In this document: in pieces, positions 1 to 64,000 of the stretch
How positions within the stretch are numbered: position 1 is the first letter of the stretch
Layout: every line of letters starts with the position of its first letter
DNA from: Flaccisagitta enflata
Taxonomy: Eukaryota
Length of the DNA: 64,000 bases
Assembly: GCA_965153355.1 (NCBI GenBank)
Contig: OZ231126.1
Span: 47,740,001 to 47,804,000, forward strand
Reading direction: 5' to 3'
Program-made: the position numbers and the translations under genes
The notes under the pieces: generated by a model
What the model saw: only the letters and a program-made list of their open reading frames with translations
Told to the model about the DNA's origin: nothing
The model's database searches: none

Positions 1-595
1 CTACCCTTTGCCTATGAAAACTGCTTAAGTCCTAGTAACATATTACTACATAAATAAGCTAATATCTCATAAACCAGGCTTCAGATTTAATTCGAATTTT
101 GCAGGGGTTGTTCATTTACTATCCTCTACTTGTATACCAAATTAAAAAAAAATTCAAAAACTTTTACTAACTTTTGCCTATGTAAACTGCTTAAGTCCTA
201 GTAATATATTACTACATAAATAAGCTAATATCTCATAAACCAGACTTCAGATTTAATTCGAATTTTGCAGGGGTTGTTTAATTACTACCTTCTACTTGTA
301 TACCAAATTAAAAAAAAATTCATAAACCTTTACTACCCTCTACCTATGTAAACCACCAAAGTCCCAGCTAAATAATACTACAAAAATAATAGGCAAAGGC
401 TAGTAAAAGTTAATGAATTTTTTGGAAATTTGGTACACAAGCTCCTATTGACCTATTAACAACACCAGCAAAGTTTCATAAAATTCTGAAGTATGGATCC
501 AAAAATATGAGGTTTTAAACGACGACGACAAACAGACTACACGATCACTGCTATCACATAGTCACCGACGAAAACTGTTCGTCGGGGACAAAAAA
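1..595. mobile_element. Helentron-associated (HINE/DINE-1-like) element, partial, with internal 166-bp tandem repeats
   Basis: Units recur at 11, 177 and 343, followed by a (GAC)n tract and the terminal hairpin gtcaccgacgaaaactgttcgtcggggac plus an A-run. Confidence 0.6.
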
Positions 596-812
596 TGAAA
601 AAAGTTGGATATAGATTGAGGTTATCATTGGTTTTTGGCAATCATTGCTAAAATACAGACTGTCAATCATTTGAAAATCATTCAAATCTTCATGAATACG
701 ATAAAATAATGAAATTTTCATGCAGAACTTCTATTCATGATTTGTAACTCTTCATTTAAGACCAACCCCAGGGTTCAAGCTTGCTTAATCAGGAAAAAAG
801 CATTAAAAGAAA

Positions 813-2740
813 AAAGCTTCAAAATTACAGTCCCCGACTGGGGACTGTAATTTTTGAAGCTTTCTCGTTGCGTAAACGAAACTCGATGAGATATACGACA
901 AAACAGCAATTTCAAGAAAAAAAATATTCAATATTGTTTTAATGATGACACAACTTGATAATGATAACAATAGTGGATGATGATGATGATGACAACAATG
1001 AATGATAATGACACCAAAAATCTATGAAAACAAGGCCAAGTAGGCCAATAAAGTGCGACGTGTGGATCGCCGAACGAATGCGTTACCCGACAGACAAACA
1101 GACAGACCAACGGACACAGCAAGTTATAGAGGTGCTTTGTCGCACCTAAAAATATTCAAAAAATTTTCCAAAAAAATTTTTGCAAAAAAAATTTTCAAAA
1201 AATATTTTAAAACTATTTTCAAAAAAAATTTCAAAAAAAATTTCAAAAAAAATTTCAAAAAAAAAATTCAAAAATTTCAAAAAAAAAATTTTCAAAAAAA
1301 ATTCAAAAAAAAATTTTTAAAAATCTTTTAAAAAATTTTCAGAAAGAATTTTGAAAAAATTTAAGTAGTCGAAGATCATGACAGTAGTCGAGGATGATGA
1401 TAGTAGATGAAGATGATGACAGTAGTTGAAGATGATGACAGTAGTTGAAAATGATGACAGTAGTTGAAAATGATGACAGTAGTAGAAAATGATGACAGTA
1501 GTTGAAGATGATAACAGTAGTTGAAGATGATGACAGTAGTTGAAGATGATGACAGTAGTTGAAGATGATGACAGTAGTTGAAGATGATGACAGTAGTTGA
1601 AGATGATGACAGTAGTTGAAGATGATGACAGTAGTTGAAGATGAGGACAGTAGTTGAAGATGAGGACAGTAGTTGAAAATGAGGACAGTAGTTGAAGATG
1701 ATGACAGTAGAAGAAGAAGATGACAATAGTTGAAGATGATGAAAGTAGTTGAAGATGAATCTTGAAATCCATGATGGCAAACCTAAAGAAAAATCAGAAT
1801 GTAATAAATGAGCAAGTAAACGAATTCATCAACTCCAAAACTCTATTCAAATCGCCTAAGTCCTAGTAACATATTACTACATTAATAAGCTAATATCTTA
1901 TAAATCAGACTTAAGATTTAATTCAAATTTTGCAGGGGCAGTTCAATTAATATCCTTTACTTGTATACCAAATTAAAAAAGAATTCACATAACTTTGCTA
2001 CCCTTTGCCTATGTAAACTGCATAAGTCATAGTAACATATTACTACATAAATAAGCTAATATCTCAAAAACCAGACTTCCGATTTAATTCAAATTTTGCA
2101 GGGGTTATTTATTTACTACCCTCTACTTTTGTACCAAATTAGAAAAAAATTCACATACCTTTACCACCTTTGCCTATGTAAATTGCCTGAGTCCTAGCAA
2201 CATACTACTGCATAAATAATAATATCTTATATCTTATATCTAATATCTAATATATATATCTTATATCTTATATCTAATAAACTTATATCTTATATCTAAT
2301 ATCTTATATCTAATATCTTATATCTAATAAACTTATATCTTATATCTAATATCTTATATCTTATATCTAATATCTTATAAACCAGACTTCAGATTTAATT
2401 CGAATTTTGCAGGGGTTGTTTATTAAGTACCCTCTACTTGTATACCAAATTAAAAAGAAATTCATAAACGTTTACTACCCTCTACCTATGTAAACCACTT
2501 AAGTCCCAGCTAAATATTACTACAAAAATAATAGGCAAAGGGTAGTAAAAGTTAATGAATTTTTTTGAAAATTGGTACACAAGCTCCTATTGACCTATAA
2601 ACAACAGCAGCAAAGTTTCATCAAATTCTGAAGTCTGGTTCCAAAGATATGAGAAGGTTTTAAACGACGACGACGACAACAGACTACACAAACAAGCTAC
2701 TTCATAGTCACCGACGAAAACTGTTCGTCGGGGACAAAAA
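813..2740. mobile_element. Second copy of the same HINE-like family, containing a 19-bp minisatellite and 166-bp repeats; third partial copy at about 23620-24560
   Basis: Near-perfect hairpin at 813-863 containing gtccccgac, which is inverted relative to the terminal gtcggggac (2726-2735). Internal (GATGATGACAGTAGTTGAA)n at about 1370-1760 and again at about 23665-24335. Confidence 0.6.
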
Positions 2741-3061
2741 AGATTCTTAGCTGAGACAAATTGTTTTTTTCCATAAAATTGATTCCTTATCAATGCTTTA
2801 ATGACCCCCAACCTATTCAGTTATAAAATCTGAGTTTTGGCATGACAAAATGGTCAGTTGTTACTAACATTCACTGAAAATTTAAAAGCTTTTGGGCTAG
2901 TTGTTTTGGAGCTACAAAGGTTTACTATTTGCCATTTCTATTTAAAGACGGTGTAGAACGAAACGGTCGACTTATGAATTGATATGTAGTTTCGCTACAT
3001 ACTTGACAGTGTGGACTGTGGGCTTTTCACAATACGTCTGCAATTTCATGTTTTTCTTCAG

Positions 3062-3211
3062 GTGATTCAGCGGTTATTAGAGACCAACTTTTCGATCACC
3101 GCGTCATCTGGTGGCGGTGTTGAAGGACAAACCTTCACAGAATATCTACTCTCTCGCCAAACCTTACTGCCCATATCTCAACGAATGGAACCCGCGCGAG
3201 AGGATAATTGA
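3062..3211 (+). CDS. KCTD15: Terminal coding exon of a KCTD1/KCTD15 (tiwaz)-like BTB/POZ protein; no upstream exons recognised in the window
   Basis: Acceptor ttttcttcag at 3052-3061, then phase-0 VIQRLLETNFSITASSGGGVEGQTFTEYLLSR...EDN*. This resembles the KCTD1/15 C-terminal motif VLERL..RGF.I..SCGGGVDSSQFSEYVL.R (from memory, not a database search). Confidence 0.75.
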   Translation: MIQRLLETNFSITASSGGGVEGQTFTEYLLSRQTLLPISQRMEPAREDN

Positions 3212-3970
3212 TTGAGGAAAACGCCATCATCCATTAGACAATCCACTGCGACACGCTTAGAAAATCATTTGCTTTAATATACTTATTCACCGTTGGCTTT
3301 CATCGTCGACTTAAAATCTGTATGAAACCGTAGGCGTAGCTATTTATCCCTAGTGTCATTACAAACCAATTTGAAATACCTTTCCATAGTTTATGCACCG
3401 TGGCACAGTGAGGAAAAAGACGGATTGGCAGTTTAAGACAGAAGTAGCTTAGCTATTGAAAATTAACAGTGACATGCCAATGAAGCCATTCAAATCTGCT
3501 ACTTAGCAAATGCCTTCCGCCTTTCAATCTTTCTAGTTAAGGACCATAAAGCTAACCAGAATGAGACCGTCTTGTCAAATTTGTATTTAATGATGAAATA
3601 TGTGGTTGGGCGCAAAAGAAAAATAAACTGTTATCCATAAAACTTTGATCACAACGACCTTCAAATGGATCCAAACAAAATGAATCAAAACGCTCAACGA
3701 TTATGTTTGAAATACATAGTTAAAACACCAAATGCATACATAGCCATTTAGTAGTCAAGATCCGTGGTGGTAGTTTCTTCACGGCATCGTAAAGCCTCGC
3801 CACTTCGAGAAACGGAAGGAATTGACGTCATGATAGTAGCTATGCGTGATTTAGCTTCGTTTAACAGCTCTTCAGTTTCTCCGCACAAGTTACCGGGCCC
3901 ACTTAAATATATTTGCGACGATGAAACATAAGAATTTGAATTAAGTCCGCGCGTAACAGGTGTCCCCCTT

Positions 3971-5076
3971 TTAAAACGCGAAGAGGAGCAAGAAGGCCAT
4001 CATCAAACAGAAAAGTCCCATGGCTTCTGAAAGAGCGAAACCCAAAATGGCGTAGGAGAAAAGCTGTTGTTTCAAGGAGGGATTACGCGCGTAACCGATG
4101 ATCAAAGAACCGAAAACGCTACCGATACCGGCACCTGGAGGAGTAAAGAGATAGAAAACTATTTTGAACATCACCACTATAGCAAAGATAAATCCCTATT
4201 ATCTCATAGTAGTCATCATCAACGCCGTCAAGGACGTCACGGTCGTCGTCATATTCACCGGTATTCAAATTATCATCGTCATCATCTTTGTTGTACTTTT
4301 GTAGTTATCTACATCGTAATCATCATCGTCATCATTATCTTTATTACCATCATCATCATCTCCATTACCACCAACACCATCTCCATTACCACCATCATCA
4401 TCATCATCATCATCATCGTCGTGGTTGCCATGTGATCATCGTCATGGACGTAATCGAGAACTTACCAGAACCAGCGACTCCAACGGTGGCGGCGCCGGCG
4501 CCGATATACTTGGCGGCGGAGTCGATGTCCAAAGTGCGGGCGCTGGTTTGGAAGCTTCTCACGAGGTTGGGCGCACCGACGGTCAGCGACGAGGACAAGC
4601 CCTGGTAAGAGGCGATTGGGGCGGCGGTGGCGGGAGTGGCAACGACAACGCCTTCCGTGGAGTCCAAGCGCGACCCGAGGCTGCTAGCCAATGGGCGAAC
4701 CGCAGAGCGAGAGCTCTGGGAAGCCTGAATTGAATGGTTAACGATATCATTTGAAAAACCGCGTGAACCGAATAAAAGAGAAAGTAACTGAGTACCAAAC
4801 GAAGCGGGCAGGGCAGGACACGGAATGCATTAGAAAAGAGCGGGAGGTGGTGAAATAAAAAACCGACCCAAAAGGCCCGATAAATATTTATGTTATCGAC
4901 AGTTTAACGGATCAATGGACGGACGGACAGATACACCGACATAAGTATGTGGGATCGGTGGTATCATTTCGACATCTGATATCTTTGTTAAAGATACCCG
5001 AACAAAATTGTTCTACTCCATGAGTGACCAAACTGTTACCTACCATCATGCGAGCGGCGGCAGTGCAGGCCAACAT
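3971..5076 (-). CDS. ATP5MC: Mitochondrial ATP synthase Fo subunit c precursor, 3 coding exons (5076-5044, 4724-4466, 4134-3971), 151 aa
   Basis: Joined exons read [23 protein letters not shown]...[85 protein letters not shown]. Introns are GT-AG (donors gtaggt, gtaagt) with consistent phases; 456 nt total. Confidence 0.96.
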
Positions 5077-5362
5077 TTTGTCTGTTCCTAGTATTTAGCT
5101 AGTAGTAACAATTTTGAACTGAAAATAAAATGAAAAGAAAAATGATAAGCGATAAACGCGGCAAGTTAATATCAAATCCAGTCTGTTTAATTTATCTTTT
5201 TAACGAATGGGCGATTACATATAATCTTTCTCCGAGAAACAAAATATTTCAGCTTCTCAGTTTTCCTCGGGTGAGGATGCTACTAAGATTTAATAATATT
5301 CAATAAGTACGATGGACACGCGCCAAGAAAAAGATAATTCAGTTCGATGAAACAGCCCAAAG

Positions 5363-5564
5363 TCAATGGACATTCCTAGCGGTAGGCGGCCACGAGAAGG
5401 GCAAAGTAAAGTCATGAGCATCGACGTCTTCCAGGCCTCGAGAAGTTGCCCCCCGATGTCGACGCCAAAAGAGCAAGCGTGAGAGCAAATTGCCAACTTC
5501 ATCGGAAAACAAACGGCTCGTAATCGGTAACAGAAAGGCGAAACGTCGCGGCAAATACTTTCAT
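5363..5564 (-). CDS. Possible terminal exon of an AGC-kinase-like (RPS6KC1-like) gene
   Basis: Non-repetitive, GC-richer segment after acceptor ttcttttctgcag (cag at 5565-5567). One frame reads FSDEVGNLLSRLLFWRRHRGATSRGLEDVDAHDFTLPFSW, resembling kinase subdomain XI (S.EA..LL..LL...R.G....EDIK.H.FF..W). That frame has a TGA just after the obvious acceptor, so the phase is unresolved. Confidence 0.3.
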
Positions 5565-5879
5565 CTGCAGAAAAGAACAAGGTCAGGTCACTGTGGGCCG
5601 ACCTTTCTCAGTACCTCAGAGGGCACTTTTATGCCAAAAATGGAGAAACCAAAAACGCCAAAGCTAATCTTTTGTCTATATGATTGATATTAACCAGCCA
5701 TAGAATGATACATAGACCGGAAGTAAGTGCCCACTATGAAATCGCCAGGACTCTGGCTCTGGAACCCAAAATGGGTAAGATCATTTTAGCAGTACCAAAC
5801 GCAGCAGTCCCTGTTTGCTAATTTTCTTCCTTATTCTGGGGATGTACCTAGCAGTTTTGCAGCAGTCCCAAGCTCTCAA

Positions 5880-8800
5880 CATTTTGGGGATGCGCCCAGC
5901 AGTCCCTCAGCAGTCCCCCCAAAGTATCATCTCAACTAAGATGGGGATGCACCCAGCAGTCCCTTAGCAGTCCCTCCTACCCTAACTTGGGGATGCGCTT
6001 AGCAGTCCCTCAGCAGTCCCTCTTACCCTAACTAGGGGATGCGTTCAGCAGTCCCTCAGCAGTCCCTAAAAAAAAATCTCAGTATGATAAGTATGTCGCA
6101 ACAGTATATCTTTAACTAGCATGGGGATGCATCTAGCAGTCCCTCAGCAGTCCCTATTACACTAACCTGGGGATGCACTCAGCAGTCCCTCAGCAGTCCC
6201 TCCTTAAGAACAACCCAATATGTAAAGTATGGCGCAGCAGTATAACTAACTAGCATGGGGATGCATCTAGCAGTCCCTCAGCAGTCCCTGTTACACTAAC
6301 CTGGGGATGCACTCAGCAGTCCCTCAGCAGTCCCTCCTTAAGAATAACCCAATATGTAAAGTATGGCGCAGCAGTACAACATCAACTAGCATGGGGATGC
6401 ATCTAGCAGTCCCTCAGCAGTCCCTATTACACTAACCTGGGGATGCACTCAGCAGTCCCTCAGCAGTCCCTCCTTAAGAGTAACCCAATATGTAGAGTAT
6501 GGCGCAGCAGTATAACTTTAACAAGCATGGGGATGCATCTAGCAGTCCCTCAGCAGTCCCTCCTTAAGAGTAACCCAATATGTAAAGTATGGCGCAGCAG
6601 TATAATTTTAACTAGCATGGGGATGCATCTAGCAGTCCCTCAGCAGTCCCTATTACACTAACCTGGGGATGCACTCAGCAGTCCCTTAGCAGTCCCTTAG
6701 CAGTCCCTCCTTATGACTAACCCAATATGTAAAGTATGGTGCAGCAGTATAACATTAACTAGCATGGAGATGCATCTAGCAGTCCCTCAGCAGTCCCTAG
6801 TACACTAACGTGGGGATGCACTCAGCAGTCCCTTAGCAGTCCCTCCATAAGAATAACCCAATATGTAAAGTATGGCGCAGCAGTATAACATTAACTAGCA
6901 TGGGGATGCATCTAGCAGTCCCTCAGCAGTCCCTATTACACTAATCTGGGGATGCACTCAGCAGTCCCTTAGCAGTCCCTCCTTATGAATAACCCAATAT
7001 GTAAAGTATGGCGCAGCAGTATAACATTAACTAGCATGGGGATGCATCTAGCAGTCCCTCAGCAGTCCCTATTACACTAACCTGGGGATGCACTCAGCAG
7101 TCCCTTAGCAGTCCCTCCTTAAGAACAACCCAACATGTAGAGTATGGCGCAGCAGTATAACATTAACTAGCATGGGGATGCATCTAGCAGTCCCTCAGCA
7201 GACCTATTACAAAAACCTGGGGATGCACTCAGCAGTCCCTTAGCAGTCCCTCCTTATGAATAACCCAATATGTAAAGTATGGCGCAGCAGTATAACATTA
7301 ACTAGCATGGGGATGCATCTAGCAGTCCCTCAGCAGTCCCTATTACACTAACCTGGGGATGCACTCAGCAGTCCCTTAGCAGTCCCTCCTTATGAATAAC
7401 CCAATATGTAAAGTATGGCGCAGCAGTATAACATTAACTAGCATGGGGATGCATCTAGCAGTCCCTCAGCAGTCCCTAGTACACTAACATGGGGATGCAC
7501 TCAGCAGTTCCTCAGCAGTCCCTCCATAAGAATAACCCAATATGTAAAGTATGGCGCAGCAGTATAACATTAACTAGCATGGGGATGCATCTAGCAGTCC
7601 CTCAGCAGTCCCTATTACACTAATCTGGGGATGCACTCAGCAGTCCCTTAGCAGTCCCTCCTTATGAATAACCCAATATGTAAAGTATGGCGCAGCAGTA
7701 TAACATTAACTAGCATGGGGATGCATCTAGCAGTCCCTCAGCAGTCCCTATTACACTAACCTGGGGATGCACTCAGCAGTCCCTTAGCAGTCCCTCCTTA
7801 AGAACAACCCAACATGTAGAGTATGGCGCAGCAGTATAACATTAACTAGCATGGGGATGCATCTAGCAGTCCCTCAGCAGACCTATTACAAAAACCTGGG
7901 GATGCACTCAGCAGTCCCTTAGCAGTCCCTCCTTATGAATAACCCAATATGTAAAGTATGGCGCAGCAGTATAACATTAACTAGCATGGGGATGCATCTA
8001 GCAGTCCCTCAGCAGTCCCTATTACACTAACCTGGGGATGCACTCAGCAGTCCCTTAGCAGTCCCTCCTTATGAATAACCCAATATGTAAAGTATGGCGC
8101 AGCAGTATAACATTAACCAGCATGGGGATGCATCTAGCAGTCCCTCAGCAGTCCCTAGTACACTATCATGGGGATGCACTCAGCAGTCCCTTAGCAGTCC
8201 CTCCTGAATAACCCAATATGAAAAGTATGGCGCAGCAGTATAACATTAACTAGCATGGGGATGCATCTAGCAGTCCCTTAGCAGTCCCTATTACACTAAC
8301 CTGGGGATGCACTCAGCAGTCCCTCAGCAGTCCCTCCTTAAGAGTAACCCAATATGTAGAGTATGGCGCAGCAGTATAACATTAACTAGCATGGGGATGC
8401 ATCTAGCAGTCCCTTAGCAGTCCCTATTACACTAACCTGGGGATGCACTCAGCAGTCCCTCAGCAGTCCCTCCTTAAGAATAACCCAATAAGTAAAGTAT
8501 GGCACAGCAGTATAACTAACTAGCATGGGGATGCATCTAGCAGTCCCTCAGCAGTCCCTATTACACTAACCTGGGGATGCACTCAGCAGTCCCTTAGCAG
8601 TCCCTCCTTAAGAACAACCCAACATGTAGAGTATGGCAGAGCAGTATAACATTAACTAGCATGGGGATGCATCTAGCAGTCCCTCAGCAGACCTATTACA
8701 AAAACCTGGGGATGCACTCAGCAGTCCCTTAGCAGTCCCTCCTTATGAAAAACCCAATATGTAAAGTATGGCGCAGCAGTATAACATTAACTAGCATGGG

Positions 8801-9408
8801 GATGCATCTAGCAGTCCCTTAGCAGTCCCTATTACACTAACCTGGGGATGCACTCAGCAGTCCCTCAGCAGTCCCTCCTTAAGAGTAACCCAATATGTAG
8901 AGTATGGCGCAGCAGTATAACATTAACTAGCATGGGGATGCATCTAGCAGTCCCTCAGCAGTCCCTATTACACTAACCTGGGGATGCACTCAGCAGTCCC
9001 TCAGCAGTCCCTCCTTAAGAATAACCCAATAAGTAAAGTATGGCACAGCAGTATAACTAACTAGCATGGGGATGCATCTAGCAGTCCCTCAGCAGTCCCT
9101 ATTACACTAACCTGGGGATGCACTCAGCAGTCCCTTAGCAGTCCCTCCTTAAGAACAACCCAACATGTAGAGTATGGCGCAGCAGTATAACATTAACTAG
9201 CATGGGGATGCATCTAGCAGTCCCTCAGCAGACCTATTACAAAAACCTGGGGATGCACTCAGCAGTCCCTTAGCAGTCCCTCCTTATGAATAACCCAATA
9301 TGTAAAGTATGGCGCAGCAGTATAACATTAACTAGCATGGGGATGCATCTAGCAGTCCCTCAGCAGTCCCTCCTAAAGAGTAACTCAATATGTAGAGTAT
9401 GGCGCAGC
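5880..9408 (+). repeat. 136-bp satellite array, left Foldback arm (continues at 14543-14772 and 16615-17178)
   Basis: Period of 136 bp (cccaatatg at 7264 and 7400), built from about 46-bp subunits with an 11-bp AGCAGTCCCTC core. Confidence 0.97.
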
Positions 9409-9779
9409 CAGGGTGGCAGAAAATTCTATAGGTCCAAGGCACGCTTTTTTCCCAACGCTATAAGTCCGACTTTCGGTGTTCCCCTTGTGATATCACATAC
9501 TATCAGATTTATCATGCCTTCTTACCCATGAGCAAAGCTAAACAAAGACATCTAGTAGATAAGCAAAGACAATTTGGAAAATGGATTTTAAATTTCAACA
9601 AAAAATACAGTTGACTTCTGTAGAAATGACTGACATTGCCTTTTGGTTCAATTCGATGTCCTACTTCTTAAATACAATTTCATTCAATAAAATATGTAAA
9701 AGAATTTAAGCTTCGAAAATGAAATTGATGAAAAACAAGGCCGCATACACGGCTACCCCAGTCGCGTGTGGGTGGGCAG

Positions 9780-13229
<3,450 letters not shown>

Positions 13230-13535
13230 GTGGGCAGGGGCTGTTTTTGAGGTCGCTTGATCATTTGGGCAGGAGCAGTGAGGCCAAAGACCACAAAAGC
13301 CCAAAAAAGTGTGACGGACAGACGGACTGACGGACCGACAGACGGACGGACCGACAAAGCGGGGTGTAGAGTCGTGTAGCACACGACTAAAAATTCAGAC
13401 TCAAATCTATTCAAAAGCAAAATCAGATGTTTAGGCCTAAGAAATGATGATCTCACACTTATAGGTTAGATTGAGAAAGTTTGTTTTTCTGAATGTGTTT
13501 TATGGAAAACTTGGAGTGGTGCGCATAGTCAGCGG

Positions 13536-13659
13536 TAGGGATGTGGAAGCGATTGACCGCTTCCATTTTGGAGGATGGGATAGCTACTAGTATTTGTACT
13601 ACAAAATGGAAGCGGAAGCGGTGGAAGCGGCTCTAAAATTGACCGCTCCCACATCCCTA
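13536..13659. mobile_element. hAT-like MITE, 124 bp
   Basis: TAGGGATGTGG...CCACATCCCTA; perfect 8-bp TSD GTCAGCGG. Confidence 0.85.
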
Positions 13660-14341
13660 GTCAGCGGGGCTTCTCAAGGCCCTCTTCCATTTATTTCAGT
13701 TTGGGTATGGTGAGGGATATTGTTCCACTTGTCATACAACTCCCCTAAGCGAATATTCCTCTTAACAATACCTAATAAACCTAATTTTAAAGAACAAGGC
13801 CAAGTTATGGCCAATAAGTGCGCCTCGCTTGATTAAGAATTTGTGAATGAACGTCTTTGATGAATGAATGAATCAAAATGAATGAAAATGGATGTGGTAA
13901 AGCATGAGAGGTGATAGGAATGAAGAAAAACGTCAGGATCAGCCGTTTTGCACATTTCAAATGTTTGCGTTACCAACAAACCAAGCAATCAACCAACCAA
14001 CCAACCGATGGACATGACCTCTTATAGAAGTGCGAGGACGCACCTAAAAATATTCTGTAAGCAAAAACAGGGATTAGAAATGATCATTCCCAATATGGAA
14101 TAAACTTAAATTATGGAATTAACTTAAATTTGACAATTTGTGGCCCCAAGTGTTGGCAAGTGAATTTAACTTGTGACGTAAACAAGGCCAAGTAGGCAAA
14201 GTAAGTGCGCCGTGTGGTTCATCAAACATTTGCATTACTGACTAATAACCGACCAATCAATCAACCGACTGACCAACGGACACGGCTCCAGCTGTAGCAT
14301 GTAGCGCACTAAAAAAACATCGTTTTTACTCTTCAGATTTT

Positions 14342-14396
<55 letters not shown>

Positions 14397-14772
14397 CTCT
14401 TTTTCCCTCTCTTTCTTTTTTCTTTCTTTTTCTTCTCCCTCTTTTTTTTCTCTCCCTCATATCTATAAGTCCGACTTTTGATCTATTGGTCCGAGGCACA
14501 ACGTGCCCCGCGTGCCCCTGTTTCTGCCACCCTGGGCACAGCTGTATAACTTTAACAAGCATGGGGATGCATCTAGCAGTCCCTCAGCAGTCCTTACTAC
14601 ACTAACCTGGGGATGCACTCAGCAGTCCCTCAGCAGTCCCTCCTTAAGAGTAACCCAATATGTAAAGTATGGCGCAGCAGTATGATTTTAACTAGCATGG
14701 GGATGCATCTAGCAGTCCCTCAGCAGTCCCTAGTACACTAACCTGGGGATGCACTCAGCAGTCCCTCAGCAA

Positions 14773-16606
<1,834 letters not shown>

Positions 16607-17174
16607 CTCAGCAGTCTCTCCTTAAGAGTAACCCAACATGTAAAGTATGGCGCAGCAGTATGATTTTAACTAGCATGGGGATGCATCTAGCAGTCCCTCA
16701 GCAGTCCCTATTACACTAACCTGGGGATGCACTCAGCAGTCCCTTAGCAGTCCCTCCTTAAGAATAACCCAATATGTAAAATATGGCGCAGCAGTATAAT
16801 TTTAACTAGCATGGGGATGCATCTAGCAGTCCCCCAGCAGTCCCTATTACACTAACCTGGGGATGCACTCAGCAGTCCCTCAGCAGTCCCTCCTTAAAGT
16901 AACCCAATATGTAAGAGGGCGCAGCAGTATAATTTTAACTAGCATCGGGACTCTGTGCAGTCCCTCGCAGTCCCTATTACACTAACCTGGGGATGCACTC
17001 AGCAGTCCCTTAGCAGTCCCTCAGAATAACCCAATATGTAAAGTATGGCGCAGCAGTAACATTAACTAGCATGGGGATGCATCTACAGTCCTCAGCAGTC
17101 CTATTACACTAACCTGGGGATGCACTCAGCAGTCCCTCAGCAGTCCCTTCATAAGAATAACCCAATATGTAAAG

Positions 17175-20100
17175 CATGTTAGTGTACTAGGGACTGCAGA
17201 GGGACTACTAGATGCATCCCCATGCTAGTTAATGTTATACTGCTGCGCATACTTTACATATGGGTGAGAGGGACTGCTAGGTCTGCTGAGTGCATCCCCA
17301 GGTGTAATAGACTGCTGAGGGATGCTAGATGCATCCCCATACTAGTTAAGTTATACTGCTGCGCACACTTTACATATTGGGTTATTTTAAGAGGGACTGC
17401 TGATGACTGCTGAGTGCATCCCCAGGTTAGTGTAATAGGGACTGCTGAGGGACTGCTAGATGCATCCCCATGCTTGTTATAGTTATACTGCTGCGCCATA
17501 CTCTACATATTGGGTTACTCTTAAGGAGGGACTGCTGAGTGCATCCCCAGGTTAGTGTAATAGGGACTGCTAGATGCATCCCCAGGTTAGTGTAATAGGG
17601 ACTGCTGAGAGACTGCTAGATGCATCCCCATGCTAGTTAAAGATATACTGCTGCGCCATACTTTACATATTGGGTTGTTCTTAAGGAGGGACTGCTAAGG
17701 GACTGCTGAGTGCATCCCCAGGTTAGTGTATTAGGGACTGCTGAGGGACTGCTAGATGCATCCCCATGCTAGTTAGTTATACTGCTGCGCCATACTTGAC
17801 ATATTGGGTTACTCTTAAGGAGGGACTGCTGAGGGACTGCTGAGTGCATCCCCAGGTTAGTGTAATAGGGACTGCTGAGGGACTGCTAGATGCATCCCCA
17901 TACTAGTTAATGTTATACTGCTGCGCCATACTTTACATATTGGGTTACTCTTAAGGAGGGACTGCTGAGGGACTGCCCAGTGCATCCCCAGGTTAGTGTA
18001 GTAGGGACTGCTGAGGGACTGCTAGATGCATCCCCATGCTTGTTATAGTTATACTGCTGCGCCATACTCTACATATTGGGTTACTCTTAAGGAGGGACTG
18101 CTGAGTGCATCCCCAGGTTAGTGTAATAGGGACTGCTAGATGCATCCCCAGGTTAGTGTAATAGGGACTGCTGAGAGACTGCTAGATGCATCCCCATGCT
18201 AGTTAAAGATATACTGCTGCGCCATACTTTACATATTGGGTTGTTCTTAAGGAGGGACTGCTAAGGGACTGCTGAGTGCATCCCCAGGTTAGTGTATTAG
18301 GGACTGCTAGATGCATCCCCATAGTAGTTAGTTATGCTGCTGCGCCATACTCTACATATTGGGTTACTCTTGAGGAGGGACTGCTGAGGGACTGCTGAGG
18401 GACTGCTGAGTGCATCCCCAGGTTAGGGTAATAGGGACAGCTGAGGGACTGCTAGATGCATCCCCATGCTAGTTAAAGATATACTGCAGCGCCATAGTTT
18501 ACATATTGGGCTGTTCTTAAGGAGGGACTGCTAAGGGACTGCTGAGTGCATCCCCAGGTTAGTGTAATAGGGATTGCTGAGGGACTGCTAGATGCATCCC
18601 CATGCTAGTTAGTGATACTGCTGCGCCATACTTATTGGGTTATTCTTAAGGAGGGACTGCTGAGGGACTGCTGAGTGCATCCCCAGGTTATTGTAATAGG
18701 GACTGCTGAGGGACTGCTAGATGCATCCCCATGCTAGTTGATGTTATACTGCTGCGCCATACTTTACATATTGGGTTTTTCTTAAGGAGGGACTGCTGAG
18801 GGACTGCTGAGTACATCCCAAGGTTAGTGTAATAGGGACTGCTGAGGGACTGCTAGATGCATCCCCATGCTAGTTAATGTTATACTGCTGCGCCATACTT
18901 TACAAATTGGGTTATTCTTAAGGACGGACTGCTAAGGGACTGCTGAGTGCATCCCCACGTTAGTGTACTAGGGACTGCTGAGGGACTGCTAGATGCATCC
19001 CCATGCTAGTTAATGTTATACTGCTGCGCCATACTTTACATATTGGGTTATTCTTAAGGAGGGACTGCTAAGGGACTGCTGAGTGCATCCCCAGGTTAGT
19101 GTAATAGGGACTGCTGAGGGACTGCTAGATGCATCCCCATGCTAGTTAAAATTATACTGCTGCGCCATACTTTACATATTGGGTTACTCTTAGGGAGGGA
19201 CTGCTGAGGGACTGCTGAGTGCATCCCCAGGTTAGTGTAGTAGGGACTGCTGAGGGACTGCTAGATGCATCCCCATGCTTGTTATAGTTATACTGCTGCG
19301 CCATACTCTGCATATTGGGTTACTCTTAAGGAGGGACTGCTGAGGGACTGCTGAGTACATCCCCAGGTTAGTGTAATAGGGACTGCTAGATGCATCCCCA
19401 GGTTAGTGTAATAGGGACTGCTGAGGGACTGCTAGATGCATCCCCATGCTAGTTAGTTATACTGCTGCGCCATACTTTACTTATTGGGTTATTCTTAAGG
19501 AGGGACTGCTGAGGGACTGCTGAGTGCATCCCCAGGTTAGTGTAATAGGGACTGCTGAGGGACTGCTAGATGCATCCCCATGCTAGTTGATGTTATACTG
19601 CTGCGCCATACTTTACATACTGGGTTATTCTTAAGGAGGGACTGCTGAGGGACTGCTGAGTGCATCCCCAGGTTAGTGTAATAGGGACTGCTGAGGGACT
19701 GCTAGATACATCCCCATGCTAGTTAGTTATACTGCTGCGCCATACTTTACACATTGGGTTACTCTTAAGGAGGGACTGCTGAGGGACTGCTGAGTGCATC
19801 CCCAGATTAGTGTAGTAGGGACTGCTGAGGGACTGCTAGATGCATCCCCATGCTAGTTGATGTTATACTGCTGCGCCATACTTTACATACTGGGTTATTC
19901 TAAAGGAGGGACTGCTGAGGGACTGCTGAGTGCATCCCCAGGTTAGTGTAATAGGGACTGCTGAGGGATTGCTAGATGCATCCCCATGCTAGTTAGTTAT
20001 ACTGCTGCGCCATACTTTACATATTGGGTTACTTTTAAGGAGGGACTGCTGAGGGACTGCTGAGTGCATCCCCAGGTTAGTGTAGTAGGGACTGCTGAGG

Positions 20101-20500
20101 GACTGTTAGATGCATCCCCATGCTAGTTATACTGCTGCGCCATGCTTTACATATTGGGTTATTCTTATGAAGGGACTGCTGAGGGACTGCTGAGTGCATC
20201 CCCAGGTTAGTGTAATAGGGACTGCTGAGGGACTGCTAGATGCATCCCCATGCTAGATAAAGGTAAACTGCTGCGCCAAATTTATCATACCGAGATTTTT
20301 TTGGAGGGACTGCTGAGGGACTGCTGAGGGACTGCTGAGCGCATCCCCTAGTAAGGGTAAGAGGGACTGCTGAGGGACTGCTAAGTGCATCCCCAAGTTA
20401 GGGTAGGAGGGACTGCTGAGGGACTGCTGGGTGCATCCCCATCTTAGTTGAGATGATACTTTGGGGGGACTGCTGAGGGACAGCTGGGCGCATCCCCAAA
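17175..20500 (-). repeat. 136-bp satellite array, right Foldback arm (reverse complement of the left arm)
   Basis: Units read gggactgctgagggactgctagatgcatccccatgctag, the reverse complement of the left-arm unit. Confidence 0.97.
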
Positions 20501-22268
20501 ATGTTAGGAGCTTGGGACTGCTGCAAGACTGCTAGGTACATCCCCAGAATAAGGAAGAAAATTAGCAAAAAGGGACTGCTGCGTTCGGTACTGCTAAAAT
20601 GATCTTACCCCCAAAATGGCCAATTTTGTAAAAATTTGAAAATGATAAAAAAAATATGGCTAGAATTGAAGGATAATGGTTTGTTTAAGAAATATCAATT
20701 ACAATTTTGACTGTTTTTTCATACAGGGAGGGGCTACAATGCTGTAAACTGGTGCGACAGGGCTTATTTTATTGAAAACAAAGGGGGTTGGTGGGCTTTT
20801 TTTTAAACCATAGTACACCCAAACATTAAGACAATATTATTACTAAAATGTGAGGAGGAGACCCTGAGGTTTTGTAATCAGGTTTCATTATATTTGTACC
20901 TCTCATAGTTTTTTGACAAGGCTACCAAATGCGTTTTTTAAAAATCAATAAGTAATTTCCCCTTGTAATCCTATGGAAGGGGGAAGAGCAAAAAAATCAG
21001 TTTTATTTTTTTTATCTATGTACACCCAGGACCTAAGGCAATTTTTTTTTTGGTAATTCTTACCTTTTGGTGATGGCCTGGTTTCCACTTTTTTGTACCT
21101 CTCACCATTTTGGAGAAATAGCATCTTGCTATTTTCCCCCTATAAAAAGAACAACTTAACAATCGGCTATCTCAGCTTTCAGTCTGGGCGATAACATAGT
21201 GGGCACCTACTTCCTGTCAAGGTATCATCCTAAGGCTGGTTGATAAAACACATATATAGTCTAAAGATTAAGTTTGGCATTTTTAGTTTCTCCATTTTTA
21301 GCATTTAAGAGCCCTCTTAGGTACTGAGACACTTCTCCTCATAAAGCCCACTGTGCGGGTACACGGCAATAAGTAGTCGCTTTTGGGTGGGTAGGAACGG
21401 TATTACCGATGTGCGGGGGCAGTAATGCGGGAGGGTAGGAGCAGTTGTGAGGGGGCAGACATTACTATTGTGAGTGGGCAGCGCCGATTTAAACAAGGTC
21501 GGATGCACGGCTGGTGGGCAGGGGCAGTAATGCGGGTGGGCAGGGACGGGAGAATGTGGCTGGGCGGGGCTGTAATGTGGCTGGGCAGAGGCTGTAATGC
21601 TCATAAATCAGTATTTCAGCCGATTTCGCAATAAGGACCCACGCGACTAAAAATACAATTGTCCAATTTACAAAAATTTAAAAGAGTAAAGATTTTTTTT
21701 GCGAAGATAGTACAAATTCAATCTCTGTCAAATACAATGTAATAGTTAAAACCTGCAAACCTACACACTCAAAAACAAACACTTAAAACACTCTTTACTC
21801 AATACTCATACACGCAAAGTGATATACACACATACACACCCACACACCACATATACTCGCATTGGCATTAACAGACAATCTAAGACAAGTACACAGTGAT
21901 TGATAACCAGGCACAAAGCAGGCATGGATGATAGACAAATGCATGGAAATCTTTTTTTTCTTTTTCTTTATTTTTTTCTGGCATGAATTTGGTAAATTTG
22001 CATCATCTTATGATGAAGTGATAGCAAAACAAAGACTTTATATTGAATAACAGTTAACGGTTAATCCTATTCAACTTTTTCAATGATTAATAATTATATC
22101 AATGGTTGATTAACCGTTAATCATTAACGGTTAAGCACCGTTAATCATAAACGGTTAAGCACCGTTAATCATTAACGGTTAAGCATCGATAGTTTCAACC
22201 AAATAGGTCGAAAAATGTAAAGGCTGGTTTGGCCAGTTAGCATGCTCAAATGCATATAAATCATATAT

Positions 22269-22876
22269 GTCGGGGTGCAAATGAAGGTAAGATTCCGGTT
22301 TCAGTCACTTTTCATATCTATATTGATGATTATATTGTGATTTTTTTTATGAAACTTCTAATATTTTAATTCAGTATTATTCTATTAGTGAAAGAAACCA
22401 AAGTATGATTAAGTAATTGCTATGTTTTATTAACAAAGACAAGAAAGAATCACAGGAAATAATAGATTCCGCAAAAATAAGAGAGCAAAAATTCAAAACC
22501 TGCAAAGGGAAAATTCTAAGACTTGAACAAATTGAACAATTTTGCATTTCTAAGAACATGGCCCTCATCTTAAATGTTCTTAGAATGAAGCCATGTTTTT
22601 GAAAATGCAAAATTTTGCGTCTTGAAAGAGTCTTAGAATTTTCCCTAAGACAAATAAAGTTGCAAAATGAAATTTTCTTTAGATTTCCTTCTTTTTTCTC
22701 CCATTTTTACTTGCTCAACACTCTCTTTTTATCTACAAATGGTTTTCTATGCAAAACTAAAAACAATATAACATAAGAATTGTATTCTTTGATGAAAAAA
22801 ATTTATATTAATGAAATTTAGAATATTGAAAAAATTGTTTTGACTCTTCTAATTTGATCTTCGTTTGCACCTCGAC
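22269..22876. mobile_element. 608-bp MITE, possibly Sola1-like (ATAT TSD) or Tc1-like (TA TSD)
   Basis: ATAT|GTCGGGGTGCAAATGAAG...CTTCGTTTGCACCTCGAC|ATAT. Confidence 0.7.
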
Positions 22877-24860
22877 ATATGTAAGTAGAGTCATTCCACA
22901 CTGAAAATTACCGTCAAATTTGCTACCCAAGCCAGATGAATCATGAATTTCATAAAATGAAATTTGATGAAAATTTTTATTTTGATGTTTTCAATTTTTC
23001 TTTTGATGTTTTTGCATAAATTAACTTGCATATGCTAGTTTTAATCTTGAATCCTTTATTTTACACCTGGAAAAATATGCAAAAAACTTGTTTTGTCAAT
23101 GCACTACCAGCCAAAATACGGAATTGAGTTGAGGAAGAATGATCGTCTCTCATTTTGATAGTTTTTGGGTCATTGTAGTGTGTACAAAATAAATCTATAG
23201 GAAACTAAATCACTTTTGGGGCGGTTTTTTAAATATATGCAAAAATGGTGTAAATTTGGTACTTTTTTCATCATAACTCCTTGTGGTGATGTTCTCTGGT
23301 ATTTTTGACTGCAGATTTGGCTTCAGCGAGTGTTTTGCGGTTTGTTTGATATGTCACACTAATTAGTTTTGAAAAAGAAATAAAAAGTTGATTTTTTCAT
23401 CATATTGCTATGAAATACAATTATTTTTAATGTGTTTATAAAGCGCCCCAAAAATGATATAGTTCTTTTCAGATTTGTAATATACACACCACAAGGACTC
23501 AAAACCTATCAGAGTTGTAGACGATCATTTCAAGTCAACTCATTCCGTGTTCTGGCGGACAATGAATGTACCATGGCCCACTGAAGATTTTGAATTTGCA
23601 AAGAAAATCAAAATTTCAAGAAGACAAGAACATAGCGCAATTCCTAGATCATTTACTGAGGTCAAGGATGACGACAGTAGATGAAGATGATGACAGTCAT
23701 TGAAGATGATGACAGTCGTTGAAGATGATGACAGTCGTTGAAGATGATGACAGTAGTTGAAGATGATGACAGTAGTTGAAGATGATGACAGTAGTTGAAG
23801 ATGATGACAGTAGTTGAAGATGATGACAGTGGTTGAAGATGATGACAGTGGTTGAAGATGATGACAGTGGTTGAAGATGATGACAGTGGTTGAAGATGAT
23901 GACAGTGGTTGAAGATGATGACAGTGGTTGAAGATGATGACAGTGGTTGAAGATGATGACAGTGGTTGAAGATGATGACAGTGGTTGAAGATGATGACAG
24001 TGGTTGAAGATGATGACAGTGGTTGAAGATGATGACAGTGGTTGAAGATGATGACAGTGGTTGAAGATGACGACAGTGGTTGAAGATGATGACAGTGGTT
24101 GAAGATGATGACAGTGGTTGAAGATGATGACAGTGGTTGAAGATGATGACAGTGGTTGAAGATGATGACAGTGGTTGAAGATGATGACAGTGGTTGAAGA
24201 TGATAACAGTGGTTGAAGATGATGACAGTAGTTGAAGATGATGACAGTAGTTGAAGATGATGACAGTGGTTGAAGATGATGACAGTAGTTGAAGATGATG
24301 ACAGTAGTTGAAGATGATGACAGTAGTTAAAGATGAATCTTGAAATCCATGATGGCAAACCTAAAGAAAAATCATAATGTAATAAATGAGCAAGTAAAAG
24401 AATTCATCAACATCAATCCTCTATATGAATCGCCTAAGTCCTAGCAACATATTACTACATCAATAAGCTAATATCTTATAAACCAGACTTCAGATTTCAT
24501 TCGAATTTTGCAGGGGCAGTTCAATTAATATTCTTTAATTGTATACCAAATTAATTTTTTTTTTTTTGATGGGGAAAAATGTTAGATAGATGAATGAACA
24601 AATAAATGAATGAATGCATGAATGAATGAATGCATGAAAAAATACATGAATAAAAAAAAAATGAATAAATAAAAAGAAGAAAGGAAAGAAGGAAGGAAGA
24701 AAGAAAAAAAAATGAACACATCTATTAATAAATAGATTAAACTTCAACAGTGTCAATTACTTATTGTAGGAATGAATGCCAGTTTTGGACATTCATGTGA
24801 TTTGAACCAATTGTAAAACATTCCATCTAATGTAAGCACATAAAAAATTTGCTTAGATAA

Positions 24861-24946
<86 letters not shown>

Positions 24947-25389
24947 GAGTCAAAAATGGAAATAGCTGATTTCACACAGTTCAGACACAGTGGTTTGGGG
25001 AAAATTCACGTTATTACGACGTCGTAACAATGTGCATTCAACAGTAACATACTCATTTTTTGCAAGCTGTGTCGTAACTACGTGGTTGCCCCCTAAACAA
25101 GGCCAAGAAGGCCAATAGGATCGTGGATCGTCAAATGAATGTGTTACAGACCGACCAACCAAACAACAGACCAACTGACGGACACAGCCAGTTATAGAGG
25201 TGCTTTGTCGCACTTAAAAGTTATCATTTATTAAAAACCGTGACGACGACAACAACAACAACGACACCCACACACCTTGAATTAAAGTCCGCGTCAGAAT
25301 GATATTCCGTTACGGACAAAAATAGTAATATTTTGCTATATTTTAAATCATGACTCTTTGTGAAGCTGCCTTATTGCTAATATAGACAA

Positions 25390-25925
25390 AATAGTCGCAA
25401 AAGCGTTAGATGGTCAGCGGTACCCGTTGCCCCTATGTGAGTGCATGTGGGTGTGAGGTGGTTAGAGGGGCAGCGGCCCCAAAGGGGCCGATGACCTATG
25501 CTGTTTTTATTTAGGCCTCAAGGATGGAACTAGGGCCTGGAGGCTGGAATTGGGGCCTTGACGCTTGGATTAGGGCCTTGACGCTTGGATTAGGGCCTTG
25601 AGGCTGGATTTTCAGCTTCAAGGCTGACATTTGAGCTTCGAGGCTGGGATTTGAGCTTTGAGGTTGGGATTTGAGCTTCGGGGCAGGGATTTGAGCTTGG
25701 AAGCTGGTATTTGAGCTTCCAGGCTAGGATTTTAGCTTCAAGGCTGGAATTTGTGCCTTGAAACTGGGATGAGCCTAAAAGCAGGGATTTGAGCCTTGAG
25801 ACTGGGATTTGAGCCTTGAGACTGGGATTTGAGCCTGGAGACTGAGATTCAAGCCTCAAGGCTGGGATTTGAGCTTTGAAGCGGGGATTTGAGCCTTGAA
25901 GCTAGGATTTGGCCGCTGCCCAACT
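25390..25925. mobile_element. GGGCAGCGGCCCC-family short element with an internal 20-bp minisatellite; further copies at about 35170-37535 (cluster), 40985-41100 and 44750-46000
   Basis: Shared ends AATAGTCGCAAAAGCGTTAGATGGTCAGCGGTACCCGTTGCCC and GGGCAGCGGCCCCGAAGGGGCCGATGACCTATGC flank (GAGGCTGGGATTTGAGCCTT)n. Confidence 0.7.
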
Positions 25926-26531
25926 ACAAAATTTCTTGCAAAACTGCAAATTTTATGCCTTGAAAGCATGTGTAAGACATGTCTTATAAACAGGTGCGCT
26001 CTAGCGGTGCTCTACTATTTCTTTCTAAGACCCACAGGCAGAGGAAGCGAATGGGAGGCGAATGAGACAAAGATAGCCAATACACAGCAAAAGCAATCAA
26101 ACACTACAGAGTGTGAGGTCGACCTTTCTATGACCACCTCTTAAATTGGTTTTGCAACTAATACATCACTGTCAGCTCGGTCGGCAAAGGGAAGAAAAGG
26201 CGCCGAGCCCCAACTAAGTGACGTTGGAGCAACTCACTCGTGAACGCCGTACAGACAGTACAGTCCAATCATACCGATACAAGACTGAAAACATATTAAC
26301 TGATGAAGTTTTAAACCAGTATCTGTCAACTGTAGATCTTTTAAAAAACAAAATTGATTTCAGCAAGAGTGAATGGGAGAGAGAGAAAGACCAAGAGGGC
26401 GAGAGTAAGAGAGCATTAAGAGAGTGAGAGCGAGCACAAAAGCATGAGGGCGCAAAAGGAAGAAAGAGCGTTTGTTTTTTGTCGCTTTCTCTCTTTCTCT
26501 CTTTCTATCTTTCTCTCTCACTCTTTTTTAC

Positions 26532-26634
<103 letters not shown>

Positions 26635-26712
26635 TCTTTGTGTGTAAATTTGTTTCTCATTTTTTTTCTCCATTCATTGACAGTCTTACGATACGCTGGC
26701 AAGTCATCCAAG

Positions 26713-27021
26713 CAGGCCCGGCCAGAGCGGGTCCCTCTCCTGGCTCCCTTGGTTGGGCTCCCCTCCCTCTTCAGCTCCTTCCTTTACTCTTAATATTTAA
26801 ACTTCTGCAATATTTTTTTACTGCCTTAAAGTTTGTTCCAGTGTTGAAACTTCAGCCTCCAAAACTTGTAACTTAGAAACTTTCTTCTTTCACTTTCTTT
26901 TTTTTTTCTTTTTTTCTTCTTTTTTTTTTCTTTTTTTCTTATATTATAAAGGCTCTTACAGATTCCACTGGTGCCCGGGCCCTCCATCTCAGATGGGGTG
27001 ACCCCCCTCTGGCCGGGCCTG
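26713..27021. mobile_element. hAT-like MITE, 309 bp
   Basis: CAGGCCCGGCCAGAG...CTCTGGCCGGGCCTG; perfect 8-bp TSD CATCCAAG. Confidence 0.88.
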
Positions 27022-28166
27022 CATCCAAGGATTGCATATGGTTAGCGGTATCCATTGCCGTGCTTCATTGCTGTTTCAAGGTAGTGAGGTCTGAGCAGGG
27101 ACATATGTAACGGTTCACTCCTGTGTTCTCCAAAACATCGGCTCTTTGGGGCCGCTGCCCAAACACACACACATACACACATACACACACACACACTGTC
27201 TTTCTTTTCACCCTTTCTTTCTTTCTTACCTACTTTCACCTACTTCCTTTTTTTCTCTCTTTCGTTCTTTTATTCTTTCTTTCTGCTTTCTTTCTTTCCT
27301 TCCTTCCTTCCTTCCTTCCTTCCTTCCTTCCTTCCTTCCTTCCTTCCTTCCTTCCCTTCTCTCTGTCGTTTTTTCTTTCTATTTCTTTCTCTCCATGAAA
27401 AAATTCGTTACACATAACTCAGAAATACTATTTTCACTGGAAAGACTCTGTTACCGACTATTTTTCGTTAGTCAGTTTGTTTGAGGCGATTTTTGGATGA
27501 TGGAAATTTCAAAGATGGTCGTTTCCTAATTCAAGCTGACGGTGCCACCCTCATAGGTAGCGAGGGAGAGTGAAACCGACAACGTCAAATTTATTTTTTG
27601 TCAAAAATCGCTCAGTTTTATATTTTCCTATGTATATGGAACACAAAATAATTGGTTTATGTCATATATATGATCAAATTATCCTATATCAATTACTATC
27701 TATTCATATAGATCACGGAGAGGCCAATAACTATCGTGAAATAGCGGTGTTCAAACAGTATATATCAGCTATGCCAATTTCATCATATTTAGTTAATTAC
27801 GAACAAATAAAAACGCCTCTTAATATGGCGTTATGATTTATAACTTTTTATAGGAAAAACTTTGTAAAATTTGTGATCGAACGCCGTTGGCTGCGTCCAA
27901 ATCGGCTCACCCGATCGGCGCCGCCAGCCTCGCATAAGTTAAAAAAATTTAATCGGCAAAAAATCATCAAGGTTGTTGTCTTTGTTTAAACGCACAAAGT
28001 TGCGGCTGTTACGAATACGGATCGGAGGGAGATTTTTTCTTCCTGCACAATTTTTTTAGATAATTTTTGTGAAAGTATATGTTTCAGCATATCATTCGAA
28101 TCCTCTTTTCATGAAGATTATGAAAATCATAATGGATATTATTTTCTCGAAAAGCTGTGGTTATTG

Positions 28167-29628
28167 TGACCACAGACTCGAAAACCATGATCACAGCCTC
28201 GAAAACCTTGACCACAGTTTCGAAAATCGAGACCACAAACTTGAAACTTGCAACCAGAGACTCGAAAATCGCGCCCACAGACTCGAAAATCGCGCCCACG
28301 GACTCGAAAATTGCGCCCACGGACTCGAAAATTGCGCCCACAGACTTGGAAATAGAGACCATAGACTTGGAAATTGAGACCACAGACTTGGAAATCGAGA
28401 CCACAGACCCAGAAATCGAGACCACAGACTCAGAAATCGAGACCACAGACTCGGAAATCGAGACCACAGACTTGGAAATCGAGACCACAGACTCGGAAAT
28501 CGAGACCACAGACTCGGAAATTGAGACCACAGACTCGGAAAACAAGACCACAGACTCGGAAAACAAGACCACAGACTCGGAAAACAAGACCACAGACTCA
28601 GAAAACGAGACCAGAGACTCGGAAATTGCGCCCCCATACTTGGAAATCGCGACCACAGACTCAAAAATCGCGACCAAGAACTCGGCAATTGCGACCACAG
28701 ACTTAAAAATCGCGCCCACATACTCAAAAATTGCGCCCACAGATTTGGAAATTGCGTCCACAGACTCGGAAATTGCGCCCACAGACTCGGAAACTGTGTT
28801 CATCAACTCTGAAATCGCGTTCACCGACTCTGAAATCGCAACCACCAACTCTGATATCGAGACCACAGACTCAGAAATTGAAACCACAGACTTGGAAACC
28901 GAGACCACAGAGTCGGATATTGAGGCCACAGACTCGGAAATCGAGGCCACAGACTCGGAAATTGAGACCACAGACTTGGAAATCGAGACCACAGACTTGG
29001 AAATCGAGACCACAGACTCGGAAATCAACCACAGACTCGGAAATCAACCACAGACTCGGAAATCAAGACTACAGACTCGGAAATCAAGACTAGAGACTCG
29101 GAAATCAAGACTAGAGACTCGGAAATCGAGACCACAGACTCGGAAATTGAGACCACAGACTCGAAAATTGAGACCACAGACCCAGAAATCGAGACCACAG
29201 ACCCAGAAATCGAGACCACAGACTCGGAAATCGAGACCACAGACTCGGAAATTGAGACCACAGACTCGGAAATCGAGACCACAGACTCGGAAATCGAGAC
29301 CACAGACTCGGAAATCGAGACCACAGACTCGGAAATCGAGACCACAGACCCGGAAATCGAGACCACAGACTCGGAAATCGAGACCACAGACTCGGAAATT
29401 GAGACCACAGACTCGGAAATGAGACCACAGACTCGGAAATCGAGACCACAGACTCGGAAATGAAGACCATAGACTCGGAGATCGAGACCACAGACTCGGA
29501 AATTGAGAAACAGACTCGGAAATTGAGAAACAGACTGGGATATCAAGACCACAGACTCGGATATCGAGACCACAGACTCGGATATTGAGACCACAGACTC
29601 GGATATCGAGACCACAGACTCGGATATT
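28167..29628. repeat. 21-bp minisatellite (GAGACCACAGACTCGGAAATC)n
   Basis: About 70 tandem units, more diverged at the left end. Confidence 0.95.
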
Positions 29629-29990
29629 GAGTGAGCAAGCGAGCCGGTGAATGGAGCAAGGAACAAAGCGAGTGTAGCCAAGCAGACCGCTGCAAAAGCG
29701 AGTGAGCGGTGGGAGCGAACAAACATAGTGGGCATCCAACCCGCATCCACACCCAAACCCCCACACACGGACCGACGGACCGACAAAGCCATATTTGAGG
29801 TTGCTTCATCATTTGGGCAGGAGTGGTGAGGCCAAAGACCGCAAAAAAAAAAACAAACAAAAAAGTGTGACGGACTGACATATGGACAGACGGACAGATG
29901 GACCGATGGATGGACCAACAAAGCGGGTTGTAGGGTCGCGTCACACGCGACTGAAAAGATGAAAAGGATGATATTGTGCTAGCGGCCAAC

Positions 29991-30037
<47 letters not shown>

Positions 30038-30184
30038 CTGTTGTAATTGTAACTCTGATTCCGATATTTGTCAGAGATGAGAGAGCAGAAAAACGGAGCT
30101 TTTTCGCTTTCGAAACCTCCTTCGAATATTCTTATTCCACCTCTCAACATTCACGTTCGTGGACACATTCCCACACACACTCAG

Positions 30185-30280
<96 letters not shown>

Positions 30281-31666
30281 TCTCAGTGAATGTGTGTGTG
30301 AGAATGTGTGTTGACCTAACCGTAGATGAATATGATCATGAATGAAATGACTAGTAACATGAATGATGAACGTGATGAGTTCTCATACGATTTTATTCGT
30401 TTTCAGCGATTTTTCACTCGAGCGTGACTGACTGACTGATCGACCAACCAACCAACCAATGGACAATGCCTATAGAGGTGCTATGGCGCACCTAAAAACG
30501 ATTCAACGCGCGACTCTCATCAATTTCTCAATGAAATGACAAATAAAAGATATTATAATCGGATGATGCAGAACAAGGCCAACACCAGTGAGTCGCGTGT
30601 GAGATTTTCAGATTGACTTACAATGACTTGAAATGACTTACAATGATTAAGAATGATTCAGTATACTCTTAAATGGCTTTAAATGACTTCAAAAAACAAA
30701 ATCAAAGAAAAAAGTAGTCTGACGTACTGACCAACTAACCAACCAACGGACGGATGGACGGACAGACAAAGCGGGGTGTCGAGTCGCGTGCACGCGACTA
30801 GAAAAGCAGGAGCAGAGCATCTGTTAAAACGGGGCAACAATAACCTTGAGGACGGGTAGGCAGGGGCGTACAACCCCATTCACACACAAAAAGACATACA
30901 CAAACGCAACTTCTCAAATGTGCGTTTTCATTCTTCCGACTCCATTGTCATGGACGGAAGGACCGACACGATGGACAATTTTTGGTTGCATGCTACGCGA
31001 CTCTACACTCAGCGTAATCAGACCGTCTGTCCATCAGTCCGTCTATCGGTCTCAGCAGGCCTGATTTTAGAGCGAGCCCGCAAGCCCGATGCTCTCTGTC
31101 TCGCTCCTATGAAATCATTGCCGACACTGGGAGTGATTCAGAAATATGCTAGGTCCTAGCCTAGGATGATACCCAGTTGCATCTTAGCACCTCTATAAGA
31201 TGCTTTGACCAGTACGGAACGGAACGAAGGTCGCGGTGAGGGAAAAGTTCGTCTGCTTGCAGCAATCAAGTCGCAGATGGCATATTGTCAACAGATTCTC
31301 GAGCAGCCCGTCGTCAAGGCTGATTGGTCATACAGCCATAATTCGGTGGCCTGTGACATTCCAACTCTCACTTCAAAGCTGACAAAGCTCATTCATCAAG
31401 CATCATCCAAATCCGTGGAATAATTACGACAATTATTTTTACTGTATGCAGTGAGTGAATTTTTCTTTTTTGAAAATCCTAACCTTTTATCATTCATGAA
31501 ACCTGAATCCGCGGAGAAGTCTTACTGCAAATTTTACACAATCTCTATTGTTCTTATTTTATGTCATGCATTCAATGAATTATTAAAGAATTCTTAGGTG
31601 TTTTATAAAACACGTATTGAAACAATATTAAGTTTTTTTTTGAAGAATGAGTTTTTATTTTCAAAA

Positions 31667-31755
<89 letters not shown>

Positions 31756-32689
31756 CAGACAGACAGAGCTATGAAATTCAAATAAGTTAGGATTTGATCA
31801 CAAAAATGTCATATCTTCTTAAACTGGCCAATCTTCGCCAGTTTTAAGCCTGTAATATTAATTGAAATTATACTGTGCACAGCGTGAATATTTTTTTTTC
31901 TTTCTATGAGGTTTAGTTATGGGATATGTTCAAAAAACAAAAAACAAAGCCATTTTTAGGTGCGCCATAGCACTTCTATAAGAGGCTCTGTCTGTTGGTT
32001 GGTTGGTTGGTTGGTCGGTCACGCTTGAGTTGAAAATCTCGAAAAGAAGCAAATATCACTGGGAATGATTCGGAAATATGCTAGGATGATACCCAGTTGC
32101 ATCTCAGCACCTCTATAAGATGCTTTGTCTATCCGTCCATTCGTCGGTCACGCTCAAATGAAAAATCGCTAAAAATGTTTGAAAACAATTGAAAACTCAT
32201 TTCGTACATCATTGATGATACTCATCATTTCATTCACTGAAACAATCAGCCACGGTTAGGTCGGATAGGTCTGAGGATGGGTCTGATAGAGCTAGGGATA
32301 GGTCTGATAGAGCTGGTTATAGGTCTGATAGAACTGGTTATAGGTCTTATGGAGCTCTACATTTTGGTCACCTGTTTTTCATAAATCAATCAAAAACAAG
32401 AAAGAAAAAAAAGGAGGTTCATCCCGTCTGAGGAATAAGGATTTCTAGCTCAAAGGAAAGGGGGGTCAAAAAGGCGAGTCCTGTGGCACCTATCATGTTG
32501 GGTCTTGAAATGTGCGCATTACCTTGGGGAATTCTAATCCAGGCTTGCTTGAACAATATCAGGTGCGTGTTCGAATGTCTAAAAAAAAAGTGCCCAAAAT
32601 GGCCATTTTTGGCGTTTTTTGGCCTAAAACCTATCTTAAACTTGGAAATAAGCCTTGAAATTTCACATGTGCTGGAGCCTAAATAAGCT

Positions 32690-33410
32690 GTATCTAAATA
32701 ATTATGAGGCTGTAAAAATTCTAAGGTATCTAAATTTTGAAAAAACAGCTTTTTCGCGATGTGGTTACCCCCCTAAAAGTTGATCGATTTACACAAAATT
32801 TTTACTGGAGGTACTTCACGTTATGGACTACCTCCATGTGAAATGTCATCAAAATCAGAGCACTTTAAGTACCAAAAATTGCGTTCGAAAATCCCAAATT
32901 CTGGAAAAAAAAACCAAAAATCGTCTTTGAGCCTGAGACATTGCCATAATATGGCAGGCACCTATGAACCATGGGCCAAAATTCCTTTAGAAGACTCTTG
33001 GTGATGCCCAAAAAAAATTTGGCGGCCCTGAGAGCCTTTTTTGGGTGTCAAATAACAATTTAGCGAAGACCGTAAAACCAAAAATCGCAAAAATGGCCAA
33101 TTTTTGGCCTTTTTTCAACCTTTAACCCAAAAAAAAGGTTGAAATATGGCCCTGAAATTTCAAAAGCACATGTATTAGACCCTTCTGATGCTTTTTTGTA
33201 AAAAAAATTTAGTTTTTGAAGATTTTAAGGTACCTTAATTTTGAAAAAACAGCTATTTTGCGATTTTTTAAAAGAAAAAAAAATACCGTTGCCCCCCTAA
33301 AAGTTGACCGATTTGAACAAAATTTTTACTGGAGGTACTTCACATTATGGACTACCTCCATGTAAAATTTCATCAAAATCGGAGCACTTTCAGTACCAAA
33401 AATTGTGAAT
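32690..33410. repeat. Direct repeat pair of about 190 bp (32700-32885, 33215-33405), probably the interior of a DNA transposon
   Basis: Both copies contain ccccctaaaagttga..atttttactggaggtacttcac..atggactacctccatgt. Confidence 0.6.
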
Positions 33411-34342
33411 AGAAATGAGATTTTTCATATTTTTACGGATTTTTTTCTCGCTCACCTATCTTTGAGCGGTCATAACTTTTGAATGGTTTGACCAATTTGG
33501 TCGCGCAAAAAAAGGATGGACGCCCCTTGGAAAACTCAACATTTTGGTCACCGATTTTCATAAATCCATCAAAAAATGACTTGGCTATAATCGTTTGAAT
33601 GGAAAAGATCAGCTGACAAAGCTTTTTATGTGGACTAGGGCTAAATTTGATGATGTTTGCGCCCCTCTAAGGCCAGCCAATGGGTCAAATCTTTGTTAAA
33701 TAATCTTACCAAACATATAAATATACATTAGGACCAAAAACGAAACTTTTTGCCGATATTTAGATTTTCACTCCCCCTGGCTATCATAGGCGTCAATTTT
33801 CAAAGTGCGTTTTATCCAGATTTCTTTTTGTTATCGCTTAGTATGATGTTTCAAGGGTTGGAAAACAAGTTTTGTTTATCTTAGCAGCCCCTCAATTTTC
33901 TATGAGCCTGAATTTCGTTCAGAGATATACAAATCAGGAAAAGATTATCCTTGGCCAAGATTAAGCCTGTCAAAACCGCGCTAGTATCTTCAATCCATTG
34001 CGCTTGGTAGAAACTTAACAATTGGTACATGTAGGTGATAGTAAGAAGCCAAATTGCTTATTGATTATTACTGATTAGCACTGTATAATGCAAATTAGGT
34101 TGTGCGATCACGACAGACGTTTCACTTTGTTTCTTTCCAAATAGCCTTTGTTGTTTTAGAAACAAGCATTTTGTTTTCGCAAACGTAGTATCTACAACTT
34201 ACGTCGCTCTCGTCAACTTATGATTCTTCAATCTTCGGATTATTATTTATTTATCATTTGAACATAAACCTGTGCATTAATCGGTAAGTACATTAATTCC
34301 TATTCTGTTTTCAGACAGAGTTTTAATGTGGAGGCACAGGGA

Positions 34343-34952
34343 CACAGTGGGCCTTAACTAGGTATGAGTTTCCCCTGTGGTAGTAACTTGTATGATTAGG
34401 TACAATCTATAGTAGAGAATTGATGTAAACCCTTGAAAAAAAATTCCCCTTAAAAATTTTTGCAAAAATCGTTAAAAGTGTCAATTTTTGTATATATCTA
34501 CAAAAAGATCTCAAAGATATATCAGTTTCAAAATTCTGACTCAAGATTCACATTCCTGGTGAAATTTCCAATCATTTGATAGATCACACTATATACTTTC
34601 ATGAAAAAATAAGATTTTCATATTTTAAACCACGGCTGCTTTTTTTGTAACGGTGGCATAAAAAATTAAAATTTTATTATTTCATGAAAGTATATAGTGT
34701 GACCTATCAAATAATTGGAAATTTCACCAGGAATGTGAATCTTTAGTCAGAAATGTGAAACTGATATATCCTTAAGATATGTAGGTATATATATACGAAA
34801 ATTAATACTTTTTAACAATTTTTGCAAAAATTTTCAAGGGAAATTTTTTTTTAAGAATTAACATCAAATCTCCACTATGGATTGTACCTACTCATACAAG
34901 TCATTACCATTGGGGATTTTTTTCAACTCATACCCAGTTAAGGCCCACTGTG
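34343..34952. mobile_element. 610-bp palindromic Transib/RAG-like MITE
   Basis: Both ends read CACAGTGGGCCTTAACT(A/G)GGTATGAGTT inward and the arms pair almost to the centre; 5-bp flanks AGGGA / CGGGA. Confidence 0.85.
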
Positions 34953-37779
34953 CGGGACAAGGTAGGCCTCAGAAGAAATGCGCCGACGAGAAGCAGGAGC
35001 GCGAGCGAGAATTGCAACGCCAGCGGAATGCCAGATATCAGGAGCGAGGTGATACAATGGAGGGAAGGAGCGACAAGCAACTGAGTAAAGGTGGCCGGCC
35101 AAGGAAAGAGGATGGGACGGAGGAGGAGATGGAAGAGTTGAGGAAACGACGAGAAAGGTACGAGAAAGGAACAGGTCGCCCAAGGGCAATATGTGGTCAG
35201 CGATACCCGTTGCCCTGCTTTGAGTGATTGTGAATTGGAGAAAGGGGAAGCAGGGCAGCGGCCCCGAAGGGGACGAAGTCCTGTAGAACACAGGGGGACT
35301 TTTGTTCGGCCTACCTGAAAAAATGGATGAGATGCTGCTATAGAGGGCTGATTGAAGGCATTCGAGAGCCTAAACTGAGGTCTAAATAGTCGCAAAAAAG
35401 TTAGATGGTCAGCGGTACCCGTTGCCCCTATGTGAGTGTATGAGGATGTGAGGTGGTGAGAGGGGCAGCGGCCCCGAAGGAGCCGATGACCTATGCTGTT
35501 TTTATTTAAGCCTGGAGGCTGGAATTGGGGCCTTGAAGCTGGGATTTGAGCCTAGAGGTTGGATTTAGAACCTCAAAGGTGGGAATGGAGCCTCAAGGCA
35601 AGATTTGGAACTTCAAAGCTGGAATTGGAGCTTCGAGGCTGGAATTTAAGCCATAAGGCCATGATTGGAGCCTCGAGGCTGGGATTTGAGTTATGAGGTC
35701 AGGATTGGAGCCTTGATGCTGGGAATGGAACGATGACATTGAGATTGGAGCTTTGACGCTGGGATTTGAGCTGTAGGTTGAAAAGGCTTCAAGGTTGGGG
35801 GGGGGACGGAGAAGGAGGAGGAGGAGAAGGAGGAATAGTCGCAAAAGCGTTAGATGGTCAGCGGTACCCGTTGCCCCTAAGTGAGTGTATGAGGGTGTGA
35901 GGTGGTGAGAGGGGCAGCGGCCCCGAAGGAGCCGATGACTTATGCTGTTTTTATTTGAGCCTGGAGGCTGGAATTGGGGCCTTGAAGCAGGGATTTGAGC
36001 TTAGAGGCGGGGATTTGAGCCTCGTGGCTGAGATTTGAGCCTCGGGACTGGGATTTGAGCCTAAAGGTTGGGATTTGAGCCTCAAGGCTGGGATTTGGGC
36101 CTAGAGGCTGGGATTTGGGCCTTGGGGCTGGGATTTGGGCCTTGGGGCTGGGATTTGGGCCTTGGGGCTGGGATTTGGGCCTTGGGGCTGGGATTTGGGC
36201 CTTGAGGCTGGGATTTGGGCCCCAAGGCTGGGATTTGGGCAACGAGGCTGAGATTTGGGCAACGAGGCTGAGATTTGGGCCTCAAGGCTAGGATTTGGGC
36301 CTTGAGGCTGGGATTTGAGCCTTGAGGCTTGGATTTGGGTTTCGAGGCTAGGATTTAGGCCTCAAGGCTGGGATTTGGGTCTCGAGGCTGAAAGGGGGGG
36401 GTTACGGAGAAGGAGGAGGAGGAGAAATTTCTCCTGTGTGAAAGCATAGGTCATCGGCCCCTTCGGAGCCGCTGCCCAAAAGGAGAAAGTTTCCCATATG
36501 TGTGAAAGCATAGGTCATCGGCCCCTTCGGAGCCGCTGCCCAAAAGGCTGATATAAGGCCTGAGAATGCCGATTGGAAGCTTGAGAGGGCTGACTTGAGG
36601 CTTGAGAGAGCTGGATTAAGGCTTGAAAGGCCAGAGGACTGTTTTGAGAGCAATAATCGCAAAAGCGTTAGATGGTCAGCGGTACCCGTGCCCTGCCTAA
36701 GTTGGTTGTAGTTGAAGTTAAGGGGGGAGCAGGGCAGCGGCCCCGAAGGAATCAATGACCTATGCTTTCACACATATGGGGGATTTTCTCCTCCTCCTCC
36801 TCCTCCGTCCCTCCCCCTCAAATCCCAGTCTCAAGGCCCAAATTCCAGTCTCAAGGCCCAAATCTCAGTCTTGAGGCCCAAATCCCAGCCTCAAGGCCCA
36901 AACCCTAGCCTCAAGGCCTAAATCCTAGCCTGGAAGCTGATATTTGGGCCTCAAGGCTGGGATCTGAGCCTCTTGGCTGAGATTTTGACCTTGAGGCTGA
37001 CATTTGGTCTTCACAGCTGAAATCTGAGCCTCCAAGCTAGGATTTAGGCCTTGAGGCTAGGATTTGGGCCTTGAAGCTGGGATTTGGGCCTCAAGACAGG
37101 GATTTGGGCCTCAAGACAGGGATTTGGGCCTCGAGACTGGAATTTGGGCCTTGGGACTGGGATTTGAAGGGGGGATGTAGGAAAAGGAGGAGATAATCCC
37201 CCATATGTGTGAGAGAATAGGTCATTGACCCTTGGGGCCGCTGCCCGATAAACCGAGGTCTAGATGGCTGATTTGAGGCCTGAGCTGAGAGGCCTAATTT
37301 GAGGCATGAGAGACCAAGTATAAGGCCTGAGAATTTTTAGGCCTGAGAGGCCAGATTTGAGGCCTGTGAGGCCAGATTTAAGGCCTGAGAGCCCAGAGAG
37401 GCCAGATTTGAGGCCTGAGAGGCTGGATTTGAGGCCTGAGGGGTCTGATAAGGGGGGGACTAACGAACAAACGGACGAATGGAAGTCCCCCTGTGTTCTA
37501 CAGGACTTCGTCCCCTTCAGGGCCGCTGCCCAAAAACGGAGAAAAAGGCGAGTGGTCAACCAAAGAAAGCCGAAAAAATGGCGGAGAGAGAAAAAGAGAG
37601 AGAGGGAAAAACGAGTTATCCCGTTATATTCATTGTTGGCTGGTAGATTGGTAGACTGGTCTGACTGCTTAGTATGTACCAACCCCATAAAATATTGTGA
37701 ATATGTTGTGTTCTTACATGTAGAGAGACCATACCACGTTTTAACAAAATCGATAATCAACGGAAAAATCTGAACAGTA

Positions 37780-39062
37780 TCTGGGTCCGCGACGGAAGGG
37801 GGTTAAAGAATACCCATTCCGTAAGATCGCTATGACCAAAAGATCGCTAACCCTGTAAGTTAGCCAAAACTATAAGTCTTTACATTTAGAGCCGCCATAC
37901 AAAGTTTCATGCAAATCCGTTGAAAAATGACAAAGTTATGCACGTTTTTCACTTTTAGGCTAGTAGGGTAGTTAGGTAGTAGGCTGGTTTAGATGAATAG
38001 TGTGCATATGTTGAGTTCTTCCATTTAGAGACTCCATACCAAGTTTCAACCAATTTGGTTGAAAAATGTCCAATTTATGTAAGTTTTTACTTTTAGGCCG
38101 GTAAGCTGGTTGGGTGGTAGGTTGGTTTGGCCGGTTAGCATGCTCAAACATAAATAAATCACATACATGTGTTGAGTCCTTCCATTTAGAGACTCCATAT
38201 TAAATTTCAACCAAATTGGTTGAAAAACGCCAAAGATATGCACATTCATCACTTTTTGGTTGGTAGGCTGGTTGGGTGGTAGGCTGGTTTGACAGGACAA
38301 ATAGTGCGCATATGTTGAGTTCTTCCATTTAGAGACCCCATACCAAGTTTCAACCAAATCAGTTGAAAAATGACAAAGTTACGCAAGTTTTTCACTTTAA
38401 GGCCGGTTGGCTGGTTGGGTGGTAGGTCGGTTTGGCCGGTTAGCATGCTCAAATGCATATAAATCATATACATATGTTGAGGCCTTCCATTTAGAGACTC
38501 CATACCGAATTTCAGCCAAATCGGTTGAAAAATGCCAAAGTTGTGCACGTTTTTCACTTTTAGGCCGGTAGGCTGGTTGGGCCGGTTGGGTTGGTCAGAT
38601 CACAAAAATCGGATAGGATGTAAAGCGCCTTACCCTAGCACAACTTCCCACCAAATATGAACCAAATCGGTCAAAGCATAAAAAAGTTATCCATTTTTTA
38701 AAATCCGTTACGACAACGACGACAACGACGACGACGACGACACCCACCCGCCTTGAATTATAGTCCGCGTCGGAATGATATTCCGTCGCGGACAAAAAGT
38801 TATGCGGGTTTATCACTTTGTTGGTAGGTCAGTTGGTTGGTAGGCTGGTTTGGCTGGTTGCCATGCTCAAATGATTTAAAATTGTACACATACGTTGCGT
38901 CTTTCCATCTAGAGACTGTAACAAATTTCAAGCAAATCCGTCAAAAAAACGCCTAAGTTATGCACATTTTAACTTTTTGGCCGTTGGGCCGTTAAGGCCG
39001 GCCAGACCGGCCTGATTCCATAACTTGGATAGGACCCGAGTAGTTCACGCGTTAGCTATTGC
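37780..39062. mobile_element. HINE-like element with diverged internal tandem repeats (about 140-170 bp) and a nested related copy at about 38597-38798
   Basis: Repeated ccatttagagactccataccaagtttcaaccaaatcggttgaaaaatg units; terminal hairpin gtccgcgtcggaatgatattccgtcgcggac, also seen at about 25287-25317. Confidence 0.55.
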
Positions 39063-39405
39063 TCTCATGAACCTCCATTTCAAATTTCATCCAAATCGGA
39101 TAAAAACTTAAGATCTTATAAGAAATTATTGAACACTTGTCAAGATCGTAGAAAATGCGCTCGAGCGTCGAAACGTCGAAACCGTTTTAATTCCAATGCC
39201 TTCTCGGTTCATCACAGATTCGCGATGAGGAATGAACAAACTGCCTTGGGAATAGACCTGGAAGATATCAACCTTGTCACTTTCAAGATAAACAGTATTT
39301 AAAACGGTATTTTCAGTCAAATGACAATTTTAAGCATGTGACGGAACAGTGGGACAATGTCAGGACTATTAAAGAGCGTCGAAACGTCGAAACCGTTTTA
39401 ATTAT

Positions 39406-40015
39406 GACTCAGTGTACGGGAAGAAGAAATTTCTTGCATCATTACAATTTTTAAGATGTTTTTTATATTACTTTTCTGTAATTCATTTTTTCTAAAAAAC
39501 ATTTTTTAAGTGTTGAACAAGAAATTTTTGCATAGATTATCTCTGAAATACAGACTTGATGTACTTATTGTATTGAAAAAAGGCAGAAAAAAGAGGATTT
39601 TTTGCAGAAAATTAAACTTTGTCATTTGACACCTGTCAGGTGAAATTATATCATTGCATAAAAATTGAGAAATTTGCATTTCCAAAAACATGGCCTCTTT
39701 TTAAAAACATATAAGAAGAGGGCCATGTTCTTAGAAATGCAAAATTTTCTTTTTTCAGACCGGGATATAATTTCACCCAACAAGGTTTTGAAATTTTGTT
39801 CACCATTTTTCTTAGGAATAGAAACATTCAATTTCAATTTCCAATTGTTATGAGGCCATTGTCAGTATTCTGGGTTGCAAAACATTGTTAAAACTTCTTA
39901 TACATGAGTTCAAAAATACTCAACGGTAATTCTAATAATATTTTTTGATCATTAACCTATATCGCAAGCAAAAAGTAAGATGAAACCAAAATTTCCTGTT
40001 CCTGTACACCATGTC
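39406..40015 (+). mobile_element. 610-bp MITE with GAC...GTC termini, copy 1
   Basis: GACTCAGTGTACGGGAA...TTCCTGTACACCATGTC; flanks TTAT / TTAC; near-identical to 46870-47480. Confidence 0.85.
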
Positions 40016-41762
40016 TTACCAGAGAGAATTGACGCTTCTAAAGCGAAAGATCCATGCTATCGGAGATCGTGAAAATTTTCACAGACGCAGTCAAAGGTCA
40101 ATACTGCCGGATTAGCAGAAAAAAAGCAGGCATTTTTGAAAACATTTATTTGATATATCAATAATCTTAATTAGTACTATTTTCCACGCATTTAAGGCAA
40201 ATTTTCGAGGTATCTCAATCTACTTGAAGATGCGTCATTTTTGACAACTTTTTCAATTTTTGGCACTTTTTTTTGCATTGTACTCGACATAAATGGTATC
40301 TCTGGCCAACCCATAGTTGTGATGCTCATGATGCCGGCTTTTAATATTCTGTTGTACCAAAATTAGTAAAAGTTACATTTTTGTTACAAGAAAAAAGCCT
40401 TGATTTACCATCTTTTAAGTATAAAAATAGCGCGAATGTGCACATTATTTCGAGATATTCTGATAAATTCTTGATAGTACTACCCAATTATATCCATCTT
40501 AGTCAGTGGAGCCACCAGCGAGCTTCTAGGTAACAAATCATTAGCTAGAAAATGGTAGGAAACACACCGTCACCTTAAATTCGGAAATGACCAGATATTC
40601 TTTGGAGGGGGAATTTTGTAAGAAGCGTGTTTGTTAGAAGGATTTTCTTCTGTATCTAGAACATATATACGTCAACAAGCATTTTGGGTCATATCTAAGC
40701 TAAAAACAAGAACCATTTCCATCCTGAAACTACAACGAATTTCTGATAAAGTGCAACCAACCGCATTATAGCAACTCAATTCGTTTAGAAATGACGGGCA
40801 AAACAAGATTGCGTCATCCTTTCTCAAAATATCTCTTCAAAAGCATATGAAGGTAATTTGGGCAGTTATGGTTGTTCACAATATACATACAAAGAATCTT
40901 ATGGATCAAATTGATGGCAAAGGTCACTGGGGCATTTGTACAGGAGCTGTGAGCTCAAAATGCCCAAAAAAGCCAAAAAACAAATAGTCGCAAAAACGTC
41001 AGATGGTCAGCGGTACCAGTTGCCCCTAAGTTAGTGAATGTTAGATGTGAAAGTGAGAGGGGCAGCGGCCCCGAAAGAGCCGGTGACCTATGCTTAGCTA
41101 GAATCTAAGTATTCAGTATTGATGCAGATCATGCGGCAGACCTGAGTTCGGTGGGCAGAGCAGATAAAAACAGGACATACCAATTTCTCGGCGAACAAAA
41201 GACGACGAACTGCGGATTTTCGTTGGTCACGGAATTGATTATTTTTTTTTTGGCCATGAAATGATCTTCCTCAACGGGAATTTATTACGTTTTCGCTGAT
41301 GGTGGGTTACAATGGCCAACTACGTCATAAACATTCCACGTAAGAAGGCCGTCATCAAGCAACAGTAGCTTGGGAGAAAATTTGAGTCTAGTCAAATAGT
41401 CAGGAATCGGTCTGTACTCATCTATCATTAATACAGGAAACGATAGTCGAACATCGTTGGAATCCGAATCAACTTGCTCAGTGTAAAGCGAGCATCATAA
41501 GGATGACGTAGACGAGAACTTCCCTGAATTGCTCAGTCATTATGCTCTCCAGCGTAAACTCGCCGCGGAGTTTTCATCATCAGCGGTAAGGTAGCTCTGA
41601 CAGCGTTGACCAGACCGTAGACAGAAAATAAACTGATATACTGAAAAAAAAGTTTTATCAGATCAAGAGAGAGAGAGCGCGAGAGCGCGAGAGCGAGAGA
41701 GCGAGAGAGCGAGAGAGCGAGAGAGCGAGAGAGCGAGAGAGAGAGAGAGAGACAGACAGAGA

Positions 41763-41870
<108 letters not shown>

Positions 41871-41877
41871 CGGAGAA

Positions 41878-41928
<51 letters not shown>

Positions 41929-41953
41929 AAAAGAGAGAGACAGAGACAAAGAT

Positions 41954-42037
<84 letters not shown>

Positions 42038-42835
42038 CGACAAAGACAGACAAAAAATATAGACAATTAGGAAAAAAGACAGAAAGAAGGAATAATAAGA
42101 AGGAAGAAAGGTAGTTAGTAGAGAGCGATCTAGTCATAATACCATGTCATGTAAATGCAGTTTTTGTGAACACACATCTTGTTATCATTTATCAGTGGAA
42201 TTGTAACAACGGCTCAATAGATGAACTCCGAAATACTACTTCCTCGAAGCGCGAACGGGTGATACAAAAATTACATCTTCATCAACATCACCGTCAATGC
42301 CGCCAACACCGACGACACTGCCAGCGACGCCGCCACGGCCTATCACCACCATCGCCTCCACCAGATGATTATGTGATACGTATGTTGAAAGAGCTATCTG
42401 TGCAGGTGGCGCGCATGGCGCTTTGGCGAACCGATAGGAGGGGAAACAAGTGACGCGGGGTCACAATATCGTTACAGACAGGTGGGCAGGACATCCAACC
42501 CCCATCCACACCTCAACCCGCACCTACTAACCCCCCCCCCCCACACACACACACACAAATTTACACAAAAAGTATCTAAAAAACTCGTTTTTCCACGGAC
42601 GGATGGACAGATGGACAAAGCCTACTATAGAGGTGGGTGTCCGCAACTTAAAAACGAACGCAATGTTATATGAATTTTTTTCAGGTGCACGCAACTGTAT
42701 AATCCGCTCAATTGGTTGGATGGTCGGTCAATTGATCCAAAATACTTGGCCGTTTACGTGCGAATTTTGCGTTACAGCTCCTGCCCAAATGCTTGGTTAG
42801 CTTCCATGACTGAAAAGCGAGCGAGCGAGCGAGTG

Positions 42836-42923
<88 letters not shown>

Positions 42924-43366
42924 AGAGAGATTGTCAATTCTATTTCAAACAGAAGGGTGCATCGAGTGAAAGAAACTATATAGGAGACTTCTTCTCTGGA
43001 AACTTTGATTGGATGAAACATTTCGCTGTACAAAATACCTCCTCAACACGATCCAAAACGACATGACAGGTCCTAATATTTCTCTATCCAGCGTTCCGCA
43101 CAGGTCATAGCCAAGTACGGCTCCAACATTCCAATGGCCGTTAAACTGTTCAAAAAAATCGTTTTTCCTACTATCAAGTAGTTAAGCGAATATCCGTTCA
43201 TTTAGTGCTGAAAGGGTTAGGAAAAAAAATCATCAATTGTTGGTTTCCAGCCTTAGTTTCATTACGATGTTATTTGTGAGCTTTGGTTTGGATAGAGGGG
43301 GGGGGGGTGAAGTAAGGAAGAGAGACAGGGGGAAGAAAGAAAAAGACAGAGGATAGGGAGATTTTG

Positions 43367-43457
<91 letters not shown>

Positions 43458-46452
43458 ATTTTAGAAATATTTCGGACTGACCGACTGACACGGCAAGGTG
43501 TAGAGTCGCGTGTCCGCAACTAAAAATTGGGACTGGTGCCAAAACATAGTTTTTGTTCCCTCGAAAAAAACAAGTAACAAAAATTTACTTGAGGGCTCTG
43601 TAGGGGCCCCTTTTTAGTCGAGGACACGCGACTTTACACCTTGCTGTGTCGGTCGGTAGGTCAGTCAGTCAGTTGGTCCGTTCATAACATTTTTTAATTC
43701 CGTGCGGTTTTTGCGTTACTGCTCCCACCAAACCGTCCGCGACTGGATTGCCATGTATCCAACCTTGTTTTAAACAAAGTGCTTGTCTCGAATTACCACA
43801 CGGCGGGAGATTCAGGACTTAAAGGCGTTTTTTTCTTAAATGGCCCAGGGGGCCAAACCAAGTGAACAATAACGATGAACTGTGTCCCAAATTTCCCGAT
43901 TTTGTAAAAAGCTTAGTTTAGATAAATCATAACTTATTTTAATCACTTTTAGGTGCGACAAAGCACCTCTATAACTGGCTGTGTCCGTTGGAATGTTGGT
44001 TGGTCGGGTATCGCATTCGTTCGACGATCCACATGTCGCGCCTTATTGGTCTACTTGGCCTTGTTTTCCTTTAAATACAGATAAATGAGTATTTTCAACA
44101 ATGAAAGTCAAAAAATAGCAAAGAAAGCGGTCCCATTCAGAATTTCAATCCTGAGAATCCTAGAATCAAAGTGGTGGTGGTGCTGCTGCTGCCGCAGCAG
44201 CGTCCCAAATGCTACAGCGCTACTGCCCCTTACCAAGGGTCATAGTTTGACCCCATAACCTTTGTTTACTTCCATAAAGTTTAATCTTTATGAAGTCCTT
44301 ATTCCAATTGTGTCCCGAATAGCCTCCCCCCCCTAAAAAAACTGTGAACATTGCATTCCGATCTGCGCGTTGCTTTCATTCTTGATCATCTTCTTGTTTA
44401 CTGAATAAAAGAATAATCTTCCAATCAAAAATCATTGTGCCATAAAAAAAGAATTTATTTTAGCCTCTGGTTCCGTGGTGTGGTATGGGGCTGCGGAGCT
44501 ACTCGTGACGGAGGGTTGGGGCTTTTTCATGTAAAAAGAGGCTATCGACAGACGAGTGACAGGAAATCAACTTGTAGCAGCTGCTAGTAAGTCAGAGATC
44601 AGTTCACTTCAAAGACAAATAGCTAGATAGAAAATCCCGGACTTGAAATATTATTGTCGGTTTCGTCCGGAGAACTGTAAAGACCGAATCCCGATGATAC
44701 CAAATACGGTACAGTCACTTTTGCAGGTAGGATTGTTTACCAATCCTTCCACACACAAAATTAGGGACCGAAGCCAACTTCGGGACATGTTTAGCCGCGA
44801 GGAAGGGATTGGAGCCATGATGCTGGGGTTAGAGCCTTAAAGCTGGGGTTGGAGCCTTGGAGCTGGGGTTGCAGCCTCGAGGCTGGGATTGGAGCCTCGA
44901 GGCTGGGATTGGACCCTCGAGGCTAGGATTGGACCCTCGAGGCTGGGAGATCCTTGAGGCTGGGATTGGAGCCTTGAGGCTGGGATTGGAGCCTTGAGGC
45001 TGGGATTGGAGCCTGGAGGCAGGGATTGGAGCCTGGAGGCAGGGATTTGAGCCCAGGCTTGGATTGGGCAGGGATTAGCCTTGGAGGCTGGGATTGAGCC
45101 TCGAGGCAGGGATTGAGCCTGAGGCTGAGAGAATTAGGGACCGGCCAACTTCGTGTTTACGCGAGGAAGGGATTGGAGCCATGATGCTGGGGTTAGAGCC
45201 AGCTGGGGTTGGAGCCTTGGAGCTGGGTTGAGCCTCGAGGCTGGGATTGGAGCCCGAGGCTGGGATTGAACCCGAGGCTGGATTGACCTCGAGGCTGAGA
45301 TCCTTGAGGCTGGGATTGAGCCTTGAGGCTGGGATTGAGCCTTGAGGCTGGGATTGAGCCCGGAGGCAGGGATTGGAGCCTGGAGGCAGGGATTTGAGCC
45401 TGGAGGCAGGGATTGGAGCCTGAGGCAGGATTGGAGCCGAGGCTGGGATTGAGCCCGAGGCAGGGATTGAGCCTGGAGGCTGGGATTGGAGCCTGGAGGT
45501 TGGATTAGCCTGGAGGCTGGGATTGAGCCTCGAGGCTGGGATTGAGCCTGAGGCTGGGATTGAGCCGAGGCTGGGATTGGAGCCTGGAGGCTGGGATTGG
45601 AGCCTGGAGGCTGGGATTGGAGCCTGGAGGCTGGGATTGGAGCCTGGAGGCTGGGATTAGAGCCTCGAGGCTGGGATTAGAGCCTCGAGGCTGGGATTAG
45701 AGCCTCGAGGCTGGGATTAGAGCCTCGAGGCTGAGATTGGGGCCTTGAAGCTGAGAATAGAGCCTCAAGGCTGAGATTGAAGCCTGGAGGCTGAGATTGG
45801 AACCTTGATGTTGGGATTTGAGCCCTGACACTGGAATTTGAGCCTTGAGGCTTGTGTATGAAGCCTAAGGCTGGGATTTGAGCTGGGATTTGAGCTGGAA
45901 GTTGAAATTTAGGCTTCAAATTCAGGGGGGGACAGAGAAGGAGGAGAAGGAGAAAGTTTCCCATATGTGTGAAAGCATTTGGGGTCGCTGCCCAAAAGGG
46001 GACTGACCAACCAATTAACCAACCAACTGACCAACCAACCAACGGACAGATGGTCAAAGCAGGGTGAAGAGTCGCGTAGTACGCGACTATTACACTCTTT
46101 CTCAATAAAAGCCAAAAGAAAACTGCATGCAGGTATGCTTGCAAAAAAGTTGTGTTCTAGTAGCAATGTCACTGCATTGCATCAGTCCGTGGTATTTGGT
46201 GGAAAAAGTGATGTCATGTGTCCATTCTATGTACTCCACAATTACGAAATTAAGATTTTACCTGGGATGATAGAGCCAAGCTATTGGTGACAGAGGGTCA
46301 ATGAGCTAGTTGTTGGCTCCATCAGGAATACTAATCAATTAACCAATATGCAAGCAGAAGGGGGATTCATGTAAGACAAAATTCCACCTCCCATGAATTT
46401 TTTTTTTTTTTTTTTTTTTGCTATTTTGCATCAGTACAGAGAAGAGAAAGAG

Positions 46453-46576
<124 letters not shown>

Positions 46577-46869
46577 TCAGACAAACAGACAAATAGGTAA
46601 ACAAGGCCGGATACACGGCCATCAGTTGCGGACGGGTGTGTAGGGGCGGAAATACCCGTTTTCCCACTTATCAACTTGAGCGTGACGGACGGACCGACCA
46701 ACGGACGGACAAACGGACAAAGCCTCTTATAGAGTTGCGTGTCCGCAAATAAGAATGAATGAAATGATAAAGAAAAATTGTCATAACTTTGATTCTTAGT
46801 AATGAGAAAAAGATAGAAAGATAGACAATCTCATTTATGAGAATATAATTCTCATTACTAAGAGTCTGA

Positions 46870-47480
46870 GACTCAGTGTACGGGAAGAAGAAATTTCTTG
46901 CATCATTACAATTTTTAAGATGTTTTTTATATTACTTTTCTGTAATTCATTTTTTCTAAAAAACATTTTTTAAGTGTTGAACAAGGAATTTTTGCATAGA
47001 TTATCTCTGAAATACAGACTTGATGTACTTATTGTATTGAAAAAAGGCAGAAAAAAAGAGGATTTTTTGCAGAAAATTAAACTTTGTCATTTGACACCTG
47101 TCAGGTGAAATTATATCATTGCATAAAAATTGAGAAATTTGCATTTCCAAAAACATGGCCTCTTTTTAAAAACATATAAGAAGAGGGCCATGTTCTTAGA
47201 AATGCAAAATTTTCTTTTTTCAGACCGGGATATAATTTCACCCAACAAGGTTTTGAAATTTTGTTCACCATTTTTCTTAGGAATAGAAACATTCAATTTC
47301 AATTTCCAATTGTTATGAGGCCATTGTCAGTATTCTGGGTTGCAAAACATTGTTAAAACTTCTTATACATGAGTTCAAAAATACTCAACGGTAATTCTAA
47401 TAATATTTTTTGATCATTAACCTATATCGCAAGCAAAAAGTAAGATGAAACCAAAATTTCCTGTTCCTGTACACCATGTC
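46870..47480 (+). mobile_element. Same MITE family, copy 2
   Basis: Perfect 4-bp TSD CTGA; differs from copy 1 by only a few bases. Confidence 0.88.
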
Positions 47481-47539
47481 CTGAATGAAGAGAATTTCAA
47501 AATTCTCGCCACTTAGATTCTAAGTAACACGACTTACCC

Positions 47540-48378
<839 letters not shown>

Positions 48379-49782
48379 CGAGACCTAGAAAGCGATAGAC
48401 TCAAAGAGACAGAGCAAGAGAAAGAGCCGAGAAAGTACGGTGGCCAAAACGGGAGGGGGGGGGGGGAAAAAAAAAGAGGACCGAGAAAGGGAGGAAAGAA
48501 AGAGAAAAGAGAGATAGAGAAAAGAGAGAGTGAAGAAAGAAAGAGGAGAGAAAAGAATTACTCATCCAAGGAATGCACACGGTCAGTGGTAACCGCTGCC
48601 CGGTTCAAAAACTAAGGCAAGGTGTAGGACAAAAAAAAGACAGCGGCCACAAAGAAGTGGATGTTCTGTAGAACTTTCATAACTTTTCTTGTTTGCTCTA
48701 CTTTGTTGTCGCGCTACACTTCTCATGTGAATAAACATCATATATATCTGTCAAGGGGGTGGGTGTCAAGATGAAGTCGAGGAGGTGAGGACACAAAAAA
48801 TCGAAAGACGCAAACAAAGAGGCAGATTTGAGGACATGGCTTTCCCTAACATGTTTCTGAAACTGGAGCTAGAAACGTGACAAATAGATGATCTTTGCCC
48901 ATTTTCCTTCGACCCCCATAAGTTCAAAAGACCACCTCCCAACGCCTGTATAGAAAAAGATACATAACCCATCGTGTTGCGCCTGGGAGCACTTTATACC
49001 CCATTTTGCGATGACAAACATAACACGAGAACGTGTTCGTGTGCCCTAACGCGTAGGAACGAAACGCGGAAAAGAGGAGAGGCCAAGAAGAGGAGAGAAA
49101 AAAGACGAAGCTATGAGAGGAAGAGCAAAAAACACAAAGCGAAAGGATGAAGAAATCTTCACGTTCTGTGATAATTCACCACATTTCTGTCAACACCAGC
49201 AATGAATGGAAAATGTTTGGGGACAAAATCAACATTCGACACTATGGCTTGTAGGGGTAAGCATTATCTTTTTAAGTATCAACATCTCAAAGCTTTGTCA
49301 GCGAATTTGAAGCTTCTTAATTTTCTATCACTTGATAAGCGACTGTATAAGAGGGTGTGCACTTAGGTCCGTAGGATGGTAGGTTATGATGGACACAAAG
49401 GGGCAATTTTCATGATCAGGTCATATTCTAAAAAAATAGATTAATTATTAATTTTTTGATAAATACATTGTCTCAGTATATATTATTACTTTATTTGCAT
49501 TGAAAATCATCTACAGTATGAATCATTATTATTATTGTTTATACATATAGAGACAAAAAATCACTAGTCAGATTGATCGGGACACCAAAATGTTGTCGTG
49601 ACACAAATGGGAGGTGGCACTCCCAAAATCATAGACTCCCATACGGCGCTGAGTATGATTCATCTCGTTTGCAACATTTCATGATGGCATAACTCAAAAA
49701 GTAATGGAGATAATTCATTCCTGAAATTTTTTTAGAAGATAACTGTTTGGCATTTTCTCATGAATGAATCTTAAGGATTTTT

Positions 49783-50107
49783 CAGGCCTGTATATTCTTG
49801 AGTTTTCCCCCCCCCGGTGGGGGGGGGGAAAAAAATCAAAGGGTCTGGAGATAGGGAAGGAAATCAAAGGTAGAAAAAAGAGAAAAAAAGGAAATTTGAG
49901 GAAAATATAACTTTTTACAGTACCAAATCATAAAACTCAATTAGTAAAACGCAATTTAACACTATTCAAACCTTAACTACATAGTTTTATTGCTATATGG
50001 GGAAGAAAATCATGGATATAAAAACGCAACGCGACGCGTCGCGGGGAAGAAAATCAAAGGCAGGGGGGGGAAAAAAATCAAAAGCGACTCAAGAATATAC
50101 ACCCCTG
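49783..50107. mobile_element. hAT-like MITE, 325 bp
   Basis: CAGGCCTGTATATTCTTGAGT...ACTCAAGAATATACACCCCTG; perfect 8-bp TSD GGATTTTT. Confidence 0.85.
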
Positions 50108-50730
50108 GGATTTTTTCGGAAAAATCTGATTCCAGTGACATCAAAGGAGGGTGATTCCATCTCTAAACTGAAAACCCTCAAAAAAAAGATTTTGCTCATT
50201 TTTGGTGCAAAGGTACCCCTTGAGGAGTTATTCAAGAATCTCGAATATTTTTGCTCTCGGGTCAATATTTTGGGTTTTACGGGGGTTAGAAATTTTGGGG
50301 CCCCCGTTACCCTTAAAACTTCAAAAAACTATATCTCAGCCATTTTTTTAGTAAATGGACAAAATTGGTGTCAATCTTTAAGTTATAATACAAAGAATCA
50401 GATAAGAAAAAATTTGAACCAAAAAAAATCATTTGAGGGGGGTTTTTACCCCTAGGGGTAGTCATTTGGAGTACCCCGGCTACCAAGTACGTTGAAATTT
50501 CATAAAAAAAAGATGGCAAAACATTCTTCTGTGTTTGTGGATTCCTAATCAAGAATAAAAAATTTGGGATCTCCACTCCTTATTCCCCAAAAAAATAACA
50601 AAAATGGGTGTTTAGGCCAATTTTTGTTATTTTAGACGAATTTTGGCAATTTTTGTTAAAAATGTCAAAAATTAGCCCTACAAACCATTTTTGTTATTTT
50701 TTGGGGGATAAGGAGTTGAGATCCCAAATT

Positions 50731-50916
50731 TTTAGTTTAGTTTAGTTTAGTTATGTTTAGCCTTAGGAAGACTCTATGAGTCTCATTAAAAAGGCCATCG
50801 TAATCTCAAGAAAAAACTTTGAAACCCACGGCATGCACACCAAAAAATAAAAAAAGAAAAACAACAAAAAAAAAAAAATGCTCTTTGATAATATCGTAAT
50901 TGTTTCTTTAGTATAG

Positions 50917-50949
<33 letters not shown>

Positions 50950-53851
50950 ATTAAATATTGCAAAAGAGTTAAAGATTGTTGCGGGACAGTGGTAAAAACT
51001 AGTTATAAGGTAGTAAAAACTAAATATTGCGTGGTAGTTGATCAAAAGCATTCTTGAAGGTATTGAGTGAGCTTGATTGTCGCATTTCAGATGGGAGACT
51101 GTTCCATGTTTGGGGTCCTCTTACACAAAAGAAGTTTTTTCTAAGGTCTAGTCTTGCACGAGGAACTCTCACTGGCATGTATGATTGCTGTTGACGCGTG
51201 ATTTGTCTTTCAGGGTTGTCAGTTGTGAACATGGTGGTGAAGTCAATGTCCCAATTACCATGCAGATATTTAAACATTTCTATTGCATCTCCTCTAATTC
51301 GTCTCTCTTCTAGTGTTGTCAGTTGAAGCTGTTGTAGCCTCTCTGGATAAGAGCCATGTACATCACTTATGCGCCGGGTGGCTCTATGCTGAATAGATTC
51401 AAGTACATTTATATCTTTGGCAAGCCATGGGGACCATGCAGATACAGCATATTCCAGATTAGGTCGAACAAACACTTTGTATATTTGCAGCATGACGTCC
51501 CGAGTGTAGCATGAAAATGATCTATTTATTCTACCAAGAACTTGGTTTGCTTTTTTAGCTGCAATGGCACATTGCAAACCTGGTTTACATGAATCGTCAA
51601 TAAAAATACCAAGATCTCTTTGATCAGAAGTGGTGGAAATGATTTGACCGGCCATGCGGTATTTGAACTTTTGATTATGATATCCTAGATGGATGATGAA
51701 ACACTTACTAGCATTAAATTGCATACCCCATTTAATGCTCCATTCTTCCAGTCTGCTTATTATTGTTTGCATTTCTGCAGCAGTAGAATTGTCGTTTACA
51801 ATTTTTGCAATTTTTGTGTCATCTGCAAATTTTGACATAAACGCCTCAAAATCACCTAGACACAAATCAATGTCATTTATGAAGATGATGAACAGGATTG
51901 GGCCGAGTACAGAGCCTTGCACAACAGAACTAAGTACATCAATCCATTCAGATACTGTGCCATTCACTGAAACCCTTTGTTTTCGGTTATGCAGCCATGA
52001 ACTGATCCAAGCTATAACTTTGGGGTTTATTTTGTGACATTTCAATTTTTGTATCAGTCTCTGGTGTGGGACTTTGTCAAATGCTTTTGCAAAGTCTAAG
52101 TAAAGGATATCTACTGAATGACCAGAGTCTAGTTGTTTTGTGACATAATCTAAATAGGTCACCAAATTTGTGGTTGTGGACCTTTTGGGCATAAACCCAT
52201 GCTGGGATGGTTTTATCAGTTTATTGGAAATGAGATGCGATATAATGCTTTCTTTTAACATTCTCTCTAAGAGTTTGACTACAACACTTGTTAGTGATAT
52301 AGGTCGGTAATTTGCTGGATCACTTTTTGAGCCTTTTTTGAATATAGGTATGACGTGGGCTACTTTCCATTCCTCAGGTAGTTGAGCACTATCAAGTGAC
52401 TCTTTAAAGAGCAGATACAATGGGTAACTGATTTCTTCAGCCACCTCTATAAGGATTCTTTGGCTAATTCCATCAGGCCCTGGAGAACATGACTTTTTCA
52501 TATGTTGAAGCACCTCGACTATCCTCCGGCGAGTAATTATTGGTTCATCCATTTCAGTGCAAGTGAAATCTGGTGGTTGTTCAGGTAGTTGTGGATCTTC
52601 AGCTGTGAACATTCTAGAATAGTGGTTATTTAGAATATTTGCCGTTTCTCCATCATCGTTGCAAAAGTTGCCACTCTCATCTTTGACGGGGCCAACACTA
52701 ATTTTATTACCTTTTTTAGTGTTTAAGTATGCATAGAAGAGCTTAGGATTTGTTTTCGCATTTTTCGCTATGTTAACTTCATGTCTATGCTTGGCCTTTT
52801 TTACAGCTTTGTGAACCTTTTTTTCAAGAAGTTTGTAAACAAGAAAATCATTTTGATTTTTTGTTCCTCTGTACCTTTTCCAGGCCGCTCTTTTTTGCCT
52901 TATTAGTGTCAGTGTCTCTTGTTTTAGCCACGCTGGACGCTTCATTTGTTTCACTGATTTTTTTGGAACATATTTATGGCAAATTTCCGAGAACATGGCC
53001 TCAAATGTAGCCCAATTAGCTTCAATATTGTTAGTGAAATGGTCCCTCCAATGGATTGTGCTCAGCTCATACTTCATTTCCTGAAATTGTGCCTTTGCAA
53101 AATTCCAGACAGTGTGTTTTGGAATCTTGATAGTGCTATCCGCTTGGATTACTACCTCAAGTGCAGTATGGTCACTATTACCAAGTTTTCCCGCTTCCTT
53201 GAGACTCTGGATCAAATTGGGAACATTTGAGAGAACAAGGTCTAAAATATTTCCTGCTTGGTGTGTAGGAAATGTAACATGCTGATTAAGATGTTTTTCT
53301 GAGAGCACATCCAAAAACTCCTGAGTGTGTAGGGTGCCAGTAAGCAGTTCCCAATTGATATCAGGATAGTTAAAATCTCCAACAATGATTGAATTGTCCT
53401 TCACTGAGTTGATGAAGTTGTTTATTTTTGAATTATTTTCAAGTGATGAGTTTGGTGATCTATACACTATGTACATATGTAAGTCTTCCTTGTCCAGTTT
53501 GATTCCAAGGGAAATGGCTTGAATAATATCGAGAGGGGTTGGTATTTCATAGCAGTTTAATTCTTTCTTTGTGTAAACAATTATACCCCCTCCTCTACCA
53601 TCCGTAGTGTCTTGTCTGTCTCTTCGTATAAGTAGGTTGTATCCATCGATTATCAAAACCGAGTTTTCTATGCTATCATTTGTCCATGTTTCTGTGATTG
53701 CCACAACATCATAATTTGTTTCTACTAAAATTGCTTTTAATTCACTGATTTTCCCAGCAAGACTACGAGCATTGGCATAGAAGAGTTTCAGTTCTTTCTT
53801 TTTCTCACTTTCTTCACCCGGTAGTCTCCTGGGCGTCCCACGATTATGTGA
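50731..53851 (-). mobile_element. 5'-truncated CR1/L2-group LINE
   Basis: APE-RT ORF2, a 3' UTR with the stem-loop gagactcatagagtctt, and a (CTAAA)n tail at 50731-50760; no ORF1. Confidence 0.92.
51020..53851 (-). CDS. LINE ORF2: apurinic endonuclease plus reverse transcriptase (about 940 aa open frame, start lost)
   Basis: Endonuclease motifs LFYANARS, ITETW, GGG, VYRSP, GDFN, LDL and SDH; RT motifs YRPISLTS, QHGF, DFAKAFDKVPH, QGSVLGP and FADD; C-terminal RPNLEY..WSP and WNSLP. Confidence 0.95.
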   Translation of the reverse strand, partial: SHNRGTPRRLPGEESEKKKELKLFYANARSLAGKISELKAILVETNYDVVAITETWTNDSIENSVLIIDGYNLLIRRDRQDTTDGRGGGIIVYTKKELNCYEIPTPLDIIQAISLGIKLDKEDLHMYIVYRSPNSSLENNSKINNFINSVKDNSIIVGDFNYPDINWELLTGTLHTQEFLDVLSEKHLNQHVTFPTHQAGNILDLVLSNVPNLIQSLKEAGKLGNSDHTALEVVIQADSTIKIPKHTVWNFAKAQFQEMKYELSTIHWRDHFTNNIEANWATFEAMFSEICHKYVPKKSVKQMKRPAWLKQETLTLIRQKRAAWKRYRGTKNQNDFLVYKLLEKKVHKAVKKAKHRHEVNIAKNAKTNPKLFYAYLNTKKGNKISVGPVKDESGNFCNDDGETANILNNHYSRMFTAEDPQLPEQPPDFTCTEMDEPIITRRRIVEVLQHMKKSCSPGPDGISQRILIEVAEEISYPLYLLFKESLDSAQLPEEWKVAHVIPIFKKGSKSDPANYRPISLTSVVVKLLERMLKESIISHLISNKLIKPSQHGFMPKRSTTTNLVTYLDYVTKQLDSGHSVDILYLDFAKAFDKVPHQRLIQKLKCHKINPKVIAWISSWLHNRKQRVSVNGTVSEWIDVLSSVVQGSVLGPILFIIFINDIDLCLGDFEAFMSKFADDTKIAKIVNDNSTAAEMQTIISRLEEWSIKWGMQFNASKCFIIHLGYHNQKFKYRMAGQIISTTSDQRDLGIFIDDSCKPGLQCAIAAKKANQVLGRINRSFSCYTRDVMLQIYKVFVRPNLEYAVSAWSPWLAKDINVLESIQHRATRRISDVHGSYPERLQQLQLTTLEERRIRGDAIEMFKYLHGNWDIDFTTMFTTDNPERQITRQQQSYMPVRVPRARLDLRKNFFCVRGPQTWNSLPSEMRQSSSLNTFKNAFDQLPRNI

Positions 53852-54463
53852 ACGCGACTCTACACCCCGCTTTGTCAGTCCGCCGGTCCATCCATCCGGT
53901 CTCCATCATAACTTTTTTGTCATTCACGCTGTGACTCACTTTGTCCGTCCGTCCGTCGGTCCGTGTCCGTCACACACTTTTTTTTGGTTTTGGGTTTTTG
54001 GCTTCACTGCTCCTGCCCAAATGATCTGGGGACCTCAATTAGGGCCCCTGCCCACCCGCACGCGACTGGGGTAGCCGTGTATCCGGCCTTGTTGGCGTTT
54101 ATGGGGTTTTTGGCTATACCGCTCCTGCCCAAATGCTCCACTGACCTCAAATATGGCCCCTGCCCACCCGCACACAACTGGGGTAGCCATGTATCCGGCC
54201 TTGTTTATTCTTGATTATGAATCCACAAACACAGAAGAATGTTTTGCCATCTTTTATCTCTGAAATTTCAATGTACTAGATACCCCGGGGTACCCCAATT
54301 GACTACCCCTAGGGGTATAAACCCCCAAAATGATTTTTTTTGTTCAAATTTTTTTCTGATCTGATTCTTTAAGTTAAAATTTAAAGATTGACACCAGAAT
54401 TGTCCATTTACTACAAAAAATGGCTGAGATATGGCTTTTTAAAGTTTTGGGGGTACCCGGGGC

Positions 54464-55587
54464 GGGGCGTCCTCTGAATCACGAAATTCGTGCTTAAGTT
54501 AAAATTATTTCCACTGAAGTACACCCTAGTGCTTCAGTGGAATGAGAAATAATTGGTGCTTTTTACAATTCGAGCTTCAGTGGAATGGATTTTTGTCACA
54601 GGAAAAAAAGAATTATAGTAATCTTATTTTTATCTCAAGAAATCAACTGTATTCTTTTCACCTCCCTCTATATCTCTTTAATATCAGAAAAAACATAATT
54701 CAACATTTACTTAGTTTTCATCCCTTGAAAAAAATTGCAGGTAAGAAAACTTTTTTCCTTTAAATACACAAAAATTTATTTGATAGGAAATATAATTTAC
54801 AATGAAAACAAGATTTATAGAAAAATAAATTGTAAGAAAACTTTTTTCCTTCAGAGACGCATAAGTTGAAATCATAGGAAAAAATATTTACAATAAAAAC
54901 AAGATTCATAAGAAAAAAATGGAAACATTCAAGAATGACAGTTAAGAAAAGAAAAACAAGCCCAAGAGGGCAACAGTCGCGTACGTCTGGAAATGACAAA
55001 CAAAAGAGCAAAAACATGTCATAATGTTAAAAAATGTTAAAAAATGTTAAAAAATGTTAAAAAATGTTAAAAAATGTTAAAAAATGTTGAGAAATGTTAA
55101 AAAATGTTAAAAGATGTTAAAAAATACTAAAAAATGTTAAAAAATATTAAAAAAAGTAAAAGGGTAAAAAATGTTAAAGAATGTTAAAAAGTGTTAAAGA
55201 ATGTTAAAAAGTGTTAAAAAATGTTAAAAGTTGTTAAAAAATGTTAAGAAATGTTAAAAAATGTTAATAAATGTTAAAAACGTTCAAAATTTAAAATGCG
55301 ACAAACAGACGGATGGACAGACAGACGGACGTAAAGACTGACGGACCGACAGAGCAAGGTGTAGTCGCGTGCACGCGACTAAAAACCTCGTTTTATTTGA
55401 AAGAAATCAAATAATTTTTCTATCACATTTATTTGCACTCGATCATTGCAGTTTGAAAAGAGGTCAAGAGTCAATCCACTTGAGCACGAATTCCAATTCC
55501 ACTAAAGCATGAAGTAGTGCTTCAGTGGAAGGGGCCTTGACTGGCCTTTTTTCCAGATCAGAGTTCGTGATTCAGTGAATAGGCCCC
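54464..55587. mobile_element. TIR element with repeated GCTTCAGTGGAA motifs; contains a HINE with an (AAAAAATGTT)-type array
   Basis: GGGGCGTCCTCTGAATCACGAA...TTCGTGATTCAGTGAATAGGCCCC; apparent duplication CGGGGC on both flanks. Confidence 0.6.
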
Positions 55588-55953
55588 CGGGGCCCCCAAA
55601 ATTTCAAACCCCCGTAAAACCCAAAATATTGGCCCGAGAGCAAAAATATTCGGGTTCCTTGAATAACTCCCCAAAGGATACTTTTGCACAAAAAATGAGC
55701 AAAATCTATTTTTAGGTGCGACAAAGCACCTCTATAAGTGGCCATGTCCGTTGGTCGGTCGGTTGGTCGGTCGGTTGGTTGGGTAACGCATTCGTTCGAC
55801 GATCCACACGTCGCACCTTATTGGCCTACTTGGCCTTGTTTAAGGGTTTTCAATTTGTACATTTTGAGATGGAATTACCCTAGTGTGAACGACTAACAGA
55901 CAGATCCGCCAGCCGATAGATGGCAAACCAAGCGACATGGGGGGTTTATAGTA

Positions 55954-56137
55954 CAGTTGAACCCCATTCTAACGGATTTCAAAGGACTAATAAATCTAAT
56001 TTATTATAGGTTGAATTTTGTTTAAGCGAATAAAAGCCTAAATAGGAAATAAAAAGAAAAGACTATGGAGTATGGATTAGTATACATTATATAGGGAATT
56101 TCGTTAGTGGCGGGTCCATTAGAGCGGTGTTCAACTA
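55954..56137. mobile_element. Tigger/pogo-like MITE
   Basis: TA|CAGTTGAACCCCATTCTAACGGA...TCCATTAGAGCGGTGTTCAACTA. Confidence 0.55.
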
Positions 56138-57043
56138 TTGTTTTGCAGCACGCGACTAAAAGCGAACTAAAATGTTTTGCTCTTACTGGCTAGGGGAGAA
56201 ACTTATAATTATAGAAGATCAGCTAACATTATTCAATAATTATCAACCGCAGCTTTCAACAAATCCGATTGGTGCTAAAAAGACGACAGAATATGGAGCA
56301 TCAAGCAACTGTAATATCCAACTATACTTTGATGGTGACATCAGAGAGGAATAATGCAAAAGACGGTTCTGTCAAAACTACTCAGATGCACCAGGAGAAG
56401 AGAAACATGGTCAGGATACGCCGCGGGGATCATCGCGGTTACACAGGTTAGTGATCTTCTTTGAAAACTGAGTAGTGTTACATTGTTTGTCAGTCTCAAT
56501 TTACATCATCAATCTGTAGCAAACACTAAACTAGCGATATTTTTACAGAACATACAAAGCGAAAGTTGTAGCAAATTTTACTGTGGGAAAGGAATACATC
56601 TTCTGTTAAAAATTATTAATACATCAGCGGGGATACATTGAAATTGAGTTTCTCCCATAAATGCTTGCACCCACTAACTAGGGTCTAGTCTACCACCTTG
56701 GAAATAAGTATACCGACACCTTCAACTTTGGATATCTCCGCTTTTAGAATAACTAAAACTTAAAAAAAAAAAAACAATTAAACTTTGGCAAATTATCTTT
56801 AAAATGAATGCAATCTGGTTTTTGTAGCTTTAACCGTTTAGAAATGGCAAACAAAAGAACGAAAACATTCACTTTCAAAAATGCAGAAAAGATCAAGCAT
56901 GCAAAAGTTGATTCTTTAATGAGTTTTAACAGAGGATATTTTTCCTTTTAGAAAAGCTAGACACTTTTGTAAAAAAAGGCAAATTAAACTCCATCAAAAA
57001 AGCTTAAAAACAACAGTCCTCGACTGTAGTCTATATGGTGTCC

Positions 57044-57906
57044 GACCCGGCTACTCAGTCTGACCCGGCTACTCAGTCTGACCCGGCTACTCAGTCTGAC
57101 CCGGCTACTCAGTCTGACCCGGCTACTCAGTCTGACCCGGCTACTCAGTCTGACCCGGCTACTCAGTCTGACCCGGCTACTCAGTCTGACCCGGCTACTC
57201 AGTCTGACCCGGCTACTCAGTCTGACCCGGCTACTCAGTCTGACCCGGCTACTCAGTCTGACCCGGCTACTCAGTCTGACCCGGCTACTCAGTCTGACCC
57301 GGCCACTCAGTCTCACTGCACTCAGTCTCACCTGCTACTCAGTCTCACCCGGCTACTCAGTCTCACCTGGCTACTCAGTCTCACCCGGCTACTCAGTCTC
57401 ACCCGGCTACTCAGTCTCACCCGGCTACTCAGTCTCACCCGGCTACTCAGTCTCACCCGGCTACTCAGTCTCACCCGGCTACTCACTCCCAACTGGCCTG
57501 ACCCGGCTACTCAGTCTCACCCGGCTACTCAGTCTGACCCGCTACTCAGTCTGACCCGGCTACTCAGTCTGACCCGGCTACTCAGTCTGACCCGGCTACT
57601 CAGTCTGACCCGGCTACTCAGTCTGACCCGGCTACTCAGTCTGACCCAGCTACTCAGTCTGACCCAGCTACTCAGTCTGACCCAGCTACTCTGTCTGACC
57701 CAGCTACTCTGTCTGACCCAGCTACTCTGTCTGACCCAGCCACTCAGTCTGACCCAGCCACTCAGTCTGACCCAGCCACTCAGTCTGACCCAGCCACTCA
57801 GTCTGACCCAGCCACTCAGTCTGACCCGGCTACTCAGTCTGATCCGGCTACTCAGTCTGACCCGGCTACTCAGTCTGACCTGGCTACTCAGTCTGACCCG
57901 GCTACT
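57044..57906. repeat. 18-bp minisatellite (GACCCGGCTACTCAGTCT)n
   Basis: About 47 highly similar tandem units arranged in variant blocks. Confidence 0.96.
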
Positions 57907-57987
57907 TATTGCATACTGTATATATATTAACTTGATCTTACTTAGTTTAATAGGTTCTAGTATAGCTAAAATTTAGTTCAACCTAGT

Positions 57988-58545
57988 TGTCATAGGGCAG
58001 CAATAATAAGATGTTTTTAAATGCTACAATATGAATTTATTGAATTAAGAAGTTAAGTATATTTAGCATATGATGAATCTTGGTTGTGGTAATAAGTAGT
58101 TTTGAGTTGCTACTAAAGACTAAGACAGAATTTAATTCTGAAGTCTGTCCTAAGGAGAATGGAAGATATAAGAAAAGACAACCTTACTATTTAGACTTTA
58201 TCTAGTCTTAGCCAAGATGAATATCTGCTGGCTATAAAGACTGATGGTCTCACAACTTAGTCTATATGAAAACTCAAGACTTGTGATACACCTTAGTCTC
58301 TTTCCTCGAAAGCTCAAGATGAAATTTCTTCCGTCTAGTAGAGCTCAAATCCAGGAAGGATCACTTCTTAGCTATTGGGGGGGTTTTTATACTACGTAGC
58401 CTTCCACGAGACCGTTGCGTGAAATTTCTCGAAGAGTCACGCAACCGATTTTGGGTTTCCCCAAAATCTAAAAATAGCAACATAGGAATGTTGGTCTAAG
58501 GAGGGTAGAGAGTGGAAGGAGAGAGGGGTTCCAGATTATTTAACA
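57988..58545 (-). repeat. Candidate 3' LTR (558 bp)
   Basis: Minus strand: purine tract GAGGGGAAA(TT) at 58546-58556, then TGTTAA..., TATAAAA (58385-58391), AATAAA (58036-58041) and ...TGACA at the end. The partner LTR is not in the window. Confidence 0.5.
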
Positions 58546-59191
58546 AATTTCCCCTCATGATCTTAATATTGATCGTTCCTGATCATGATTACCTAGATTC
58601 ATCACTAGCATGCAATTACAAATGATCATAGTGCTTACAATAATTGGTTAGTCATACCATCACATTTGTTTCTTTTCTTCCAACAAAAGTGATCAAGATT
58701 AGTACACTAATAATTTGTTATCCAAAACAACAAACAAGCTGTGGATCAACAAATTTGTGATAAGAATTCATCATTGAAGACAGCAACGCTATAAGGCAAT
58801 ATTTTTATTGGTCTTTAGCTTATATGATTTTTTATTCTATTTTCAACAACATATTGCTATATTTTTATTTATTTTATTTATTTTTTTTTTTCTTTTTCAC
58901 TTTATGCTATTGTACATAACTGAGCATTTTGTCAGTATGTTATGCTTTCACACGACTGAGCACATCGTCATAACATATTGACACTAAAAACAATGAGCAA
59001 CGAATCAAATGCATCAATTTTTAAGCGCAATTAACAATTGAAGCGCGTAATGTAACAAGTCACACATTTAAATCTGGAATCTTCTATTGGTTTCTGGCTT
59101 TAAATTCAGTCTCTATTCAATATTTTACTTACGGTTGCAAACTCGAACTTAAAAATGTTTAAGAAAGTCTACAATATTTCCGGGAAAAATA

Positions 59192-59270
59192 TTGGTCAGT
59201 GGTGGGATTCGAACCTATGCCTCCGGAGAGACTAGTGTCAGTGCCTATCAGTGCCACTCGGTTTAATCAC
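59192..59270 (-). pseudogene. tRNA-Leu-derived pseudogene
   Basis: Minus strand CACTAGTCTCTCCGGAGGCATAGGTTCGAATCCCACCACTGACCA then ATATTTTT matches the variable arm, T-arm and acceptor half of metazoan tRNA-Leu. The 5' half keeps CCGAGTGG but the anticodon arm is scrambled. Confidence 0.75.
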
Positions 59271-59357
59271 TATTGAAAAAATTTTCAATCGCGTCTCATG
59301 CAAACATAAACAACTCGTTGCTAAGCGATTTGGAACAACTAAGTTTTCACCTGTACC

Positions 59358-60476
59358 ATGACGGTGTTCAAACTTAGATTTCGTTCGCGGAAGCAGAAAA
59401 AATTTCTGCTGAGAGAAAAATCTACTTTAGCTCCGGTCACAACATCTAGTCATTCAAACTTGAACTTCACGACAAGGCCAGATGTAAATGTTACCTCCAC
59501 ATCTCCACGGCCTGATACGAGTTCATCATTGTATAAAGTTACATCTACTCCTACGCCATTGATGGTATCATTGATTTTGTCTCTGGTTGTAAATTCTACT
59601 GTTCCGCCGAGCACAACGACTGGACTTCAGAATTTGACATATGCAACGCAAAAGCGTCCTAAGGTTTCATTTGGGTGTATTGATTCATTTCAAATTCGAT
59701 TTCTTTCCAAGCTTTGCTTGTTTTGGTATGTTTTTGTTTTGTTTTTTGTTTTTGTTTTTTTTTTTTTTTTTTATTGTTTTCTGATTACCGTTTTCGTCTT
59801 CAGATATACCCTGTGGCAGAAACTACGGAGCTACCTCCGAATATTTCCACGACTACTGGACATCAGAATGAAACGGCCTCAAAAATGATGTTTGTTGCTT
59901 CTGTTAAGCATTCAAATTTACAAGCTGATGTCAACTCCATTTGCATGTAAATATTCGTGAAATGAGATCTATTTCCCATGAGAAGAAACCAAATACCTAT
60001 ATTATATGTTTTTTCCTTCTTTTCTTTTTAGTGTCGTGGTATATCTGGTATTGGTGTCCTTTGGTTTTCGCACGTGTAAAGGACGAGCAAAATCATCATT
60101 TATGGCTCATAGGACAAAAGATAAAAGTAATACGATACCCAATCAAATGACGTGCCTTTTATACATATATATATATATATTCTTTATTATTTGAGTCTAA
60201 AGAACCTTCTTTCGGAATTCAGGTTCAGACTGTGAAAATGCTGACGACATTGGAGATCTAAATGCTGTTTCGGATCCAGTGCCGGTTGACACTAGTGATT
60301 ACAGTGGCCTAAATGCTGAGACTGACGTTATTTTAGAAGGAATTGAATCGATAAGACTGGAGGAATTTAAGCTTCCGGAGGAAGCACCCCCTAAACGTCA
60401 CGACTTTAGTCTACCTCCTCCCCCCATACCACTCGACCTAAACATTTTTTCCATGAGCGCGTCATATAAAAAATGA
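59358..60476 (+). CDS. Predicted 4-exon gene (59358-59663, 59804-59946, 60032-60126, 60223-60476), 265 aa, mucin-like single-pass membrane protein, antisense to pol
   Basis: Three GT-AG introns (140, 85 and 96 nt) with pyrimidine-rich acceptors join four separate ORFs in frame (phases 0, 2, 1). Product has an S/T/P-rich region, hydrophobic SICIVVVYLVLVSFGF followed by RTCKGRAK, and an acidic Pro-rich tail. The start codon is uncertain. Confidence 0.55.
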
Positions 60477-60748
60477 TTCCAATTTCAAATGTGACTCTCA
60501 AATCTGATTCCATGATATGAAATGATATCACAAGTGTTCTACAATTTGTTGCTAGTAAAATGGACGTTGTCATTCTTTAATTCGCCTTTCCATGTAATTG
60601 AGTTTCTAAACATAACTATAACAGTCCGTCGAAATCCGTTTTAGAATCCAAATTTTTGCAATTAGCCGTTGTAAAATCCGTAGTAAGAATCCGTTTCTTT
60701 GCTTTGATATGCCGCGGTTCCGTCGTGATTTTCTGCTGAAGCTGACGT

Positions 60749-63274
60749 CTACCACAAGGCCGATTCGAGGACGTGGACCTTCTTTTTCAATTCGTCCACA
60801 TCGTCTTCCAACTGAATAATGCGCAATTCCTGATTCTCCAGCGCACGTATTCTTGACTTTAGAAGCACCAACTGTTGAGAGGAAGGGAAAAGAAAAGAAA
60901 GGGAATTATTACCACACCTAGATATAAGCAATGACTTATATAAACTGTGAAAGATAATAATCCAATCAATGTATTCTCAGGGAGCGATTCTAATCACAAA
61001 CGATTGCGTTTTGAACAGGCCTTTCGGTCGCTCACTACATTCATTCGCTCACACCGCTCACTCCGCTCATTCGCTTGCACCGCTCACTCTGCTCATTTGC
61101 TTGCACCGCTCACTCTGCTCATCTGCTCTGCAGTGCTTTGCTTCACTCCGCTCGCTCTACTCGCTCGCTCCGCTCATTCGCTCTGCTCATGGGCTCGCTC
61201 GCTCACTTTCCTCACTCCCTCGTGGGACAGTTGATATTCTTCAAATATGTGTTTACGCTGTGATCGCGTTTTTGGTAGGCAACGTGTTTTATCTCAATTA
61301 GAAACACGCCCTTAAGAGAGGCTCAATTACTGCCATTTTAGTTTGGCATTTTATCATCAATAATCGCGCTTAATAAATGATCCCAACCATGATAGTAGAA
61401 TAATAATTCATACCCCTAGAATTACACTCTAGCTAGTCATGAACTATCCCCCGCCTCTAGGGTTACTGATAGTTTAATCTTTCTACTGGGCGCGAGACTC
61501 TCCCGGATCTCAGCAGTTTCCCATCCTTGGAATCATTTTTGCCAACTTGGCCTGGACCATCAATATTTCTATCTTCATTTTGGTCCTTATTTTCGTCATT
61601 TTCGTCATTTTCGGCATTTTCTTCCTGAATGTTTTCTTCACTGGAATCATTTTCGTCTAGATTTCCTTCCTCTAGCTTTGTATCAATATTTTCTATATTA
61701 CTTTTATCGATTTTTATGTCTCGGACATTTATCTTAGAGTATCTTTTTGTTCTATTATTTAACACTAAATAAGAGCCAGCTGAAATCTTTTTGACAATTT
61801 CAAAGTCATCAAGAAAGTTTTTGTCAAACTTAGAAGCTTTCCGAAAATTTCTTACAAGTATTTTCATTCCAGCAACTAGTTCATTATTCCTTTCAAATCG
61901 TTTATTTCCACTAAGATTATAAGATTTCCTGAATGCCTCATAGGCATTTATAGGCATGTTGCCTATAGCTTTTCTTAGCTCTTCTAAGTAAGACGTTTGG
62001 GTATCAGTCTCAACCTCTTTAAGATTTAAGAATAAATCTAAAGGTATTTTAGGCTTTTGACCTAAAAAGACAAATTGTGGTGCATACCCAGTTGTCTGAA
62101 GCACACTTATATTATAGAAGAAACAGGCCATTGCTAGGGTTACTTCATCCCATTCACTGCCATTGTCTGCGGCCATTTTGTAAATTACTCCTTTTAAGTT
62201 TTTGTTGAATCTTTCACTTAAGTTGGAAGTTGGATGATAGGAAGATATGAAGTGCAGTTTAATTGAATTTATTTTGCAAAATTCTCGTAATGCTGGTGAG
62301 TCTAACCCATTATCAGTAACTAAGGACTGGCAAAAGCCAAATCTTAAAATATACATTTTTTTAAAAGCTTCAACTATAGTAGCTCCTCTTAGGTCTGGGA
62401 TAGCCTGAGCTAGTCCATATCTAGACCAACACTCAATGCCCGTGAGGACAAAAGAGTAGCCTTCTATTGATTCATTACTTAAACGCCCAATAGTATCAAT
62501 AAATACTTTTTCATTTGGCTTGGAGGCTGTAATTTGTAAAGGAGGAACATTTCCTGTCCCACGTTGGTCAAACTGTTGACAGATTTTACATCTACTAACT
62601 AGTAATTGAAGCTGATTTAGTAAATCAAATACATAATATTTTTCCATTATATTTCTTGCGGTTTTTTCTGCACTGTAGTGACCCATATTGTCATGATAAT
62701 GATGATATAGGTCTGGTATCATATCTGGAGGTAATACTATTACTAGTCTATCATCGATTTTCCTCTTTAAGATCTTATCATCTATTTGAAATTTATTTTT
62801 ATATTTTACATAACTTTTCAACTCAGGCTCTATTATTTGATTAAACTTCGGAAATTCTCCTTTCTTCAAATATGAAAAGAACTTTTTTATGATTTCAGAT
62901 CCTTTTTGAATGGCTGGTATGTCTGTCTGGTCTGTAATTAAATTAATAGCTACCTCTGATCCCGTCGCAAATGTGCTCATCATTGGAAGCCATGAGCGAC
63001 TTGGGTCGACGTCATCTTGTCCATACTGCGCCAGTGCTTCTGACGCCGATAAATCCGGATGTGCTGCTGCTGCTGCTGCTGGTGATGGTAGTGCCGCTGC
63101 TGCGGCTGATGTCGATGCAGCAGAGTGATTTCCTCCAATCCACGGAGCAACGACTGCAGTCGCCGTTGGTGCCATCAAGGTGGCGTTTTTCATCGTCTTC
63201 ATTTTGGGAGCTCTTTTTGTCCACGTGGTCTTTTTCGCCCGCCACCACTCTTTTCTTTTTTCGTTCGCGGTCAT
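60749..63274 (-). CDS. Predicted 2-exon accessory ORF (63274-62954 + 60871-60749), 147 aa, basic/Ala-rich N-part plus C-terminal coiled coil
   Basis: Acceptor ttcttccaatttcag|GCAAAATG at 63280, donor GAG|gtagct at 62953, acceptor cttttcttttcccttcctctcaacag| at 60872; the join is phase 0 to phase 0. Confidence 0.5.
60980..61311. mobile_element. PIF/Harbinger-like MITE with a (GCTC)-rich interior
   Basis: TCA|GGGAGCGATTCTAAT...ATTAGAAACACGCCC|TTA; a related fragment lies at about 29630-29720. Confidence 0.6.
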
Positions 63275-64000
63275 TTTGCCTGAAATTGGAAGAATGGTGG
63301 ATAAGTCAGTATTTTCCCCCTTTTTAAGAGTAGGTTCTTCCGAAACTACATTGCACAGTGGGGAGATTTCTTCTGCTTCTGTAGGCAAAATGCGTTTTCT
63401 AATATTTTCCCATGTTTCAGCTGAATGGCGTGATAAACTGTCAACTGGTTTCATATAATTAGAGCTGCCTTTTTTATATATCACAGTAGTATTTTCTTTG
63501 TCTAAGACTGAATCTAAAAACTCAATGAGCCTATGCTGCCTTAGATACTTGCCACTAAAACCTAATTTTAAAGACGTTAATGCCTGGCAATCAATTCTAA
63601 TTATTACCTTTGTAAACCTAAGATAGTAATAAAATTTGCGAATTGCATAGTACAAACCTAATAACTCTCTCTCTGAGCTTCCTGCCTTCCGTTCTGTCTC
63701 ATTGAAAGCTCTACTTCCAAATGCAATTGGTACTTCTAGCCTTTTTATCTTTTTACTAGGTAATTCTATATCTTTTATTTGTGATAGGGAGTAGCCTACG
63801 CCCTCACCAGAAGAATCACAGGTCACTATCATTTCAGTATCATAAGTTGGGTGAGCTAATTGGGTAGCATTAACTATTTGACCTCTGACCTTATCAAAGG
63901 CCTTTGTATGTTCTTCTGTCCAGTAACTTTCAATTCTTTCGGGAAATTCTTTTTTAAGTAGATTATACAAGCATTTTACTGTTAAGCCGTATCCTTCACA
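61463..64000 (-). CDS. pol: Gypsy pol, C-terminal part: RT connection, RNase H, insert, integrase (open to the window edge)
   Basis: RNase H motifs VTCDSS, ERELL, RIDCQAL and VDSLSR; integrase H-x4-H...C-x2-C (HDNMGH, CKIC) and DDE (FIDTIG, VTDNG, SERFN); typical RSGRVSRP C-terminus; no internal stops. Confidence 0.96.
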   Translation of the reverse strand, partial: CEGYGLTVKCLYNLLKKEFPERIESYWTEEHTKAFDKVRGQIVNATQLAHPTYDTEMIVTCDSSGEGVGYSLSQIKDIELPSKKIKRLEVPIAFGSRAFNETERKAGSSERELLGLYYAIRKFYYYLRFTKVIIRIDCQALTSLKLGFSGKYLRQHRLIEFLDSVLDKENTTVIYKKGSSNYMKPVDSLSRHSAETWENIRKRILPTEAEEISPLCNVVSEEPTLKKGENTDLSTILPISGKMTANEKRKEWWRAKKTTWTKRAPKMKTMKNATLMAPTATAVVAPWIGGNHSAASTSAAAAALPSPAAAAAAHPDLSASEALAQYGQDDVDPSRSWLPMMSTFATGSEVAINLITDQTDIPAIQKGSEIIKKFFSYLKKGEFPKFNQIIEPELKSYVKYKNKFQIDDKILKRKIDDRLVIVLPPDMIPDLYHHYHDNMGHYSAEKTARNIMEKYYVFDLLNQLQLLVSRCKICQQFDQRGTGNVPPLQITASKPNEKVFIDTIGRLSNESIEGYSFVLTGIECWSRYGLAQAIPDLRGATIVEAFKKMYILRFGFCQSLVTDNGLDSPALREFCKINSIKLHFISSYHPTSNLSERFNKNLKGVIYKMAADNGSEWDEVTLAMACFFYNISVLQTTGYAPQFVFLGQKPKIPLDLFLNLKEVETDTQTSYLEELRKAIGNMPINAYEAFRKSYNLSGNKRFERNNELVAGMKILVRNFRKASKFDKNFLDDFEIVKKISAGSYLVLNNRTKRYSKINVRDIKIDKSNIENIDTKLEEGNLDENDSSEENIQEENAENDENDENKDQNEDRNIDGPGQVGKNDSKDGKLLRSGRVSRPVERLNYQ

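Follow-up and report, generated by a model that had tools for sequence, protein, structure and literature searches.

A probable multi-intron antisense gene for a predicted mucin-like membrane protein in a clade of Ty3/gypsy elements of Flaccisagitta enflata

The locus and its host element

In the 64,000-nucleotide stretch of DNA analysed here (the window), a predicted four-exon gene lies inside a Ty3/gypsy LTR element, W, and is read against the direction of that element. W is full-length (17,132 bp, C1:47797917-47815048) and reads on the minus strand. The features are as follows, by window position.

57917..58545, minus strand: 3′ LTR of W, 629 bp, TG...CA
58546..58562, minus strand: short polypurine tract adjoining the 3′ LTR
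59195..59235, minus strand: piece of the primer tRNA-Leu (T-arm / variable arm), retained upstream of the antisense gene
59358..59663, plus strand: exon 1, basic N-terminus, then S/T/P-rich stalk (41% S/T/P, 4 sequons)
59664..59803, plus strand: intron 1, 140 nt, phase 0, non-consensus donor
59804..59946, plus strand: exon 2, end of the stalk and first turn of the hydrophobic segment
59947..60031, plus strand: intron 2, 85 nt, phase 2, interrupting the predicted transmembrane segment
60032..60126, plus strand: exon 3, predicted transmembrane core and basic patch
60127..60222, plus strand: intron 3, 96 nt, phase 1
60223..60476, plus strand: exon 4, acidic tail with a conserved L-P-x-P-P motif, TGA stop
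60749..60871, minus strand: predicted sense splice acceptor and 40-codon coiled-coil-like frame (frame region and equivalents noted to 60905)
60976..61315, no strand: dispersed genomic repeat in the 3′ region of W, with 73-80% matches in unrelated flanks
61463..64000, minus strand: pol (RNase H, integrase), from a 1540-aa frame that runs past the window with protease and reverse transcriptase (RT); pol stop at 61463
74420-75048 (window-equivalent of C1:47814420-47815048): 5′ LTR twin, 16.5 kb away

An earlier note, made from the sequence of the window alone, had placed the gene between the pol stop and a candidate 3′ LTR and had proposed that it is stable cargo of the retrotransposon. The placement is borne out. 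A search with upstream DNA found the 5′ LTR beyond position 64000, and the gene lies within an LTR pair that is 99.2% identical (4 mismatches and 1 gap) and has the same 5-bp flank at both ends, a target duplication. The duplication and the near-identity of the LTRs indicate that the empty site held no gene and that the insertion is recent. A single copy at the DNA level and host-like introns would suit an ordinary host gene that lies beside the retrotransposon or was interrupted by it. That explanation is refuted, since the gene is enclosed by these LTRs, the target duplication rules out the gene at the empty site that the earlier note had envisaged as the contrary outcome, and equivalents of the gene lie inside other elements on C2, C4, C5, and C8. 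In the searched assembly (794 Mb, 9 contigs), the antisense region of W occurs once as DNA, the other 84 matches being a T-rich simple repeat in intron 1. That a host gene was captured once, and recently, is likewise not supported, as no host copy was found and the gene is clade-wide. The blank for host copies is weak, however, because the tail exon, when searched against the genome, matched itself alone and did not retrieve the homologues in A and C (see below).

The primer binding site of W is 10 nt plus CCA complementary to the genome's own tRNA-Leu(AAG), and its pol has the Pfam order PR-RT-RH-IN, with the protease below the cut-off (E 0.0075). Upstream of pol, ORF1 of W consists of three overlapping frames with two frame breaks, real or assembly errors, and carries a BIR domain (Pfam, E 7.6e-13) and, at its C-terminus, a gag CCHC knuckle; family A has a single 2513-aa frame. 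A sister copy of W (C1:48035038-48047499, 97.5-98.7% identical) ends inside pol against a BEL/Pao-like element, and four further places in the genome hold solo or broken LTRs. A 19-20 bp tandem array (window 57050-57900) lies directly beside the insertion site.

Exon-intron model and predicted product

The joining of four ORFs through three GT-AG introns (phases 0/2/1) into 265 amino acids, as first described, was reproduced from the sequence. Judged by the sequence of the window only, other models are possible, since among 180 splice combinations a few more give open frames, of 228-300 aa. The predicted model is settled by the homologous elements A and C, which share the three intron positions and phases. 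The first donor had been called weak. It is indeed non-consensus (GTTTCA), but A and C have a donor of the same non-consensus type (GTTATA) at the same position, and this layout matches although their DNA does not align with that of W. Exon 1 of W resembles those of A and C in its similar basic start and in the phase-0 donor after Lys at its end, and exon 3 is 48% identical with both. For exon 2, at the end of the stalk, local similarity to A and C is not above that of shuffled sequences.

The W product is mostly disordered. Its six N-glycosylation sequons (residues 36, 44, 79, 92, 115, and 124) stand where the earlier note had seen them; they take up 6 of 9 Asn residues against a shuffle mean of 2.3, and 53 of 5000 shuffles reached as many. 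As a family trait, N-glycosylation does not hold, since the stalks of the other seven relatives have 0-2 sequons and sequons are not enriched in A or C; the trait common to the stalks is Thr richness. One sequon, Pro-Pro-Asn, occurs in each of W, A, C, and D. At about 16 residues, the predicted hydrophobic run of W is short. No signal-peptide exon was found in W, A, and C, whose N-termini are basic and non-hydrophobic (hydropathy of the first 12 residues -0.61, 0.37, and 0.85). An internal Met start serving as a signal peptide, considered earlier, is not supported, since nothing in the first exon of A or C corresponds to its hydrophobic stretch. Thus, the surface location of the W product is uncertain because of the missing signal-peptide exon and the basic N-terminus. 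The basic N-termini, the lack of sequon enrichment in A and C, and the hydrophobic stretches with which ORF1 begins in families W, A, and C would all fit a product anchored in an internal membrane (ER or organelle), where it would act as a scaffold for particle assembly or tune the expression of the element. This role is unlikely for the W, A, and C products; against it stand the sequon excess in W, the Pro-Pro-Asn sequon shared with D, and the signal-peptide-like exons of five relatives described below.

Pfam returned 0 families in 2 + 16 exon-level queries with the antisense products, TRP28 and the plant mobile domain being absent, and an Atlas search with the antisense product gave no match. 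No longer proteins containing the tail were found. An AATAAA follows the stop in D, E, F, and G (by eye) and not clearly in W. Of the RNA runs, X2 (6% read, host presence not shown) gave 0 reads and X1 gave five tiny contigs, none spanning the junctions, which is evidence neither way.

Occurrence across the clade

Integrase and RT searches located 13 places in the near group. Five are without an assessable 3′ region: the sister copy of W and two A-family copies (B, C8:15.23-15.24 Mb, and C4:77354662) are cut before it, C5:1080521 has an unalignable 3′ region, and C1:112594587 is placed where a contig ends. The others are W, A (C8:16865427-16882757), C (C8:15119586-15136949), D (C2:37844283-37864299), E (C5:1235230-1255066), E2 (C5:1.18-1.19 Mb), F (C4:33652498-33666559), and G (C4:1445665-1456336). 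In all eight members that keep the 3′ region, an open antisense gene of the same build lies between the 3′ LTR and pol. The models of the relatives were checked exon by exon, with boundaries picked by eye. The eight models encode 257-295 aa, have no internal stop, and have 29/29 introns that are GT-AG and phase-compatible, at carrier RT identities down to 29%. The broken frames in other copies that the earlier note had held to be possible were thus not seen, and the reading of the gene as stable cargo is supported. The C pol is frame-broken, E2 is degraded, and G has an internal deletion; the antisense genes are nonetheless open in all three.

Two architectures were seen. In W, A, and C the gene is split into four exons, the intron phases being 0/2/1. 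Those of D, E, E2, F, and G have five exons with phases 0/0/1/1 and start with a hydrophobic, signal-peptide-like exon or exon pair (judged by hydropathy). In all eight, an intron within the predicted transmembrane segment (phase 2 in W, A, and C; phase 1 in the others) is followed by the basic patch and then by a phase-1 intron before the tail exon. The stalk exons are 30-53% S/T/P, and the Thr-rich stalk is 130-195 aa long; the Thr runs in D-G overlap trinucleotide microsatellites, which are common in this genome.

The clade elements measure 14-20 kb. Seven have both LTRs, 95.5-100% identical, with 5-bp flank repeats, three of which lie within microsatellites and are therefore weak; all seven have a purine-rich stretch at the place of the W polypurine tract. 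E, F, and G sit in dinucleotide microsatellites, which hints at a target preference. The ORF1 polyproteins (L021 6760-9999, minus strand; L059 955-8493; L075 3289-8580) are 1760-2510 aa long; those of W, A, and F contain a BIR domain (apoptosis inhibitor), those of D and E do not.

The tRNA-Leu piece continues, with the T-arm, where the primer site leaves off. It matches the genome's tRNA-Leu genes exactly over 15-21 nt in W, A (L058 ~5390-5430), and C (L062 ~4930-4970). In six other regions tested in the same orientation the match was at most 10 nt, and the piece is absent from D-G. Around it, A and C agree over about 50 nt, for all that their pS is 0.61. It has the tRNA sense on the genomic RNA, and its complement is on minus-strand DNA and the antisense mRNA. 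The conserved piece could have a role in reverse transcription or as a B-box. The tRNA-like block folds no better than shuffles, and searches gave neither a full tRNA nor an Rfam match above chance. Elsewhere in the genome, at C4:75.91 Mb (L053), 18 different tRNA genes are clustered in 3 kb.

On the sense side, the strong acceptor and phase-0 helical frame after the pol stop of W were also found in C, F, and G and, by eye, in A, D, and E, the coiled-coil-like frames having 23-108 codons in these seven elements. The acceptor suggests a spliced subgenomic mRNA.

Selection, homology, and phylogeny

The antisense gene is under purifying selection. In three independent pairs, pooled dN/dS is 0.15 for A-C (bootstrap 0.10-0.22), 0.17 for E-E2 (0.09-0.25), and 0.23 for F-G (0.12-0.40; near saturation, with 371/500 replicates defined), and the A-C mismatches by codon position are 49/44/129, an excess at the third position. 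The integrase of A-C gives a dN/dS of 0.05 and a pS of 0.61, equal to that of the antisense gene, as expected if the gene and pol were inherited together.

Exon 3 of W scores above all shuffles against A and C (z 8.7 and 10.0; 0/300 each), and so does the tail exon (z 7.8 and 6.6; 0/300 each). D versus E is significant for all three exons, and F versus G likewise. A profile of three tail exons was run against 1.84 billion proteins and gave five hits; two are real (P0012 and P0011, both from short ENA contigs), and the others are long repetitive proteins. P0012, from a public metagenome, is identical to the W tail at 46/69 positions (67%). The L-P-x-P-P motif is kept in 6/6 rows of the tail alignment, in an acidic setting in W, A, C, P0011, and P0012. 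It is absent from the tails of D, E, E2, F, and G, and the tails differ between subgroups.

These results bear on whether low-complexity DNA could have yielded the frame by chance, or whether the antisense RNA alone matters. Alternative open splice combinations do exist, and the pattern detector described below matched one background tile-strand, but a dN/dS far below 1 in three pairs, the third-position excess, and a 67% identical tail in another sample largely refute this idea and leave it very improbable.

Between the subgroups W/A/C, D/E/E2, and F/G, exon similarity is mostly within the shuffle range, so that common descent across the clade rests on position and build. In the RT-RNase H tree (37 rows, midpoint root only; G, o77, and o78, which have no RT, were left out; o-numbers denote further Ty3/gypsy elements found in this genome), W, A, B, C, D, E, E2, F, and the ENA protein P0003 form one clade with support 100/99, apart from 20 other elements of the genome and from 8 database proteins. 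The best matches among named proteins reach 30% identity at most. In the JGI metagenomes and IMG/VR, no relatives with flanks were found, the single match (L122) being 26% identical.

It is possible, though I consider it the weaker case, that the antisense membrane genes of the subgroups are unrelated and were captured or evolved separately, without a single ancestor. The non-significant scores in most cross-subgroup pairs, the differing exon counts (4 versus 5) and intron 2 phase, and a similarly arranged element outside the clade (o89) are consistent with separate origins. Against this, all eight genes share place, strand, size range, the transmembrane intron, and the phase-1 intron before the tail, their carriers form one clade, and only 1/22 outgroup elements scored in the detector.

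Taken over the clade, I put the probability at about three in four that the antisense gene is a functional membrane-protein gene encoded by these Ty3/gypsy elements, as predicted from sequence comparison.

Controls and outgroup elements

The pattern detector looked for an acceptor, a hydrophobic start, a basic patch, a donor, and an upstream S/T/P-rich exon. It matched the antisense strand of 7/9 clade members (B is truncated; G was missed), a count that is not independent because the detector was tuned after the genes were known; only the low background is informative. Elsewhere it matched 0/31 sense-strand regions, 1/22 outgroup elements, and 1/54 background tile-strands.

The outgroup element o89 (C1:99.6 Mb; L089 3740-4385, plus strand), from another Ty3/gypsy clade, has a two-exon antisense arrangement in the order Thr-rich exon, phase-0 intron, hydrophobic segment, basic patch, and acidic tail. 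No close relative of o89 was found. Judged by sequence, its arrangement may reflect convergence, exchange, or chance; since it lies outside the clade, the build may arise more than once, and it hints that split antisense genes are widespread. The Thr-rich stretches of o90 were rejected as a microsatellite outside the LTRs.

The carriers have no env-size sense ORF behind pol, the longest being 268 aa. E and E2 have an extra sense ORF of 250-268 aa between pol and the antisense gene (L070 6103-6906, minus strand; L073 6277-7026, minus strand), with no Pfam match. Among the 22 outgroup Ty3/gypsy elements, 4 (L094, L095, L096, and L104) have sense ORFs of 940-980 aa after pol, which are possibly env of other families. 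The "env position" of the earlier note stands as a place, from the pol stop to the 3′ LTR, and falls as a statement about the product, which has no env features: it is antisense, 265 aa long, and without Pfam match, unlike a retroviral or errantiviral Env, whose sense-strand ORF spans several hundred aa and has a furin site, a fusion peptide, and a C-terminal anchor.

Comparison with known systems

Antisense accessory ORFs are already known from plant elements and retroviruses; judged from the sequences, a multi-intron, mucin-like version would be new. Antisense extra ORFs between pol and the 3′ LTR have been described for Grande gene23, RIRE2, Retand TRP28, PvRetro13, Boty, and Tat, and at this position they define the plant Retand lineage; the products of the plant and fungal ORFs are given as nuclear or DNA-binding (PMC7264820, PMC11963269, PMC4408406). 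Grande gene23 is reported to have its own antisense promoter, with antisense mRNA arising from the 3′ LTR side, as also in HTLV (PMC7264820). The present genes resemble those of Grande, RIRE2, Retand, PvRetro13, and Boty in place, strand, and lineage-wide retention. They differ in their 3-4 spliceosomal introns, the predicted single-pass mucin-like product, and the animal host; the main text of PMC11963269 nowhere uses the word "intron".

The product also has a likeness to sORF2 of the MDG1 group, a small sense-strand single-pass membrane protein with a polybasic patch from env-less Ty3/gypsy elements, proposed to be a transmission factor; the sORF2-like proteins described are 63-107 aa long, myristoylated, and all sense (10.1101/2025.03.14.642691). 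As in sORF2 and FAST proteins, a single transmembrane segment, predicted by hydropathy and sequence, is followed by a polybasic patch, in env-less Ty3/gypsy elements. Unlike them, the present products are 257-295 aa long, have no Gly at position 2, are antisense and spliced, and have a Thr-rich stalk of 130-195 aa.

Among retroviral antisense genes, HBZ of HTLV-1 is spliced. HIV-1 ASP and HBZ, like the present gene, lie antisense near the env region and are driven from the 3′ LTR side, which here is predicted. ASP overlaps env and HBZ is nuclear, whereas here no long sense ORF is overlapped and the element has no env. HBZ is named in PMC11963269, and ASP is found on membranes and is reported to enhance entry (PMC12568219).

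Planarian Burro is a giant Ty3/gypsy element of more than 30 kb with an N-terminal Gag, an in-frame env region, and a BIR in its ORF1 polyprotein (PMC6431247, PMC13465017). W and its relatives resemble it in large size and in a long ORF1 polyprotein with BIR (W, A, and F), and differ in measuring 14-20 kb and in the C-terminal knuckle. In the Burro text consulted, "antisense" has 0 occurrences and no antisense gene is mentioned. Rotifer Vesta/Juno, LTR elements of invertebrates, likewise have at the env position a short ORF, ORF3, for a transmembrane protein, the transmembrane nature of the present product being predicted. Unlike the W-clade gene, ORF3 has two hydrophobic regions, cysteines, a furin site, and a coiled coil, and no introns are mentioned in the available part of the paper (PMC5408684). 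No antisense spliced case appears in the parts consulted of PMC5408684, PMC13524379, and PMC8220671. More generally, a multi-intron antisense mucin-like gene in an LTR element was not found in the literature covered, mostly non-subscription papers queried without the host name; a genome paper could still mention one.

Proposed mechanism and significance

Because the sense RNA is the template from which an LTR element is copied, sense-strand introns are lost; those of the opposite strand are no splice substrates and come through copying intact. The earlier note had argued that the antisense orientation lets the introns survive retrotransposition; this agrees with the known replication cycle, and the introns probably persist because they lie on the strand opposite to the genomic RNA. 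The integrated copy would give a separate antisense mRNA from a promoter in or near the 3′ LTR, and splicing by the host would yield a single-pass mucin-like membrane protein. The Thr-rich extended part would face outside and be O-glycosylated, the basic patch fixing the cytosolic tail with its short motifs inside.

By analogy, the likeliest role of the product may be, tentatively, to aid transmission, that is, spread of the element between cells in place of env. The product would mark a plasma-membrane site, its tail would recruit cytoskeletal adaptors, and particles would pass to the neighbouring cell, a handover at a marked membrane site as proposed for MDG1 sORF2. The L-P-x-P-P motif of the W, A, and C tails resembles an Ena/VASP EVH1 ligand. 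The consensus for such ligands is wider than LPPPP. LPPPP itself is a ligand of the ENAH EVH1 domain (PMC8789275). In its fullest form, the proposal is that an ancient animal Ty3/gypsy clade swapped env for a multi-intron gene of host style, kept backwards so that its introns escape removal by reverse transcription, and that the mucin-stalk product enlists the actin machinery and passes particles between cells; this is speculative, and I regard it as rather improbable as a whole.

Ranked second, above the internal scaffold, is a real gene that alters or protects the host cell rather than moving particles, by shielding with glycans, by anti-adhesion, by receptor interference directed at related elements, or by signalling paired with the BIR of ORF1. 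This role is doubtful too. Long stalks hinder rather than help membrane fusion, and those seen here would be expected to do so. The antisense orientation would permit expression when the genomic RNA is silenced, the tails differ between subgroups, and a BIR domain is present in ORF1 of W, A, and F; the IAP region of Burro1 is reported to protect planarian stem cells (PMC13465017, citing that work). On the other side, no host homologue or known domain was found for the product, and its position is constantly env-like in a clade without env, which leaves the transmission aid as the preferred role.

Introns are normally lost from cargo in the LTR element's own reading direction. A gene of 4-5 exons under selection across about 30% RT identity would thus be a route to hold host-style genes indefinitely. 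Surveys that scan for ORFs would miss split antisense genes, as in the sORF2/FAST screen, which required short unspliced ORFs; if the present reading is true, such genes are invisible to ORF-based transposon annotation. For the question of how env-less elements reach the germline, the antisense family offers concrete candidate proteins, and it provides a search rule for other invertebrate genomes: an antisense gene with an intron inside the transmembrane segment.

Other features of the genome

The window also contains a LINE-like element with an intact 961-codon endonuclease-RT frame (51020-53905, minus strand). Just outside the 5′ LTR of W is a 255-codon intronless frame (L022 5000-5767, plus strand) with a hydrophobic segment, a basic patch, and a poly-Pro-Ser-Tyr motif, and with no Pfam match. 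Two other elements carry, behind the integrase, a sense ORF with ankyrin repeats and a SOCS box together with a Cys-rich ORF (L077 1991-4169 and L078 5329-7713).
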